From: a virus | Lineage: Duplodnaviria > Heunggongvirae > Uroviricota > Caudoviricetes | Strand: one strand, 5' to 3' | Length of the DNA stretch: 9,230 nucleotides | Virus record (IMG/VR): IMGVR_UViG_2740892218_000012 | Part shown: positions 1 through 9,230 of the stretch, in pieces | Layout: each line of letters opens with the position of its first letter | How positions within the stretch are numbered: position 1 is the stretch's first letter | The notes under the pieces: model-generated | What the model saw: the letters and a program-made list of their open reading frames with translations, nothing else | The model's database searches: none | Told to the model about the DNA's origin: nothing | Program-made: the position numbers and the translations under genes

Positions 1-113
1 TTTCAGTTCCCACAGCTCATTCAGTACCTCTTCACGACTGATATCAAGTCGCGCAGCAAGTTCTATGGACGTGGCCTTTCCCATCGCTTTCAGTGCGTCA
101 AAAACAGTCTCCA
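1..113 (-). CDS. Hypothetical phage protein, N-terminal fragment (gene continues beyond left edge)
   Basis: Minus-strand ATG at 113..111 preceded by GGGAGG (plus 123..128) with 9-nt spacer; reads [38 protein letters not shown] to the window edge. Starts 24 nt after the stop of the DnaC-like gene, so likely co-transcribed. Confidence 0.4.
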
Positions 114-136
114 TTAAAATTTCCTCCCGGTAAAAA

Positions 137-883
137 TCACTTCGTGATTCCTGGCTGGACGACATTCGGGCGCCAGCTTTCCCAGTTAAAATTAACCCAT
201 CGACCGCCGTTCATGGTCATGCGATCCATAACCCTCTCACCGAGCAACGTTTTCATGGCCTCATAGTTCAGGTTTGTCAGCATCCCCATACTGCGCATCG
301 ATGCTGTCCGGCGATCAACAATCTGATGCAGCACCACCTGCTCGTTTTTCGTCTCACGCTGAATGCCAATTTCATCAAGAACCAGCAGATCCACTTCGCA
401 CAGTTCCCGCAAAAATTTTTCGCCTGACTGCCCGTCGTCATAGCTGGCGTGCAGGGCACTCATAACATCAGCCACAGTAACCACTATCACTGTCTGGCCG
501 TCTTTCAGCAGGCGATTCCCGATAGCCGCCGCCAGATGGTTTTTTCCGGTACCAGGTTTTCCGCTGAACGCGAAATTTGTGCATCCGGTCATCAGTTCAT
601 CAGCGATGGATTTCGCCTGACTTAACGCGTATCGCTGGCCGTCGTTCTGTACATGGTAATTCGCAAACGAGCATTTACGGTGCAACGGCTGGATGCCTGA
701 GCGATTCAGAATTTTTTCCACCCGCAACTGGCGATTCAGGCGGTTGATCTCCTCGCTACGCTTCTGGCCTTCAGCAAGTTGCCACTCGCGCCACTCCGCT
801 ACCGTTCTGAATGGGGCGGTTACATGTGGCGGGGTCAGTCTGCGGATACGTTCCAGAACGCCGCCTGTCGCAATATTTTTCAT
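137..883 (-). CDS. ydaV: DnaC-like AAA+ helicase loader (phage replication protein P analogue; YdaV-like)
   Basis: 248-aa ORF with Walker [16 protein letters not shown] and Walker B LLVLDEIG typical of the DnaC/IstB ATPase family. Sits immediately downstream of the initiator-like gene, as in lambdoid O-P modules. Size matches Rac YdaV (about 246 aa, from memory). Confidence 0.85.
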
Positions 884-889
884 GGTTCG

Positions 890-1402
890 TTACCCCCTGA
901 ACCCCGGAGGAATTTCGGTGTCCGGTTCAGAAATATGATTCACACAACGCTGTACAGGTGAACGCCCCAGGCGGATGACCAGTTCGTCCCATTTTTCGCG
1001 GAGCTTTGACGGGCTCATGATGTTTTTTACCCAGAATGGATCCCGCTGTACCCGCCCAAACATTTCGCAAATTTGTCTGTGAGTTCTGCCATCCAGCATC
1101 CGCATTGTGCGCACGTCATTGGCCCACGCGGTCCAGTTTGGTTCTTTCGGTCGCGTGATCTCGCCATCATCGCTGGCCGCCTGCTCGTAAAGACTCACGA
1201 TTCGTCCCCAGATCCACTGTGCGCACGCCAAATCTTCCTGACTTCCCCACTGGCGTTTTTTCGCACTGAACACAACCACGTCAGGGTGTCGGGTTAAAAA
1301 ATCCTGTTCAGCCGTCTGCGGGTCCGGTTGCGAAGCGTCCGGACAAGAAGATCTTTTATCTGACGGATCAGATTTTAATACTGACGGATCGGGGTCAATC
1401 AT
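890..1402 (-). CDS. Replication initiator (O/YdaU-like), C-terminal segment; this frame is open upstream to 1549 and appears frameshifted relative to the N-terminal segment 1495..1725
   Basis: 170-aa ORF from the first ATG. In the same frame, codons upstream of 1402 stay open to 1549 and encode a periodic peptide (NDPLTVDPSNIDPSTVDPSNFDGSTVD) templated by the iterons. Stop is 7 nt before the DnaC-like start. Confidence 0.6.
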   Translation of the reverse strand: MIDPDPSVLKSDPSDKRSSCPDASQPDPQTAEQDFLTRHPDVVVFSAKKRQWGSQEDLACAQWIWGRIVSLYEQAASDDGEITRPKEPNWTAWANDVRTMRMLDGRTHRQICEMFGRVQRDPFWVKNIMSPSKLREKWDELVIRLGRSPVQRCVNHISEPDTEIPPGFRG

Positions 1403-1434
1403 CGCCCCCCTAACCGACCGTTTTTTATCAACGG

Positions 1435-1506
1435 TTGATCCATCAAAATTTGACGGGTCAACCGTTGAGGGGTCAATATTTGACGGGTCAACCGTTAACG
1501 GGTCAT
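1435..1506. repeat. Iteron array, putative phage replication origin: five 12-bp near-palindromes TTGAYNNRTCAA at exact 15-bp phasing
   Basis: Units at 1435 (ttgatccatcaa), 1450 (ttgacgggtcaa), 1465 (ttgaggggtcaa), 1480 (ttgacgggtcaa) and 1495 (ttaacgggtcat, degenerate). More degenerate copies (tgacggatc) at 1361 and 1382. The array lies inside the initiator coding region, as lambda ori lies inside gene O. Confidence 0.6.
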
Positions 1507-1725
1507 TTTTTGCCGGGCTAATTTTTCTTTTCGGTTTATATGAGCCGCTTTAACCGTTGATTCACTCTTTGCCCCAATCTGACGACGAATGGTCTCTACT
1601 GCAGGCCATGACACACCTTCATCATTGCTGTAGTCTGCAAGACGAGCCATCACTGCCACCCTGGATAAGATCATGCCGGTGAAGGCACACCCTTCCCAGA
1701 CAAGACCATGAAGCTTGCTGCTCAT
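1495..1725 (-). CDS. Replication initiator (O/YdaU-like), N-terminal helix-turn-helix segment, ending at TAA just after an A6 run
   Basis: 76-aa ORF with a winged-helix-like segment (LSRVAVMARLADYSNDEGVSWPAVETIRRQIG). SD-like GGGG 6 nt upstream of the ATG at 1725. C-terminal codons are CAA AAA ATG ACC CGT TAA on the minus strand; one extra A would fuse it to the 890..1402 frame. Confidence 0.55.
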   Translation of the reverse strand: MSSKLHGLVWEGCAFTGMILSRVAVMARLADYSNDEGVSWPAVETIRRQIGAKSESTVKAAHINRKEKLARQKMTR

Positions 1726-1748
1726 AAAAAACCCCGAACACCGTGCTT

Positions 1749-2174
1749 TTAGTGCATCACCACGGCATTTCCTGCCGGGCCACCGCGATTAATCTGGTTG
1801 AAACCAGCAATTGCCACCGCAATAAAATCATCTGCATCCCTCACCAGCCGCTCCCGCGTCTCCAGCAGCTCCCGAAAATAGGCTGAACTGTGACTGCGCA
1901 TTCGGGCCACCAGCAGAGGCGGCATTGCCTTTTCGATCGCAGGTAACAACGCCTGAATTTTTTCAACCGCATCAGGAGTGTCTTTCTCTACCCAGCGGAA
2001 AATTTTCTGGGTATTGCGAGCCAGGGCTTCCGGATGGCTGTTGTCGTACAGTTCAGGAAACGTCATACCCAGTTCGAAATACGCTTTGGTAATTTTCGCA
2101 GTCGGTACTTTTTCTCCATCCGGATGCGCCCAGGCATTCATCGCCATGCGGATGTGTTCATGCTTGATTTTCAT
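1749..2174 (-). CDS. ydaT: YdaT-like protein (reported as a toxin and as a CII-like regulator in Rac-type prophages)
   Basis: 141-aa ORF directly downstream of the Cro-like gene, with AAGAGG SD 8 nt upstream of the ATG. Size and position match Rac ydaT (140 aa). Recognised from memory of the family, not by search. Confidence 0.65.
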   Translation of the reverse strand: MKIKHEHIRMAMNAWAHPDGEKVPTAKITKAYFELGMTFPELYDNSHPEALARNTQKIFRWVEKDTPDAVEKIQALLPAIEKAMPPLLVARMRSHSSAYFRELLETRERLVRDADDFIAVAIAGFNQINRGGPAGNAVVMH

Positions 2175-2196
2175 GAATCATTTGCCTCTTGATGTT

Positions 2197-2493
2197 TCAG
2201 GTATGATCAAATGAGGATTTGTTACTGTCATTTAGTTGCTTCACTGACATATTCTGCGAATAACATGCCGAACGTCGTAAATATGACCAGTCAATATCAG
2301 GACGAAGTTCTTCGCACAGAACGTCACCTCTTGTTGCACGTTCAATTGCTGGACATCTCTCTGCAGGCAATTGACGTACCCCTTTGATCCATTGATTTAC
2401 GCTTGGAGGTGATACACCTAAAAGCCTAGCCATTGCTGATTGCCCACCGACAACAGCACAAGCTCGCTTGAATGAATAGTTCTCTTTTTTCAT
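2197..2493 (-). CDS. ydaS: Cro-type HTH regulator (YdaS-like)
   Basis: 98-aa ORF divergent from the repressor gene. HTH segment QSAMARLLGVSPPSVNQWIKG. GGAG SD 8 nt upstream of the ATG. Size matches Rac YdaS (98 aa). Confidence 0.7.
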   Translation of the reverse strand: MKKENYSFKRACAVVGGQSAMARLLGVSPPSVNQWIKGVRQLPAERCPAIERATRGDVLCEELRPDIDWSYLRRSACYSQNMSVKQLNDSNKSSFDHT

Positions 2494-2519
2494 CGAATGA
2501 ACTCCAAAAACACACAGAG

Positions 2520-2589
2520 ATATTAGGCGACGCCTAATACTAATGTCAATAGGCTATGCCTAATGCAGTAAGAATAGGGATTGCCTAAT
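2520..2589. promoter_or_regulatory. OR-like operator cluster (three 17-bp palindromes ATTAGGC-N3-GCCTAAT) overlapping a minus-strand promoter for the cro-like gene
   Basis: O1 2522..2538 attaggcgacgcctaat (perfect; extends to a 19-bp perfect palindrome 2521..2539). O2 2548..2564 aataggctatgcctaat. O3 2573..2589 aatagggattgcctaat. Starts are 26 and 25 bp apart. Minus-strand promoter: -35 TTGACA (plus 2544..2549), 18-bp spacer, -10 TAATAT (plus 2520..2525), overlapping O1. Confidence 0.6.
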
Positions 2590-2616
2590 ACAATGAGCAT
2601 AGGAGAATATTAAGCA

Positions 2617-3093
2617 ATGCTTAGTGGTAAAGACTTAGGCCGAGCAATAGAGCAGGCCATTAACAAAAAAATCGCATCGGGATCCGTCAAATCAAAGGCG
2701 GAGGTCGCTCGCCACTTCAAAGTCCAACCACCATCAATCTATGACTGGATTAAGAAAGGCTCCATAAGTAAAGATAAACTTCCAGAATTATGGCGTTTCT
2801 TTTCTGATGTTGTTGGTCCAGAGCATTGGGGGCTTAACGAATACCCCATACCAACCCCCACCAACTCAGATACAAAAAGTGAACTTTTAGACATAAACAA
2901 CCTTTATCAGGCAGCCTCTGATGAAATAAGAGCGATTGTAGCTTTCCTGTTATCAGGAAATGCTACAGAACCAGACTGGGTTGACCACGATGTTCGCGCC
3001 TACATAGCAGCGATGGAAATGAAAGTTGGTAAGTATCTGAAAGTTCTAGAATCTGAACGGAAAAGCCAGAACATCACAAAAACTGGAACTTAA
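2617..3093 (+). CDS. racR: Prophage repressor (RacR-like, CI analogue)
   Basis: 158-aa ORF between the two operator clusters, divergent from the cro-like gene. HTH segment SKAEVARHFKVQPPSIYDWIKKG. AGGAG SD 11 nt upstream of the ATG. Size equals Rac RacR (158 aa). Confidence 0.75.
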   Translation: MLSGKDLGRAIEQAINKKIASGSVKSKAEVARHFKVQPPSIYDWIKKGSISKDKLPELWRFFSDVVGPEHWGLNEYPIPTPTNSDTKSELLDINNLYQAASDEIRAIVAFLLSGNATEPDWVDHDVRAYIAAMEMKVGKYLKVLESERKSQNITKTGT

Positions 3094-3188
3094 ACTTATA
3101 TGGTCTGACGGAAAACTCCTGGATTCCGTTATTTAATCCCTCCCATCACTTTTTTCATTCGCATCACCTATTGGGTTACGCCCAGAAC

Positions 3189-3232
3189 ATTAGGCAAAGC
3201 CTATTGACAATCAATTAGGCATTACCTATAGT
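3189..3232 (+). promoter_or_regulatory. pL-like sigma70 promoter (TTGACA-17-TATAGT) overlapped by two operator palindromes (OL-like)
   Basis: -35 TTGACA at 3204..3209, exact 17-bp spacer, -10 TATAGT at 3227..3232. Operators: 3189..3205 attaggcaaagcctatt and 3214..3230 attaggcattacctata, same half-site as the OR sites, 25-bp phasing, covering the -35 and -10. Confidence 0.6.
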
Positions 3233-3409
3233 TCCAGCATGCCACCCACCCCGCCCCACAGCACGCAGGGCAATACTTCGAGTTACCAGGCAGTGGTCAG
3301 GGGTTAAGTAGCCAGCCCGAGGCGTAAGAACATGACGGCAGGGTTCAACTTTAACTATGCAGCAGGTTTTTGTTCCGCTACCCCGGCGTTAAGGGGAAAT
3401 GAGGTCAGC

Positions 3410-3562
3410 ATGGATACTATCGATCTTGGCAACAACGAATCTCTGGTGTACGGCGTGTTTCCCAACCAGGACGGCACGTTCACCGCGATGACGTATACCA
3501 AAAGTAAAACGTTTAAAACCGAAGCTGGCGCGCATCGCTGGTTAGCAAGAAACTCTGACTGA
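3410..3562 (+). CDS. ydaF: Small phage protein (YdaF-like, DUF1391-type), 50 aa; in-frame alternative start at 3332
   Basis: GAGG at 3401..3404, 5 nt upstream of the ATG at 3410; reads MDTIDLGNNESLVYGVFPNQDGTFTAMTYTKSKTFKTEAGAHRWLARNSD. First gene after the pL-like promoter. The track ORF 3332..3562 is the same frame extended to an upstream ATG with a weaker RBS. Confidence 0.5.
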   Translation: MDTIDLGNNESLVYGVFPNQDGTFTAMTYTKSKTFKTEAGAHRWLARNSD

Positions 3563-3573
3563 TGAGGTTGACG

Positions 3574-4212
3574 ATGGAATTTAAAGATTTACCTACTTCA
3601 ATCCAGGAGATTGCAGCACACACACTTCGTCATCGTCTGAACGAACTTGCATTGGAATCGGTAACGAAAAAAGACACTGATAATATGGCTCGTAATGTGC
3701 GCGATGCGTTTACCGGATTGTATTTCTGTGCGTCTGTAAATAAACACGACTCAGAGAGTGTGGCAAATAAAATTGCAGAAACGACAGCGCAAAACATCAA
3801 TACGAAACCAACGGAAGAAGAAATTGATCAGTTTGCTCATGATGCTGGTTTAAAAAACAAGAAAGAAAAATCGCCATATGCGGGGAACATGTTTGTTTAT
3901 GACAATCTCATCAGAATTCGTGGCGAAATTCCGGCGGAATACCTGGCAAGAGTCCATCAGGCATTGCTTAAAAATCTGGAAACAGAATTATTTGATGGCA
4001 ACACTAACGGTTTCTTCATGGTATCAGGCCTTGAGAAAGACTGGGATGCAGAAAAACGCTGGAATGTTGCTACATGGTTATTCAGTAACAGAGCCGCTGC
4101 TCTGGAAGCTTCGGCATGTATTTGCGGCCTGTTCTTAACAGACCACAAATATAATCTGGATGTGTACAGTTATATTTACGCTGAACACGGTCCGCTCTGG
4201 ATTGACTGGTAA
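3574..4212 (+). CDS. Hypothetical protein, 212 aa, no recognisable motif (accessory cargo)
   Basis: GAGG at 3564..3567, 6 nt upstream of the ATG at 3574 (the track ORF starts at the in-frame ATG at 3562, overlapping the upstream stop as TGATG). Long uninterrupted ORF with ordinary amino-acid composition, visibly AT-richer than neighbours. I could not assign it to any family from sequence alone. Confidence 0.6.
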   Translation: MEFKDLPTSIQEIAAHTLRHRLNELALESVTKKDTDNMARNVRDAFTGLYFCASVNKHDSESVANKIAETTAQNINTKPTEEEIDQFAHDAGLKNKKEKSPYAGNMFVYDNLIRIRGEIPAEYLARVHQALLKNLETELFDGNTNGFFMVSGLEKDWDAEKRWNVATWLFSNRAAALEASACICGLFLTDHKYNLDVYSYIYAEHGPLWIDW

Positions 4213-4422
4213 TTATAAGGAAACACCAGCAGGGCCGCGGCGACCAACAGAACGATTAAAATCAATAATGCCATTATAAAGGACATTATTTAATTTATCG
4301 TCGAATGCTGATTCTGTGAGCCTCAACTCTGAATGAGTTTTTAATAACCCTGATTGCCTGAGTTGATTTACTAGGCATTCAATCTGTTTTTCAATAAGCG
4401 GATTTCTTTTTTTGTTTGGCAT
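4213..4422 (-). CDS. Hypothetical small protein, 69 aa (73 aa if the upstream ATG at 4434 is used), convergent with the 212-aa ORF
   Basis: Minus-strand ATG at 4422..4420 preceded by GGAGG (plus 4428..4432, 5-nt spacer). Stop (plus TTA 4213..4215) abuts the TAA stop of the plus-strand gene (4210..4212). Lies in AT-rich DNA. No convincing promoter found, so confidence is limited. Confidence 0.4.
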   Translation of the reverse strand: MPNKKRNPLIEKQIECLVNQLRQSGLLKTHSELRLTESAFDDKLNNVLYNGIIDFNRSVGRRGPAGVSL

Positions 4423-4758
4423 TTTATCCTCCATTGAGGTTCTGGGTTAAAAATGGAGACCAACACGCTGTCACGTGTGGTCGTGCGCCGGACACGGATA
4501 AGAATCCGGTACTGACAGTTTACTGAAAGGATATATCCCTGAAAAGCCAGGGCATAACGCGAAAGCACACGGCGAAATTGGTCTCTCTGTACGGTGTCGT
4601 TAAATTTAATTCGACCGTGCGCTTCCGGTTGTGGCACTCCGCGAAATGGCGCGGCGGTAAGTATGGCGGGGTTATTCCTTCCCCGTTGAGGACACCGGGT
4701 TGTCAGGTTGACCATACGCTTAAGTGACAACCCCGCTACAACGCCCTCTGTTATCAAT

Positions 4759-4816
4759 TTTCTGGTGGCGTTTGGCGGTATCAGTTTTACTCCGTGACTG
4801 CTCTGCCGCCCTTTTT
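4759..4816 (+). ncRNA. dicF: DicF-like small RNA with intrinsic terminator (cell-division-inhibiting sRNA family of lambdoid prophages)
   Basis: Sequence tttctggtggcgtttggcggtatcagttttactccgtgactgctctgccgccc followed by TTTTT closely matches my recollection of E. coli DicF (UUUCUGGUGACGUUUGGCGG...CUGCCGCCC). It lies in an ORF-free stretch of the pL-like operon, upstream of a kil-type gene. Confidence 0.6.
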
Positions 4817-4990
4817 AAAGTGAATTTTGTGATGCGGTGAATGCGGCTAAGCGCACGCGGAACAGTTAAAACCAAAAACAGTGTTATGGGTGGATTCTCT
4901 GTATCCGGCGTTAATTGTTAACTGGTTAACGTCACCTGGAGGCACCAGGCACCGCATCAACAAAGTTCATTTGTAAAAATGGAGATAATT

Positions 4991-5212
4991 ATGATTGCTC
5001 ATCACTTCGGAACTGATGAGATTCCTCGTCAGTGCGTGACTCCCGGTGATTATGTTATTCATAAAGGAAGAACATATATTGCTTCGGTAAACAACATTAA
5101 AAAACAACGGCTCTATATTCGTGATTTTTCCACACAACACTGTATTAAGGAAACCATGATTAAAGTCTTCCTTGGTCGTGATGGTTTACCTGTAAAAGCA
5201 GAGTCATGGTGA
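4991..5212 (+). CDS. kilR: Kil-type small protein (KilR-like host killing/cell-division inhibitor), 73 aa
   Basis: GGAG at 4981..4984, 6 nt upstream of the ATG at 4991 (the track ORF starts 4 codons earlier at 4979, with no SD). Product [21 protein letters not shown]...[12 protein letters not shown]. Size equals Rac KilR (73 aa), and position (between sieB-slot cargo and the exonuclease) matches. Confidence 0.6.
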
Positions 5213-5335
5213 ACAGTAATAAAATAACTGCCACAATACGACATTCAGCTTAATGAATACATCAGATTTGATTCTTATATGCCAGCAATGGCAGGGATTT
5301 GTTCATCCTTAAATCTGTCATGAGGTTAAAACAAA

Positions 5336-7807
5336 ATGAGTAAAGTCTTTATTTGCGCCGCCATTCCGGACGAACAGGCAATAAAGGAAGAAGGTGCAAT
5401 TGCTGTAGCCACTGCCATTGAAGCCGGTGACGAACGCCGCGCCCGTGCCAAATTTACCTGGCAATTCCTGGAGCAATATCCGGCTGCTCAGGACTGCGCT
5501 TATAAATTTCTTGTCTGCGAGGATAAACCCGGCATGCCCCGCCCTGCTATCGACTCCTGGGATACCGAATATATGCAGGAAAACCGCTGGGATGAGGAAT
5601 CCGCTTCCTTTATTCCGGTCGAACCAGAATCCGATCCGATGAACGTCAATTTTGACAAGCTGTCCCTTGAAGTACAGAACGCGGTCCTGGTTAAGTTCGG
5701 TACATGTGAAAACATCACCGTTGATATGGTGATTAGTGCTCAGGAATTACTGCAGGAGGACATGGCAACATTCGACGGGCATATCGTTGAGGCATTGATG
5801 AAAATGCCTGAAGTTAACGTCATGTATTCAGAGCTTAAGCTGCTCGCCATCGGGTGGGTTAAACATAAATGTAAGCCGGGTGCAAAATGGCCTGAGATCC
5901 AGACAGAATTACGCACCTGGAAAAAACGTCGCGAAGCCGAACGCAAAGAAACCGGGAAATACACGTCTGTTGTTGATCTTGCCCGCGCCAGAGTCAACCG
6001 GCAGAACACTGAAAATTCAGTAGCGAAAATCCCCCCAGCCACTGCCACCATTCGTCGCGAATACAAGCAGACATGGAAAACACTGGATGATGAACTGGCC
6101 TACGCTCTGTGGCCTGGTGACATTGATACCGGAAACATTGACGGCAGCATCCATCGCTGGGCAAAAAATGAAGTTATCGACAACGACCGCGAAGACTGGA
6201 AGCGTATCTCGGCATCAATGCGCAAACAGCCTGATGCCCTTCGCTACGACCGCCAGACTATTTTTGGCCTTGTCCGTGAACGTCCGATCGACATTCACAA
6301 AGCCCCTGTGGCACTGAACAAATACATTACTGAATACCTGACTACAAAGGGCGTGTTTGAAGATGAAGGAACAAATCAGAGCGCAACTGATACTCTCTCG
6401 TCGCCAGTACCAGAAACTGATGCAGTGGAAACGGCAATTCCGGACAACGAAAAAACCGAATGCAAAGTGGAAGTCGAACCATCTGTAGAGCGTGAAGGGC
6501 CGTTCTACTTCCTCTTCACCGACAAGGATGGCGAAAAATATGGTCGCGCAAACAAACTTTCTGGTCTGAATAAGGCGCTGACTGCAGGGGCTACTGAAAT
6601 CACGAAAGAAGAATATTTTGCCCGCAAAAACGGTACATACTCAGGTTCACAACAAAATACTGGTGCATCTGACACGACCGCACAACCAGAGCCGGTAAAA
6701 GTTACCGCTGAAGAAGTAAACAAAATTATGCAGGCAGCCAATATCAGCCAGCCTGACGCCGATAAGTTGCTTGCTGCCTCTCGCGGAGAATTTGTTGCAG
6801 GGATTAGCGACCCGAATGATCCGAAATGGGTGAAGGGGATTGAAACCCGCGACTCTGTAAACCAGAACCAGCAAGAATCGGAACAGAACGACCAGAAAAC
6901 GGAACAAAACAGCCCAAATGCGCAACAAAACGAGCCAGAAACGAAACAGGTTGAACCAGTAGCGCAACAGGAGCCGGAAAAAGCCTGCACCGCCTGCGGT
7001 CAGACCGGCGGCGGTAGCTGCCCTGATTGTGGTGCGGTGATGGGCGACGCAACATACCAGGAAATATTCGATGAAGAGAATCAGCCTGAAGTTCAGGAAA
7101 ATGATCCGGAGGAAATGGAAGGCACTGCGCATCAGCACAAGGAGAACACTGGCGGCAATCAGCATCATGCCAGCGATAGTGAAACTGGCGAGGCGTCAGA
7201 TCCCTTAATTAAGGCGAACGGTCATCATAATCTCACATCCACCAGCAGAGCGGGGATTCATCTGATGATCGACCTTGAAACCATGGGAAAAAATCCTGAT
7301 GCCCCGATTATCTCAATAGGTGCAATATTTTTCGATCCGCAAACCGGAGATATGGGACCGGAATTTAGTAAGACTGTCGATCTGGAAACTGCTGGCGGAG
7401 TCATTGATCGGGACACCATTAAATGGTGGCTTAAGCAATCACGCGAAGCGCAATCTGCCATTATGACCGATGAAATCCCGTTAGATGATGCACTGTTACA
7501 ATTGCGGGAATTTATCGACGAAAACTCCGGTGAATTTTTTGTTCAGGTCTGGGGAAATGGAGCAAACTTCGACAACACGATTTTGCGCCGTTCATACGAA
7601 CGGCAGGGGATCCCCTGCCCGTGGCGTTACTACAACGATCGCGATATACGCACAATCGTTGAGCTGGGGAAAGCCATAGACTTCGATGCCAGAACTGCTA
7701 TCCCATTCGAAGGTGAGCGCCATAATGCACTTGATGACGCTCGTTACCAGGCAAAATACGTTTCAGCTATCTGGCAAAAACTGATCCCGAGTCAGGCTGA
7801 TTTTTAA
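5336..7807 (+). CDS. Large prophage exonuclease, 823 aa: N-terminal region of unknown function, acidic Q/E/N-rich linker, CxxC-x7-CxxC zinc-ribbon motif, C-terminal DnaQ-like DEDDh 3'-5' exonuclease domain
   Basis: C-terminal motifs MIDLETMG (Exo I, DxE), WGNGANFDNTIL (Exo II) and HNALDDARY (Exo III, H-x4-D) are diagnostic of the DEDDh fold. CTACGQTGGGSCPDCG is encoded at about 6986..7030. Occupies the exo/recE slot of the pL operon; such genes are often auto-annotated exodeoxyribonuclease VIII. Confidence 0.85.
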   Translation: MSKVFICAAIPDEQAIKEEGAIAVATAIEAGDERRARAKFTWQFLEQYPAAQDCAYKFLVCEDKPGMPRPAIDSWDTEYMQENRWDEESASFIPVEPESDPMNVNFDKLSLEVQNAVLVKFGTCENITVDMVISAQELLQEDMATFDGHIVEALMKMPEVNVMYSELKLLAIGWVKHKCKPGAKWPEIQTELRTWKKRREAERKETGKYTSVVDLARARVNRQNTENSVAKIPPATATIRREYKQTWKTLDDELAYALWPGDIDTGNIDGSIHRWAKNEVIDNDREDWKRISASMRKQPDALRYDRQTIFGLVRERPIDIHKAPVALNKYITEYLTTKGVFEDEGTNQSATDTLSSPVPETDAVETAIPDNEKTECKVEVEPSVEREGPFYFLFTDKDGEKYGRANKLSGLNKALTAGATEITKEEYFARKNGTYSGSQQNTGASDTTAQPEPVKVTAEEVNKIMQAANISQPDADKLLAASRGEFVAGISDPNDPKWVKGIETRDSVNQNQQESEQNDQKTEQNSPNAQQNEPETKQVEPVAQQEPEKACTACGQTGGGSCPDCGAVMGDATYQEIFDEENQPEVQENDPEEMEGTAHQHKENTGGNQHHASDSETGEASDPLIKANGHHNLTSTSRAGIHLMIDLETMGKNPDAPIISIGAIFFDPQTGDMGPEFSKTVDLETAGGVIDRDTIKWWLKQSREAQSAIMTDEIPLDDALLQLREFIDENSGEFFVQVWGNGANFDNTILRRSYERQGIPCPWRYYNDRDIRTIVELGKAIDFDARTAIPFEGERHNALDDARYQAKYVSAIWQKLIPSQADF

Positions 7808-7822
7808 TGTTCAACCCTAATT

Positions 7823-7848
7823 GCCGCTAACCGTATATAGTTAGCGGC
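7823..7848 (+). other. Perfect 9-bp inverted repeat with 8-nt loop between the exonuclease gene and xis (hairpin or protein-binding palindrome)
   Basis: gccgctaac (7823..7831), loop cgtatata, gttagcggc (7840..7848). No U-tract follows, so it is not a canonical intrinsic terminator. Confidence 0.35.
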
Positions 7849-7859
7849 GGTTATGAGAT

Positions 7860-8069
7860 ATGGCTATGAGCAGCTTATTTTTAACCGAAGATGAATTGCT
7901 AACATTAACGGGCTGCAAATATGCAAGCCACCAGCGAAAATGGTTAATGGAAAACGGGCTTCCGTTCTATACCAATCGTAGTGGCAAACCGATTGTCAGC
8001 CGGGATCTATTTACCTGCAATAAAACTTTACCACCACGCGAGGTAGAGCCGAATTTTGGTGCAATCTGA
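7860..8069 (+). CDS. Putative excisionase / recombination directionality factor
   Basis: 69-aa ORF immediately upstream of int, with its stop overlapping the int start (ATGA at 8066..8069), the classic xis-int arrangement. Assignment is by position and size only. Confidence 0.5.
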   Translation: MAMSSLFLTEDELLTLTGCKYASHQRKWLMENGLPFYTNRSGKPIVSRDLFTCNKTLPPREVEPNFGAI

Positions 8070-9094
8070 TGGGAAGACGAAGGAAAAATCCTGAACACGA
8101 AAAATTACCTCCAAATGTATACCCAAATAAATATAGTTATGTATGGAAACCAACATCCAGAGAATCTGTCACACTAACCGCCATCAAGGATGGTTTAGCT
8201 GCTTTATGGAAAAAGTATGAGGAAACTGTAAATAATCGCGATCGCGCAATGACATTCGGTCGCTTGTGGGAAAAATTCCTCGCCAGCGCCTATTACAGTG
8301 ACCTCAGTCCAAGAACACAAAAAGATTATCTGCAACATCAAAAAAAGTTGCTTGCCGTATTCGGTAAGGTGCCGGCAGATTCCATAAAACCAGAACACAT
8401 CCGTCGATACATGGACAAGAGAGGGGAACAGAGTAAAACGCAAGCCAACCATGAAAAAAGCAGTATGTCCCGCGTTTACAGTTGGGGGTATGAGCGAGGG
8501 TACGTGAAGGGTAACCCATGTGCAGGTGTAAGTAAATTCAAGGCCAAAAACCGCGAACGATATGTAACCGACAAAGAATACCAGGCAGTATTAAGTGTTG
8601 CACCTCTTCCTGTTTTTATCGCAATGGAAATTGCCTATCTGTGTGCAGCGAGGGTTTCCGATGTGTTATCACTGAAATGGGAGCAGATTGGAAACGACGG
8701 GATCTTTATCCAGCAAGGGAAAACAGGGAAAAAACAGATAAAAGCATGGAGTCCACGATTACAGGCGGCGATCGAAAAAGCAAAACAGTTACCAACATCT
8801 GCCTATGTAATCAGCAATCAATATGGCAACCGATATATGTACAAAGGTTTTAACGAAATGTGGGTAGAAGCAAGAAATCACGCAGGCAAAATTTCAGGTA
8901 TTTTAACCGACTTCACCTTTCATGATCTGAAGGCGAAAGGAATTTCAGACTATGAAGGAAGCAGCCGGGATAAGCAACTTTTCTCTGGTCACAAAACCGA
9001 AGGGCAAGTGCTAATCTATGACAGAAAGGTTAAAGTTTCACCAACACTTGATGTCCCGTTACCTGATAATATTCCAAGAAAATATTCCAAGTAA
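8069..9094 (+). CDS. Lambda-family tyrosine integrase, 341 aa
   Basis: N-terminus MGRRRKNPEHEKLPPNVY resembles the lambda Int arm-binding domain (MGRRRSHERRDLPPNLY). Catalytic-region motifs present: AARVSDV (Arg I), QGKTGKK (Lys), FHDLKAKG (His, with Lys where Arg II is expected), SGHKTEG (His), LIYDRK (Tyr). Adjacent to a tRNA 3' end. Confidence 0.9.
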   Translation: MGRRRKNPEHEKLPPNVYPNKYSYVWKPTSRESVTLTAIKDGLAALWKKYEETVNNRDRAMTFGRLWEKFLASAYYSDLSPRTQKDYLQHQKKLLAVFGKVPADSIKPEHIRRYMDKRGEQSKTQANHEKSSMSRVYSWGYERGYVKGNPCAGVSKFKAKNRERYVTDKEYQAVLSVAPLPVFIAMEIAYLCAARVSDVLSLKWEQIGNDGIFIQQGKTGKKQIKAWSPRLQAAIEKAKQLPTSAYVISNQYGNRYMYKGFNEMWVEARNHAGKISGILTDFTFHDLKAKGISDYEGSSRDKQLFSGHKTEGQVLIYDRKVKVSPTLDVPLPDNIPRKYSK

Positions 9095-9101
9095 TTCCAA
9101 G
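9071..9101 (+). repeat. Three direct repeats of ATTCCAAG at the int 3' end, candidate integrase arm-type (P'-like) binding sites
   Basis: attccaag at 9071..9078, 9084..9091 and 9094..9101, about 50-75 bp from the tRNA 3' end. Lambda P' arm sites are direct repeats in the equivalent position. Confidence 0.35.
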
Positions 9102-9146
9102 TGTGATTTTTGTCACTGACTTAATGATGTGTAAGTGATTGAATTT

Positions 9147-9230
9147 TGGCGGAGAGAGGGGGATTTGAACCCCCGGTGGAGTTGCCCCCACTCCGGTTTT
9201 CGAGACCGGTCCGTTCAGCCGCTCCGGCAT
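9147..9230 (-). tRNA. serU: tRNA-Ser (anticodon CGA), 3' 84 nt including the encoded CCA; the 5' 6 nt lie beyond the window edge
   Basis: Reverse complement of 9147..9230 reads ATGCCGGAGCGGCTGAACGGACCGGTCTCGAAAACCGGAGTGGGGGCAACTCCACCGGGGGTTCAAATCCCCCTCTCTCCGCCA. Anticodon stem CCGGT/ACCGG with loop CTCGAAA (anticodon CGA), long variable arm GTGGGG-GCAA-CTCCAC, T-arm GGGGG-TTCAAAT-CCCCC, acceptor 3' strand plus CCA. Confidence 0.85.

Follow-up and report, generated by a model that had tools for sequence, protein, structure and literature searches.

We report that positions 1313–1543 of the window, by which we mean the whole stretch of 9,230 nucleotides that was analysed, are quite probably a replication origin of the lambda style, located inside the initiator gene of a Rac-like lambdoid prophage of E. 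coli and orphaned in this copy by a deletion. The short repeats at its centre are very probably the binding sites of the initiator. The reading of this region as an origin is based on the position that it shares with iterons or origins annotated in lambda O, phi80 gene 15 and P22 gene 18, on the observation that the repeats track the N-terminal domain of the initiator, on constraint of the DNA beyond coding need, and on a right edge that aligns with those of lambda and phi80. Additional support comes from the exact phasing of the repeats, an O-like two-domain homolog, copy-number changes that involve whole units, and the presence of the least stable 40-mer near the array. The features of the region are the following:

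137–883, minus strand: intact gene for a DnaC-like, ydaV-like helicase loader, directly downstream of the initiator gene
890–1543, minus strand: 3' portion of the initiator gene, in a different frame from the 5' part, encoding the origin-specified linker, a lambda-O-like C-terminal domain and the IPPGFRG tail
1313–1543: stretch under DNA-level constraint, corresponding to gene nucleotides 310–540 of intact alleles; putative extent of the origin
1338–1359, minus strand: conserved right edge of the putative origin, ATAAAAGATCTTCTTGTCCGGA
1349–1369 and 1370–1390: two 21-bp direct repeats, each with a terminal TGACGGATC (GATC site)
1391–1399: isolated half unit GGGGTCAAT between the array and the AT-rich stretch, identical to 1469–1477
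1420–1521, no strand: array of seven 15-bp-phased units TTGA-N4-TCAA (putative iterons), the same array as in intact relatives
1435–1446, 1450–1461, 1465–1476 and 1480–1491: good units of the array
1495–1506 and 1510–1521: degenerate units; 1420–1431: half unit
1522–1543: A/T-rich sequence that flanks the array opposite the right edge and reads TCATATAAACCGAAAAGAAAAA on the minus strand, ending at the deletion junction
1543/1544: deletion junction, with 127 bp lost relative to the intact 320-aa alleles and a frameshift in the initiator gene
1495–1725, minus strand: 5' portion of the initiator gene, truncated, with 61 native winged-helix residues followed by 15 out-of-frame residues
2520–2549, minus strand: pR-like promoter (TTGACA, 18 nt, TAATAT) preceding the ydaS-like cro gene

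A previous sequence-only reading of this DNA had placed five units at 1435, 1450, 1465, 1480 and 1495, spaced 15 bp apart, and these coordinates are right: three units match TTGAYNNRTCAA exactly (TTGATCCATCAA at 1435, TTGACGGGTCAA at 1450 and 1480), the unit at 1465 (TTGAGGGGTCAA) has one mismatch, and the unit at 1495 (TTAACGGGTCAT) has two. A further degenerate unit, TTGCCGGGCTAA, is found at 1510. The four best units follow one another at steps of exactly 15 bp, whereas a first-order Markov model of the window, simulated 3000 times, never yielded a chain of even two. The spacers in the array alternate between CCG and ATA or ATT, giving a 30-bp super-period, and Tandem Repeats Finder reports periods of both 15 and 30 over 1428–1517 with scores of 77–108. 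Each unit was also proposed to be an inverted repeat, and indeed shows the dyad symmetry TTGA-N4-TCAA, often extended to TTGAC-N2-GTCAA. Palindromes composed of TTGA and TCAA are present in two registers, namely with N4 inside the units and with N3 (TCAA-N3-TTGA) between the units; consequently, the binding register of the array is ambiguous. In intact alleles the array is found in the middle of the gene, at nucleotides 332–438 (1420–1521 of the window), with 6–7 phased units, and its copy number among E. coli alleles differs by whole 15-bp units. The repeats were further said to lie in an open frame and to impose a peptide repeat on the protein. The peptide, DPLTV DPSNI DPSTV DPSNF DGSTV D, is indeed encoded, and its frame stays open over the region from about 1543 to 890, but this frame is not continuous with the open reading frame 1495–1725. 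Repeat and unit scans of the window detected no second repeat cluster that might constitute an alternative origin, and a scan for promoters and terminators found nothing within the origin itself. The GC-skew check proposed along with the units is uninformative in a 9-kb prophage window, where the cumulative skew turns at the switch in gene orientation (~2500–3400) and not at the repeats.

Among the 40-mers of the replication genes, the segment 1345–1384 is the least stable, and it is at the 98th percentile of the window. Based on its sequence, we consider 1345–1390 a candidate DNA-unwinding element flanked by weak initiator sites or Dam sites, noting that the stretch is only 70% AT and is separated from the array by ~50 bp, which include a G/C-rich spacer. 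Copies of tgacggatc had been correctly recognized at 1361 and 1382 from the sequence alone, and they are the ends of the two 21-bp direct repeats. Of the 79 distinct relatives, 63 retain a pair of GATCCRTYA boxes separated by 18–24 bp, and the density of GATC is 10.6/kb in the central region vs 2.7/kb in the rest of the gene. The isolated half unit also has a counterpart, TCAATGGTTGAC, in relatives from Erwinia, Mixta and Edwardsiella. The right edge, which marks where the shared C-domain module starts, aligns with the sequence AAAAGAT(TA/C)TTCGTC(A/C)GAG found in lambda and phi80 just past their AT-rich regions (the alignment took in lambda, phi80, the window, SfIV, mEp460 and LLS), and the edge in phi80, AAAAGATCTTCGTCCGAG, is a near match to AAAAGATCTTCTTGTCCGGA of the window. 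On the opposite side of the array, the A/T-rich flank 1522–1543 falls inside the stretch of suppressed synonymous variation.

Genome records name the initiator gene only “helix-turn-helix domain-containing protein”. The intact homolog of its product matches PHROG 391 (replication initiation O-like, E=2e-114) in full length. The N-terminal domain of this homolog matches PF13730 (HTH_36) at residues 25–71 and has no other Pfam match, which rejects membership in PF04492, the family of the lambda O N-domain; weak Pfam matches to DnaD_N and RP-C are obtained for the N-domain in family members. The C-terminal domain is 39% identical to that of lambda O over 112 aa (E=3e-25) and 36% identical to that of phi80 gp15. 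The AlphaFold model consists of a winged helix (residues 1–104), a disordered linker (107–173, pLDDT <50) and a helical domain (178–295). Foldseek comparison with the PDB yields generic dimeric winged-helix regulators with weak scores (E 3.6e-3 or worse), which supports the fold class and nothing narrower, and searching solved structures by sequence gave no hit to either domain, with weak DnaT matches confined to the last 20–25 residues. The adjacent loader, 137–883, matches Pfam IstB_IS21 and Bac_DnaA, PHROG 50 (DnaC-like helicase loader) and, over residues 1–248 of 248, NCBIfam PRK12377 (E=2.5e-152), and does not belong to the lambda P family. The pR-like promoter, recognized by consensus match only, would direct transcription across ydaT and the initiator gene to the origin.

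All 79 distinct HTH_36-type genes, which come from more than 40 genera, contain 2–9 15-bp-phased units directly after the N-domain, and they do so regardless of whether the C-domain is lambda-O-like, Phg_2220_C or another type. A natural domain swap provides the complementary comparison: genes of the mEp460 type carry the C-domain of the window at ~90% nucleotide identity together with another N-domain, and in the same place they have five different repeats at a spacing of 23–24 bp. It is thus well supported by sequence comparison that the type of repeat goes with the type of the N-domain and not with that of the C-domain, as would be expected of a specificity module. The replication cassette is found in 1505 of 5426 complete E. 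coli genomes, that is, in over a quarter, as well as in prophages of more than 40 enterobacterial genera.

In the window itself the initiator gene is, from its sequence, a pseudogene of the HTH_36-type O-like family. The 127-bp deletion takes out residues ~61–103, so that the recognition helix loses its end and both the beta-wing and the helix after it are gone. The product of 1495–1725 had been taken for the N-terminal domain and suggested for binding assays; it is instead a truncated pseudogene fragment, whose stop codon TAA at 1495–1497 is inside the array and whose match to HTH_36 is partial at 18.5 bits, under the cut-off of 25 (the intact homolog scores 32.4). A 60-mer spanning the deletion junction occurs in none of the 5426 complete E. 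coli genomes, while a 30-mer from the iteron side is present in 1422 of them, and the junction could represent either a natural allele of low frequency or an artefact of assembly. As the deletion inactivates the initiator by frameshift, the putative origin is intact but orphaned: its own gene cannot activate it, and firing would require a cognate initiator acting in trans.

The arrangement of an origin inside the initiator gene is ordinary and widespread, and the HTH_36-type array belongs to this known kind. In lambda and in Stx phages, the origin is made up of iterons and an AT-rich tract and is placed centrally within O (PMC7466680). As in the window, the lambda iterons are located in mid-gene, in the linker that joins a DNA-binding N-domain to a C-domain that recruits the loader, an AT-rich stretch (in the window a candidate unwinding element) is on the promoter-distal side, the loader gene follows directly downstream, and transcription comes from pR (from the pR-like promoter here); the C-domain and the right-edge sequence are homologous between the two. 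The differences are that the N-domain of lambda O is PF04492 (Phage_rep_O) and that of the window family is PF13730, that lambda has four units of 18–19 bp at 20–24 bp where the window family has 6–7 units of 12 bp at a codon-locked 15 bp, that the loader is lambda P in one case and DnaC/IstB-like in the other, and that the AT-rich stretch is weaker here than in lambda and carries GATC boxes. The lambda-type arrangement proposed from the sequence alone therefore stands with respect to position, C-domain, constraint and linkage to the N-domain, but fails with respect to the family of the N-domain and to the spacing, which is much tighter. A spacing of 15 bp corresponds to ~1.4 helical turns (about two in lambda), which would make adjacent sites face different sides of the helix, so that a wrapped O-some as in lambda cannot simply be assumed.

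Annotated sites occupy the same relative position in the O-like genes of phi80 (gene 15, gp15-binding sites) and Salmonella phage P22 (gene 18, rep_origin). Unlike the window family, both have PF04492 N-domains and repeats spaced by 20–24 bp. P22 gp18 pairs with a DnaB-type helicase; it was considered as a relative of the window family and rejected for lack of significant similarity. The initiators of lambda, P22 and L each bind their own distinct iterons inside their own gene, and gene 18 of phage L contains six imprecise 11-bp repeats, TGTCCAACGGA, which were proposed as the origin by sequence inference only (PMC8022706). Phage L thus resembles the present case in having a lambdoid initiator with its own short in-gene repeats, and in the level of evidence, whereas the sequence of the repeats and the type of protein differ. 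The Rac prophage of E. coli K-12 is of the same prophage type, with the gene order racR, ydaS, ydaT, initiator, ydaV and a DnaC-like loader. The similarity between its initiator YdaU and that of the window is limited to the last 22 residues, including the common C-terminal tail ...IPPGFRG. The ydaU gene also has repeats in mid-gene, but these are unrelated (AAGCAGATGTTCAA, spaced by 33 bp) and the N-domain is DUF1376. Identity with K-12 Rac oriJ/ydaU is ruled out by these differences in N-domain and repeats, and the putative origin of the window is a different cassette occupying that locus. Iteron plasmids of the pPS10, F, R6K and P1 type use winged-helix Rep proteins and direct-repeat sites that adjoin an AT-rich region, and some of them have Dam/GATC sites near the origin. 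Plasmid iterons are ~17–22 bp long, usually intergenic and bound by monomers. The sites described here differ in being short in-gene palindromes, which suggests binding by dimers.

A repeat with a period that is a multiple of three, located in a segment (107–173) with predicted disorder and variable in unit number among alleles, could in principle be a mere low-complexity linker of DPSxx pentapeptides generated by replication slippage, encoded by DNA without a function of its own. We consider this highly improbable because of the pattern of variation in the DNA. Among 38 distinct 963-nt E. coli alleles, third codon positions are variable at 7 of 80 codons in 1313–1543 vs 102 of 241 in the flanks (Fisher p=5e-9), about five-fold less, whereas first and second positions are not depleted (23 of 160 vs 35 of 482). 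Recombination history could account for part of the low synonymous diversity, but the undiminished non-synonymous diversity argues against it. The same 12-mer is used in either orientation, TTGACCCCTCAA and TTGAGGGGTCAA, and encodes different peptides, DPS and EGS. Serine codons in the arrays of these genes are TCA (328), TCT (256), TCG (27) and TCC (20), with AGY absent from all 631, whereas AGY accounts for 695 of 1866 serine codons elsewhere in the same genes; since the selection of units conditions on part of the motif, and the second serine codon of each unit is within the selecting pattern, only positions 1–2 and 13–15 and the choice between TCN and AGY at the first serine are unbiased. 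In the spacer codon the first base varies (encoding I, V or F) while the third base is fixed as T. As far as can be judged from these patterns, the array region is conserved as DNA and not as peptide, and it is located at a place homologous to mapped origins.

Two other explanations accept a function of the DNA but assign it differently. One is that the element acts by secondary structure, as a DNA hairpin or cruciform or as structured mRNA, and not as repeated protein sites. Long imperfect inverted repeats are present, and single-stranded 1410–1530 folds to a 14+4-bp hairpin (1428–1468) at -22.3 kcal/mol with z=-3.8 relative to shuffled sequences. However, any array of palindromic units would fold in this way, which makes the hairpin a by-product; it is not kept in relatives, where the order, orientation and number of units differ while the 12-mer and its phasing are conserved, and an Rfam search found no RNA family at the repeats. 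This explanation is hardly credible. The other is that the units are protein sites whose main role is not initiation but autoregulation or a roadblock of initiator expression, incompatibility or titration (the defective prophage absorbing the initiator of a related phage that enters the cell), or the binding of a different factor, for instance in a Dam/SeqA-sensitive switch at the GATC boxes. Plasmid iterons serve also in copy control. Plasmids with lambda iterons and oop inhibit rep-lambda phages (PMC3349717). In the window, the array is intact beside a dead initiator and GATC is enriched four-fold centrally. Nevertheless, such roles normally accompany origin function and do not replace it, and the position of the array, its AT-rich neighbour and the lambda-like right edge fit an origin, with no second repeat cluster in the window to take that part; we regard a main role other than initiation as quite unlikely.

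If the region is a lambda-style origin, as we favour, a sequence of events can be proposed for the intact relatives. Dimers of the N-domain would bind to the palindromic TTGA-N4-TCAA units, and the resulting nucleoprotein complex, together with transcription from the pR-like promoter, would destabilise the AT-rich stretch. Along the direction of transcription, the array is followed by the AT-rich, GATC-bearing stretch 1345–1390, where the duplex would open, and the C-domain and tail would recruit the DnaC-like loader and host DnaB. When the literature was searched for the exact repeat sequences, only unrelated primer matches came up, and no experiment on the HTH_36-type family was found. More speculatively, HTH_36-type origins might be organized as a dense lattice of short palindromes held to a 15-bp (five-codon) period, with half-sites every 6–9 bp, on which the initiator forms a filament that coats or twists the DNA rather than an O-some that wraps it, with opening gated by Dam-methylatable GATC boxes; in addition, the intact array next to the dead initiator gene might be kept for a role in trans, fired by the initiator of related phages or titrating it. 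We consider this combined model unlikely.

The analysis assigns a probable origin, with its anatomy at the level of individual bases, to a replication cassette carried by more than one in four complete E. coli genomes. It also offers a clear natural example of dual coding, in which the origin would dictate the sequence of a protein linker, and a simple test for such dual coding that combines the collapse of synonymous variation, the occurrence of sites in both orientations and the exclusion of a codon family. The prophage in the window would be unable to start its own replication, which bears on whether it is inducible or cryptic. If the role in trans proves true, this defective prophage would hitch-hike on related phages or exclude them.

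The array of 15-bp-phased repeats inside the initiator gene very probably forms the iterons of a lambda-type origin, the whole of which very probably spans 1313-1543. The window is a Rac-like lambdoid prophage of E. coli with the following features.

137-883, minus strand: DnaC-like loader, intact
890-1725, minus strand: initiator gene
1391-1399: isolated half unit, newly added
1420: half unit of the array, newly added
1510: degenerate array unit, newly added
1749-2174, minus strand: ydaT
2197-2493, minus strand: ydaS-like cro gene
2549-2520: pR-like promoter, reading towards the origin region
2617-3093, plus strand: racR-like repressor
8069-9094, plus strand: integrase, adjoining a partial tRNA gene

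Close relatives carry the same annotation. Of 5426 complete E. coli genomes, 1505 contain a match that covers 80% or more of the 881-bp initiator region. The partial tRNA gene beside the integrase (9150-9230, minus strand; Rfam RF00005) is cut by the window end, was not called by ARAGORN because it is truncated, and is presumably the prophage attachment site. The early-left region contains a full-length DicF small RNA gene (4760-4811, plus strand; Rfam RF00039, 76 bits, E=6e-16), and an 823-aa ORF (5336-7807, plus strand) combines a C-terminal Rv2179c-like 3'-5' exonuclease domain (PF16473, E=7e-67) with an acidic Q/E/P-rich middle holding a 21-bp tandem repeat in 4 copies (6866-6948).

Tandem Repeats Finder detects a 15-bp period at 1420-1521 as well as a 30-bp super-period (scores 77-108). 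The unit is a 12-bp palindrome, TTGA-N4-TCAA, and palindromes are found both within and between units. Five units had been placed here by a sequence-only reading; those at 1435, 1450 and 1480 are exact, the one at 1465 carries one mismatch and the one at 1495 carries two. The best four units are chained at exact 15-bp steps; when the window was simulated 3000 times with a Markov model, no chain of even two units arose. The tgacggatc segments at 1361 and 1382, previously listed as degenerate copies, are present and form the ends of two 21-bp direct repeats (1349-1369 and 1370-1390).

The initiator gene is broken in the window: ORF 1495..1725 and the long open frame that encodes the peptide repeat differ in frame. 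Alignment with intact 963-nt alleles (E. coli JP538 and STEC383) reveals a frameshifting 127-bp deletion at 1543/1544, by which about residues 61-103 are lost; the window product consists of 61 native and 15 out-of-frame residues, and its TAA stop (1495-1497) falls within the array. Mapped onto the AlphaFold model of an intact allele, the lost segment corresponds, within the winged-helix domain, to the end of helix 55-67, the beta-hairpin wing (71-89) and helix 91-104, and the remaining N-terminal fragment scores under the Pfam HTH_36 cut-off. A 60-mer across the deletion junction occurs in 0 of 5426 complete E. coli genomes, the adjacent 30-mer in 1422. The array itself aligns as identical to that of the intact alleles, and the origin in the window is orphaned by the initiator deletion. 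An internal ATG at 1402, with GGGGGG upstream (1405-1410, minus strand), opens a 170-aa ORF (890..1402) corresponding to the C-domain alone, and the broken gene could still yield a C-domain-only product. The Met of this ATG is kept across much of the sub-type to which the window belongs, but falls on an iteron-like TCAATGGTTGA/ATGATTGAC element and may therefore be incidental.

Four observations show constraint on the DNA itself and contradict the reading of the array as nothing but a peptide repeat. In a set of 38 distinct 963-nt alleles from E. coli, 7 of 80 third codon positions are variable in gene nt 301-540 (window 1313-1543) versus 102 of 241 in the two folded domains (Fisher p=5e-9), while variability at first and second positions is, if anything, higher in that stretch (23/160 vs 35/482). 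The window's sub-type uses one 12-mer in both orientations, with TTGACCCCTCAA encoding Asp-Pro-Ser and TTGAGGGGTCAA encoding Glu-Gly-Ser. The serine codons in 369 units of the TCTGAY-NNR-TCAAAA sub-type are TCA (328), TCT (256), TCG (27) and TCC (20) but never AGY, including at positions that were not used in unit selection, compared to 695 AGY among 1866 serine codons elsewhere in those genes. Finally, length differences between alleles amount to whole 15-bp units (948 vs 963 nt) or a single 21-bp repeat. A structural hairpin is predicted at the array (z=-3.8) but is not conserved as such, and we regard it as a by-product of the palindromic units. Autoregulation, titration or exclusion (PMC3349717) are plausible roles that would add to the origin reading rather than displace it.

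Relatives encoding the HTH_36 N-domain were sampled from 80 loci (a single genome for each species) and from 80 viral contigs, and sequenced phages were added. All 79 distinct HTH_36 genes contain 15-bp-phased units, which start at gene nt 305-356 in constant codon phase, with every type of C-domain (lambda-O-like, Phg_2220_C or other). The TCTGAY-NNR-TCAAAA sub-type (3-9 units, mode 5) is found in SfIV, SfII, LLS, phiNP and most genera, and the TTGA-SSSS-TCAA sub-type (3-10 units) in the window, Erwinia, Mixta, Morganella, Edwardsiella and one Klebsiella phage. Phages of the mEp460 type have the window's C-domain at ~90% nucleotide identity, an unrelated N-domain and, at the array's position, five other repeats spaced 23-24 bp. 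Across the compared genes the repeats track the N-domain, as would be expected if a DNA-binding domain and its sites together formed a specificity module. In phage mEp460_ev081 (L006:1699-1870) this third iteron family, in the corresponding part of the gene, consists of five copies of approximately CCATCRGKTCAAAATG spaced 23-24 bp, followed by three 12-bp TACAGAGAATA repeats; the N-domain to which it belongs has no Pfam match and is fused to the C-domain that the window's gene also has. The arrays of Edwardsiella ictaluri and E. anguillarum (L016 and L017) have 7 and 10 units and differ by one 45-bp three-unit block, which shows expansion by multi-unit as well as single-unit steps.

PHROG 391 ('replication initiation O-like') matches the intact protein over its full length (E=2e-114), and some phage records already annotate the protein as O-like. 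Its N-domain belongs to PF13730 and folds in the AlphaFold model as a winged helix with weak fold matches to dimeric MarR-, PadR- and ArsR-type regulators. Disorder is predicted for residues 107-173, leaving the DNA there free for a second purpose, and residues 182-293 resemble the C-domain of lambda O (39% identity, E=3e-25) and phi80 gp15 (36% identity). The C-terminal tail ...PD(T/S)xIPPGFRG (window 890-955, last ~22 codons; L003:4912-4977) is the only part common to K-12 YdaU, and weakly resembles the C-terminus of the primosomal protein DnaT (PDB 2ru8, 6aep, 9zbt; E 0.009-0.03). Since a DnaC-like gene follows both initiators, this tail may serve as a docking peptide for the loader or helicase.

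Beyond the array, moving with transcription, come a G/C-rich spacer, the isolated half unit and the two 21-bp repeats; the stretch of these repeats takes in the 40-mer of lowest stability in the replication genes (1345-1384, 70% AT). Both 21-bp repeats end in GATCCGTCA, and paired boxes of this type 18-24 bp apart are found in 63 of 79 relatives. Directly past this stretch, AAAAGATCTTCTTGTCCGGA (1338-1359, minus strand) can be aligned with lambda and phi80 just to the right of their AT-rich regions, and is the point where mEp460 and the window turn homologous. GATC sites are four times as dense over the central 300 nt as elsewhere in the gene. Several phages with the window's initiator type (L005:2675-3499, L007:2921-3574, L009:2352-3239, L010:2370-3251) have no DnaC-like loader behind the initiator and have a Dam-type adenine methylase nearby; taken with the conserved GATC boxes of the origin, this is a hint that initiation may be controlled through methylation.

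The records of lambda, phi80 and P22 have annotated iterons or an origin at the corresponding place in the gene. Lambda O, phi80 gp15 and P22 gp18 carry the N-domain PF04492, unlike the PF13730 of the window's family, and the 15-bp spacing (~1.4 helical turns) contrasts with 20-24 bp in lambda, phi80, P22 and mEp460, so that the geometry of the complex may differ. In the K-12 Rac prophage, the N-domain of YdaU is of a third type, DUF1376, and the ydaU gene comes with repeats of its own: four mid-gene AAGCAGATGTTCAA copies spaced 33, 33 and 12 bp alongside an 11-bp perfect inverted repeat (L003:4472-4563). These repeats, located at the array's relative position, are candidate iterons of the classical oriJ.

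By analogy with lambda-type initiation (PMC7466680; PMC8022706), initiator dimers would bind the palindromic units, the AT-rich stretch would open, and the C-domain would recruit the DnaC-like loader and DnaB. In the literature that was searched, no paper describing these particular repeats was found. The principle of an origin embedded in its initiator gene is textbook; noteworthy here are a 15-bp lattice locked to the codons, a clean signature of dual coding, and a pseudogenised initiator next to an intact origin.

What the first reader, a model, noticed from the sequence alone, without database searches (positions are those of the whole stretch)
2520..3232. Lambda-like bistable switch: five 17-bp operators with a shared half-site, and repressor and Cro-like proteins with near-identical recognition segments
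Three operators (2522..2538, 2548..2564, 2573..2589) lie between the divergent cro-like and repressor genes, and two more (3189..3205, 3214..3230) overlap a consensus TTGACA-17-TATAGT promoter downstream of the repressor gene. All share the half-site ATTAGGC, with about 25-bp phasing. The perfect palindrome overlaps the -10 of the cro-side promoter. Both regulators carry the same HTH motif PPS(I/V)xxWIK(K)G (RacR-like VQPPSIYDWIKKG, YdaS-like VSPPSVNQWIKG), suggesting they compete for the same operators as CI and Cro do. The repressor gene has only a weak -35 ahead of a TACAAT -10 (2589..2594) next to O3, which would fit autoactivation from an adjacent operator as at lambda pRM.
Basis: partly seen in the sequence, partly recalled or inferred. 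Interest (0 to 1): 0.45.

Follow-up and report, generated by a model that had tools for sequence, protein, structure and literature searches.

The report
Rac prophage RacR/YdaS immunity switch
This is the repressor/anti-repressor control region of a Rac-type prophage, already mapped experimentally in E. coli K-12, so the finding is real but largely a rediscovery; the only part I could not find published is the second pair of repressor sites on the promoter downstream of the repressor gene.

Summary

The genes are orthologues of E. coli K-12 RacR (157/158 identical) and YdaS (95/98). Published K-12 work already covers most of this:
- DNase I footprints of RacR on this intergenic region
- the ATTAGGC monomer motif
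- four inverted repeats and a RacR octamer
- mapped transcription starts
- the lambda CI/Cro/CII analogy

So the core is already known.

Two reader details do not hold up. The mapped racR promoters use other -10 boxes, and TACAAT is TGTAAT in K-12. In K-12 reporter assays YdaS did not repress racR.

I did not find the downstream pair (3189-3205, 3214-3230) on the TTGACA-17-TATAGT promoter described for Rac in the searchable papers. Comparison of 64 loci from gamma- and betaproteobacteria shows the same operator/-35/operator/-10 unit in 37. It lies 60 to 2457 bp from the repressor stop codon, so it follows the promoter, not the gene.

Many relatives fuse the RacR DNA-binding domain to a LexA-type S24 peptidase. 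This is an old CI/Cro module.

The parts
2522..2538 (.). O1: perfect palindrome ATTAGGCGACGCCTAAT in the spacer and -10 of the ydaS promoter
   Evidence: In K-12 this region is protected at the lowest RacR concentration (PMC9638921). K-12 differs here by one base, its last (CCTAAT in the window, CCTAAC in K-12).
2548..2564 (.). O2: AATAGGCTATGCCTAAT, abutting and overlapping the -35 of the ydaS promoter
   Evidence: 1 mismatch. A 22-nt stretch of O2 plus the -35 is a 95% mirror copy of the downstream site plus its -35 (I3).
2573..2589 (.). O3: AATAGGGATTGCCTAAT, centred about -36 from the leaderless racR start and overlapping the -35 region of PracR3
   Evidence: 2 mismatches. The equivalent site at -42 to -44 is present in 43 of 64 related loci.
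2609..2625 (.).
   Evidence: Published as the operator overlapping the ATG. Present at -8 in 58 of 64 related loci.
2635..2640 (+). Extra TTAGGC half-site in racR codons (D-L-G), 26 bp after O4
   Evidence: Noted in PMC9638921. Also present in the Pseudomonas phage loci. It may be constrained by coding rather than by binding.
2520..2549 (-). PydaS (pR equivalent): TTGACA-18-TAATAT
   Evidence: The same hexamers have a mapped transcription start and a -10 knockout in K-12.
3189..3205 (.). OL, promoter-distal site: ATTAGGCAAAGCCTATT; its right end overlaps the -35
   Evidence: In K-12 and RM11911 it is conserved except for the central N3 base. The same architecture is found in 37 of 64 loci.
3214..3230 (.). 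OL, promoter-proximal site: ATTAGGCATTACCTATA in the spacer and -10
3204..3232 (+). pL-like promoter TTGACA-17-TATAGT, reading into the ydaG/ydaF-like ORF and on towards DicF, the exonuclease gene, xis and int
   Evidence: 11 of 12. Identical in K-12 upstream of ydaG. Genes downstream of this promoter are derepressed when RacR is depleted in K-12.
2617..3093 (+). racR: 158-aa repressor, helix 3 = residues 38-47 (PPSIYDWIKK)
   Evidence: 157/158 identical to K-12 RacR. No S24 peptidase domain. Published as an octamer.
2197..2493 (-). ydaS: 98-aa Cro-family protein
   Evidence: 95/98 identical to K-12 YdaS. Pfam YdaS_toxin and P22_Cro. PDB Cro hits.
1749..2174 (-). ydaT: CII-like activator, a divergent allele
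   Evidence: Pfam YdaT_toxin 8.6e-10. Only 33% identical to K-12 YdaT.
2164..2181 (-). YdaT-box ATGATT-N6-AATCAA over the ydaT start codon
   Evidence: Matches the site footprinted in K-12 (PMC11879457).
2371..2403 (+). PracR4-like reverse promoter inside ydaS (TTGACG ... TACGCT), the pRE equivalent
   Evidence: Hexamers located. Described for K-12.
2567..2608 (+). Published racR promoter -10 boxes: AGTAAG (2567-2572, PracR2) and GAGAAT (2603-2608, PracR3, leaderless)
   Evidence: Both hexamers are the same in K-12; the GAGAAT block is invariant in all three sequences aligned, while AGTAAG is ATAAAG in strain RM11911.
2589..2594 (+).
   Evidence: It is TGTAAT in K-12 and TGCAAT in RM11911.

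Best explanation
This is the immunity (lysis/lysogeny control) region of a Rac-type lambdoid prophage. RacR is a CI-like repressor with an N-terminal helix-turn-helix domain and a C-terminal oligomerisation domain that is not an S24 peptidase. Dimers of RacR bind 17-bp sites of the form (A/T)TTAGGC-N3-GCCTAA(A/T).

There are two clusters of sites. The right-hand cluster has four: O1 and O2 lie over the strong ydaS-ydaT promoter, O3 lies over the -35 region of the leaderless racR promoter, and O4 lies on the racR start. The left-hand cluster has two sites, laid over a near-consensus pL-type promoter exactly as O2 and O1 are laid over PydaS (centres at about -43 and -17).

RacR at O1/O2 and at the left-hand pair blocks RNA polymerase at both early promoters. 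This silences ydaS/ydaT and replication on one side, and the ydaF-like gene, DicF, the exonuclease gene, xis and int on the other. O3 and O4 tune racR itself.

YdaS is the Cro-family partner. It represses at least its own promoter, probably through the same sites. YdaT is the CII analogue, acting at its box over the ydaT start.

Shown by published experiment in K-12: RacR binding to the intergenic sites, the promoter positions, and the octamer. Shown here: orthology, statistical significance, and conservation of all six sites and of the left-hand promoter/operator unit. Inferred: RacR binding at the left-hand pair, YdaS using the same half-sites, and any looping between the two clusters.
For: Significance of the motifs and the promoters.

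Orthology: RacR 99% and YdaS 97% identical to K-12. Both operator regions are the same as in K-12 apart from one base in O1, two in O3 (AATAGGG in the window, GGTAGGG in K-12), the central N3 bases of O2 and of the distal left-hand site, and the stretches between operators.

Literature: RacR footprint, ATTAGGC motif, transcription starts, and repression of PydaS (PMC9638921). Three repeats and three EMSA complexes (PMC5700373). Four inverted repeats, an octamer, helix 3 at residues 38-47, and 100-fold rise of xisR/intR on RacR depletion (PMC11014345). Genes downstream of the left-hand promoter derepressed when racR is silenced. YdaS autorepression of 16-fold, and the YdaT-box (PMC11879457).

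Comparison: of 64 loci with a RacR-type DNA-binding domain, 58 have the site on the ATG, about 58 have one at -65 to -69, and 43 have one at -42 to -44. 37 have a downstream pair spaced 24-26 bp with the same operator/-35/operator/-10 layout, at 60 to 2457 bp from the repressor stop. Klebsiella phage KpF5 is one example: an inserted gene with its own terminator separates the repressor gene from the pair.

The relatives tested carry an S24 peptidase on the same DNA-binding domain.
Against: No experiment that I could find shows RacR or YdaS bound to the left-hand pair.

In K-12, YdaS did not affect racR expression, and on a plasmid it lowered its own promoter only to 80%. The Cro-like half of the switch is therefore weak or depends on context.

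27 of 64 loci showed no downstream pair, but only about 4 kb or less of flank was searched, and with the Rac consensus.

The proximal left-hand site has 3 mismatches.

RacR lacks the autocleavage domain, so the inducing signal is unknown.
Confidence: 0.85

Rival explanations
1. A repressor-only (monostable) silencing module. RacR alone reads the palindromes and keeps toxic early genes off. YdaS is a weak autoregulator that does not compete for the racR-side operators, so there is no lambda-style bistable switch in Rac-type elements.
For: In K-12 reporters YdaS and its DNA-binding mutant gave the same racR expression, and YdaS reduced PydaS only to 80%. RacR is essential because ydaS/ydaT are toxic. 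RacR has no S24 cleavage domain.
Against: Inactivating ydaS in its native context raises PydaST 16-fold. A divergent Cro-family gene is kept next to the repressor in almost all of the 64 loci, including those with cleavable S24 repressors. Cro helix-3 Pro-Thr/Ser is conserved together with the TTAGGC operators and differs in Cro relatives that have other operators. The related CP-933P module is bistable, with overlapping repressor and YdaS footprints.
Confidence: 0.3
2. The two downstream palindromes are a non-functional relic or a chance duplicate of the right-hand operator region, and the promoter there is not regulated by RacR.
For: No direct binding data were found. The proximal site has 3 mismatches.
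Against: A pair with this spacing and the same overlap with the -35 and -10 recurs in 37 of 64 loci from Escherichia to Pseudomonas, Achromobacter and Neisseria. Its distance from the repressor gene varies, and the surrounding sequence is unrelated. Only 0.31 sites per window are expected by chance. In K-12, genes downstream of this promoter rise 40- to 100-fold when RacR falls.
Confidence: 0.04
3. The palindromes are mainly the targets of another factor, either YdaT or a host regulator, rather than of RacR and YdaS.
For: YdaT protects about 100 bp that include PydaS in K-12. OxyR and the foreign C protein also act in this region.
Against: The defined YdaT site is TTGATT-N6-AATCAA, which is unrelated to ATTAGGC and is present separately at 2164-2181. 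The RacR footprint coincides with the repeats. The repeats co-occur with the RacR DNA-binding domain across 64 loci, and they are absent from the two loci whose repressor helix 3 has changed.
Confidence: 0.03

Closest known systems
E. coli K-12 Rac prophage racR-ydaS-ydaT immunity region (Krishnamurthi 2017, PMC5700373; Wisniewska 2022, PMC9638921; Gucwa 2023, PMC11014345; Wons 2025, PMC11879457)
   Same: RacR is 157/158 identical and YdaS 95/98. The four intergenic operators, the PydaS hexamers, the PracR2/3 -10 boxes, the YdaT-box and the downstream operator pair with its promoter are the same, apart from a few single-base differences inside O1, O3 and the N3 centres.
   Different: YdaT is only 33% identical. 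The replication genes, the exonuclease (3'-5' DEDD type instead of RecE) and the integration site (next to a tRNA instead of ttcA) differ. The window has TACAAT where K-12 has TGTAAT. The papers I could read describe only the intergenic sites, not the downstream pair.
CP-933P paaR2 / ydaS / ydaT switch of E. coli O157:H7 (Jurenas 2021, PMC8630535)
   Same: Divergent repressor and YdaS genes, a leaderless repressor mRNA, an octameric repressor, four repeats in the right-hand operator region, and a PL promoter with OL operators repressed by both proteins. Bistability has been shown.
   Different: A different repressor (PaaR2) and a different operator sequence (consensus GTTTAGTAA). It has three OL sites rather than two. 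A toxin-antitoxin pair is co-transcribed with the repressor.
Bacteriophage lambda CI / Cro / CII with OR, OL, PRM, PR, PL (established knowledge)
   Same: Gene order and orientation; 17-bp pseudo-palindromes spaced about 2.4 helical turns apart; operators over the divergent promoters; a second operator cluster on pL; a leaderless repressor mRNA; an oligomerising repressor; and a CII-like activator with a reverse promoter inside cro.
   Different: Four plus two operators instead of three plus three. One operator sits on the repressor start codon. RacR has no S24 autocleavage domain. Cro-type repression of the repressor promoter was not seen in K-12.
Phage 434 repressor and Cro (established knowledge)
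   Same: The repressor and Cro of one phage carry closely similar recognition helices and read the same operators. The Stx phage 06-3462 pair shows the same pattern: SQPAIQKM and SQPAVHKW.
   Different: No sequence relationship in the helix itself. Here the shared residues are Pro-Pro-Ser, at the positions that align with 434 repressor Gln28-Gln29-Ser30. That alignment is my own, made by eye.

Membership tests
Rac-type (RacR/YdaS) immunity module | RacR orthologue with helix 3 PPSIYDWIKK | tested here: met
   157/158 identical to K-12 RacR.
Rac-type (RacR/YdaS) immunity module | Divergent YdaS (Cro-family) gene followed by ydaT | tested here: met
   YdaS 95/98 identical; Pfam YdaS_toxin 1.3e-30; YdaT_toxin 8.6e-10, although YdaT is only 33% identical to K-12.
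Rac-type (RacR/YdaS) immunity module | ATTAGGC-N3-GCCTAAT inverted repeats in the intergenic region, including one over the racR ATG | tested here: met
   Four sites at -95, -69, -44 and -8, as in K-12.
Rac-type (RacR/YdaS) immunity module | RacR protein physically binds these sites | not testable with these tools
   Shown for the near-identical K-12 sequence by EMSA, ChIP-qPCR and DNase I footprinting.
Lambda-like CI/Cro bistable switch | Divergent repressor and cro genes with multiple operators overlapping both promoters | tested here: met
Lambda-like CI/Cro bistable switch | A second operator cluster on a pL-type promoter | tested here: met
   By sequence and by conservation in 37 of 64 loci. 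Binding itself was not tested.
Lambda-like CI/Cro bistable switch | Cro-type protein binds the same operators and shuts off the repressor promoter | not testable with these tools
   The shared helix-3 Pro-Ser/Thr tracks the TTAGGC operators. The literature reports no effect of YdaS on racR in K-12 but 16-fold autorepression. For Rac this remains inconclusive.
Lambda-like CI/Cro bistable switch | RecA-stimulated autocleavage domain (Peptidase S24) in the repressor | tested here: not met
   RacR has no S24 hit. Four tested relatives with the same DNA-binding domain do have it, at 1.8e-18 to 2.4e-14.
Lambda-like CI/Cro bistable switch | Two stable expression states | not testable with these tools
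   Shown only for CP-933P.
Cro family (P22 Cro / YdaS fold) | Sequence membership | tested here: met
   Pfam P22_Cro 35.5 bits against a cut-off of 30.2. PDB 3bd1 Cro at 5e-10, 5w8y at 4.9e-8.

The most novel reading that the evidence does not exclude
The pair of RacR sites on the downstream promoter is the direct, so far undescribed route by which RacR controls the left-hand early operon of Rac-type prophages (kilR, recET or the exonuclease gene, xis and int). The published RacR octamer may then not sit on the four intergenic sites alone. It could instead bridge the two operator clusters by looping out the racR gene, as the lambda CI octamer does. This OR(3-4) + OL(2) layout would be an ancient module shared by phages of gamma- and betaproteobacteria, whose repressors have exchanged C-terminal domains (S24 peptidase versus the RacR oligomerisation domain).
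Probability: 0.45. Interest if true: 0.3.

Novelty: already known. Interest (0 to 1): 0.13.

Why it matters
The module decides whether a Rac-type prophage stays silent or expresses toxic early genes (ydaS/ydaT, kil, DicF) and excises. In K-12 it makes racR essential.

The switch has already been mapped experimentally, so the finding itself adds little.

The useful increment is the conserved downstream operator pair. It gives a simple, testable explanation for why RacR depletion derepresses genes far from racR, including xis and int. It also suggests where to look for looping by the octamer.

The family-wide comparison also gives a natural set of repressor/Cro/operator triples for studying how recognition helices and operators stay matched while C-terminal domains are exchanged.

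Tried and rejected
- RNA structure in the conserved, C-rich leader downstream of the pL-like promoter (3239-3340): folding is no better than shuffles, z = +1.05. There is no evidence for a nut- or put-like element.
- Rfam over the whole window: only DicF and a tRNA fragment.
- Intrinsic terminators in 2300-3500: none.
- PDB sequence search with RacR: no hit, even at E = 1.
- The seventh palindrome-like hit, 3956-3972 (3 mismatches, inside an ORF): taken as chance. About 0.3 such hits are expected, and neither K-12 nor KpF5 has a counterpart.
- TACAAT as the racR promoter: rejected as the main promoter, because it is not conserved and is not among the mapped starts.
- CP-933P YdaS, as a Cro with a known different operator: blastn with ydaS against E. 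coli genomes found only racR-linked copies. I used other phage Cro relatives instead.
- My first script to find the Cro ORFs failed and was rewritten.
- Literature searches for a description of the Rac downstream operators or promoter found expression data only, with no binding sites. Older subscription-journal papers on sbcA and Rac are not in the library, so prior description cannot be excluded.

Full report
**1. What is in the sequence**

The window carries the early region of a lambdoid prophage.
- On the minus strand: a DnaC/IstB-like ATPase gene (137-883), ydaT (1749-2174) and ydaS (2197-2493).
- On the plus strand: racR (2617-3093), a DUF1391 (ydaF-like) ORF (3332-3562), an exonuclease gene (5336-7807) and an integrase gene (8069-9094).

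ATTAGGC occurs six times against 1.0 expected, and no shuffle out of 200 reaches six.

The 17-bp pattern ATTAGGC-N3-GCCTAAT, allowing up to 3 mismatches, occurs seven times against 0.31 expected. A sixth, 2609-2625, is centred exactly on the A of the racR ATG. The seventh, 3956-3972, lies inside an ORF and I take it as chance.

The promoter scan finds only two sigma-70-like sites in 2300-3500:
- TTGACA-18-TAATAT on the minus strand (2549-2520)
- TTGACA-17-TATAGT on the plus strand (3204-3232)

A 22-nt block made of O2 and the -35 of the first promoter is a 95% inverted copy of the distal downstream site and its -35 (I3). The two promoters therefore carry their two operators in the same geometry, with centres at about -43 and -17.

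**2. Identity**

The 1.2-kb core is 96.8% identical to regions annotated racR / ydaS / ydaT in over a thousand E. coli genomes.
- RacR is 157/158 identical to K-12 RacR.
- YdaS is 95/98 identical to K-12 YdaS.
- YdaT is only 33% identical to K-12 YdaT. There is therefore a mosaic joint just beyond ydaS.

Alignment with K-12 Rac shows all four intergenic sites, the promoter hexamers and the whole downstream operator/promoter block. The differences are few: the last base of O1, the first two bases of O3, the central N3 bases of O2 and of the distal downstream site, and the stretches between operators.

YdaS is a Cro-family protein. It matches Pfam YdaS_toxin and P22_Cro, and its best PDB matches are Cro structures.

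**3. What is already published**

- Krishnamurthi et al. 2017 described three GCCTAA/TTAGGC repeats in the 123-bp intergenic region, three RacR-DNA complexes in EMSA, and ChIP-qPCR enrichment. They also noted the likeness to lambda cI-cro.
- Wisniewska et al. 2022 mapped the single ydaS start behind TTGACA/TAATAT. They mapped three racR starts: the -10 of PracR2 is AGTAAG and that of PracR3 is GAGAAT, and PracR3 is leaderless and the strongest. They footprinted RacR, derived ATTAGGC as the monomer site, and named inverted-repeat operators, one of which overlaps the ATG.
- The same paper reports RacR autorepression of about 3-fold in vivo, activation of PracR3 in vitro, and no effect of YdaS on racR.
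- Later papers from that group report four inverted repeats, a RacR octamer, helix 3 at residues 38-47, and a 100-fold rise of xisR/intR when RacR is depleted.
- They also report 16-fold derepression of PydaST when ydaS is inactivated, the reverse promoter PracR4 inside ydaS, and the YdaT-box ATGATT-N6-AATCAA over the ydaT start.

All of these elements are present in the window: the YdaT-box at 2164-2181, and TTGACG at 2371 with TACGCT at 2398.

The related CP-933P module (PaaR2/YdaS/YdaT) has been shown to be bistable and to have a PL/OL.

**4.

- TACAAT (2589-2594) is not one of the mapped -10 boxes. It reads TGTAAT in K-12 and TGCAAT in strain RM11911.
- O3 would fill the spacer of a TACAAT promoter. 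That position represses rather than activates.
- With the published leaderless start, O3 is centred near -36 and O4 at +1.
- Cro-like repression of the repressor promoter has not been seen for Rac.
- RacR has no S24 peptidase domain, so lambda-style SOS induction by cleavage is not expected.

**5. The downstream pair**

I found no paper text that describes RacR sites or a promoter between racR and ydaG. The 2023 paper states that the RacR regulon, including ydaFG, is uncharacterised. The papers do report that ydaG, ydaF, kilR, racC, recET, xisR and intR are strongly derepressed when RacR falls.

I collected 60 genomic loci and 3 phage loci encoding the RacR-type N-terminal domain. They come from gamma- and betaproteobacteria. 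With the window, that makes 64 loci:

| Feature | Loci with it |
|---|---|
| Site on the start codon (-8) | 58 of 64 |
| Site at -65 to -69 | about 58 of 64 |
| Site at -42 to -44 | 43 of 64 |
| Fourth site at -95 | Escherichia type only (4 loci) |
| Downstream pair spaced 24-26 bp | 37 of 64 |

- In the downstream pair the first site runs into a TTGACA or TTTACA hexamer and the second covers the -10.
- The pair lies anywhere from 60 to 2457 bp beyond the repressor stop codon.
- In Klebsiella phage KpF5 the repressor is 56% identical. An inserted 1.1-kb gene with its own terminator separates the repressor gene from the pair.
- The pair therefore follows the promoter, not the repressor gene. 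This argues strongly that it is a working pL/OL unit.
- Its binding by RacR remains an inference.

**6. The shared recognition helix**

- Among 40 distinct repressor helices, positions 3 and 4 are Pro (37) and Ser (38).
- Among 35 distinct partner Cro helices, they are Pro (26) and Thr/Ser (34).
- Cro relatives from phages with other repressors and other operators have different residues there: PVL, QPA, PWA, PQA. The structural Val5 and Trp8 are kept.
- Two Pusillimonas loci have repressor helices PQA/AQA and Cro helices without the Pro. They have no TTAGGC sites, and their intergenic repeats look like ATTGCTT. The two loci are related, so this counts as one co-variation event.

This supports, but does not prove, that both proteins read the same half-site.

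Positions 6 and 7 differ consistently between the two proteins: Y/H/Q-D/G in the repressor and N/S-Q in Cro. That would allow different preferences among the sites.

**7. Origin of the module**

The four longer relatives tested carry Peptidase_S24 on the same DNA-binding domain. The RacR family is therefore a CI family in which the enterobacterial 158-aa form has a different C-terminal oligomerisation domain.

**8. Verdict**

The system is already known and has been dissected experimentally in K-12.

The modest new element is the conserved downstream operator pair, which could be tested in a few simple experiments.

Noticed in passing
window 2609-2625 and 2635-2640: A fourth operator lies exactly on the racR start codon. 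Its right half is formed by the codons for Met-Leu-Ser. The N-terminal 'ML' is invariant in almost all 64 relatives, so the operator and the first codons may constrain each other. A further TTAGGC half-site lies 26 bp downstream, in the D-L-G codons.
   Followed up: partly
window 4760-4811 (+): A full-length DicF antisense sRNA (Rfam RF00039, 76.4 bits against a threshold of 48), downstream of the pL-like promoter. It would be under RacR control if the left-hand operon is a single transcription unit.
   Followed up: no
window 9150-9230 (-): The 3' part of a tRNA gene, cut by the end of the window, just beyond the integrase gene (Rfam, 39.8 bits; ARAGORN finds nothing because it is truncated). 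It is the likely attachment site, and it differs from the ttcA site of K-12 Rac.
   Followed up: no
window 1749-2174 (-) versus 2197-2493 (-): A mosaic joint. RacR and YdaS are 97-99% identical to K-12, but the adjacent YdaT is only 33% identical. The YdaT-box over its start codon (2164-2181) nevertheless keeps the K-12 sequence.
   Followed up: partly
window 5336-7807 (+): An 823-aa 'exonuclease' occupies the position of RecE. Its C-terminus is an Rv2179c-like 3'-5' DEDD exonuclease domain (7.3e-67), not a RecE-type nuclease.
   Followed up: no
window 3332-3562 (+): The first ORF after the pL-like promoter reads as one 76-aa frame. It joins a ydaG-like N-terminus to the DUF1391 (ydaF-like) part. 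K-12 and RM11911 annotate shorter, separate genes here.
   Followed up: no
L033 and L036 (Pusillimonas), about 130 bp upstream of the repressor start: The repressor helix 3 has changed from PPS to PQA/AQA, the partner Cro lacks the Pro, the start codon is GTG, and there are no TTAGGC sites. The intergenic repeats look like ATTGCTT. This appears to be a change of specificity within the family.
   Followed up: partly
L011 (contig labelled Candidatus Nanosynbacter MAG): A 5.2-kb contig with a RacR N-terminal domain 100% identical to the window's and an identical operator layout is binned as a Saccharibacteria MAG. This is almost certainly a mis-binned Escherichia prophage fragment.
   Followed up: no
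window 2300-3100, in relation to the literature: A published Rho-dependent terminator (trac/timm) lies inside racR in K-12 and keeps read-through from reaching kil (PMC4150792). Together with the pL-like promoter, the left-hand operon would then be guarded twice. I did not examine the window for rut features.
   Followed up: no

Follow-up and report, generated by a model that had tools for sequence, protein, structure and literature searches.

The convergent genes X and Y, which lie in a stretch of prophage DNA of 9,230 nucleotides (the window, meaning that stretch at its full length), are best read as one allelic form of an accessory locus of two genes that is polymorphic among the lambdoid prophages (Rac/Qin-type and related) of enterobacteria and that would be expressed reciprocally and encode a cognate conflict pair; we offer this reading tentatively, rating it slightly short of an even chance. 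Judged from their substitution patterns, X and Y are both real genes, and both are under purifying selection.

In the proposed scheme, the early operon would be repressed in a lysogen, while Y would be transcribed from its own sigma-70-type promoter and its translation gated by a leader that sequesters the Shine-Dalgarno sequence (SD). When the early operon is derepressed, polymerase would cross Y and its leader in antisense, so that Y would be silenced by collision and duplex RNA and X would be made. The C-terminal domain of X and Y would then constitute a cognate binding pair, an effector and its neutralizer, of which either partner could be the effector. Such a pair would likely serve phage-host or phage-phage conflict, as in exclusion or immunity, and not core phage development.

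Layout of the locus

Gene X is a 212-aa ORF on the plus strand (3574..4212; phrog_2151, 1.8e-145), and gene Y is a 69-aa ORF on the minus strand (4213..4422; phrog_4274, 1.4e-51). Re-reading the sequence bore out both ORFs as given in a preliminary description of the locus, including their directly abutting stop codons (TAA at 4210-4212, followed by TTA at 4213-4215, which is TAA on the minus strand) and their SDs, GAGG 5' of 3574 for X and GGAGG at 4428-4432 for Y. X begins at the same ATG as in RefSeq; an alternative upstream ATG at 3562 would make it 216 aa. The 73-aa form of Y, starting at 4434, is without an SD.

The flanking features are likewise those previously named. The pair sits between the DUF1391 (YdfA/YdaF-like) gene, first in the early-left operon (3410..3562, plus strand; Pfam PF07151, 1.2e-28; RefSeq CDS in L001 5111-5263), and the DicF sRNA (4760..4811, plus strand; Rfam RF00039, 76.4 bits), with kil further downstream. 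In the window only DicF and a tRNA pass the gathering cut-off of Rfam 15. The suggestion that the cassette is AT-richer than its flanks holds for its immediate surroundings, with a GC content of 0.40-0.45 over 3600-4350 against about 0.49-0.51, but not for the window as a whole, in which 2100-3150 (GC 0.42-0.44) and 4950-5400 (GC 0.37) are equally AT-rich.

Gene X would be transcribed from a candidate early-left promoter of the pL/dicBp type at 3204..3232 (plus strand; TTGACA-17-TATAGT), identified only as a consensus match, at 11 of 12 positions. Its location agrees with that of dicBp upstream of ydfA in Qin, where a single polycistronic dicBp transcript spans ydfA to dicF (PMC10448788). The position of DicF, downstream in the early-left transcript, shows that early transcription has to pass antisense through both Y and its leader. 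There is no terminator-like site in 3000-5000 and hence none separating X and Y, which is why antisense read-through is proposed to silence Y.

Proteins X and Y and the leader of Y

X is composed of a constant helical N-module of about 60 aa joined to an allele-specific C-terminal part. The N-module comprises residues 1-60 (3574-3753, plus strand) and is followed by a linker (residues 61-97; 3754-3864, plus strand) and an acidic alpha/beta C-domain of 115 aa (residues 98-212; 3865-4209, plus strand), with the stop codon at 4210-4212. A profile search against 1.84 billion representatives separates homologs of the N-module from rare homologs of the C-domain, returning only N-module proteins and two distant C-domain relatives, and residues 1-55/75 also match four PHROGs in addition to phrog_2151. 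The N-module is found in proteins of 42-220 aa with unrelated tails. Among the IMG/VR loci its identity ranges from 51 to 100% and varies independently of the C-domain, and one locus has an in-frame deletion of the N-module that leaves the C-domain ORF intact beside Y. The dN/dS of the N-module is 0.4-0.6, while that of the C-domain is 0.12-0.20, indicating strong purifying selection on the latter. In one homolog the C-domain is joined to an HTH of the Cro/CI type, and this suggests that the C-domain serves in binding or sensing and is not an enzyme; no catalytic-type residues are invariant across the C-domain clades.

Y is a basic (pI 9.7), helical protein with the invariant motifs KQIEC..QL..SGLLK and a GRRGPAG tail; this conserved tail is arginine-rich. 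The earlier description had asked whether the small ORF is under purifying selection, and its dN/dS of 0.15-0.26, the lowest of the six frames, in the sole open frame, indicates that it is. The C-domain has a pI of 4.9, and the opposite charge of the two proteins is retained in a distant clade. As had been noted, neither protein has a transmembrane motif: the maximum 19-residue Kyte-Doolittle value is 1.16 for X and 0.22 for Y, and Y is hydrophilic (GRAVY -0.53). No HTH or other DNA-binding family matches Y.

The two proteins also remain uncharacterized, in keeping with the initial assessment. Searches with single sequences and a C-domain profile yielded no function from Pfam, NCBIfam, PADLOC or PDB sequences, there were zero matches to PADLOC-DB v2, and no toxin or antitoxin domain was found in Pfam, NCBIfam or PADLOC. 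Both PHROG families are of unknown function, and all sources label the proteins hypothetical. AlphaFold models of the two proteins are weak (pLDDT 58 and 60), and fold searches returned nothing significant. Identity of X or Y with K-12 YdfB, YdaG or YdfC was considered and rejected on comparison. We found no literature on X or Y; the cassette goes unmentioned in papers dealing with dicBF regulation or with prophage transcriptomics, and a filamentation screen in UTI89 concerns the ydfABC type only.

The 5' leader of Y (4423..4510, minus strand) contains three hairpins, delineated by cross-clade alignment, RNAalifold and covariation. Hairpin 1 (4488-4509, minus strand) is defined by an invariant CCGGAU..UCCGG with a conserved 12-nt loop, a pattern that occurs once in the window against an expectation of 0.01. 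Hairpin 2 (4460-4480, minus strand) has a covarying stem with at least six versions, all of which keep the pairing; the possibility that it is an intrinsic terminator was rejected, as its T-run is not conserved in distant clades. In the third hairpin, an anti-SD CUCCAU (4453-4458) pairs with AUGGAG (4429-4434), which overlaps the SD; the clades keep these two segments complementary, through compensatory changes in PPompW and wobble changes in L095. The RNAalifold pairs include U.G and C.G<->U.G changes that pair on the minus strand only, and the MFE z-score of the leader relative to shuffles is -2.8 on the minus strand versus -1.6 on the plus strand. The leader has no match in Rfam 15 even at E up to 10, and no sRNA family was matched on the strand opposite it. 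Comparisons of the leader with the X 5' region and the DicF, DUF1391 and kil mRNAs in RNAduplex gave artefactual full-length duplexes and no clear signal.

A candidate sigma-70 promoter of Y can be read from the sequence at 4517..4545 (minus strand), with a -35 element TTTTCA (4540-4545), a 17-nt spacer containing the palindrome GGATATATCC, and a -10 element TAAACT (4517-4522), placing the predicted transcription start just 5' of hairpin 1. The consensus match is a weak one, below the scanner threshold, at a conserved position: in every clade a TATA-like -10 element (TATAAC, TATAGA or TATACC, some after TGn) precedes hairpin 1 by 8-12 nt. Inspection by eye of the region 5' of Y gave no evident LexA box, and the spacer palindrome GGATATATCC was not found again at the pL-side operators.

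Exchange of alleles and the competing explanations

The modular structure of X and the structured leader ahead of unrelated small ORFs are new here; the preliminary description contained neither. The same leader precedes at least 12 unrelated small ORF families in other prophages, and most of these cargoes lie opposite an N-module gene whose tail is specific to the cargo, the two genes overlapping at their 3' ends. In these other alleles the N-module and leader are kept while the X tail and the Y cargo are swapped together, as in L095, where the C-domain has been replaced and Y along with it; the PPompW pair, of 135 aa and 77 aa, is a further allele, and the cassette behaves as exchangeable cargo. 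Well over a hundred prophage contigs have the leader, as do 38 isolated phages, and in Salmonella elements it is conserved before other minus-strand ORFs. By a simple SD/ATG rule, 67 of 119 leader copies have no ORF of at least 30 aa, given which the leader may also function on its own, whatever the cargo. K-12 Qin and phage Tritos have hairpins 1 and 2 between ydfC and dicF with no ORF after them.

X and Y co-occur and move together between prophages, as the preliminary description had proposed to examine. The cassette is present in 600 of 5426 complete E. coli genomes (~11%), including many O157:H7, O26, O111 and O145 strains, and X and Y are contiguous in 594 of the 600 genomes with any match. 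All 74 loci on IMG/VR viral contigs have both genes in convergent orientation, with abutting stop codons in 73. The same pair is also found in a different Salmonella integrative element. In distant relatives from Salmonella and IMG/VR, the C-domain is 34-38% identical and the N-terminus is unrelated (alt-N), and a convergent Y homolog, 52-53% identical, again lies next to the C-domain. The C-domain and Y were never found separately, even where they have diverged to about 35% and 52% identity and the N-terminus is another one, and no intact C-domain or intact Y was seen with a different partner in approximately 700 loci. Neither full X nor full Y occurs among 50,697 records of isolated phages, which contain the N-module only, and two scans of GTDB species representatives gave no match.

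The linkage could, however, be purely structural, as both genes lie between two recombination anchors, the N-module and the leader. On this basis X and Y may be functionally independent morons exchanged as one block between the anchors, a distinct possibility but one we hold to be on the unlikely side. The breakpoints fall inside X, between N-module and C-domain, and at the leader, the flanks are common to all alleles, and some of the short X tails of other alleles might stem from read-through and not be real domains, all as independent morons would have it. Either gene also decays alone. Y is broken and X intact in at least three lineages (L067-L074, L012/L013 and L091), and frameshifts of Y occur in several copies that are otherwise intact; in L085 a frameshifted X stands beside an intact Y, a state not separately confirmed for the related loci L086 and L160. 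Against independence, the two genes are still together where identity has dropped to 35% (C-domain) and 52% (Y), next to the alt-N left flank and in other element types, a long adjacency for unrelated genes in mosaic phage genomes; in addition, both genes are under purifying selection, their complementary charge is conserved, and their 3' ends abut or overlap in every allele. Two points likewise weigh against a cognate pair that is expressed reciprocally: the lone decay of X or Y implies that each is tolerated in the absence of the other, and, if expression is mutually exclusive, the proteins would seldom coexist, which is awkward for binding partners unless Y outlasts induction.

The same decay of either gene alone weakens the classical toxin-antitoxin reading. 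A toxin-antitoxin or abortive infection system, in which X would be a host-toxic early protein and Y a lysogen antitoxin, or Y a conditional toxin or exclusion factor and X its antidote (cf. P22 SieB/Esc), we judge improbable. It would account for the resemblance of the co-varying variable pairs to effector-immunity cassettes and for a neighborhood rich in host-toxic early genes (Kil, DicB and DicF; PMC10448788), and the SD-sequestering leader resembles those of type I toxin mRNAs. One sister cargo of 94 aa scores 21.2 bits against a Pfam cutoff of 21 for the antitoxin GhoS, while Y itself has no Pfam match to GhoS and ten sister cargoes gave only noise against PADLOC (E of 0.014 or worse). 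In L007 both genes have been hit, X by an IS100 insertion and Y by an internal stop, which would also fit a toxin-antitoxin pair; however, Y has been lost with X intact in the three or more lineages above and X with Y intact in others, the genes converge instead of forming an operon, Y is hydrophilic where type I toxins are not, the C-domain clades share no invariant catalytic-type residues, and neither protein has a recognizable toxin or antitoxin domain.

Even less credible is a role for Y as a small DNA- or RNA-binding regulator, acting for example as an antirepressor or, in the manner of Cro or Cox, on the lysis-lysogeny switch, alongside X as an unrelated early protein. The basic, helical nature of Y and its arginine-rich tail would suit such a function, as would the HTH fusion of a C-domain homolog. 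Moreover, the prophage has a short, RacR-like repressor in which no peptidase domain is obvious, so induction probably needs an antirepressor, as which Rem acts for DicA (PMC10448788). However, the presence of at least 12 unrelated cargoes on the same promoter and leader fits accessory functions and not a core regulator, Y lacks any HTH or DNA-binding match and is frameshifted in otherwise intact copies, and no repressor-operator-like repeat is held in common with the pL region.

That the hairpins act on the plus strand, in processing or antitermination of the early DicF-precursor transcript, with the minus-strand ORF incidental, is scarcely tenable: Watson-Crick stems form on either strand and the ORF-less hairpins of K-12 Qin and Tritos are compatible with it, but Y is under purifying selection in its own frame, the U.G changes and the SD/anti-SD covariation fit the minus strand only, which also folds better against shuffles, the leader lies 250-340 nt upstream of DicF, whereas the RNase III site for the 190-nt DicF species was mapped about 137 nt upstream, and the Salmonella leaders are conserved before other minus-strand ORFs.

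A reciprocally expressed conflict pair therefore stays our preferred, if tentative, reading of X and Y. Its extension to an unrecognized prophage conflict family is rather doubtful; here the N-module would carry interchangeable effectors, and the antisense genes would encode cognate small neutralizers or exclusion factors under one riboregulatory leader, the two being made in opposite switch states in many E. coli and Salmonella lambdoid prophages. If this hypothesis is correct, the family would involve a large share of such prophages, O157:H7 ones among them, and K-12 Qin would have kept a remnant. Should the pairs prove to be cognate effector and neutralizer modules switched by the lysis-lysogeny decision, they would form a new and easily mined reservoir of small phage- or host-acting proteins, and a new example of RNA-level gating of lysogen-expressed genes, beside the medically relevant DicF/DicB/Kil region. 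Even if X and Y are independent, the N-module and leader bound a recombination hotspot that explains the diversification of this lambdoid region, and the hairpin-1 motif is a simple handle for finding its cargo.

Comparison with known systems

The closest positional counterpart of Y is sieB of Rac, an analogy already drawn in the preliminary description and supported here; sieB, which lambda and P22 also have, acts in superinfection exclusion or abortive infection. Rac sieB is convergent with ydaF (DUF1391) with a 3' overlap, between the immunity region and kil, and Y occupies the same slot in the same orientation, both genes being antisense to the early-left operon. There is no sequence or family relation: Rac SieB is a membrane protein of 162 aa, whereas Y, with 69 aa, is soluble and basic, belongs to phrog_4274 without a Pfam or PADLOC match, and, like X, has no homology to SieB. 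Rac sieB also has no leader (no hairpin-1 match in L004), and sieB systems are without the paired forward-gene domain that the X/Y cassette has. According to work on P22 sieB/esc/sas cited in PMC7067206, antisense RNA controls translation at this slot.

Antisense genes with their own promoter opposite lytic operons are typical accessory loci (Owen et al. 2020, PMC7067206). Among these, STMMW_20121 of ST64B is an exchangeable, independently transcribed small gene, as proposed for Y, and neither loci of this type nor the X/Y cassette has an evident role in core development. As regards moron features, Y is in antisense orientation, no terminator of its own was found (3000-5000), and its GC content is not distinct within the window. 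The X/Y locus differs from STMMW_20121-type morons in that at least 12 cargoes use one structured leader, each tied to an opposing early-gene domain.

The structured 5' UTR of Y, which occludes the SD, is similar to those of type I toxin mRNAs (hok, tisB, zorO and dinQ), and the convergent overlap would give antisense RNA against the 3' end of the partner, as for lambda OOP and cII (PMC7067206). In contrast to type I toxins, Y is hydrophilic and without a membrane helix, and a separate gene for a small antisense RNA was not identified, its place being taken by a protein-coding early operon as the antisense partner. Type II toxin-antitoxin systems differ further from X and Y, which are convergent and do not form one co-directional autoregulated operon, and either of which can be kept without an intact partner, an indirect argument in that X is probably repressed in lysogens.

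The locus is also comparable to CdiA-CT/CdiI and Rhs-CT/RhsI, in which a constant N-terminal part precedes a variable C-terminal part and a small 3' gene changes with the latter. However, in the X/Y locus the small gene points towards the large one instead of following it in the same direction, with a candidate promoter and a leader of its own, the X proteins, of only 100-220 aa, are products of a phage early operon, and no toxin, delivery or secretion domain is recognizable.

The Qin dicBF operon (ydfABC-dicF-dicB-ydfDE) shares the general arrangement of the locus: it too opens with a DUF1391 gene, has DicF downstream, and lies behind a switch of the DicA/DicC or RacR type. In Qin, ydfB and ydfC, which are non-homologous to X and Y and both on the plus strand, take the place of the pair, while K-12 keeps a remnant of the leader between ydfC and dicF.

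The two ORFs and their prophage setting

The window comprises the left arm of an E. coli lambdoid prophage of the Rac/Qin type, inserted beside mtfA and a tRNA-Ser gene. Read along the plus strand, in which the early-left operon runs, the gene order opens on the minus strand with replication genes, a YdaT-like gene and a cro-like gene, followed by a RacR-like HTH repressor of 158 aa (2617–3093), a strong promoter-like site (TTGACA-17-TATAGT, 3204–3232), a DUF1391 gene (3410–3562), the large ORF of the cassette (212 aa, 3574–4212, plus strand), its small convergent ORF (69 aa, 4213–4422, minus strand) and DicF (4760–4811), then kil, a large exonuclease gene, xis, int and the tRNA. The repressor is too short for an obvious autocleavage domain, and induction of this prophage probably depends on an antirepressor, as with Rem and DicA in Qin; none was identified within the window. 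Two related loci contain a RelB/RelE toxin-antitoxin pair, absent from the window, between the repressor and the DUF1391 gene (L002, 4351–4822; L006, 2725–3203), a position that is a second variable slot of the same operon. Qin-type relatives contain an intact dicB-ydfD, whereas the nearest annotated genome has only a short dicB pseudogene fragment in the DicF-kil interval (window ~4881–4964, corresponding to L001 6582–6665). Directly upstream of DicF, a perfect 9-bp inverted repeat, GGGTTGTCA-N19-TGACAACCC (4697–4733), may be an RNA processing structure; it seems to be kept 5' of a 192-aa gene in a Salmonella locus (L015, ~7300–7367).

The ORF coordinates, both ribosome-binding sites and the abutting stops (TAA, 4210–4212; TTA, 4213–4215) are as the preliminary description gave them, and in RefSeq both carry the label "hypothetical protein", the small ORF with the start of the 69-aa form. 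The claim of a higher AT content holds only in part: the cassette region has 40–45% GC, but other stretches of the window are equally low. Purifying selection acts on both encoded proteins. The small ORF, for which this had been proposed as a check, has a dN/dS of 0.15–0.26 (window versus a second E. coli clade versus Salmonella); it also shows a third-position excess, is the sole open frame and has the lowest dN/dS among the six frames. In the large ORF, dN/dS is 0.12–0.20 for the C-terminal 115 residues and 0.4–0.6 for the first 60.

As anticipated, neither protein is recognizable: Pfam, NCBIfam, PADLOC and PDB sequence searches were empty, and neither contains a transmembrane segment. The large protein belongs to phrog_2151 and the small one to phrog_4274, both families of unknown function. 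Homologs are confined to Escherichia and Salmonella, with source names that are all "hypothetical" or "Ybl81". AlphaFold modelled both with low confidence (pLDDT 58 and 60), and three fold searches returned no significant match. K-12 YdfB, YdaG and YdfC were considered as equivalents but are not homologs. We found no mention of the cassette in the published literature, and the polymorphic two-gene locus to which it belongs, widespread and with a structured leader in common, is apparently undescribed.

Co-retention and decay of the gene pair

The preliminary description had asked whether the two ORFs co-occur. A query comprising the 3' half of the large gene plus the small gene had hits in 600 of 5426 complete E. 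coli genomes, with both parts contiguous in 594. At all 74 IMG/VR prophage loci found via the small protein, the large-gene C-domain (residues 98–212) adjoins, with the stops exactly abutting in 73. Neither protein was found complete in isolated phages (50,697 records). Salmonella has this pair too, joined stop to stop in the same way, in a different integrative element beside pgm; the element contains an integrase, an HTH repressor, Ash-like genes and a RecE-type exonuclease. In-frame deletion of the N-terminal 95 residues in Salmonella L008–L010 leaves a C-domain ORF and the small ORF both intact, while in L095 an unrelated tail replaces the C-domain and the convergent ORF is swapped too.

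A C-domain profile recovered a distant clade of 203–220 aa proteins whose N-terminus ("MFNVKRNG...") is unrelated and whose C-domain is only 34–38% identical. Every member has a convergent small ORF, 52–53% identical to the 69-aa protein, that overlaps the large-gene 3' end by 11 to ~53 nt. This clade is the decisive test for the pair being a unit.

A classical toxin-antitoxin pair, one of the possibilities raised initially, is weakened as an explanation because decay runs both ways, either gene being lost with the other intact. Loci with damage to the small gene alone are L067–L074 (frameshift right behind the start codon, A7 to A6), L012/L013 (frameshift close to the tail) and L091 (alteration close to the 3' end). 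A frameshift affects only the large gene in L085 and in the cluster representatives P0157, P0158 and P0164; L086 and L160 may be further cases. In L007, both are broken. The A7 run occupies codons 3–6 of the small ORF (window 4404–4410, in "AACAAAAAAAGA"); with the A6 form the small protein ends at 17 aa, through what might be plain decay or slippage-prone switching. Purely structural linkage, in which any DNA flanked by the two recombination anchors would be passed on as one segment, is made less likely by the long-term co-retention of the pair across very different contexts.

A polymorphic locus and its leader

Residues 1–55/75 of the large protein also match four other PHROG families, and an exhaustive profile search yielded dozens of proteins of 42–201 aa that have only this N-module (residues 1–60) in common, with unrelated tails. 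Across the 74 loci, N-module identity (51–100%) varies independently of C-domain identity (75–100%), indicating recombination breakpoints inside the large gene. One C-domain homolog (P0176) carries a Cro/CI-type HTH as an insertion before the domain (Pfam HTH_3, 26.2 bits, cutoff 23), which speaks for a binding or sensor domain over an enzyme. No catalytic-type polar residue pattern is invariant between the two C-domain clades, in keeping with the earlier impression that a catalytic motif is lacking. A 5212-aa protein from the representative search (P0185) contains nine separate stretches matching N-module profile positions 17–71 (E 1e-8).

The first hairpin motif of the leader, the minus-strand segment 5' of the small ORF (4423–4510), was found in more than 120 IMG/VR stretches among the matches listed; isolated phages with it number 38, among them phiP27, Stx phages, PPompW phages and Tritos. 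Of 119 leader copies examined, 51 are followed by a Shine-Dalgarno (SD) sequence and an ORF of at least 30 aa; these cargoes form at least 12 unrelated families (57–101 aa), which are PHROGs of unknown function or have no PHROG, and none matched PADLOC. Most have a convergent N-module partner with a cargo-specific C-terminal part, the 3' ends overlapping by 11–66 nt. PPompW_EH2246 has such an alternative pair, of 135 aa and 77 aa, in exactly the cassette slot, upstream of dicB. Because the leader and N-module recur with other cargo/tail pairs, sequence comparison identifies the cassette as the "C-domain / 69-aa" allele of a locus between the N-module coding segment and a putative antisense promoter plus leader. 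A core regulator or antirepressor role, also suggested initially, is unlikely, since the platform serves many unrelated cargoes.

A 94-aa cargo behind the same leader (L147, L187 and L191; "MAKFTVRIELRD...") scores marginally against Pfam GhoS (21.2 bits, cutoff 21); a 101-aa cargo (L189) falls in the same PHROG, phrog_8894. GhoS is a type V antitoxin endoribonuclease. In the pgm-adjacent element of Salmonella L011/L014 (6001–7600), two N-module/leader cassettes lie in tandem: a 200-aa plus 69-aa pair, then a 119-aa N-module gene with a convergent 64-aa "MSEQ" ORF (phrog_4987) behind the second leader copy. By eye, the "MSEQ" cargo (L011, 7306–7500) and a 70-aa "MANLS" cargo (L095, ~2595–2807, minus strand) have the pattern ..ELv..L......NNL......M..SD...NN......LK.. 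in common, and they may be distant homologs, though BLASTP made no link.

In the cross-clade alignment, the DNA 5' of the small ORF is a non-coding segment more conserved than either protein. On the minus strand it comprises hairpin 1 (4488–4509; CCGGAU/UCCGG around a 12-nt loop that is conserved), hairpin 2 (4460–4480; at least six stem sequences, each keeping 6–9 pairs) and an anti-SD, CUCCAU (4453–4458), whose pairing with AUGGAG (4429–4434) occludes the SD, GGAGG (4428–4432). PPompW-type copies have AGGAGG as the SD and a pairing partner changed to CUCCUU, and in L095 a U.A pair of the anti-SD pairing becomes U.G. In hairpin 1, one U.G pair and a C.G to U.G change (four sequences) are possible on the minus strand only, and folding relative to shuffles is stronger on the minus strand (z = -2.8) than on the plus strand (z = -1.6). 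Together, these features assign the leader structure to the small ORF mRNA; action of the hairpins on the plus strand is contradicted by the strand-specific pairs and by the selection on the small ORF. A candidate minus-strand promoter (-35 TTTTCA, 4540–4545; -10 TAAACT, 4517–4522) matches the consensus weakly; in every clade, a TATA-like -10 element precedes hairpin 1 by 8–12 nt. The leader has no match in Rfam. K-12 Qin contains a leader remnant between ydfC and dicF (L003, ~3550–3630, minus strand) with hairpin 1 and hairpin 2 (stem CUCCAC/GUGGAG), followed by no SD or ORF and overlapped by no annotated feature; phage Tritos likewise contains a remnant (L099, ~2022 onward).

Proposed working and comparison with known loci

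The convergent genes have no detectable terminator between them. In the lysogen, the small gene would be transcribed, with the leader gating its translation; upon derepression, early transcription would cross the small gene in antisense, silencing it while the large protein is made. In Qin, DicA represses the early-left promoter dicBp, and derepression gives one polycistronic transcript to dicF and beyond (PMC10448788). The C-domain and small protein have pI values of 4.9 and 9.7, a contrast kept in the distant clade (4.7 versus 9.5), and they may form a cognate binding pair, possibly acting in phage-host or phage-phage conflict. This composite of allele anatomy, opposite-state expression, cognate binding and a conflict role is tentative as a whole and falls slightly short of probable; its architectural part is well supported, its functional part not. 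That the cassette represents a new family of switch-coupled effector/neutralizer systems we consider unlikely.

The cassette is a prophage accessory, or moron, locus at the sieB slot, more structured than could be seen in the preliminary description. Own-promoter genes that run antisense to lytic operons are typical accessory loci expressed in lysogens, and P22 sieB is under antisense RNA control (PMC7067206). The initial analogy with the sieB slot holds: Rac sieB matches the 69-aa ORF in both position and orientation.

Follow-up and report, generated by a model that had tools for sequence, protein, structure and literature searches.

What is the stretch of about 320 nt that lies between a small minus-strand gene and a DicF-like element in this DNA? 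The window, that is, the whole 9,230-nt stretch that we analysed, shows no obvious gene at 4435-4758. A sequence-only reading had called this region free of ORFs and rich in structure. It had offered three readings of it: a structured precursor from which the sRNA is processed, a second non-coding RNA, or the promoter and leader of a minus-strand small ORF. We find that 4482-4758 is very probably the untranslated leader of DicF, matured by RNase III and then by RNase E. The earlier finding is thus real and was rightly interpreted, yet it is already explained by published work on E. coli K-12.

The region lies in the early part of a lambdoid prophage

The window represents the early region of a lambdoid prophage, Rac/Qin-like and integrated beside tRNA-Ser, and the closest match to 4200-5000 is E. 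coli 377323_2f (99.6% identity). The gene order runs racR-like repressor, DUF1391, 216-aa gene, leader, DicF, dicB remnant, kil, exonuclease, integrase and tRNA-Ser, as follows.

Left of the HTH repressor, minus strand: Cro/YdaS-like gene and YdaT-like gene
2617-3093, plus strand: HTH repressor (racR-like)
3332-3562, plus strand: DUF1391 (ydfA-like) gene
3562-4212, plus strand: 216-aa gene, phrog_2151
4213-4422, minus strand: 69-aa gene, phrog_4274 (PHROG E = 1.2e-51)
4759-4816, plus strand: DicF sRNA (53 nt, 4759-4811; Rfam RF00039) with the terminator U-tract, product of the leader
4881-4964, plus strand: dicB remnant, downstream of DicF
4991-5212, plus strand: kil
After kil, plus strand: 823-aa exonuclease, DUF4224 gene and integrase

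A single gene, the minus-strand 69-aa ORF at 4213-4422, interrupts the plus-strand series. It converges with the 216-aa gene, their stop codons being adjacent at 4212/4213 with no terminator between them, so that the early-left transcript must cross the 69-aa gene in antisense on its way to the DicF leader. Scanning the plus strand of 4100-5100, we found no promoter-like or terminator-like site, and the gene order and strand fit an early-left operon under a CI/DicA-type repressor. At the window edge (9150-9230, minus strand), there is a truncated tRNA match that is annotated as tRNA-Ser in a near-identical genome; because it lies next to the integrase, we take it for the prophage attachment site.

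The DicF-like element downstream of the region is a full-length match to Rfam RF00039 (DicF) at 4760-4811 on the plus strand, scoring 76.4 bits against a gathering score of 48. The window DicF agrees with K-12 dicF in 52 of 53 bases, and its 5′ end was placed at 4759 from the K-12 annotation.

The leader is the counterpart of a known DicF precursor

From 4482 on, the window aligns with the unannotated 340-nt ydfC-dicF spacer of the K-12 prophage Qin. Identity over 4482-4758 is 89.3% (251/281 positions). It is 81% for 4482-4621 and rises to 97.8% (134/137) for 4622-4758, the 137 nt next to DicF.

In K-12, DicF comes from the polycistronic dicBF transcript, which begins upstream of ydfA; the work found no internal promoter, and RT-PCR spans ydfA to dicF (PMC10448788). 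A dicF probe is described as showing 190- and 53-nt species only (PMC10448788). The 190-nt species is RNase III-dependent, with its 5′ end mapped by primer extension (PMC10448788, citing Faubladier 1990), and the 53-nt DicF depends on RNase E (PMC10448788). The precursor reading is therefore borne out: the homologous K-12 sequence has been shown to be the DicF precursor (PMC10448788), and the window matches it at 97.8% over 137 nt.

With 53 of the 190 nt taken up by DicF, 137 nt remain on its 5′ side, and the RNase III end would fall at 4622, or up to 4627 when the terminator U-tail is counted; this coordinate is arithmetic carried over from K-12, where gel sizes are approximate. The 5′ end of the 190-nt pre-DicF would thus fall at about 4622-4627, within the 3′ arm of the helix that we call P1.

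Among 5426 complete E. coli genomes, 4315 carry the leader, at 8967 places in all, and the stretch is unannotated in RefSeq; an element of about 200 nt with some 9000 copies in complete E. coli genomes has gone without annotation. In the papers that we read, we found no explicit helix hosting the DicF RNase III site, no description of the mutually exclusive pairings reported below, and none of an exchange of DicF-like cassettes behind one leader. Genome-wide RNase III mapping papers cite DicF as background only.

A long-range helix and a three-hairpin domain are predicted in the leader

The region 4435-4758 has a G+C content of about 0.56, against 0.33-0.45 in its flanks. Its plus strand folds at -116.3 kcal/mol, compared to -102.4 ± 4.4 kcal/mol in dinucleotide shuffles (z = -3.1; 0 of 100 as good), which upholds the claim of a structure-rich region. 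The minus strand folds similarly (z = -3.5), so the folding energy alone gives no choice of strand. The three short inverted repeats that had been pointed out are all where they were placed: ccaacacg/cgtgtgg at 4460-4467/4474-4480, ccgga/tccgg at 4488-4492/4505-4509 and ccgcg/cgcgg at 4639-4643/4650-4654.

We built a structure model from 132 loci collected by an exact DicF-core pattern and 74 collected by the 69-aa protein, which gave 102 distinct leaders of 79-100% identity. RNAalifold (on 81 and on 102 sequences) and single-sequence folds agree on five elements: P1, P2, P3-P5, a hairpin at the DicF 5′ end and the terminator. The parts of the leader are these.

4482-4552, plus strand: distal leader module common to K-12 Qin (alignments with K-12 and phage Tritos)
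4553-4633, plus strand: helix P1, predicted RNase III substrate (RNAalifold, duplex energies)
4628-4742, plus strand: predicted three-hairpin domain of the 190-nt precursor, with hairpins in 4636-4734 (MFE and centroid fold of 4622-4815, RNAalifold)
4628-4635 with 4735-4742, plus strand: P2, closing P3, P4 and P5
4639-4643/4650-4654, plus strand: P3, the third of the repeats above
4667-4671/4681-4685, plus strand: P4
4697-4705/4725-4733, plus strand: P5
4743-4770, plus strand: predicted hairpin with the RNase E maturation site (RNAalifold helix 9; fold of the 190-nt species)

The distal module, 4482-4552, contains a hairpin with a variable loop (4488-4492/4505-4509) and a CCCUG/CAGGG hairpin (4537-4541/4548-4552). 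It is replaced in other DicF prophages and is therefore dispensable. The heptamer CGTGCGC occurs twice, at 4482-4488 and 4616-4622, and both copies complement GCGCACG at 4565-4571 (GCACACG in the window), so that the distal leader could be a competitor of the P1 3′ arm. Where 4482-4541 is replaced, the upstream copy is missing, and it is hence not essential. We also considered a nut site, as CCCUGAAAAGCCAGGG (4537-4552) looks boxB-like by eye; it was dropped because the loop has 6-8 nt and K-12-type copies break the stem (CAGAC). Reading 4435-4758 by eye, we saw no boxA.

In P1, 4553-4575 is predicted to pair with 4611-4633 in an imperfect helix of about 22 bp. G4559 and A4614 are bulged, A4562 and C4625 are mismatched, and the window has a mismatch of its own, A4567-C4620. 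The helix encloses a hypervariable loop, 4576-4610. Its calculated duplex energy is -27.3 kcal/mol in the window, -33.0 in K-12, -33.8 in E. ruysiae and -28.7 in Salmonella. Across the 102 homologues, the median pair probability is 0.94 for the core (above 0.5 in 98%) and 0.90 for the extension. In these predictions, P1 is thermodynamically robust. The window's own copy is atypical: the A-C mismatch at 4567/4620 weakens P1 and the P1 extension has a probability of 0.2, while in P2 a U-A pair replaces U-G and the probability of P2 is 0.78 even before cleavage.

The P1 extension and P2 share 4628-4633 and are therefore mutually exclusive. The median probability of P2 is 0.02 when the P1 5′ arm is present, and P2 forms in an RNA that starts at 4622. 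The folds suggest a P1-to-P2 refolding after the RNase III cut.

At the DicF 5′ end, UGUUAUCA (4749-4756) is predicted to pair with UGGUGGCG (4763-4770), the 3′ arm being the first DicF bases. The AU-rich 6-nt loop AUUUUC (4757-4762) holds the DicF 5′ end, 4759, and would fit an RNase E site. This helix, 4749-4756/4763-4770 (RNAalifold helix 9), shows only wobble-type one-sided changes among the homologues.

Putting these elements together, we propose the following course, in which the gene order is observed and its transcription inferred. The early-left operon would be read on the plus strand from a repressor-controlled promoter, and the transcript would pass the DUF1391 and 216-aa genes and then, antisense, the 69-aa gene before entering the leader. 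In the nascent RNA, 4553-4575 and 4611-4633 would form P1. RNase III would cut P1 to leave the pre-DicF of about 190 nt with its 5′ end at about 4622-4627, a step known from K-12 experiments and positioned in the window by homology. The freed 4628-4635 would then pair with 4735-4742 and close the compact three-hairpin domain. Until the next cut, the first DicF bases would be paired with 4749-4756. Finally, RNase E, as shown in K-12, would cut the AU-rich loop at 4757-4762 to give the 53-nt DicF.

A second long-range helix of nearly 30 bp is predicted just 3′ of the DicF terminator, between 4812-4840 and 4950-4980 (z = -5.4). It encloses the dicB remnant and, at 4813-4998, an STnc100-like element that stays below threshold (38 bits; gathering score 47), and it stops just ahead of the kil SD. 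The published RNase III-made 3′ end of a 72-nt DicF would map to about 4830, in the 5′ arm of this helix.

Predicted P1 is kept in a Salmonella copy that lacks the three-hairpin domain

Left of DicF, we found mosaic junctions at 4419, 4470, 4482, 4493, 4537, 4542, 4553 and 4565, all at or upstream of 4565. The minor-allele fraction reaches 0.24 in the loop 4576-4610; paired columns have 0.025 and the remaining unpaired columns 0.043. Hence the P1 arms are conserved, while the loop that they enclose, about ten times more variable, has been replaced repeatedly. This pattern, the positions of the junctions and the Salmonella copy described below all speak in favour of P1.

Covariation, which had been proposed as a check on the fold, gave next to no support among the E. 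coli copies. Among 81 E. coli-type sequences, none of 63 pairs showed compensatory changes, and shuffles equalled the real data. The 102 sequences gave two singleton pairs of 38. These copies are too similar to be informative. Over the full helices, 116 variant cells keep a pair and 104 break one. Kept and broken cells number 60 and 37 in P1 and 33 and 3 in P2, and P3, P4 and P5 are more often broken than kept. Helices P3-P5 are thus a thermodynamic prediction.

The one clear case of compensation is a Salmonella enterica locus. Here the sequence likeness is limited to the DicF core and the P1 5′ arm, and P1 is nevertheless present with 21 bp, CACGG/CCGUG being replaced by CACUCC/GGAGUG, a compensatory change. 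This copy is without the three-hairpin domain; 9 nt separate the end of its P1 from the DicF core. P1 would thus be the older and more general element and the 137-nt domain an addition of the E. coli lineage. This cross-genus comparison consists of one Salmonella sequence; a second viral scan gave 1 locus and the phage database none with P1.

The left end belongs to the module of the 69-aa gene

Homology with K-12-type loci begins at 4482, while about 20 relatives that have the 69-aa gene are homologous from 4419. The part of the region left of this boundary is made up as follows.

4423-4481, no strand assigned: spacer of the mosaic module carrying the 69-aa gene, not part of the K-12-shared DicF leader
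4458-4482, no strand assigned: imperfect inverted repeat gaccaacacg-ctgtca-cgtgtggtc, the first of the three repeats, seen in the sequence

The spacer is kept in 74 of 74 loci fetched via the 69-aa protein. The gene itself has its start codon at 4422 and GGAGG at 4428-4432, and RefSeq annotates it at these coordinates. The stretch 4423-4481 probably holds its 5′ UTR or upstream region. In some relatives, the loop of the 4458-4482 repeat (ctgtca or tgacag) and its bulge are inverted (variants v0 and v7; reversed 100% BLAST matches, 4461-4482). The repeat is thus liable to flip at the level of the DNA, which is no evidence of a function.

Could about 4423-4520 be the promoter and 5′ UTR of the 69-aa gene, with the hairpins at 4458-4482 and 4488-4509 as mRNA leader elements or operators? 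This reading, which is compatible with the precursor explanation for the right part, we consider possible, with the balance tilted against it. The gene is of a real family (the phrog_4274 match above) with a good SD, and 4423-4481 always accompanies it. Prophages that replace 4482-4541 carry a conserved motif at the equivalent place, a minus-strand extended -10-like element followed by an SD-holding hairpin. By eye, the minus strand of the window offers the weak candidates TTTTCA-17-TAAACT (-10 at 4522-4517) and GTGACA-17-TTTAAC. However, these score 8 or 9 of 12, and one is without the key A2 and T6 of the -10. The only site in the region from a minus-strand consensus scan (4450-4421) overlaps the start codon, and the scan gave 2 sites against a chance expectation of 2.1. 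Moreover, the -10-like bases vary between variant groups, and K-12 too has the 4482-4552 module, with no minus-strand gene following it there. What survives of the earlier suggestion that the region is the promoter and leader of a minus-strand small ORF is thus confined to the left end, about 4423-4520, and we see no convincing sigma-70 site in it.

The motif in the other prophages is of about 45 nt, CCACC.CGCCTGA.GTGGT.AAAAG.CAGGC, and stands beside a variable hairpin with compensatory changes. It was seen in several of our loci (L004, L012, L021 and L070-type), in SfV (L133:2458-2546), in a P22-like Salmonella phage (L134:2470-2535) and in Klebsiella phages. Read on the minus strand, it gives TTAACC-16 nt-TGgTATCCT and then a hairpin with the SD of sieB, membrane protein or zinc-ribbon protein genes; the SfV record annotates the motif-adjacent hairpin as a terminator. 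The motif is probably a shared promoter of lysogen-expressed accessory genes. At a related locus (L097), the proposed extended -10 scores 8 of 12 and was passed over by a promoter scan. The window may carry a partial relic of the motif at 4525-4552. We had also considered an RNA pseudoknot for CCACC..GCCUGA.GUGG..AAAAG.CAGGC and rejected it, since the minus-strand DNA promoter is the better explanation and the motif is partial in the window.

Neither a protein gene nor a second RNA accounts for the leader as well

No conserved ORF exists on either strand of 4435-4758, as had been noticed. The earlier statement that the longest plus-strand run has about 20 codons holds for ATG starts (ATG 4453, stop 4513) and fails for TTG and GTG starts, which open frames of 36 aa (4416-4526), 49 aa (4578-4727) and 31 aa (4594-4689). 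The 49-aa frame matches phrog_8854 (E = 1.8e-24), and several phage records annotate a "hypothetical protein" here, so we weighed a small protein gene, either this one or the minus-strand 128-aa ORF (4371-4757). We judge it highly improbable. The 49-aa ORF has a TTG start and no SD, and RefSeq annotates no gene on the stretch. In K-12, its frame has two TAG codons upstream of the conserved part. Among homologues, which differ by indels of 1, 2 and 3 nt in the C-run 4681-4684 and in the loop 4576-4610, the frame is shifted by 1-nt indels in the C-run and by non-triplet ones in the loop. Variant types over 4611-4727 fall on codon positions 1, 2 and 3 as 17, 16 and 21, with no third-position excess. 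The minus-strand 128-aa ORF, suspected from the start to be spurious, has no Pfam or PHROG match, and only 33 of 99 distinct homologues have a minus-strand frame open over 100 codons or more; the lengths of the open frames differ widely. Both ORFs are thus ruled out as genes by frame instability and the lack of codon periodicity. A K-12 GTG ORF with AAGGAG just upstream of 4482 was likewise rejected, since stop codons cut it in the window and in most relatives. The family phrog_8854 ("unknown function") apparently consists of over-called ORFs; its match lies in the non-coding DicF leader, where phage pipelines sometimes call such a spurious ORF.

The region may instead yield a second functional RNA, either the three-hairpin fragment of about 137 nt that is left after DicF release or an independent sRNA. 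We hold this to be unlikely. In its favour, 4622-4758 is as conserved as DicF itself (97.8% and 98.1% identity to K-12), it folds as a compact closed domain, and the domain is kept upstream of several different DicF-like sRNAs. On the other hand, the domain has no covariation support and is missing altogether from the Salmonella copy. In K-12, no internal promoter turned up, and the species described with a dicF probe are those of 190 and 53 nt only (PMC10448788). Searching Rfam within 4435-4758 up to E = 10, we obtained only one chance-level match (E = 9.1). For an independent sRNA in particular, which the sequence-only reading had named as an alternative, the plus strand of 4100-5100 offers neither a promoter-like nor a terminator-like site; together with the lack of an Rfam family match and the absence of the domain in Salmonella, this makes it unlikely. 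A functional 137-nt by-product of processing is conceivable. Also improbable is that the stretch is a neutral linker hitch-hiking with DicF, a mere boundary of homologous recombination with incidental hairpins. Mosaic junctions do cluster at both of its ends (4482, 4542 and 4565 on the left, 4742 on the right), covariation is almost absent, and the leader copies are so similar that they may have spread recently. The high conservation could indeed owe something to a recent spread and to hitch-hiking with DicF. It is difficult, however, to square a purely neutral linker with the processing of the homologous K-12 sequence by RNase III and by RNase E, which is an experimental fact (PMC10448788), with P1 arms that stay constant around a repeatedly replaced loop, and with a P1 kept in Salmonella through compensatory changes. 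The DicF precursor leader remains the best explanation of the region as a whole.

Relation to known systems

Like the ydfC-dicF spacer of the K-12 Qin dicBF operon, its homologue, the window leader lies directly upstream of DicF in what is probably a repressor-controlled early-left operon whose first gene is DUF1391 (ydfA-like), and it shares the predicted RNase III helix and the context of the RNase E site. It differs in its neighbours, the 216-aa gene and the convergent 69-aa gene rather than ydfB and ydfC, in the A-C mismatch at 4567/4620 and in the variable loop. Its dicB is a remnant followed by kil. On homology, the window leader belongs with the known DicF precursor leader, and the biology is already known; the model of the helix and the exchange of DicF-like sRNAs behind a common leader add modestly to it.

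CpxQ, SroC and SdhX are 3′ UTR-derived or intra-operonic sRNAs matured by RNase E (PMC9438474). As in these cases, DicF would be cut from a longer mRNA, with its 3′ end made by an intrinsic terminator and its 5′ end by RNase E. The DicF leader differs in having a prior RNase III step in a long-range helix and, in the window, about 550 nt of untranslated RNA, including the antisense passage, between the last plus-strand ORF and the sRNA.

Helices cut by RNase III in which long-range pairing brackets a product are familiar from rRNA precursor stems and from the lambda N-leader and sib sites. P1 resembles them as an imperfect helix of about two turns with arms tens of nt apart, whose cleavage would part the upstream mRNA from a stable RNA. 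In contrast to them, P1 brackets a variable loop and not the product, and the window has the second helix, 4812-4840/4950-4980, 3′ of DicF.

One leader precedes several DicF-like sRNAs

In other prophages, the leader up to 4742 precedes at least three other DicF-like cassettes. They start directly after the equivalent of 4742 and differ in their 5′ (seed) halves and, in part, in their terminator hairpins.

Type A: loci L194, L198, L200 and L203; Rfam DicF at 34-39 bits (gathering score 48)
Type B: loci L150 and L151; Rfam DicF at 51 bits (gathering score 48)
Type C: loci L197 and L204; no Rfam DicF match

Counting the canonical one, at least four DicF-like cassettes thus stand behind one leader; our tally put two of them below the Rfam threshold and one as undetected. 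Sampling leaders without selection for DicF, we found the canonical DicF in 50 of 63 and variants in 12 of 63. Types A-C may be unrecognised DicF paralogues with other targets.

Tentatively, we suggest that the leader, instead of being inert filler, is a portable platform for sRNA maturation, in which P1 and the three-hairpin domain are kept and the sRNA is exchanged, with a two-step "pri-sRNA" logic. As parts of the same tentative idea, the RNase III cut would free 4628-4635 for 4735-4742 and so set up the RNase E cut, and the DicF 5′ seed would be kept paired, hence inactive, until that cut. The helix model offers precise targets for mutagenesis, namely the RNase III site predicted in the 3′ arm and the two helices P1 and P2 that exclude each other. 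Combined with the several DicF-like sRNAs, it makes testable how toxic prophage sRNAs stay latent and then mature.

The canonical cassette of the window has a small peculiarity of its own. At 4767, in the 5′ target-pairing part of DicF, the base of this copy is G, against A in K-12 and most relatives (GGTGGCG and GGTGACG, respectively), and the G occurs in only 4 of 81 distinct sequences.

Follow-up and report, generated by a model that had tools for sequence, protein, structure and literature searches.

A G10 allele of the DicF small RNA precedes a kil gene in a mosaic lambdoid prophage

Introduction

In phage lambda, kil encodes a small FtsZ-directed division inhibitor within the pL early-left operon of a lambdoid genome, and to our knowledge no DicF-type sRNA lies 5' of kil in that phage. 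Two prophages of Escherichia coli K-12 are closer to the locus described here: Qin, with the operon ydfABC-dicF-dicB-ydfD, and Rac, with KilS-kilR. EHEC reportedly has four dicF copies, the subject of Melson and Kendall (2019).

Mature DicF is a 53-nt RNA produced by Rho-independent termination and RNase E trimming, while RNase III cuts the full-length RNA of the operon to give a 72-nt form (PMC9438474). The sRNA is Hfq-dependent and represses ftsZ via its 3' region and xylR via its 5' end, with pykA and manX also repressed (PMC5069750; PMC5861419). Pairing with ftsZ was proven genetically in K-12, and several prophage contexts, as well as multiple copies, are known for DicF (PMC5069750). Under laboratory conditions, the dicBF operon of K-12 is silent (PMC6832061). 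In Rac, a northern-verified sRNA of 98 nt, KilS, is located in the kilR 5' UTR (Bar et al. 2021, PMC8175672), in a paper where DicF goes unmentioned. The function of KilR is known from the literature, and kilR of Rac is silenced by NusG-dependent termination (PMC10798246).

Here we analyze a stretch of 9,230 nucleotides from the IMG/VR virus record IMGVR_UViG_2740892218_000012 (hereafter the window), in which a first-pass annotation, made from the letters alone, had placed a DicF-like sRNA next to a kil-type gene. We put at about 0.85 the probability that positions 4759-4816 hold a bona fide dicF, in a G10 allele, within an early-left, pL-type operon of a mosaic lambdoid prophage at tRNA-Ser(CGA), with a K-12-like mechanism as suggested by homology.

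Results

DicF and its terminator

An Rfam search of the whole window (cmscan) returned DicF (RF00039) at 4760-4811 on the plus strand, with 76.4 bits against a gathering score of 48 and an E-value of 6.2e-16, in agreement with the DicF-like sRNA proposed by the first-pass annotation. The match spans model positions 1-52 of 52, is not truncated and contains no non-canonical pairs; K-12 dicF obtained 76.7 bits in the same test. Besides DicF, the sole other strong ncRNA match in the window is a truncated tRNA, and the remaining matches, all below threshold (CRISPR-DR41, snoU49 and anti-hemB, E 0.02-0.06), were treated as chance.

Compared with K-12 dicF and its U-tract, the segment 4759-4816 differs at a single one of its 58 positions, A10G: nucleotide 10 is a G here (GGUGGCG) and an A in K-12 (GGUGACG), and editing G10 to A yields the exact K-12 sequence, U-tract included. 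The GGC-for-GAC difference recognized at first reading is thus the only change, and the boundaries proposed then were also exact, with the 53-nt mature form at 4759..4811 (+) and the U-tract at 4812-4816. In the alignment, everything from nucleotide 11 through the U-tract, as well as the flanks of the DicF 5' end, is identical to K-12. Nucleotides 11-53, which include the loop and the 3' region pairing with the ftsZ ribosome-binding site, are therefore the same as in K-12 DicF.

The Rho-independent terminator of DicF (4774..4816, +) is given by the Rfam consensus structure, in which 4774-4780 pair with 4804-4810 around an inner stem. Its stems consist of standard pairs only, are followed by UUUUU at 4812-4816 and have the K-12 sequence, and folding assigns -15.9 kcal/mol to the canonical hairpin. 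A simple terminator scan did not report this terminator because of its loop-size limit (3-8 nt), and we relied on the Rfam structure and folding instead to define it. On the 5' side, positions 4482..4758 (+) correspond by blastn and alignment to the Qin-type precursor region, namely the ydfC 3' end and 3' UTR, with the sequence context of the RNase E site described in the literature (AUCAAU/UUUCUGG, the slash marking the site). Since the segment 4482-4971, comprising these 277 nt upstream and the leader downstream, is 92.5% identical to Qin, the sequence context of DicF processing is kept.

Prophage context

Genes were called as ORFs with Pfam and PHROG matches, and mosaic segments were defined by blastn against K-12 Qin, K-12 Rac and phages, together with a five-way alignment. 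The minus strand carries a DnaC-like loader (137-883), a replication O-like gene split in two (890-1402 and 1495-1725), YdaT (1749-2174) and a YdaS/Cro-type gene (2197-2493; Pfam YdaS_toxin, E 1e-30). The two parts of the O-like gene lie in different frames, a 76-aa ORF matching PHROG 391 positions 1-57 and a 170-aa ORF matching positions 130-298, which points to a frameshift or deletion and to a prophage defective in replication. On the plus strand, a RacR-type repressor of 158 aa (2617-3093) falls within a segment 95% identical to Rac, where racR is annotated in related genomes.

The first gene of the DicF-bearing operon is a DUF1391 gene of the ydfA/ydaF type (3332-3562, +; Pfam DUF1391, E 1e-28; 93% to Qin ydfA), followed by a 216-aa ORF of unknown function (3562-4212, +; PHROG 2151). 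A 73-aa ORF (4213-4434, -; PHROG 4274) is antisense to the presumed early-left transcript, a placement that resembles sieB in Rac. Both the PHROG 2151 and the PHROG 4274 ORFs, located between the DUF1391 gene and DicF, are conserved in phages. Further downstream, the operon contains an 823-aa exonuclease (5336-7807, +) with an Rv2179c-like 3'-5' exonuclease domain (Pfam PF16473, E 7e-67; PHROG 2082 over its full length), and then come an excisionase (7860-8069), an integrase (8069-9094) and a tRNA cut off by the window end (9150-9230, -). The corresponding tRNA in a near-identical genome is tRNA-Ser(CGA), adjoining mtfA. With the order racR-type repressor, DUF1391 gene, DicF, leader, kil, exonuclease, xis, int and tRNA-Ser, in which the 216-aa and antisense ORFs precede DicF, the sRNA occupies the immunity-proximal early-left operon of a lambdoid prophage, 5' of a division-inhibitor gene.

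In the blastn comparison, the best match is Rac ydaS-racR for 2151-3397 (95% nucleotide identity), the Qin stretch from the ydfC 3' end through dicF to the dicB leader for 4482-4971 (92.5%, and 93% for phage Tritos), the Rac stretch from the KilS 3' end to kilR for 4806-5227 (82.6%), and Qin ydfE or the Tritos exonuclease from 5251 onward, into the 5' part of the exonuclease gene (~88%). Judged by these matches, the prophage is a mosaic of Rac-type immunity, a Qin-type dicF segment, a Rac-type kil cassette and a Qin-type exonuclease. The earlier label of a Rac-like operon consequently fits the immunity region (95%) and kil (83% at the nucleotide level), but neither the Qin-type dicF segment nor the exonuclease, which is of the Qin/CP-933P type and not RecE.

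The comparison with Qin is the closest for the sRNA itself. Both share 57 of the 58 nucleotides, the terminator, the ftsZ-pairing loop and 3' region, the upstream precursor and downstream leader (92.5% over 490 bp), and the early-left position after the DUF1391 gene. The window differs from Qin in the A10G seed, in having kil for dicB-ydfD and a RacR-type repressor for DicA, and in the genes between DUF1391 and dicF, where Qin has ydfB and ydfC in place of the 216-aa ORF and the antisense 73-aa ORF.

As for transcription, a consensus scan proposed a candidate pL-like promoter (TTGACA-17-TATAGT, 11/12) at 3204..3232 (+), although promoter-consensus matches in the region are no more numerous than in shuffled sequence. 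The candidate sits 3' of racR, in the 95% Rac-identical segment. The promoter scan also gave a divergent PydaST-like promoter (TTGACA-18-TAATAT) at 2549-2520 (-), and the PydaST of Rac has been published with the same hexamers and 18-bp spacing (PMC11879457).

Kil and the leader

The gene next to DicF is kil (4991..5212, +), which encodes a KilR-type FtsZ inhibitor of 73 aa and has its Shine-Dalgarno sequence, GGAG, at 4981-4984. The protein is 81% identical to K-12 KilR over 73/73 aa (E 2e-47) and matches PHROG 294, 'Kil protein for bacterial septation inhibition' (E 8e-33), which supports the initial call of a KilR-like gene in place of dicB. From its homology, Kil would inhibit FtsZ ring formation. 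The same call had DicF immediately upstream of kil; the gene order is correct, but a leader of 175 nt intervenes, a spacing equal to that of dicF-dicB in K-12.

We found no tblastn match to DicB, the 62-aa MinC-activating protein, downstream of the DicF leader, where kil occupies the slot. The leader contains a 31-codon GTG ORF (4881..4976, +), annotated by PGAP as a 'partial DicB' pseudogene in NZ_CP039404.1 (at the equivalent of ~4881-4964). A residual dicB was considered at this place and rejected, for the call covers merely the leader ORF 5' of the true dicB ATG. In Qin this ORF continues in frame into the dicB ATG, while here a 1-nt indel leads to a TAA stop, and the leader ORF encodes no true DicB residues. 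The PGAP call itself suggests that the reference protein set contains DicB entries extended too far at the N-terminus.

In Tritos, dicB-ydfD lies between the flanks that here enclose kil (~4972-5250), and this comparison shows that a kil cassette has replaced dicB-ydfD. The alignment places the crossover at ~4950-4976, directly 5' of the kil Shine-Dalgarno sequence, where the window switches from Qin-type to Rac-type sequence at the 3' strand of a long-range helix.

This helix belongs to a conserved, structured leader (4813..4998, +) that is STnc100-like. Its match to RF02076 covers the full-length model at 38.3 bits (E 3e-6), below the gathering score of 47, and is taken as a resemblance only; the Qin, Tritos and Rac-SA53 leaders gave comparable matches. 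Minimum free energy (MFE) folding of 4759-5000 predicts 20 base pairs between 4819..4839 and 4950..4971 (both +), the 3' strand ending ~10 nt before the Shine-Dalgarno sequence of kil, or of dicB in leaders of that type, with a z-score of -4.9 and none of 200 shuffles folding as well. RNAalifold recovered the same 20 pairs over 47 unique leaders of dicB, kil and Rac type, with at most one non-canonical pair in each helix column and G.U-tolerant variation at five pairs. At one pair, a C-G to U-A double change is found in two sequences, together with ten U.G intermediates. Because the 47 leaders are closely similar, this covariation is thin and offers modest support.

The published 72-nt form of DicF would end at ~4830 here, inside the 5' strand of the helix. 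This end, together with a 3' strand so close to the kil Shine-Dalgarno sequence, makes the predicted helix probably an RNase III site.

Two other IMG/VR loci show different arrangements behind DicF. In one (L104), the slot after the leader, 414-976 nt past DicF, holds a pair of ORFs of 77 and 106 aa that resemble, as judged by eye only, a Phd/YefM-like antitoxin and a ParE/RelE-like toxin. In the other (L056), a 283-aa ORF is inserted before kil, 174-1025 nt after DicF.

The layout of the K-12 Rac KilS-kilR unit (b4833; PMC8175672) is the same as in the window: an sRNA with its terminator, a conserved leader of ~170 nt and kil. The terminator stem, leader and kil are homologous between the two (82.6% at the nucleotide level, 4806-5227) and the immunity regions are of the same type. 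The sRNA body differs, however, as the window carries a full DicF, and Rac kilR is followed by ydaE-racC-recE whereas kil is followed here by the Rv2179c-type exonuclease. KilS, on the minus strand of K-12 Rac (L006 7406-7503 = NC_000913.3 1418405-1418502), is the counterpart of window positions 4774-4816. On the DicF model it reached 39.1 bits, and its Rac-SA53 copy 41.1 bits, both below the gathering score of 48. Its 3' part aligns with the DicF terminator hairpin and the downstream leader is also common, but KilS has neither the 5' seed of DicF nor its ACUCCG loop. By blastn and alignment, the KilS-specific 5' body is absent from the window, with Rac homology starting at 4806, inside the terminator, and unrelated sequence upstream. 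Judged from these alignments, KilS and DicF are positional homologues and probably true homologues, with KilS a diverged DicF relative.

The A10G allele

For target pairing, the 5' and 3' parts of DicF were analyzed separately with their opening costs; full-length RNAduplex of DicF against its targets had been dropped, as the duplexes were unrealistically long. The predicted xylR duplex joins DicF nucleotides 5-16 with xylR +9 to +20, a region whose use of the 5' end of DicF has been established by genetics (PMC5069750), and places nucleotide 10 centrally, opposite a U. The first-pass annotation had suggested that the substitution could alter target specificity. Nucleotide 10 does fall within the xylR-pairing 5' region, but G10 would retain a G.U wobble and leave the duplex barely changed (-16.1 kcal/mol, compared with -16.7 for A10). 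The predicted duplex with K-12 ftsZ, from -29 to +12, is the same for A10 and G10.

Simulated folding of the sRNA alone gave a larger difference. G10 renders nucleotides 6-12 (GGUGGCG) fully complementary to nucleotides 46-52 (UGCCGCC), and only with G10 does an extended hairpin (-18.5 kcal/mol) replace the canonical one (-15.9 kcal/mol) as the minimum free energy structure. The predicted probability that nucleotides 1-14 are free is 0.004 in G10 against 0.67 in A10, and their opening cost is ~3.2 kcal/mol higher in G10. The switch persists in predictions from 25 to 42 C, and the natural variants at nucleotide 12, ACA and ACU, are predicted to fold like A10. Regarding the ftsZ-pairing side, opening nucleotides 26-36 is predicted to cost 1.75 kcal/mol in G10 against 5.0 in A10, while the CUCCG loop core is predicted to be less open (P 0.06 vs 0.76). 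The extended hairpin still adjoins the U-tract in the model, and termination should persist. Taken globally, these predictions suggest that the larger effect of A10G would be sequestration of the seed within the sRNA, rather than an altered xylR duplex, and Hfq could override this effect.

Distribution

The 651-bp DicF-kil stretch (4600-5250) is covered to at least 80% in 135 of 5,426 complete E. coli genomes, a collection in which ~3,950 genomes carry dicF and DicF has 6,348 places in all. Among E. coli records, 30 have the exact G10 58-mer as their best match and 3,054 the A10 58-mer. Phage Evi (LR597642.1; 99.1% identity over 4600-5250) and the ~135 complete genomes, such as NZ_CP039404.1, have the same DicF-leader-kil-exonuclease unit, at 99.1-99.7% over the 651 bp, and both Evi and NZ_CP039404.1 are G10. 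They differ from the window in their immunity and replication modules, with a LexA-family repressor in NZ_CP039404.1; kil is annotated in records of this type, and dicF itself is unannotated. The window is covered to 87% at most (at ~91% identity) by any single complete E. coli genome in the collection, which indicates that its combination of Rac-type immunity and a G10 DicF-kil arm is absent from these genomes.

Among the 120 IMG/VR DicF loci listed, a non-random sample, the gene after DicF is dicB in 101, kil directly in 3, and kil after an inserted ORF in 1; nucleotides 10-12 read ACG in 98, ACA in 14, ACT in 4 and GCG in 4. G10 was found with kil (L094, Evi and NZ_CP039404.1), with the inserted ORF and then kil (L056) and with dicB (L115), and A10 was found with kil in L034 and L036. 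Since G10 with dicB and A10 with kil both occur, the cassette swap and the SNP are independent events.

Across species-representative genomes, the DicF pattern occurred in Escherichia and Shigella and otherwise only in two contigs from gut MAGs, and the gapped DicF...kil pattern had no match. The two contigs (L134 and L135) were assigned to MAGs of Veillonella parvula and Collinsella, most likely through mis-binning of E. coli prophage contigs.

Discussion

From the K-12 identity around DicF and the promoters, we infer that the locus follows the pathway of Qin, Kil being the protein partner in place of DicB. Mechanistically, loss of the RacR-type repressor or failed Rho termination would lead to transcription from the promoter 3' of racR, and the transcript would cross the DUF1391 gene and the 216-aa gene into dicF. 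Part of the transcripts would end at the DicF terminator and have their 5' end trimmed by RNase E, giving the 53-nt, Hfq-dependent sRNA, while read-through transcripts would bear the structured leader and kil. In these, RNase III would cut the 20-bp leader helix to release the 72-nt DicF, separated from the kil mRNA. DicF would then repress ftsZ translation by its loop and 3' region, identical to K-12, and Kil would block FtsZ assembly, so that the locus would hit FtsZ twice, like dicF-dicB in Qin.

The G10 allele raises the idea of a functionally altered DicF, whose extended hairpin would hide the xylR-type 5' seed, leave the ftsZ-pairing loop largely open and narrow the range of the sRNA towards ftsZ. 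The switch in minimum free energy structure and the closure of the seed are specific to G10 from 25 to 42 C, nucleotide 10 pairs with a U of the xylR site in the region genetically tied to the DicF 5' end (PMC5069750), and nucleotides 26-36 are cheaper to open. We nevertheless regard this idea as rather doubtful: it is a thermodynamic prediction whose 2.6-3.4 kcal/mol gap is within Hfq remodelling and energy-model error, the G10.U pair with xylR is retained, and the less open CUCCG core means that ftsZ control could suffer too. In addition, the allele is rare and found with both dicB and kil downstream, as expected of a near-neutral SNP. More cautiously, a G10 seed folding onto the terminator stem might impair part of DicF function. 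Rarity also enters the view of the locus as an inert relic of a decaying cryptic prophage, never expressed and with a random A10G, as do the O-like gene split into two ORFs, the frameshifted integrase of the closest complete genome and the silence of dicBF in K-12 in laboratory conditions (PMC6832061). Given the split O-like gene, this prophage copy may indeed be defective and permanently repressed. A relic is nonetheless improbable, considering that the window retains intact genes for the integrase, the excisionase, the exonuclease, Kil and the repressor, that all the remaining DicF positions and the leader are intact too, and that an identical G10 DicF and kil unit is present in the sequenced phage record Evi.

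It is also conceivable, if unlikely, that the element works chiefly in cis, gating kil through termination and processing, with the trans-acting sRNA as a by-product. Such a role would be consistent with a terminator 175 nt 5' of kil, with the conserved 20-bp helix formed by the sRNA 3' flank and the region before the kil ribosome-binding site, and with a leader that precedes cargo as varied as dicB, kil and an apparent toxin-antitoxin pair; Rac, moreover, has the same layout with another sRNA body, KilS, where only terminator and leader are common, and kilR is kept silent by transcription termination (PMC10798246). A mere terminator, however, would not need the DicF body outside it to be conserved near base for base in thousands of genomes, and trans regulation by DicF has been shown experimentally in K-12 (PMC5069750). 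The cis and trans roles are, in any case, not mutually exclusive. We therefore retain the reading of the locus as a bona fide dicF with a mechanism like that of K-12.

Beyond this reading, we offer as a tentative proposal, one that we consider possible but well short of even odds, that a single sRNA slot in a module that recombines is occupied by DicF and KilS as diverged alleles; the module would consist of an sRNA with a common terminator, a leader whose helix connects the 3' flank of the sRNA with the stretch directly 5' of the cargo ribosome-binding site, and an exchangeable cargo (dicB, kil or others). Cleavage of the helix by RNase III would couple sRNA maturation to the fate of the cargo mRNA, and A10G would be a naturally occurring switch in RNA structure, concealing the 5' seed and restricting DicF towards ftsZ.

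The DicF family, its biogenesis, its targets and its varied prophage contexts are already known, and public genomes and a sequenced phage already contain the DicF-kil unit; what we describe is a known sRNA in a minor new context, which adds little to current knowledge. Transcription of an RNA and a protein division inhibitor in a single early-left unit, as first proposed, is plausible here, but the pairing brings no new logic either, with DicF-DicB in dicBF and KilS-KilR in Rac. Only two parts merit experiments, namely the fold switch predicted for A10G and the shared module of sRNA, helix and cargo. This rare allele offers a ready natural comparison for asking whether DicF needs its 5' seed single-stranded, and the helix is a possible link between sRNA maturation and the expression of a downstream toxin-like gene. 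Finally, the locus shows that DicB and Kil, two unrelated FtsZ-directed proteins, are interchangeable behind one sRNA and its leader.

Follow-up and report, generated by a model that had tools for sequence, protein, structure and literature searches.

The locus studied here raises the question of what a large nuclease does in the recombination slot of a lambdoid prophage that lacks an annealase gene. The window we analysed is a stretch of 9,230 nucleotides (GCA_001514645.1, BBVI01000023.1, positions 1-9230). Its plus strand contains a genuine ORF of 823 amino acids with an ATG start (5336-7807; ORF list), which matches phrog_2082 'exonuclease' over its full length in PHROGs and carries the YdfE_N, YdfE_C and Rv2179c-like families in the precomputed Pfam annotation. 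Identical copies of the protein are encoded on 8 public contigs. A KilR-like division inhibitor is encoded directly upstream in the same operon (4979-5212, plus strand; phrog_294, E=2.6e-34; PF27398 KilR). As a sequence-only reading of this DNA had stated, the next gene is xis, which encodes a DUF4224 excisionase (7860-8069, plus strand; phrog_1266, E=3.4e-22; PF13986). It begins 52 nt past the exonuclease stop and is followed by the tyrosine integrase gene int at the end of the prophage (8069-9094, plus strand; phrog_1; PF00589), beyond which lies a tRNA fragment (9150-9230). The same reading had placed the nuclease gene in the recombination slot, and the gene indeed stands where Rac carries recE. 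The protein encoded by the ORF has a modular build and belongs to the early-left operon of a lambdoid E. coli prophage of the Rac/Qin type.

The C-terminal part of the protein (aa 641-823; 7256-7804, plus strand) is assigned to the DEDDh 3'-5' exonucleases of the DnaQ-like, Rv2179c/DexA type. The Pfam family Rv2179c-like (PF16473) matches aa 642-813 with E=7.3e-67 and 224.9 bits against a cut-off of 27, and the alignment spans profile positions 2-177 of 177. The three motifs are DLET at aa 646-649 (7271-7282), NFD at aa 744-746 (7565-7573) and HNALDDA at aa 796-802 (7721-7741). They supply the catalytic residues D646, E648, D746, H796 and D801; the Exo I, II and III residues (D646/E648, D746 and H796/D801) align with D7/E9, D119 and H186/D191 of T4 DexA. 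All three motifs are retained in seven family representatives, down to 58% identity, and the dN/dS of the domain is 0.18. The conserved motifs show a domain that is predicted to be catalytically intact. T4 DexA (8KEL; E=1.3e-6) was the sole solved relative in a PDB sequence search, in which only DexA chains were matched and the RecE nuclease chain was not among the matches. BLASTP against Rac RecE gave nothing significant past RecE residue 591. The earlier placement of this domain in the DEDDh fold, and not among the PD-(D/E)XK nucleases, is thus confirmed by the profile match, the three motifs and the similarity to DexA: Pfam assigns aa 642-813 to Rv2179c-like, and the alignment with RecE stops at residue 591 and leaves the C-terminus outside it.

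The remainder of the protein is related to RecE and to ydfE. The sequence-only reading had left about 500 N-terminal residues unassigned, which does not hold: aa 262-625 are homologous to Rac RecE 278-591 (BLASTP), and aa 1-256 correspond to an intact ydfE. Within the RecE-homologous part, aa 470-625 (6743-7210, plus strand) are 71% identical to RecE 455-591, the zinc ribbon included. This tether consists, in order, of a conserved 'LLAASRGEFVxGISDPNDPKWVKGI' box, a Q/N/E-rich disordered stretch, the zinc ribbon and an acidic tail. The putative zinc ribbon is a four-cysteine CxxC-x7-CxxC motif, CTACGQTGGGSCPDC (aa 551-565; 6986-7030, plus strand), whose cysteines all align with those of ACNACGQTGGDNCPDC in Rac RecE and whose dN/dS is 0.14. 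The Q/N/E content of aa 481-600 is 33-40%, and aa 561-600 contain 30% D/E and zero K or R. The zinc ribbon and acidic linker described earlier are therefore present, but they are not an unexplained addition; together with some 360 residues that precede them, they are RecE's own non-catalytic region.

The RecE homology ends immediately before RecE GIYYGISNENYHA, which we take to be the start of the RecE nuclease domain, based on the 606-866 crystal construct. The PD-(D/E)XK 5'-3' nuclease of RecE occupies residues of about 600-866 (solved as 3H4R). The NCBIfam RecE model NF007259 was matched only at positions 241-603 of 877, with an equivalog score of 269.5 bits, far under the cut-off of 1269. 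Since aa 262-625 are RecE-homologous and aa 1-256 are of the ydfE type, the protein is almost certainly a RecE scaffold in which the PD-(D/E)XK 5'-3' nuclease has been exchanged for a T4 DexA-like 3'-5' exonuclease. As placed by the alignment, the swap point is exactly the boundary between the linker and the nuclease domain of RecE. The N-terminal part, or scaffold, of RecE itself has no known function (PMC11611040).

N-terminal to the tether, three domains can be delineated. Domain 1 (aa 1-206; 5336-5953, plus strand) is alpha/beta and helical and corresponds to YdfE_N. Domain 2 (aa 247-340; 6074-6355, plus strand) is helical, was identified from an AlphaFold2 (AF2) block with a pLDDT of 76-91 and from BLASTP against Rac RecE, and is weakly homologous to RecE 278-356 (26% identity; dN/dS 0.13). 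Domain 3 (aa 385-435; 6488-6640, plus strand) is a small beta-hairpin/helix module recognised from AF2, with a block pLDDT of 80-89 over aa 391-430, and from an 86-sequence alignment, in which G388, P389, F390, Y391, R404, A405, K407, G418, E421 and I422 are invariant across the family. Its dN/dS of 0.04 is the lowest among all segments. In general, dN/dS is 0.04-0.18 in the folded domains and 0.46-0.73 in the predicted disordered linkers. The mean pLDDT of a whole-protein single-sequence AlphaFold2 model was 34.6. Structure prediction, to which the sequence-only reading had looked for an assignment of the N-terminal region, thus delivered the two blocks described above, whereas fold comparison with the model of aa 1-470 gave no informative match.

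The protein belongs to an abundant family. Two Pfam families, YdfE_N and YdfE_C, cover it and take their names from ydfE, and the ydfE product of the K-12 Qin prophage matches aa 1-256 with 86% identity. At a query coverage of 80% or more, the gene was found in 3531 of 5426 complete E. coli genomes, or about 65%. It is one of the most frequent prophage genes in E. coli, and the notion of a large lone nuclease as an oddity has to be abandoned. An initial homologue search had returned near-identical E. coli sequences only, most of them partial. Both N-terminal types, YdfE_N and RecE_N, are found with both nuclease types; among 80 DEDDh loci, 53 carry YdfE_N and 23 carry RecE_N.

Relatives with yet another head occur in prophages of Enterobacter, Klebsiella, Salmonella and Pantoea. 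These 'RecE-2'-like proteins are annotated as exodeoxyribonuclease VIII, have the same YdfE_N and YdfE_C scaffold with 26-47% identity to aa 1-470, and are encoded at the same operon position near KilR and int. Their C-terminal 250 residues are neither DEDDh nor PD-(D/E)XK. A Sipho_Gp157 gene lies downstream of them and, in Salmonella, a Gam-like gene lies upstream. For two divergent members the top Pfam match is PF04098 (Rad52_Rad22), below threshold in both cases, and from these two matches the third head on the scaffold is probably a Rad52-like annealase; PDB profile searches with alignments of the 'RecE-2'-like relatives did not recover Rad52. The interchangeability of nuclease heads and a probable annealase head suggests that the scaffold belongs in DNA recombination.

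The sequence-only reading had also claimed that an annealase gene is absent between the pL-like promoter and int, and the absence of such a gene between the repressor and int was upheld by PHROGs and Pfam scans of the operon ORFs. No annealase family was matched by the scanned plus-strand ORFs of the early-left operon (158, 76, 216, 77, 69 and 341 aa) or by two minus-strand ORFs in the same stretch. Likewise, tblastn searches with RecT and Bet gave zero matches in the 80 DEDDh-type loci from IMG/VR. RecT, Bet, Exo or Gam occur in 0/80 of these loci, whereas RecT accompanies RecE in 80/80 RecE loci from the same source. We also considered the 216-aa ORF (3562-4212; phrog_2151) as a hidden annealase, which seems very unlikely: it matched no annealase family, evidence in its support was not found, the PDB search gave nothing significant (best E-value 0.71), and it occurs in only 30/80 DEDDh loci. 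The 823-aa protein is probably not part of a two-component exonuclease/annealase recombinase.

The window contains three Chi sites, all on the minus strand: GCTGGTGG at 7239-7246 inside the ORF, and two further sites at 1907-1914 and 7928-7935. Only 0.20 are expected, and 0/200 shuffles reach three. On the lambda map, the window's minus strand is the top strand, the orientation called active by Zheng et al. (PMC12315714). Dereplication leaves the DEDDh loci with 78 minus-strand and 2 plus-strand Chi sites (3.0 per 10 kb), and the RecE loci, of which only 8 are left, with 4 and 0 (0.53 per 10 kb). Correctly oriented Chi is thus about six times as frequent in DEDDh loci as in RecE loci, in a comparison among related E. 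coli prophages in which one Chi lies within the gene itself, so that any DEDDh locus keeping it scores at least one.

These features place the locus in a known group. DnaQ-like nucleases in lambdoid Rec modules were already described in 2025, when phage Tritos was made the prototype of nuclease-only, Chi-rich lambdoid recombination modules, which have a nuclease and 7-21 top-strand Chi sites and lack SAP and anti-RecBCD genes (Zheng et al., 2025, Genome Res; PMC12315714). Our protein shares 87% identity with gp27 of Tritos over the full length; both have 823 residues and the same gene layout. The window shows the gene content, the gp27 layout and the top-strand Chi of a Tritos-type nuclease-only Rec module, with the absence of SSB judged from PHROG and Pfam scans of the window ORFs. 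Full-length matches are also present in other phage genome records, and the family is already catalogued. The label in the Tritos record, 'exonuclease VIII, ds DNA exonuclease', misdescribes the catalytic domain.

In the literature searched, including the terms Rv2179c/prophage, PF16473 and YdfE, no functional study of the protein or its close relatives was found. On balance, the evidence favours the processing of DNA ends in connection with recombination. The reading that we tentatively favour is accessory DNA 3'-end processing in a phage relying on host RecBCD/RecA. Like T4 DexA, the DEDDh head would use two-metal-ion hydrolysis to strip nucleotides from free 3' ends, and the scaffold would bring it to the same site to which the RecE scaffold brings the 5'-3' nuclease. 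Since the module has no annealase and no RecBCD inhibitor and has correctly oriented Chi, strand exchange would be left to RecBCD/RecA. As an accessory processor, the exonuclease could trim 3' tails or flaps, or widen gaps, during recombination-dependent replication. Such a helper role beside RecBCD is not obvious, because 3'-5' exonucleases destroy 3' tails and in this way usually inhibit recombination that depends on RecA (Zheng et al., 2025; PMC12315714). In addition, Rv2179c, the founding member of PF16473, is described by Pfam as an exoribonuclease, so the substrate of the DEDDh head could be RNA.

A broader proposal, which we regard as speculative and rather unlikely as it stands, is that the YdfE/RecE N-terminal body is a general delivery platform that brings interchangeable DNA-processing heads to one cellular target, the DEDDh version representing a distinct recombination strategy that is independent of an annealase. 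The heads may be the 5'-3' PD-(D/E)XK exonuclease, the 3'-5' DEDDh exonuclease and the Rad52-like annealase, and recombination inside the conserved zinc-ribbon/acidic tether may have exchanged them. The target may be, for example, DNA ends, the replisome or RecBCD. If this were true, a phage 3'-5' exonuclease would cooperate with host RecBCD and Chi, and not replace or inhibit them.

The relationship to DexA also suggests a function in competition between phages. An HREX-type defence nuclease would selectively degrade the modified DNA of a superinfecting phage, for example T-even 5hmC DNA. The nearest characterised relatives are T4 DexA and the E. coli DexA homologue EcD; EcD breaks down T4 DNA and shields E. 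coli against this phage, and Escherichia is the genus richest in bacterial DexA homologues, with 38% of 3196 (PMC12153337). A prophage-borne gene that about 65% of complete E. coli genomes possess would fit such a function. However, EcD is a different protein. We rejected its identity with the 823-aa protein since the EcD primers encode a product starting with MIDTE... and ending with ...TIPETYD, whereas the sequence here is LMIDLETMG at the start of the domain and IPSQADF at its end. The EcD primer DNA matched two unrelated loci only in genome_contigs and viral_contigs, neither with the forward-primer sequence; given that no genuine locus was found, the EcD gene is probably codon-optimised. 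DexA D169, the proposed 5hmC reader (PMC12153337), lies in a 14-residue insertion that is missing from the domain here, and DexA W152, likewise proposed to act in 5hmC recognition, is replaced by Tyr766 in the alignment. The change of the tetramer-forming Asp90 to Ala that defines EcD is also absent: in an approximate alignment at ~30% identity, DexA S87 corresponds to Pro715 and D90 to Asp718. Furthermore, a plus-strand promoter-like site was not found in 4200-8100, PADLOC gave only a generic Cas-associated DEDDh match (E=1.5e-5), and the scaffold is common to a recombination nuclease and a probable annealase. We therefore consider a role in inter-phage defence unlikely.

A host-takeover or anti-defence function is quite unlikely. 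Early in the lytic cycle and independently of recombination, the nuclease would then attack the 3' ends of host nucleic acids, RNA or short (oligo)nucleotides that act as immune signals. The gene lies in the early operon beside the host-directed KilR and DicF, the DEDDh/Rv2179c-like family includes exoribonucleases according to its Pfam name, the oligoribonuclease Rexo2 is the closest structural homologue of DexA, and DexA also scavenges host DNA (PMC12153337). Nevertheless, positive evidence for takeover was not found, and degradation of small molecules needs no 640-aa RecE-type scaffold with a zinc ribbon. The slot of the domain can also hold a 5'-3' dsDNA exonuclease or a probable annealase, and the domain's strict association with genomes that are rich in Chi and lack an annealase speaks for DNA recombination.

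It is very unlikely that the protein works with an unrecognised annealase, either the 216-aa ORF or a host protein, as a two-component recombinase of reversed resection polarity. No function is assigned to the 216-aa ORF, and an annealase domain seems to be present in cis in relatives that share the scaffold, which would link annealing activity evolutionarily to the scaffold. Against this stand the patchy occurrence of the 216-aa ORF and its lack of an annealase match, as described above. We also know of no described phage exonuclease/annealase pair that uses the 5' overhangs made by a 3'-5' exonuclease. Zheng et al. likewise found no annealase in Tritos-type phages (PMC12315714). Finally, a decaying, functionless remnant in a cryptic prophage is highly improbable: the O-like replication gene of this prophage copy has a 128-bp deletion and a frameshift, and the K-12 Qin copy is a pseudogene cut by IS2, but the ORF here is intact and matches the Tritos gene along its full length, as do other phage genome records, purifying selection acts on every folded domain (dN/dS 0.04-0.18), and the catalytic motifs are preserved across the family.

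Judging from its presence in about 65% of complete genomes, no other gene may fill the recombination slot of lambdoid prophages in E. coli as often as this one. Many phage records use the label 'exodeoxyribonuclease VIII' for it, which suggests an incorrect fold and polarity as well as a partner that is missing. Because the gene was never found with RecT, is associated with oriented Chi and shares its scaffold with a set of at least three alternative heads, we hypothesize that some lambdoid phages tune host recombination instead of replacing it. The hypothesis is open to testing in isolated phages, among them Tritos, Evi and mEp460, and it bears on why full-length RecE and its nuclease fragment differ in recombineering.

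Comparison with known systems summarizes these relationships. Rac RecE and the 823-aa protein are both large and are encoded at the same operon position, after kilR and before xis/int. They differ in the first about 260 residues (PF06630 Exonuc_VIII in RecE, YdfE_N here) and in the catalytic head (PD-(D/E)XK, 5'-3', in RecE; DEDDh, 3'-5', here), and RecE has a RecT partner whereas the 823-aa protein has none. T4 DexA, a 3'-5' exonuclease that acts on DNA and takes part in intron homing (PMC12153337), belongs to the same DEDDh subfamily, PF16473, with all five catalytic residues aligned but only about 29% identity to the domain. DexA (227 aa) and EcD have been expressed and studied as single-domain proteins, whereas the domain described here forms the C-terminal head on a scaffold, in a protein of 823 aa. 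IS2E interrupts the K-12 pseudogene ydfE (b1577) about 256 codons into the gene, and the nuclease head and the RecE-like tether are therefore gone from the K-12 copy; Qin and Tritos share the upstream genes dicF, dicB and ydfD. Tritos gp27 is of the same gene family as the 823-aa ORF, with essentially no difference between them: as in the window, gp27 is directly followed by xis and int, in a module from which annealase, SSB and anti-RecBCD genes are absent and in which Chi is present in the active orientation.

As judged by sequence comparison, the 823-residue protein encoded at 5336-7807 on the plus strand has a modular architecture, in which a scaffold related to YdfE and RecE is followed by a C-terminal DEDDh head. 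The motifs DLET (residues 646-649), NFD (744-746) and HNALDDA (796-802) are retained in seven family representatives at identities down to 58%. In a Pfam search, residues 642-813 span the whole Rv2179c-like profile (PF16473, E=7.3e-67). In contrast, the NCBIfam RecE equivalog was matched only in part (residues 217-626 against model positions 241-603 of 877; 269.5 bits, cut-off 1269). A PDB sequence search returned T4 DexA (8KEL, E=1.3e-6) as the sole solved relative and matched no RecE nuclease chain. Asp646, Glu648, Asp746, His796 and Asp801 align with Asp7, Glu9, Asp119, His186 and Asp191 of DexA, and the catalytic site is intact. The sequence-only reading, which had located the three motifs and assigned the domain to the DEDDh fold rather than the RecE-like PD-(D/E)XK fold, was accurate in its description and right to depart from the ‘RecE-like’ expectation.

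The N-terminal ~500 residues, which that reading could not assign, resolve as the RecE/YdfE scaffold. Residues 1-256 share 86% identity with what is encoded by ydfE, a K-12 Qin pseudogene interrupted by IS2E, and a newer Pfam release already defines YdfE_N (PF27430) and YdfE_C (PF27432) for the N-terminal parts. In BLASTP against K-12 Rac RecE, residues 262-625 aligned with RecE 278-591 (E=2e-60), with identities of ~25% over residues 262-469 and 71% over residues 470-625. The latter segment includes the putative zinc ribbon (CxxC-x7-CxxC, residues 551-565; ACNACGQTGGDNCPDC in RecE) and the acidic tail. Gln, Asn and Glu make up 33-40% of residues 481-600, and residues 561-600 are 30% acidic with no basic residue. 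The zinc ribbon and acidic linker singled out earlier are thus present, but both are ordinary in RecE. The RecE homology ends directly before RecE ‘GIYYGISNENYHA’, which we take to be the beginning of the RecE nuclease domain, and the ORF runs on into the DEDDh domain.

A structure model of residues 1-470 (86 homologues, pLDDT 76.7) predicts three folded units: an alpha/beta and helical unit (residues 1-206), a helical unit (247-340), and a unit of beta-hairpins and one helix (385-435) in which the alignment shows an invariant GPFY...RA.K...G..EI. The linkers between them were modelled with low confidence, and a fold comparison of the model gave no informative match. Relative to the homologous gene of phage Tritos, dN/dS is 0.04-0.18 for the folded units, zinc ribbon and DEDDh domain and 0.46-0.73 for the linkers. 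Every folded module is therefore under purifying selection.

Searching 1.84 billion cluster representatives yielded just 255 hits at E<0.001, indicating a narrow family. Among the 51 long representatives dissected, both N-termini (YdfE_N and the Rac type, PF06630) were found with both nuclease heads. Relatives from Enterobacter, Klebsiella, Kosakonia, Pantoea, Citrobacter, Salmonella and Erwinia carry the same scaffold (26-47% identity) with a different C-terminal 250 residues, the consensus of which contains KKSLTDAIKKALSxLGFSADVWLGLYD. Two divergent members of this third head have Rad52_Rad22 as their top Pfam match; the profile positions are those expected, but the scores, 17.7 and 14.7 bits, fall below the 20.3 threshold. 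PDB profile searches did not confirm Rad52, so this reading stays a lead. A Sipho_Gp157 gene comes after the third-head genes, which in Salmonella are preceded by a Gam-like gene. These proteins, nucleases by annotation, may instead be annealases fused to the scaffold. Those of 720-810 residues (P0271-P0387; for example L169:6001-8412 and L170:6001-8295) are annotated ‘exodeoxyribonuclease VIII’.

The window covers the immunity and early region of an E. coli lambdoid prophage of the Rac/Qin type and is identical to positions 1-9230 of BBVI01000023.1 (GCA_001514645.1). The minus strand carries DnaC-like, O-like, YdaT/cII-like and YdaS/Cro-like genes. The O-like initiator (HTH_36, about 890-1725), which has 320 residues in the related loci L003 and L004, is disrupted by a 128-bp deletion and frameshift (breakpoint near 1543) and split into ORFs at 890-1402 and 1495-1725. 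Although its exonuclease gene is intact, this copy of the prophage is probably defective in replication. On the plus strand are a repressor-like ORF (2617-3093), as in Rac racR in length and position, DUF1391 (3332-3562) and a 216-residue ORF (3562-4212, phrog_2151), on which a 73-residue minus-strand ORF (4213-4434, phrog_4274) converges. These two, with no assigned function, occupy the place of sieB and adjacent genes in Rac; of the IMG/VR loci, 30 of 80 with the DEDDh head contain the 216-residue ORF, versus 1 of 80 with the RecE head. The ORF-poor gap that follows holds a full-length DicF sRNA (4760-4811, plus strand; Rfam RF00039, 76.4 bits, gathering score 48). With the KilR-like gene (4979-5212, plus strand), DicF gives the operon two division inhibitors upstream of the exonuclease. 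No promoter-like site was found on the plus strand at 4200-8100, so the exonuclease gene is most probably part of the early-left operon, ahead of xis (7860-8069) and int (8069-9094), both on the plus strand. The 52-nt spacer between its stop codon and xis contains a perfect 9-bp inverted repeat, GCCGCTAAC-N11-GTTAGCGGC (about 7823-7851, plus strand). Without a T-run it does not qualify as a typical intrinsic terminator; the hairpin might serve in RNA processing or in regulation. Just beyond int, a minus-strand tRNA fragment (9150-9230; RF00005, 39.8 bits) is probably the attachment site; ARAGORN made no call because the window end truncates it.

No listed ORF of the window matched an annealase, SSB or Gam family in PHROGs or Pfam, which upholds the earlier remark that the operon lacks an annealase. 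The 80 DEDDh loci, with YdfE_N in 53 and the Rac-type N-terminus in 23, contain no RecT, Bet, lambda Exo, Gam or RecE nuclease, and RecT is present in all 80 loci with the RecE head. By these searches, the partner annealase is absent. The window has three Chi sites against 0.20 expected in 9.2 kb, at 1907-1914, 7239-7246 (inside the exonuclease ORF) and 7928-7935 (inside xis), all on the minus strand, which corresponds to the top strand of the lambda map. After dereplication, 32 DEDDh loci carry 78 minus-strand and 2 plus-strand sites (3.0 minus-strand sites per 10 kb) and 8 RecE loci carry 4 and 0 (0.53 per 10 kb), in a comparison drawn from related E. coli prophages and with one Chi falling within the exonuclease gene itself. 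The DEDDh head is associated with oriented Chi sites.

The DEDDh head would act as a 3'-5' exonuclease on DNA 3' ends, since DexA is its closest characterised relative, since a dsDNA exonuclease or a probable annealase can stand in its place, and since the gene occupies the recombination slot. The RecE nuclease fragment reportedly interacts with RecT. Head replacement would then remove the RecT docking site along with that fragment, which fits the distribution of RecT between the two sets of loci. Such phages could leave strand exchange to host RecBCD/RecA, with the DEDDh protein as an accessory processor of DNA ends. We tentatively favour this role, though at somewhat less than even odds; it is weakened by the fact that 3'-5' exonucleases usually work against RecA-dependent recombination (PMC12315714). 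An HREX-type defence nuclease (PMC12153337), plausible through homology, is unlikely: the E. coli DexA homologue EcD of that type is a separate protein from ours, the proposed 5hmC-reading Asp sits in an insertion that our protein lacks, and the operon is probably repressed in the lysogen. Host takeover or anti-defence, which the sequence-only reading had raised, is rather less likely still, and a partner annealase that escaped recognition is improbable. A dead remnant is the least credible, beside an intact catalytic site and modules under selection.

The lone large nuclease is no oddity. At ≥80% query coverage the gene is present in 3531 of 5426 complete E. coli genomes (median 2 copies per genome having any), and RefSeq names it ‘exonuclease’ or ‘3'-5' exonuclease’. 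Sequenced phages that carry it include Tritos, Evi, mEp460_ev081, HannyBb and PhiR42_1, as well as PPompW and Stx2a-converting phages. Many phage records, such as OV696610.1 (Tritos), ON470583.1 and PV340562.1, read ‘exodeoxyribonuclease VIII’ or ‘exonuclease VIII, ds DNA exonuclease’. The ‘exonuclease VIII’ label is a carry-over from the shared scaffold, wrong on catalytic fold and polarity. Zheng et al. (Genome Res 2025; PMC12315714) describe Tritos as the prototype of a type with a nuclease and without annealase, SSB or anti-RecBCD (4 of 314 phages, with 7-21 Chi sites on the top strand), and ‘RecE-2’ proteins without a nuclease fold; the gene arrangement is thus already catalogued. The remaining interest lies in the modular-scaffold picture drawn from comparison, in a family for which we found no experimental study of this protein in the literature. 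Tritos gp27 is 87% identical, also has 823 residues and is likewise followed by xis and int. Rac RecE has the zinc ribbon and acidic tail in common with our protein but differs in its nuclease head, which is DEDDh here.
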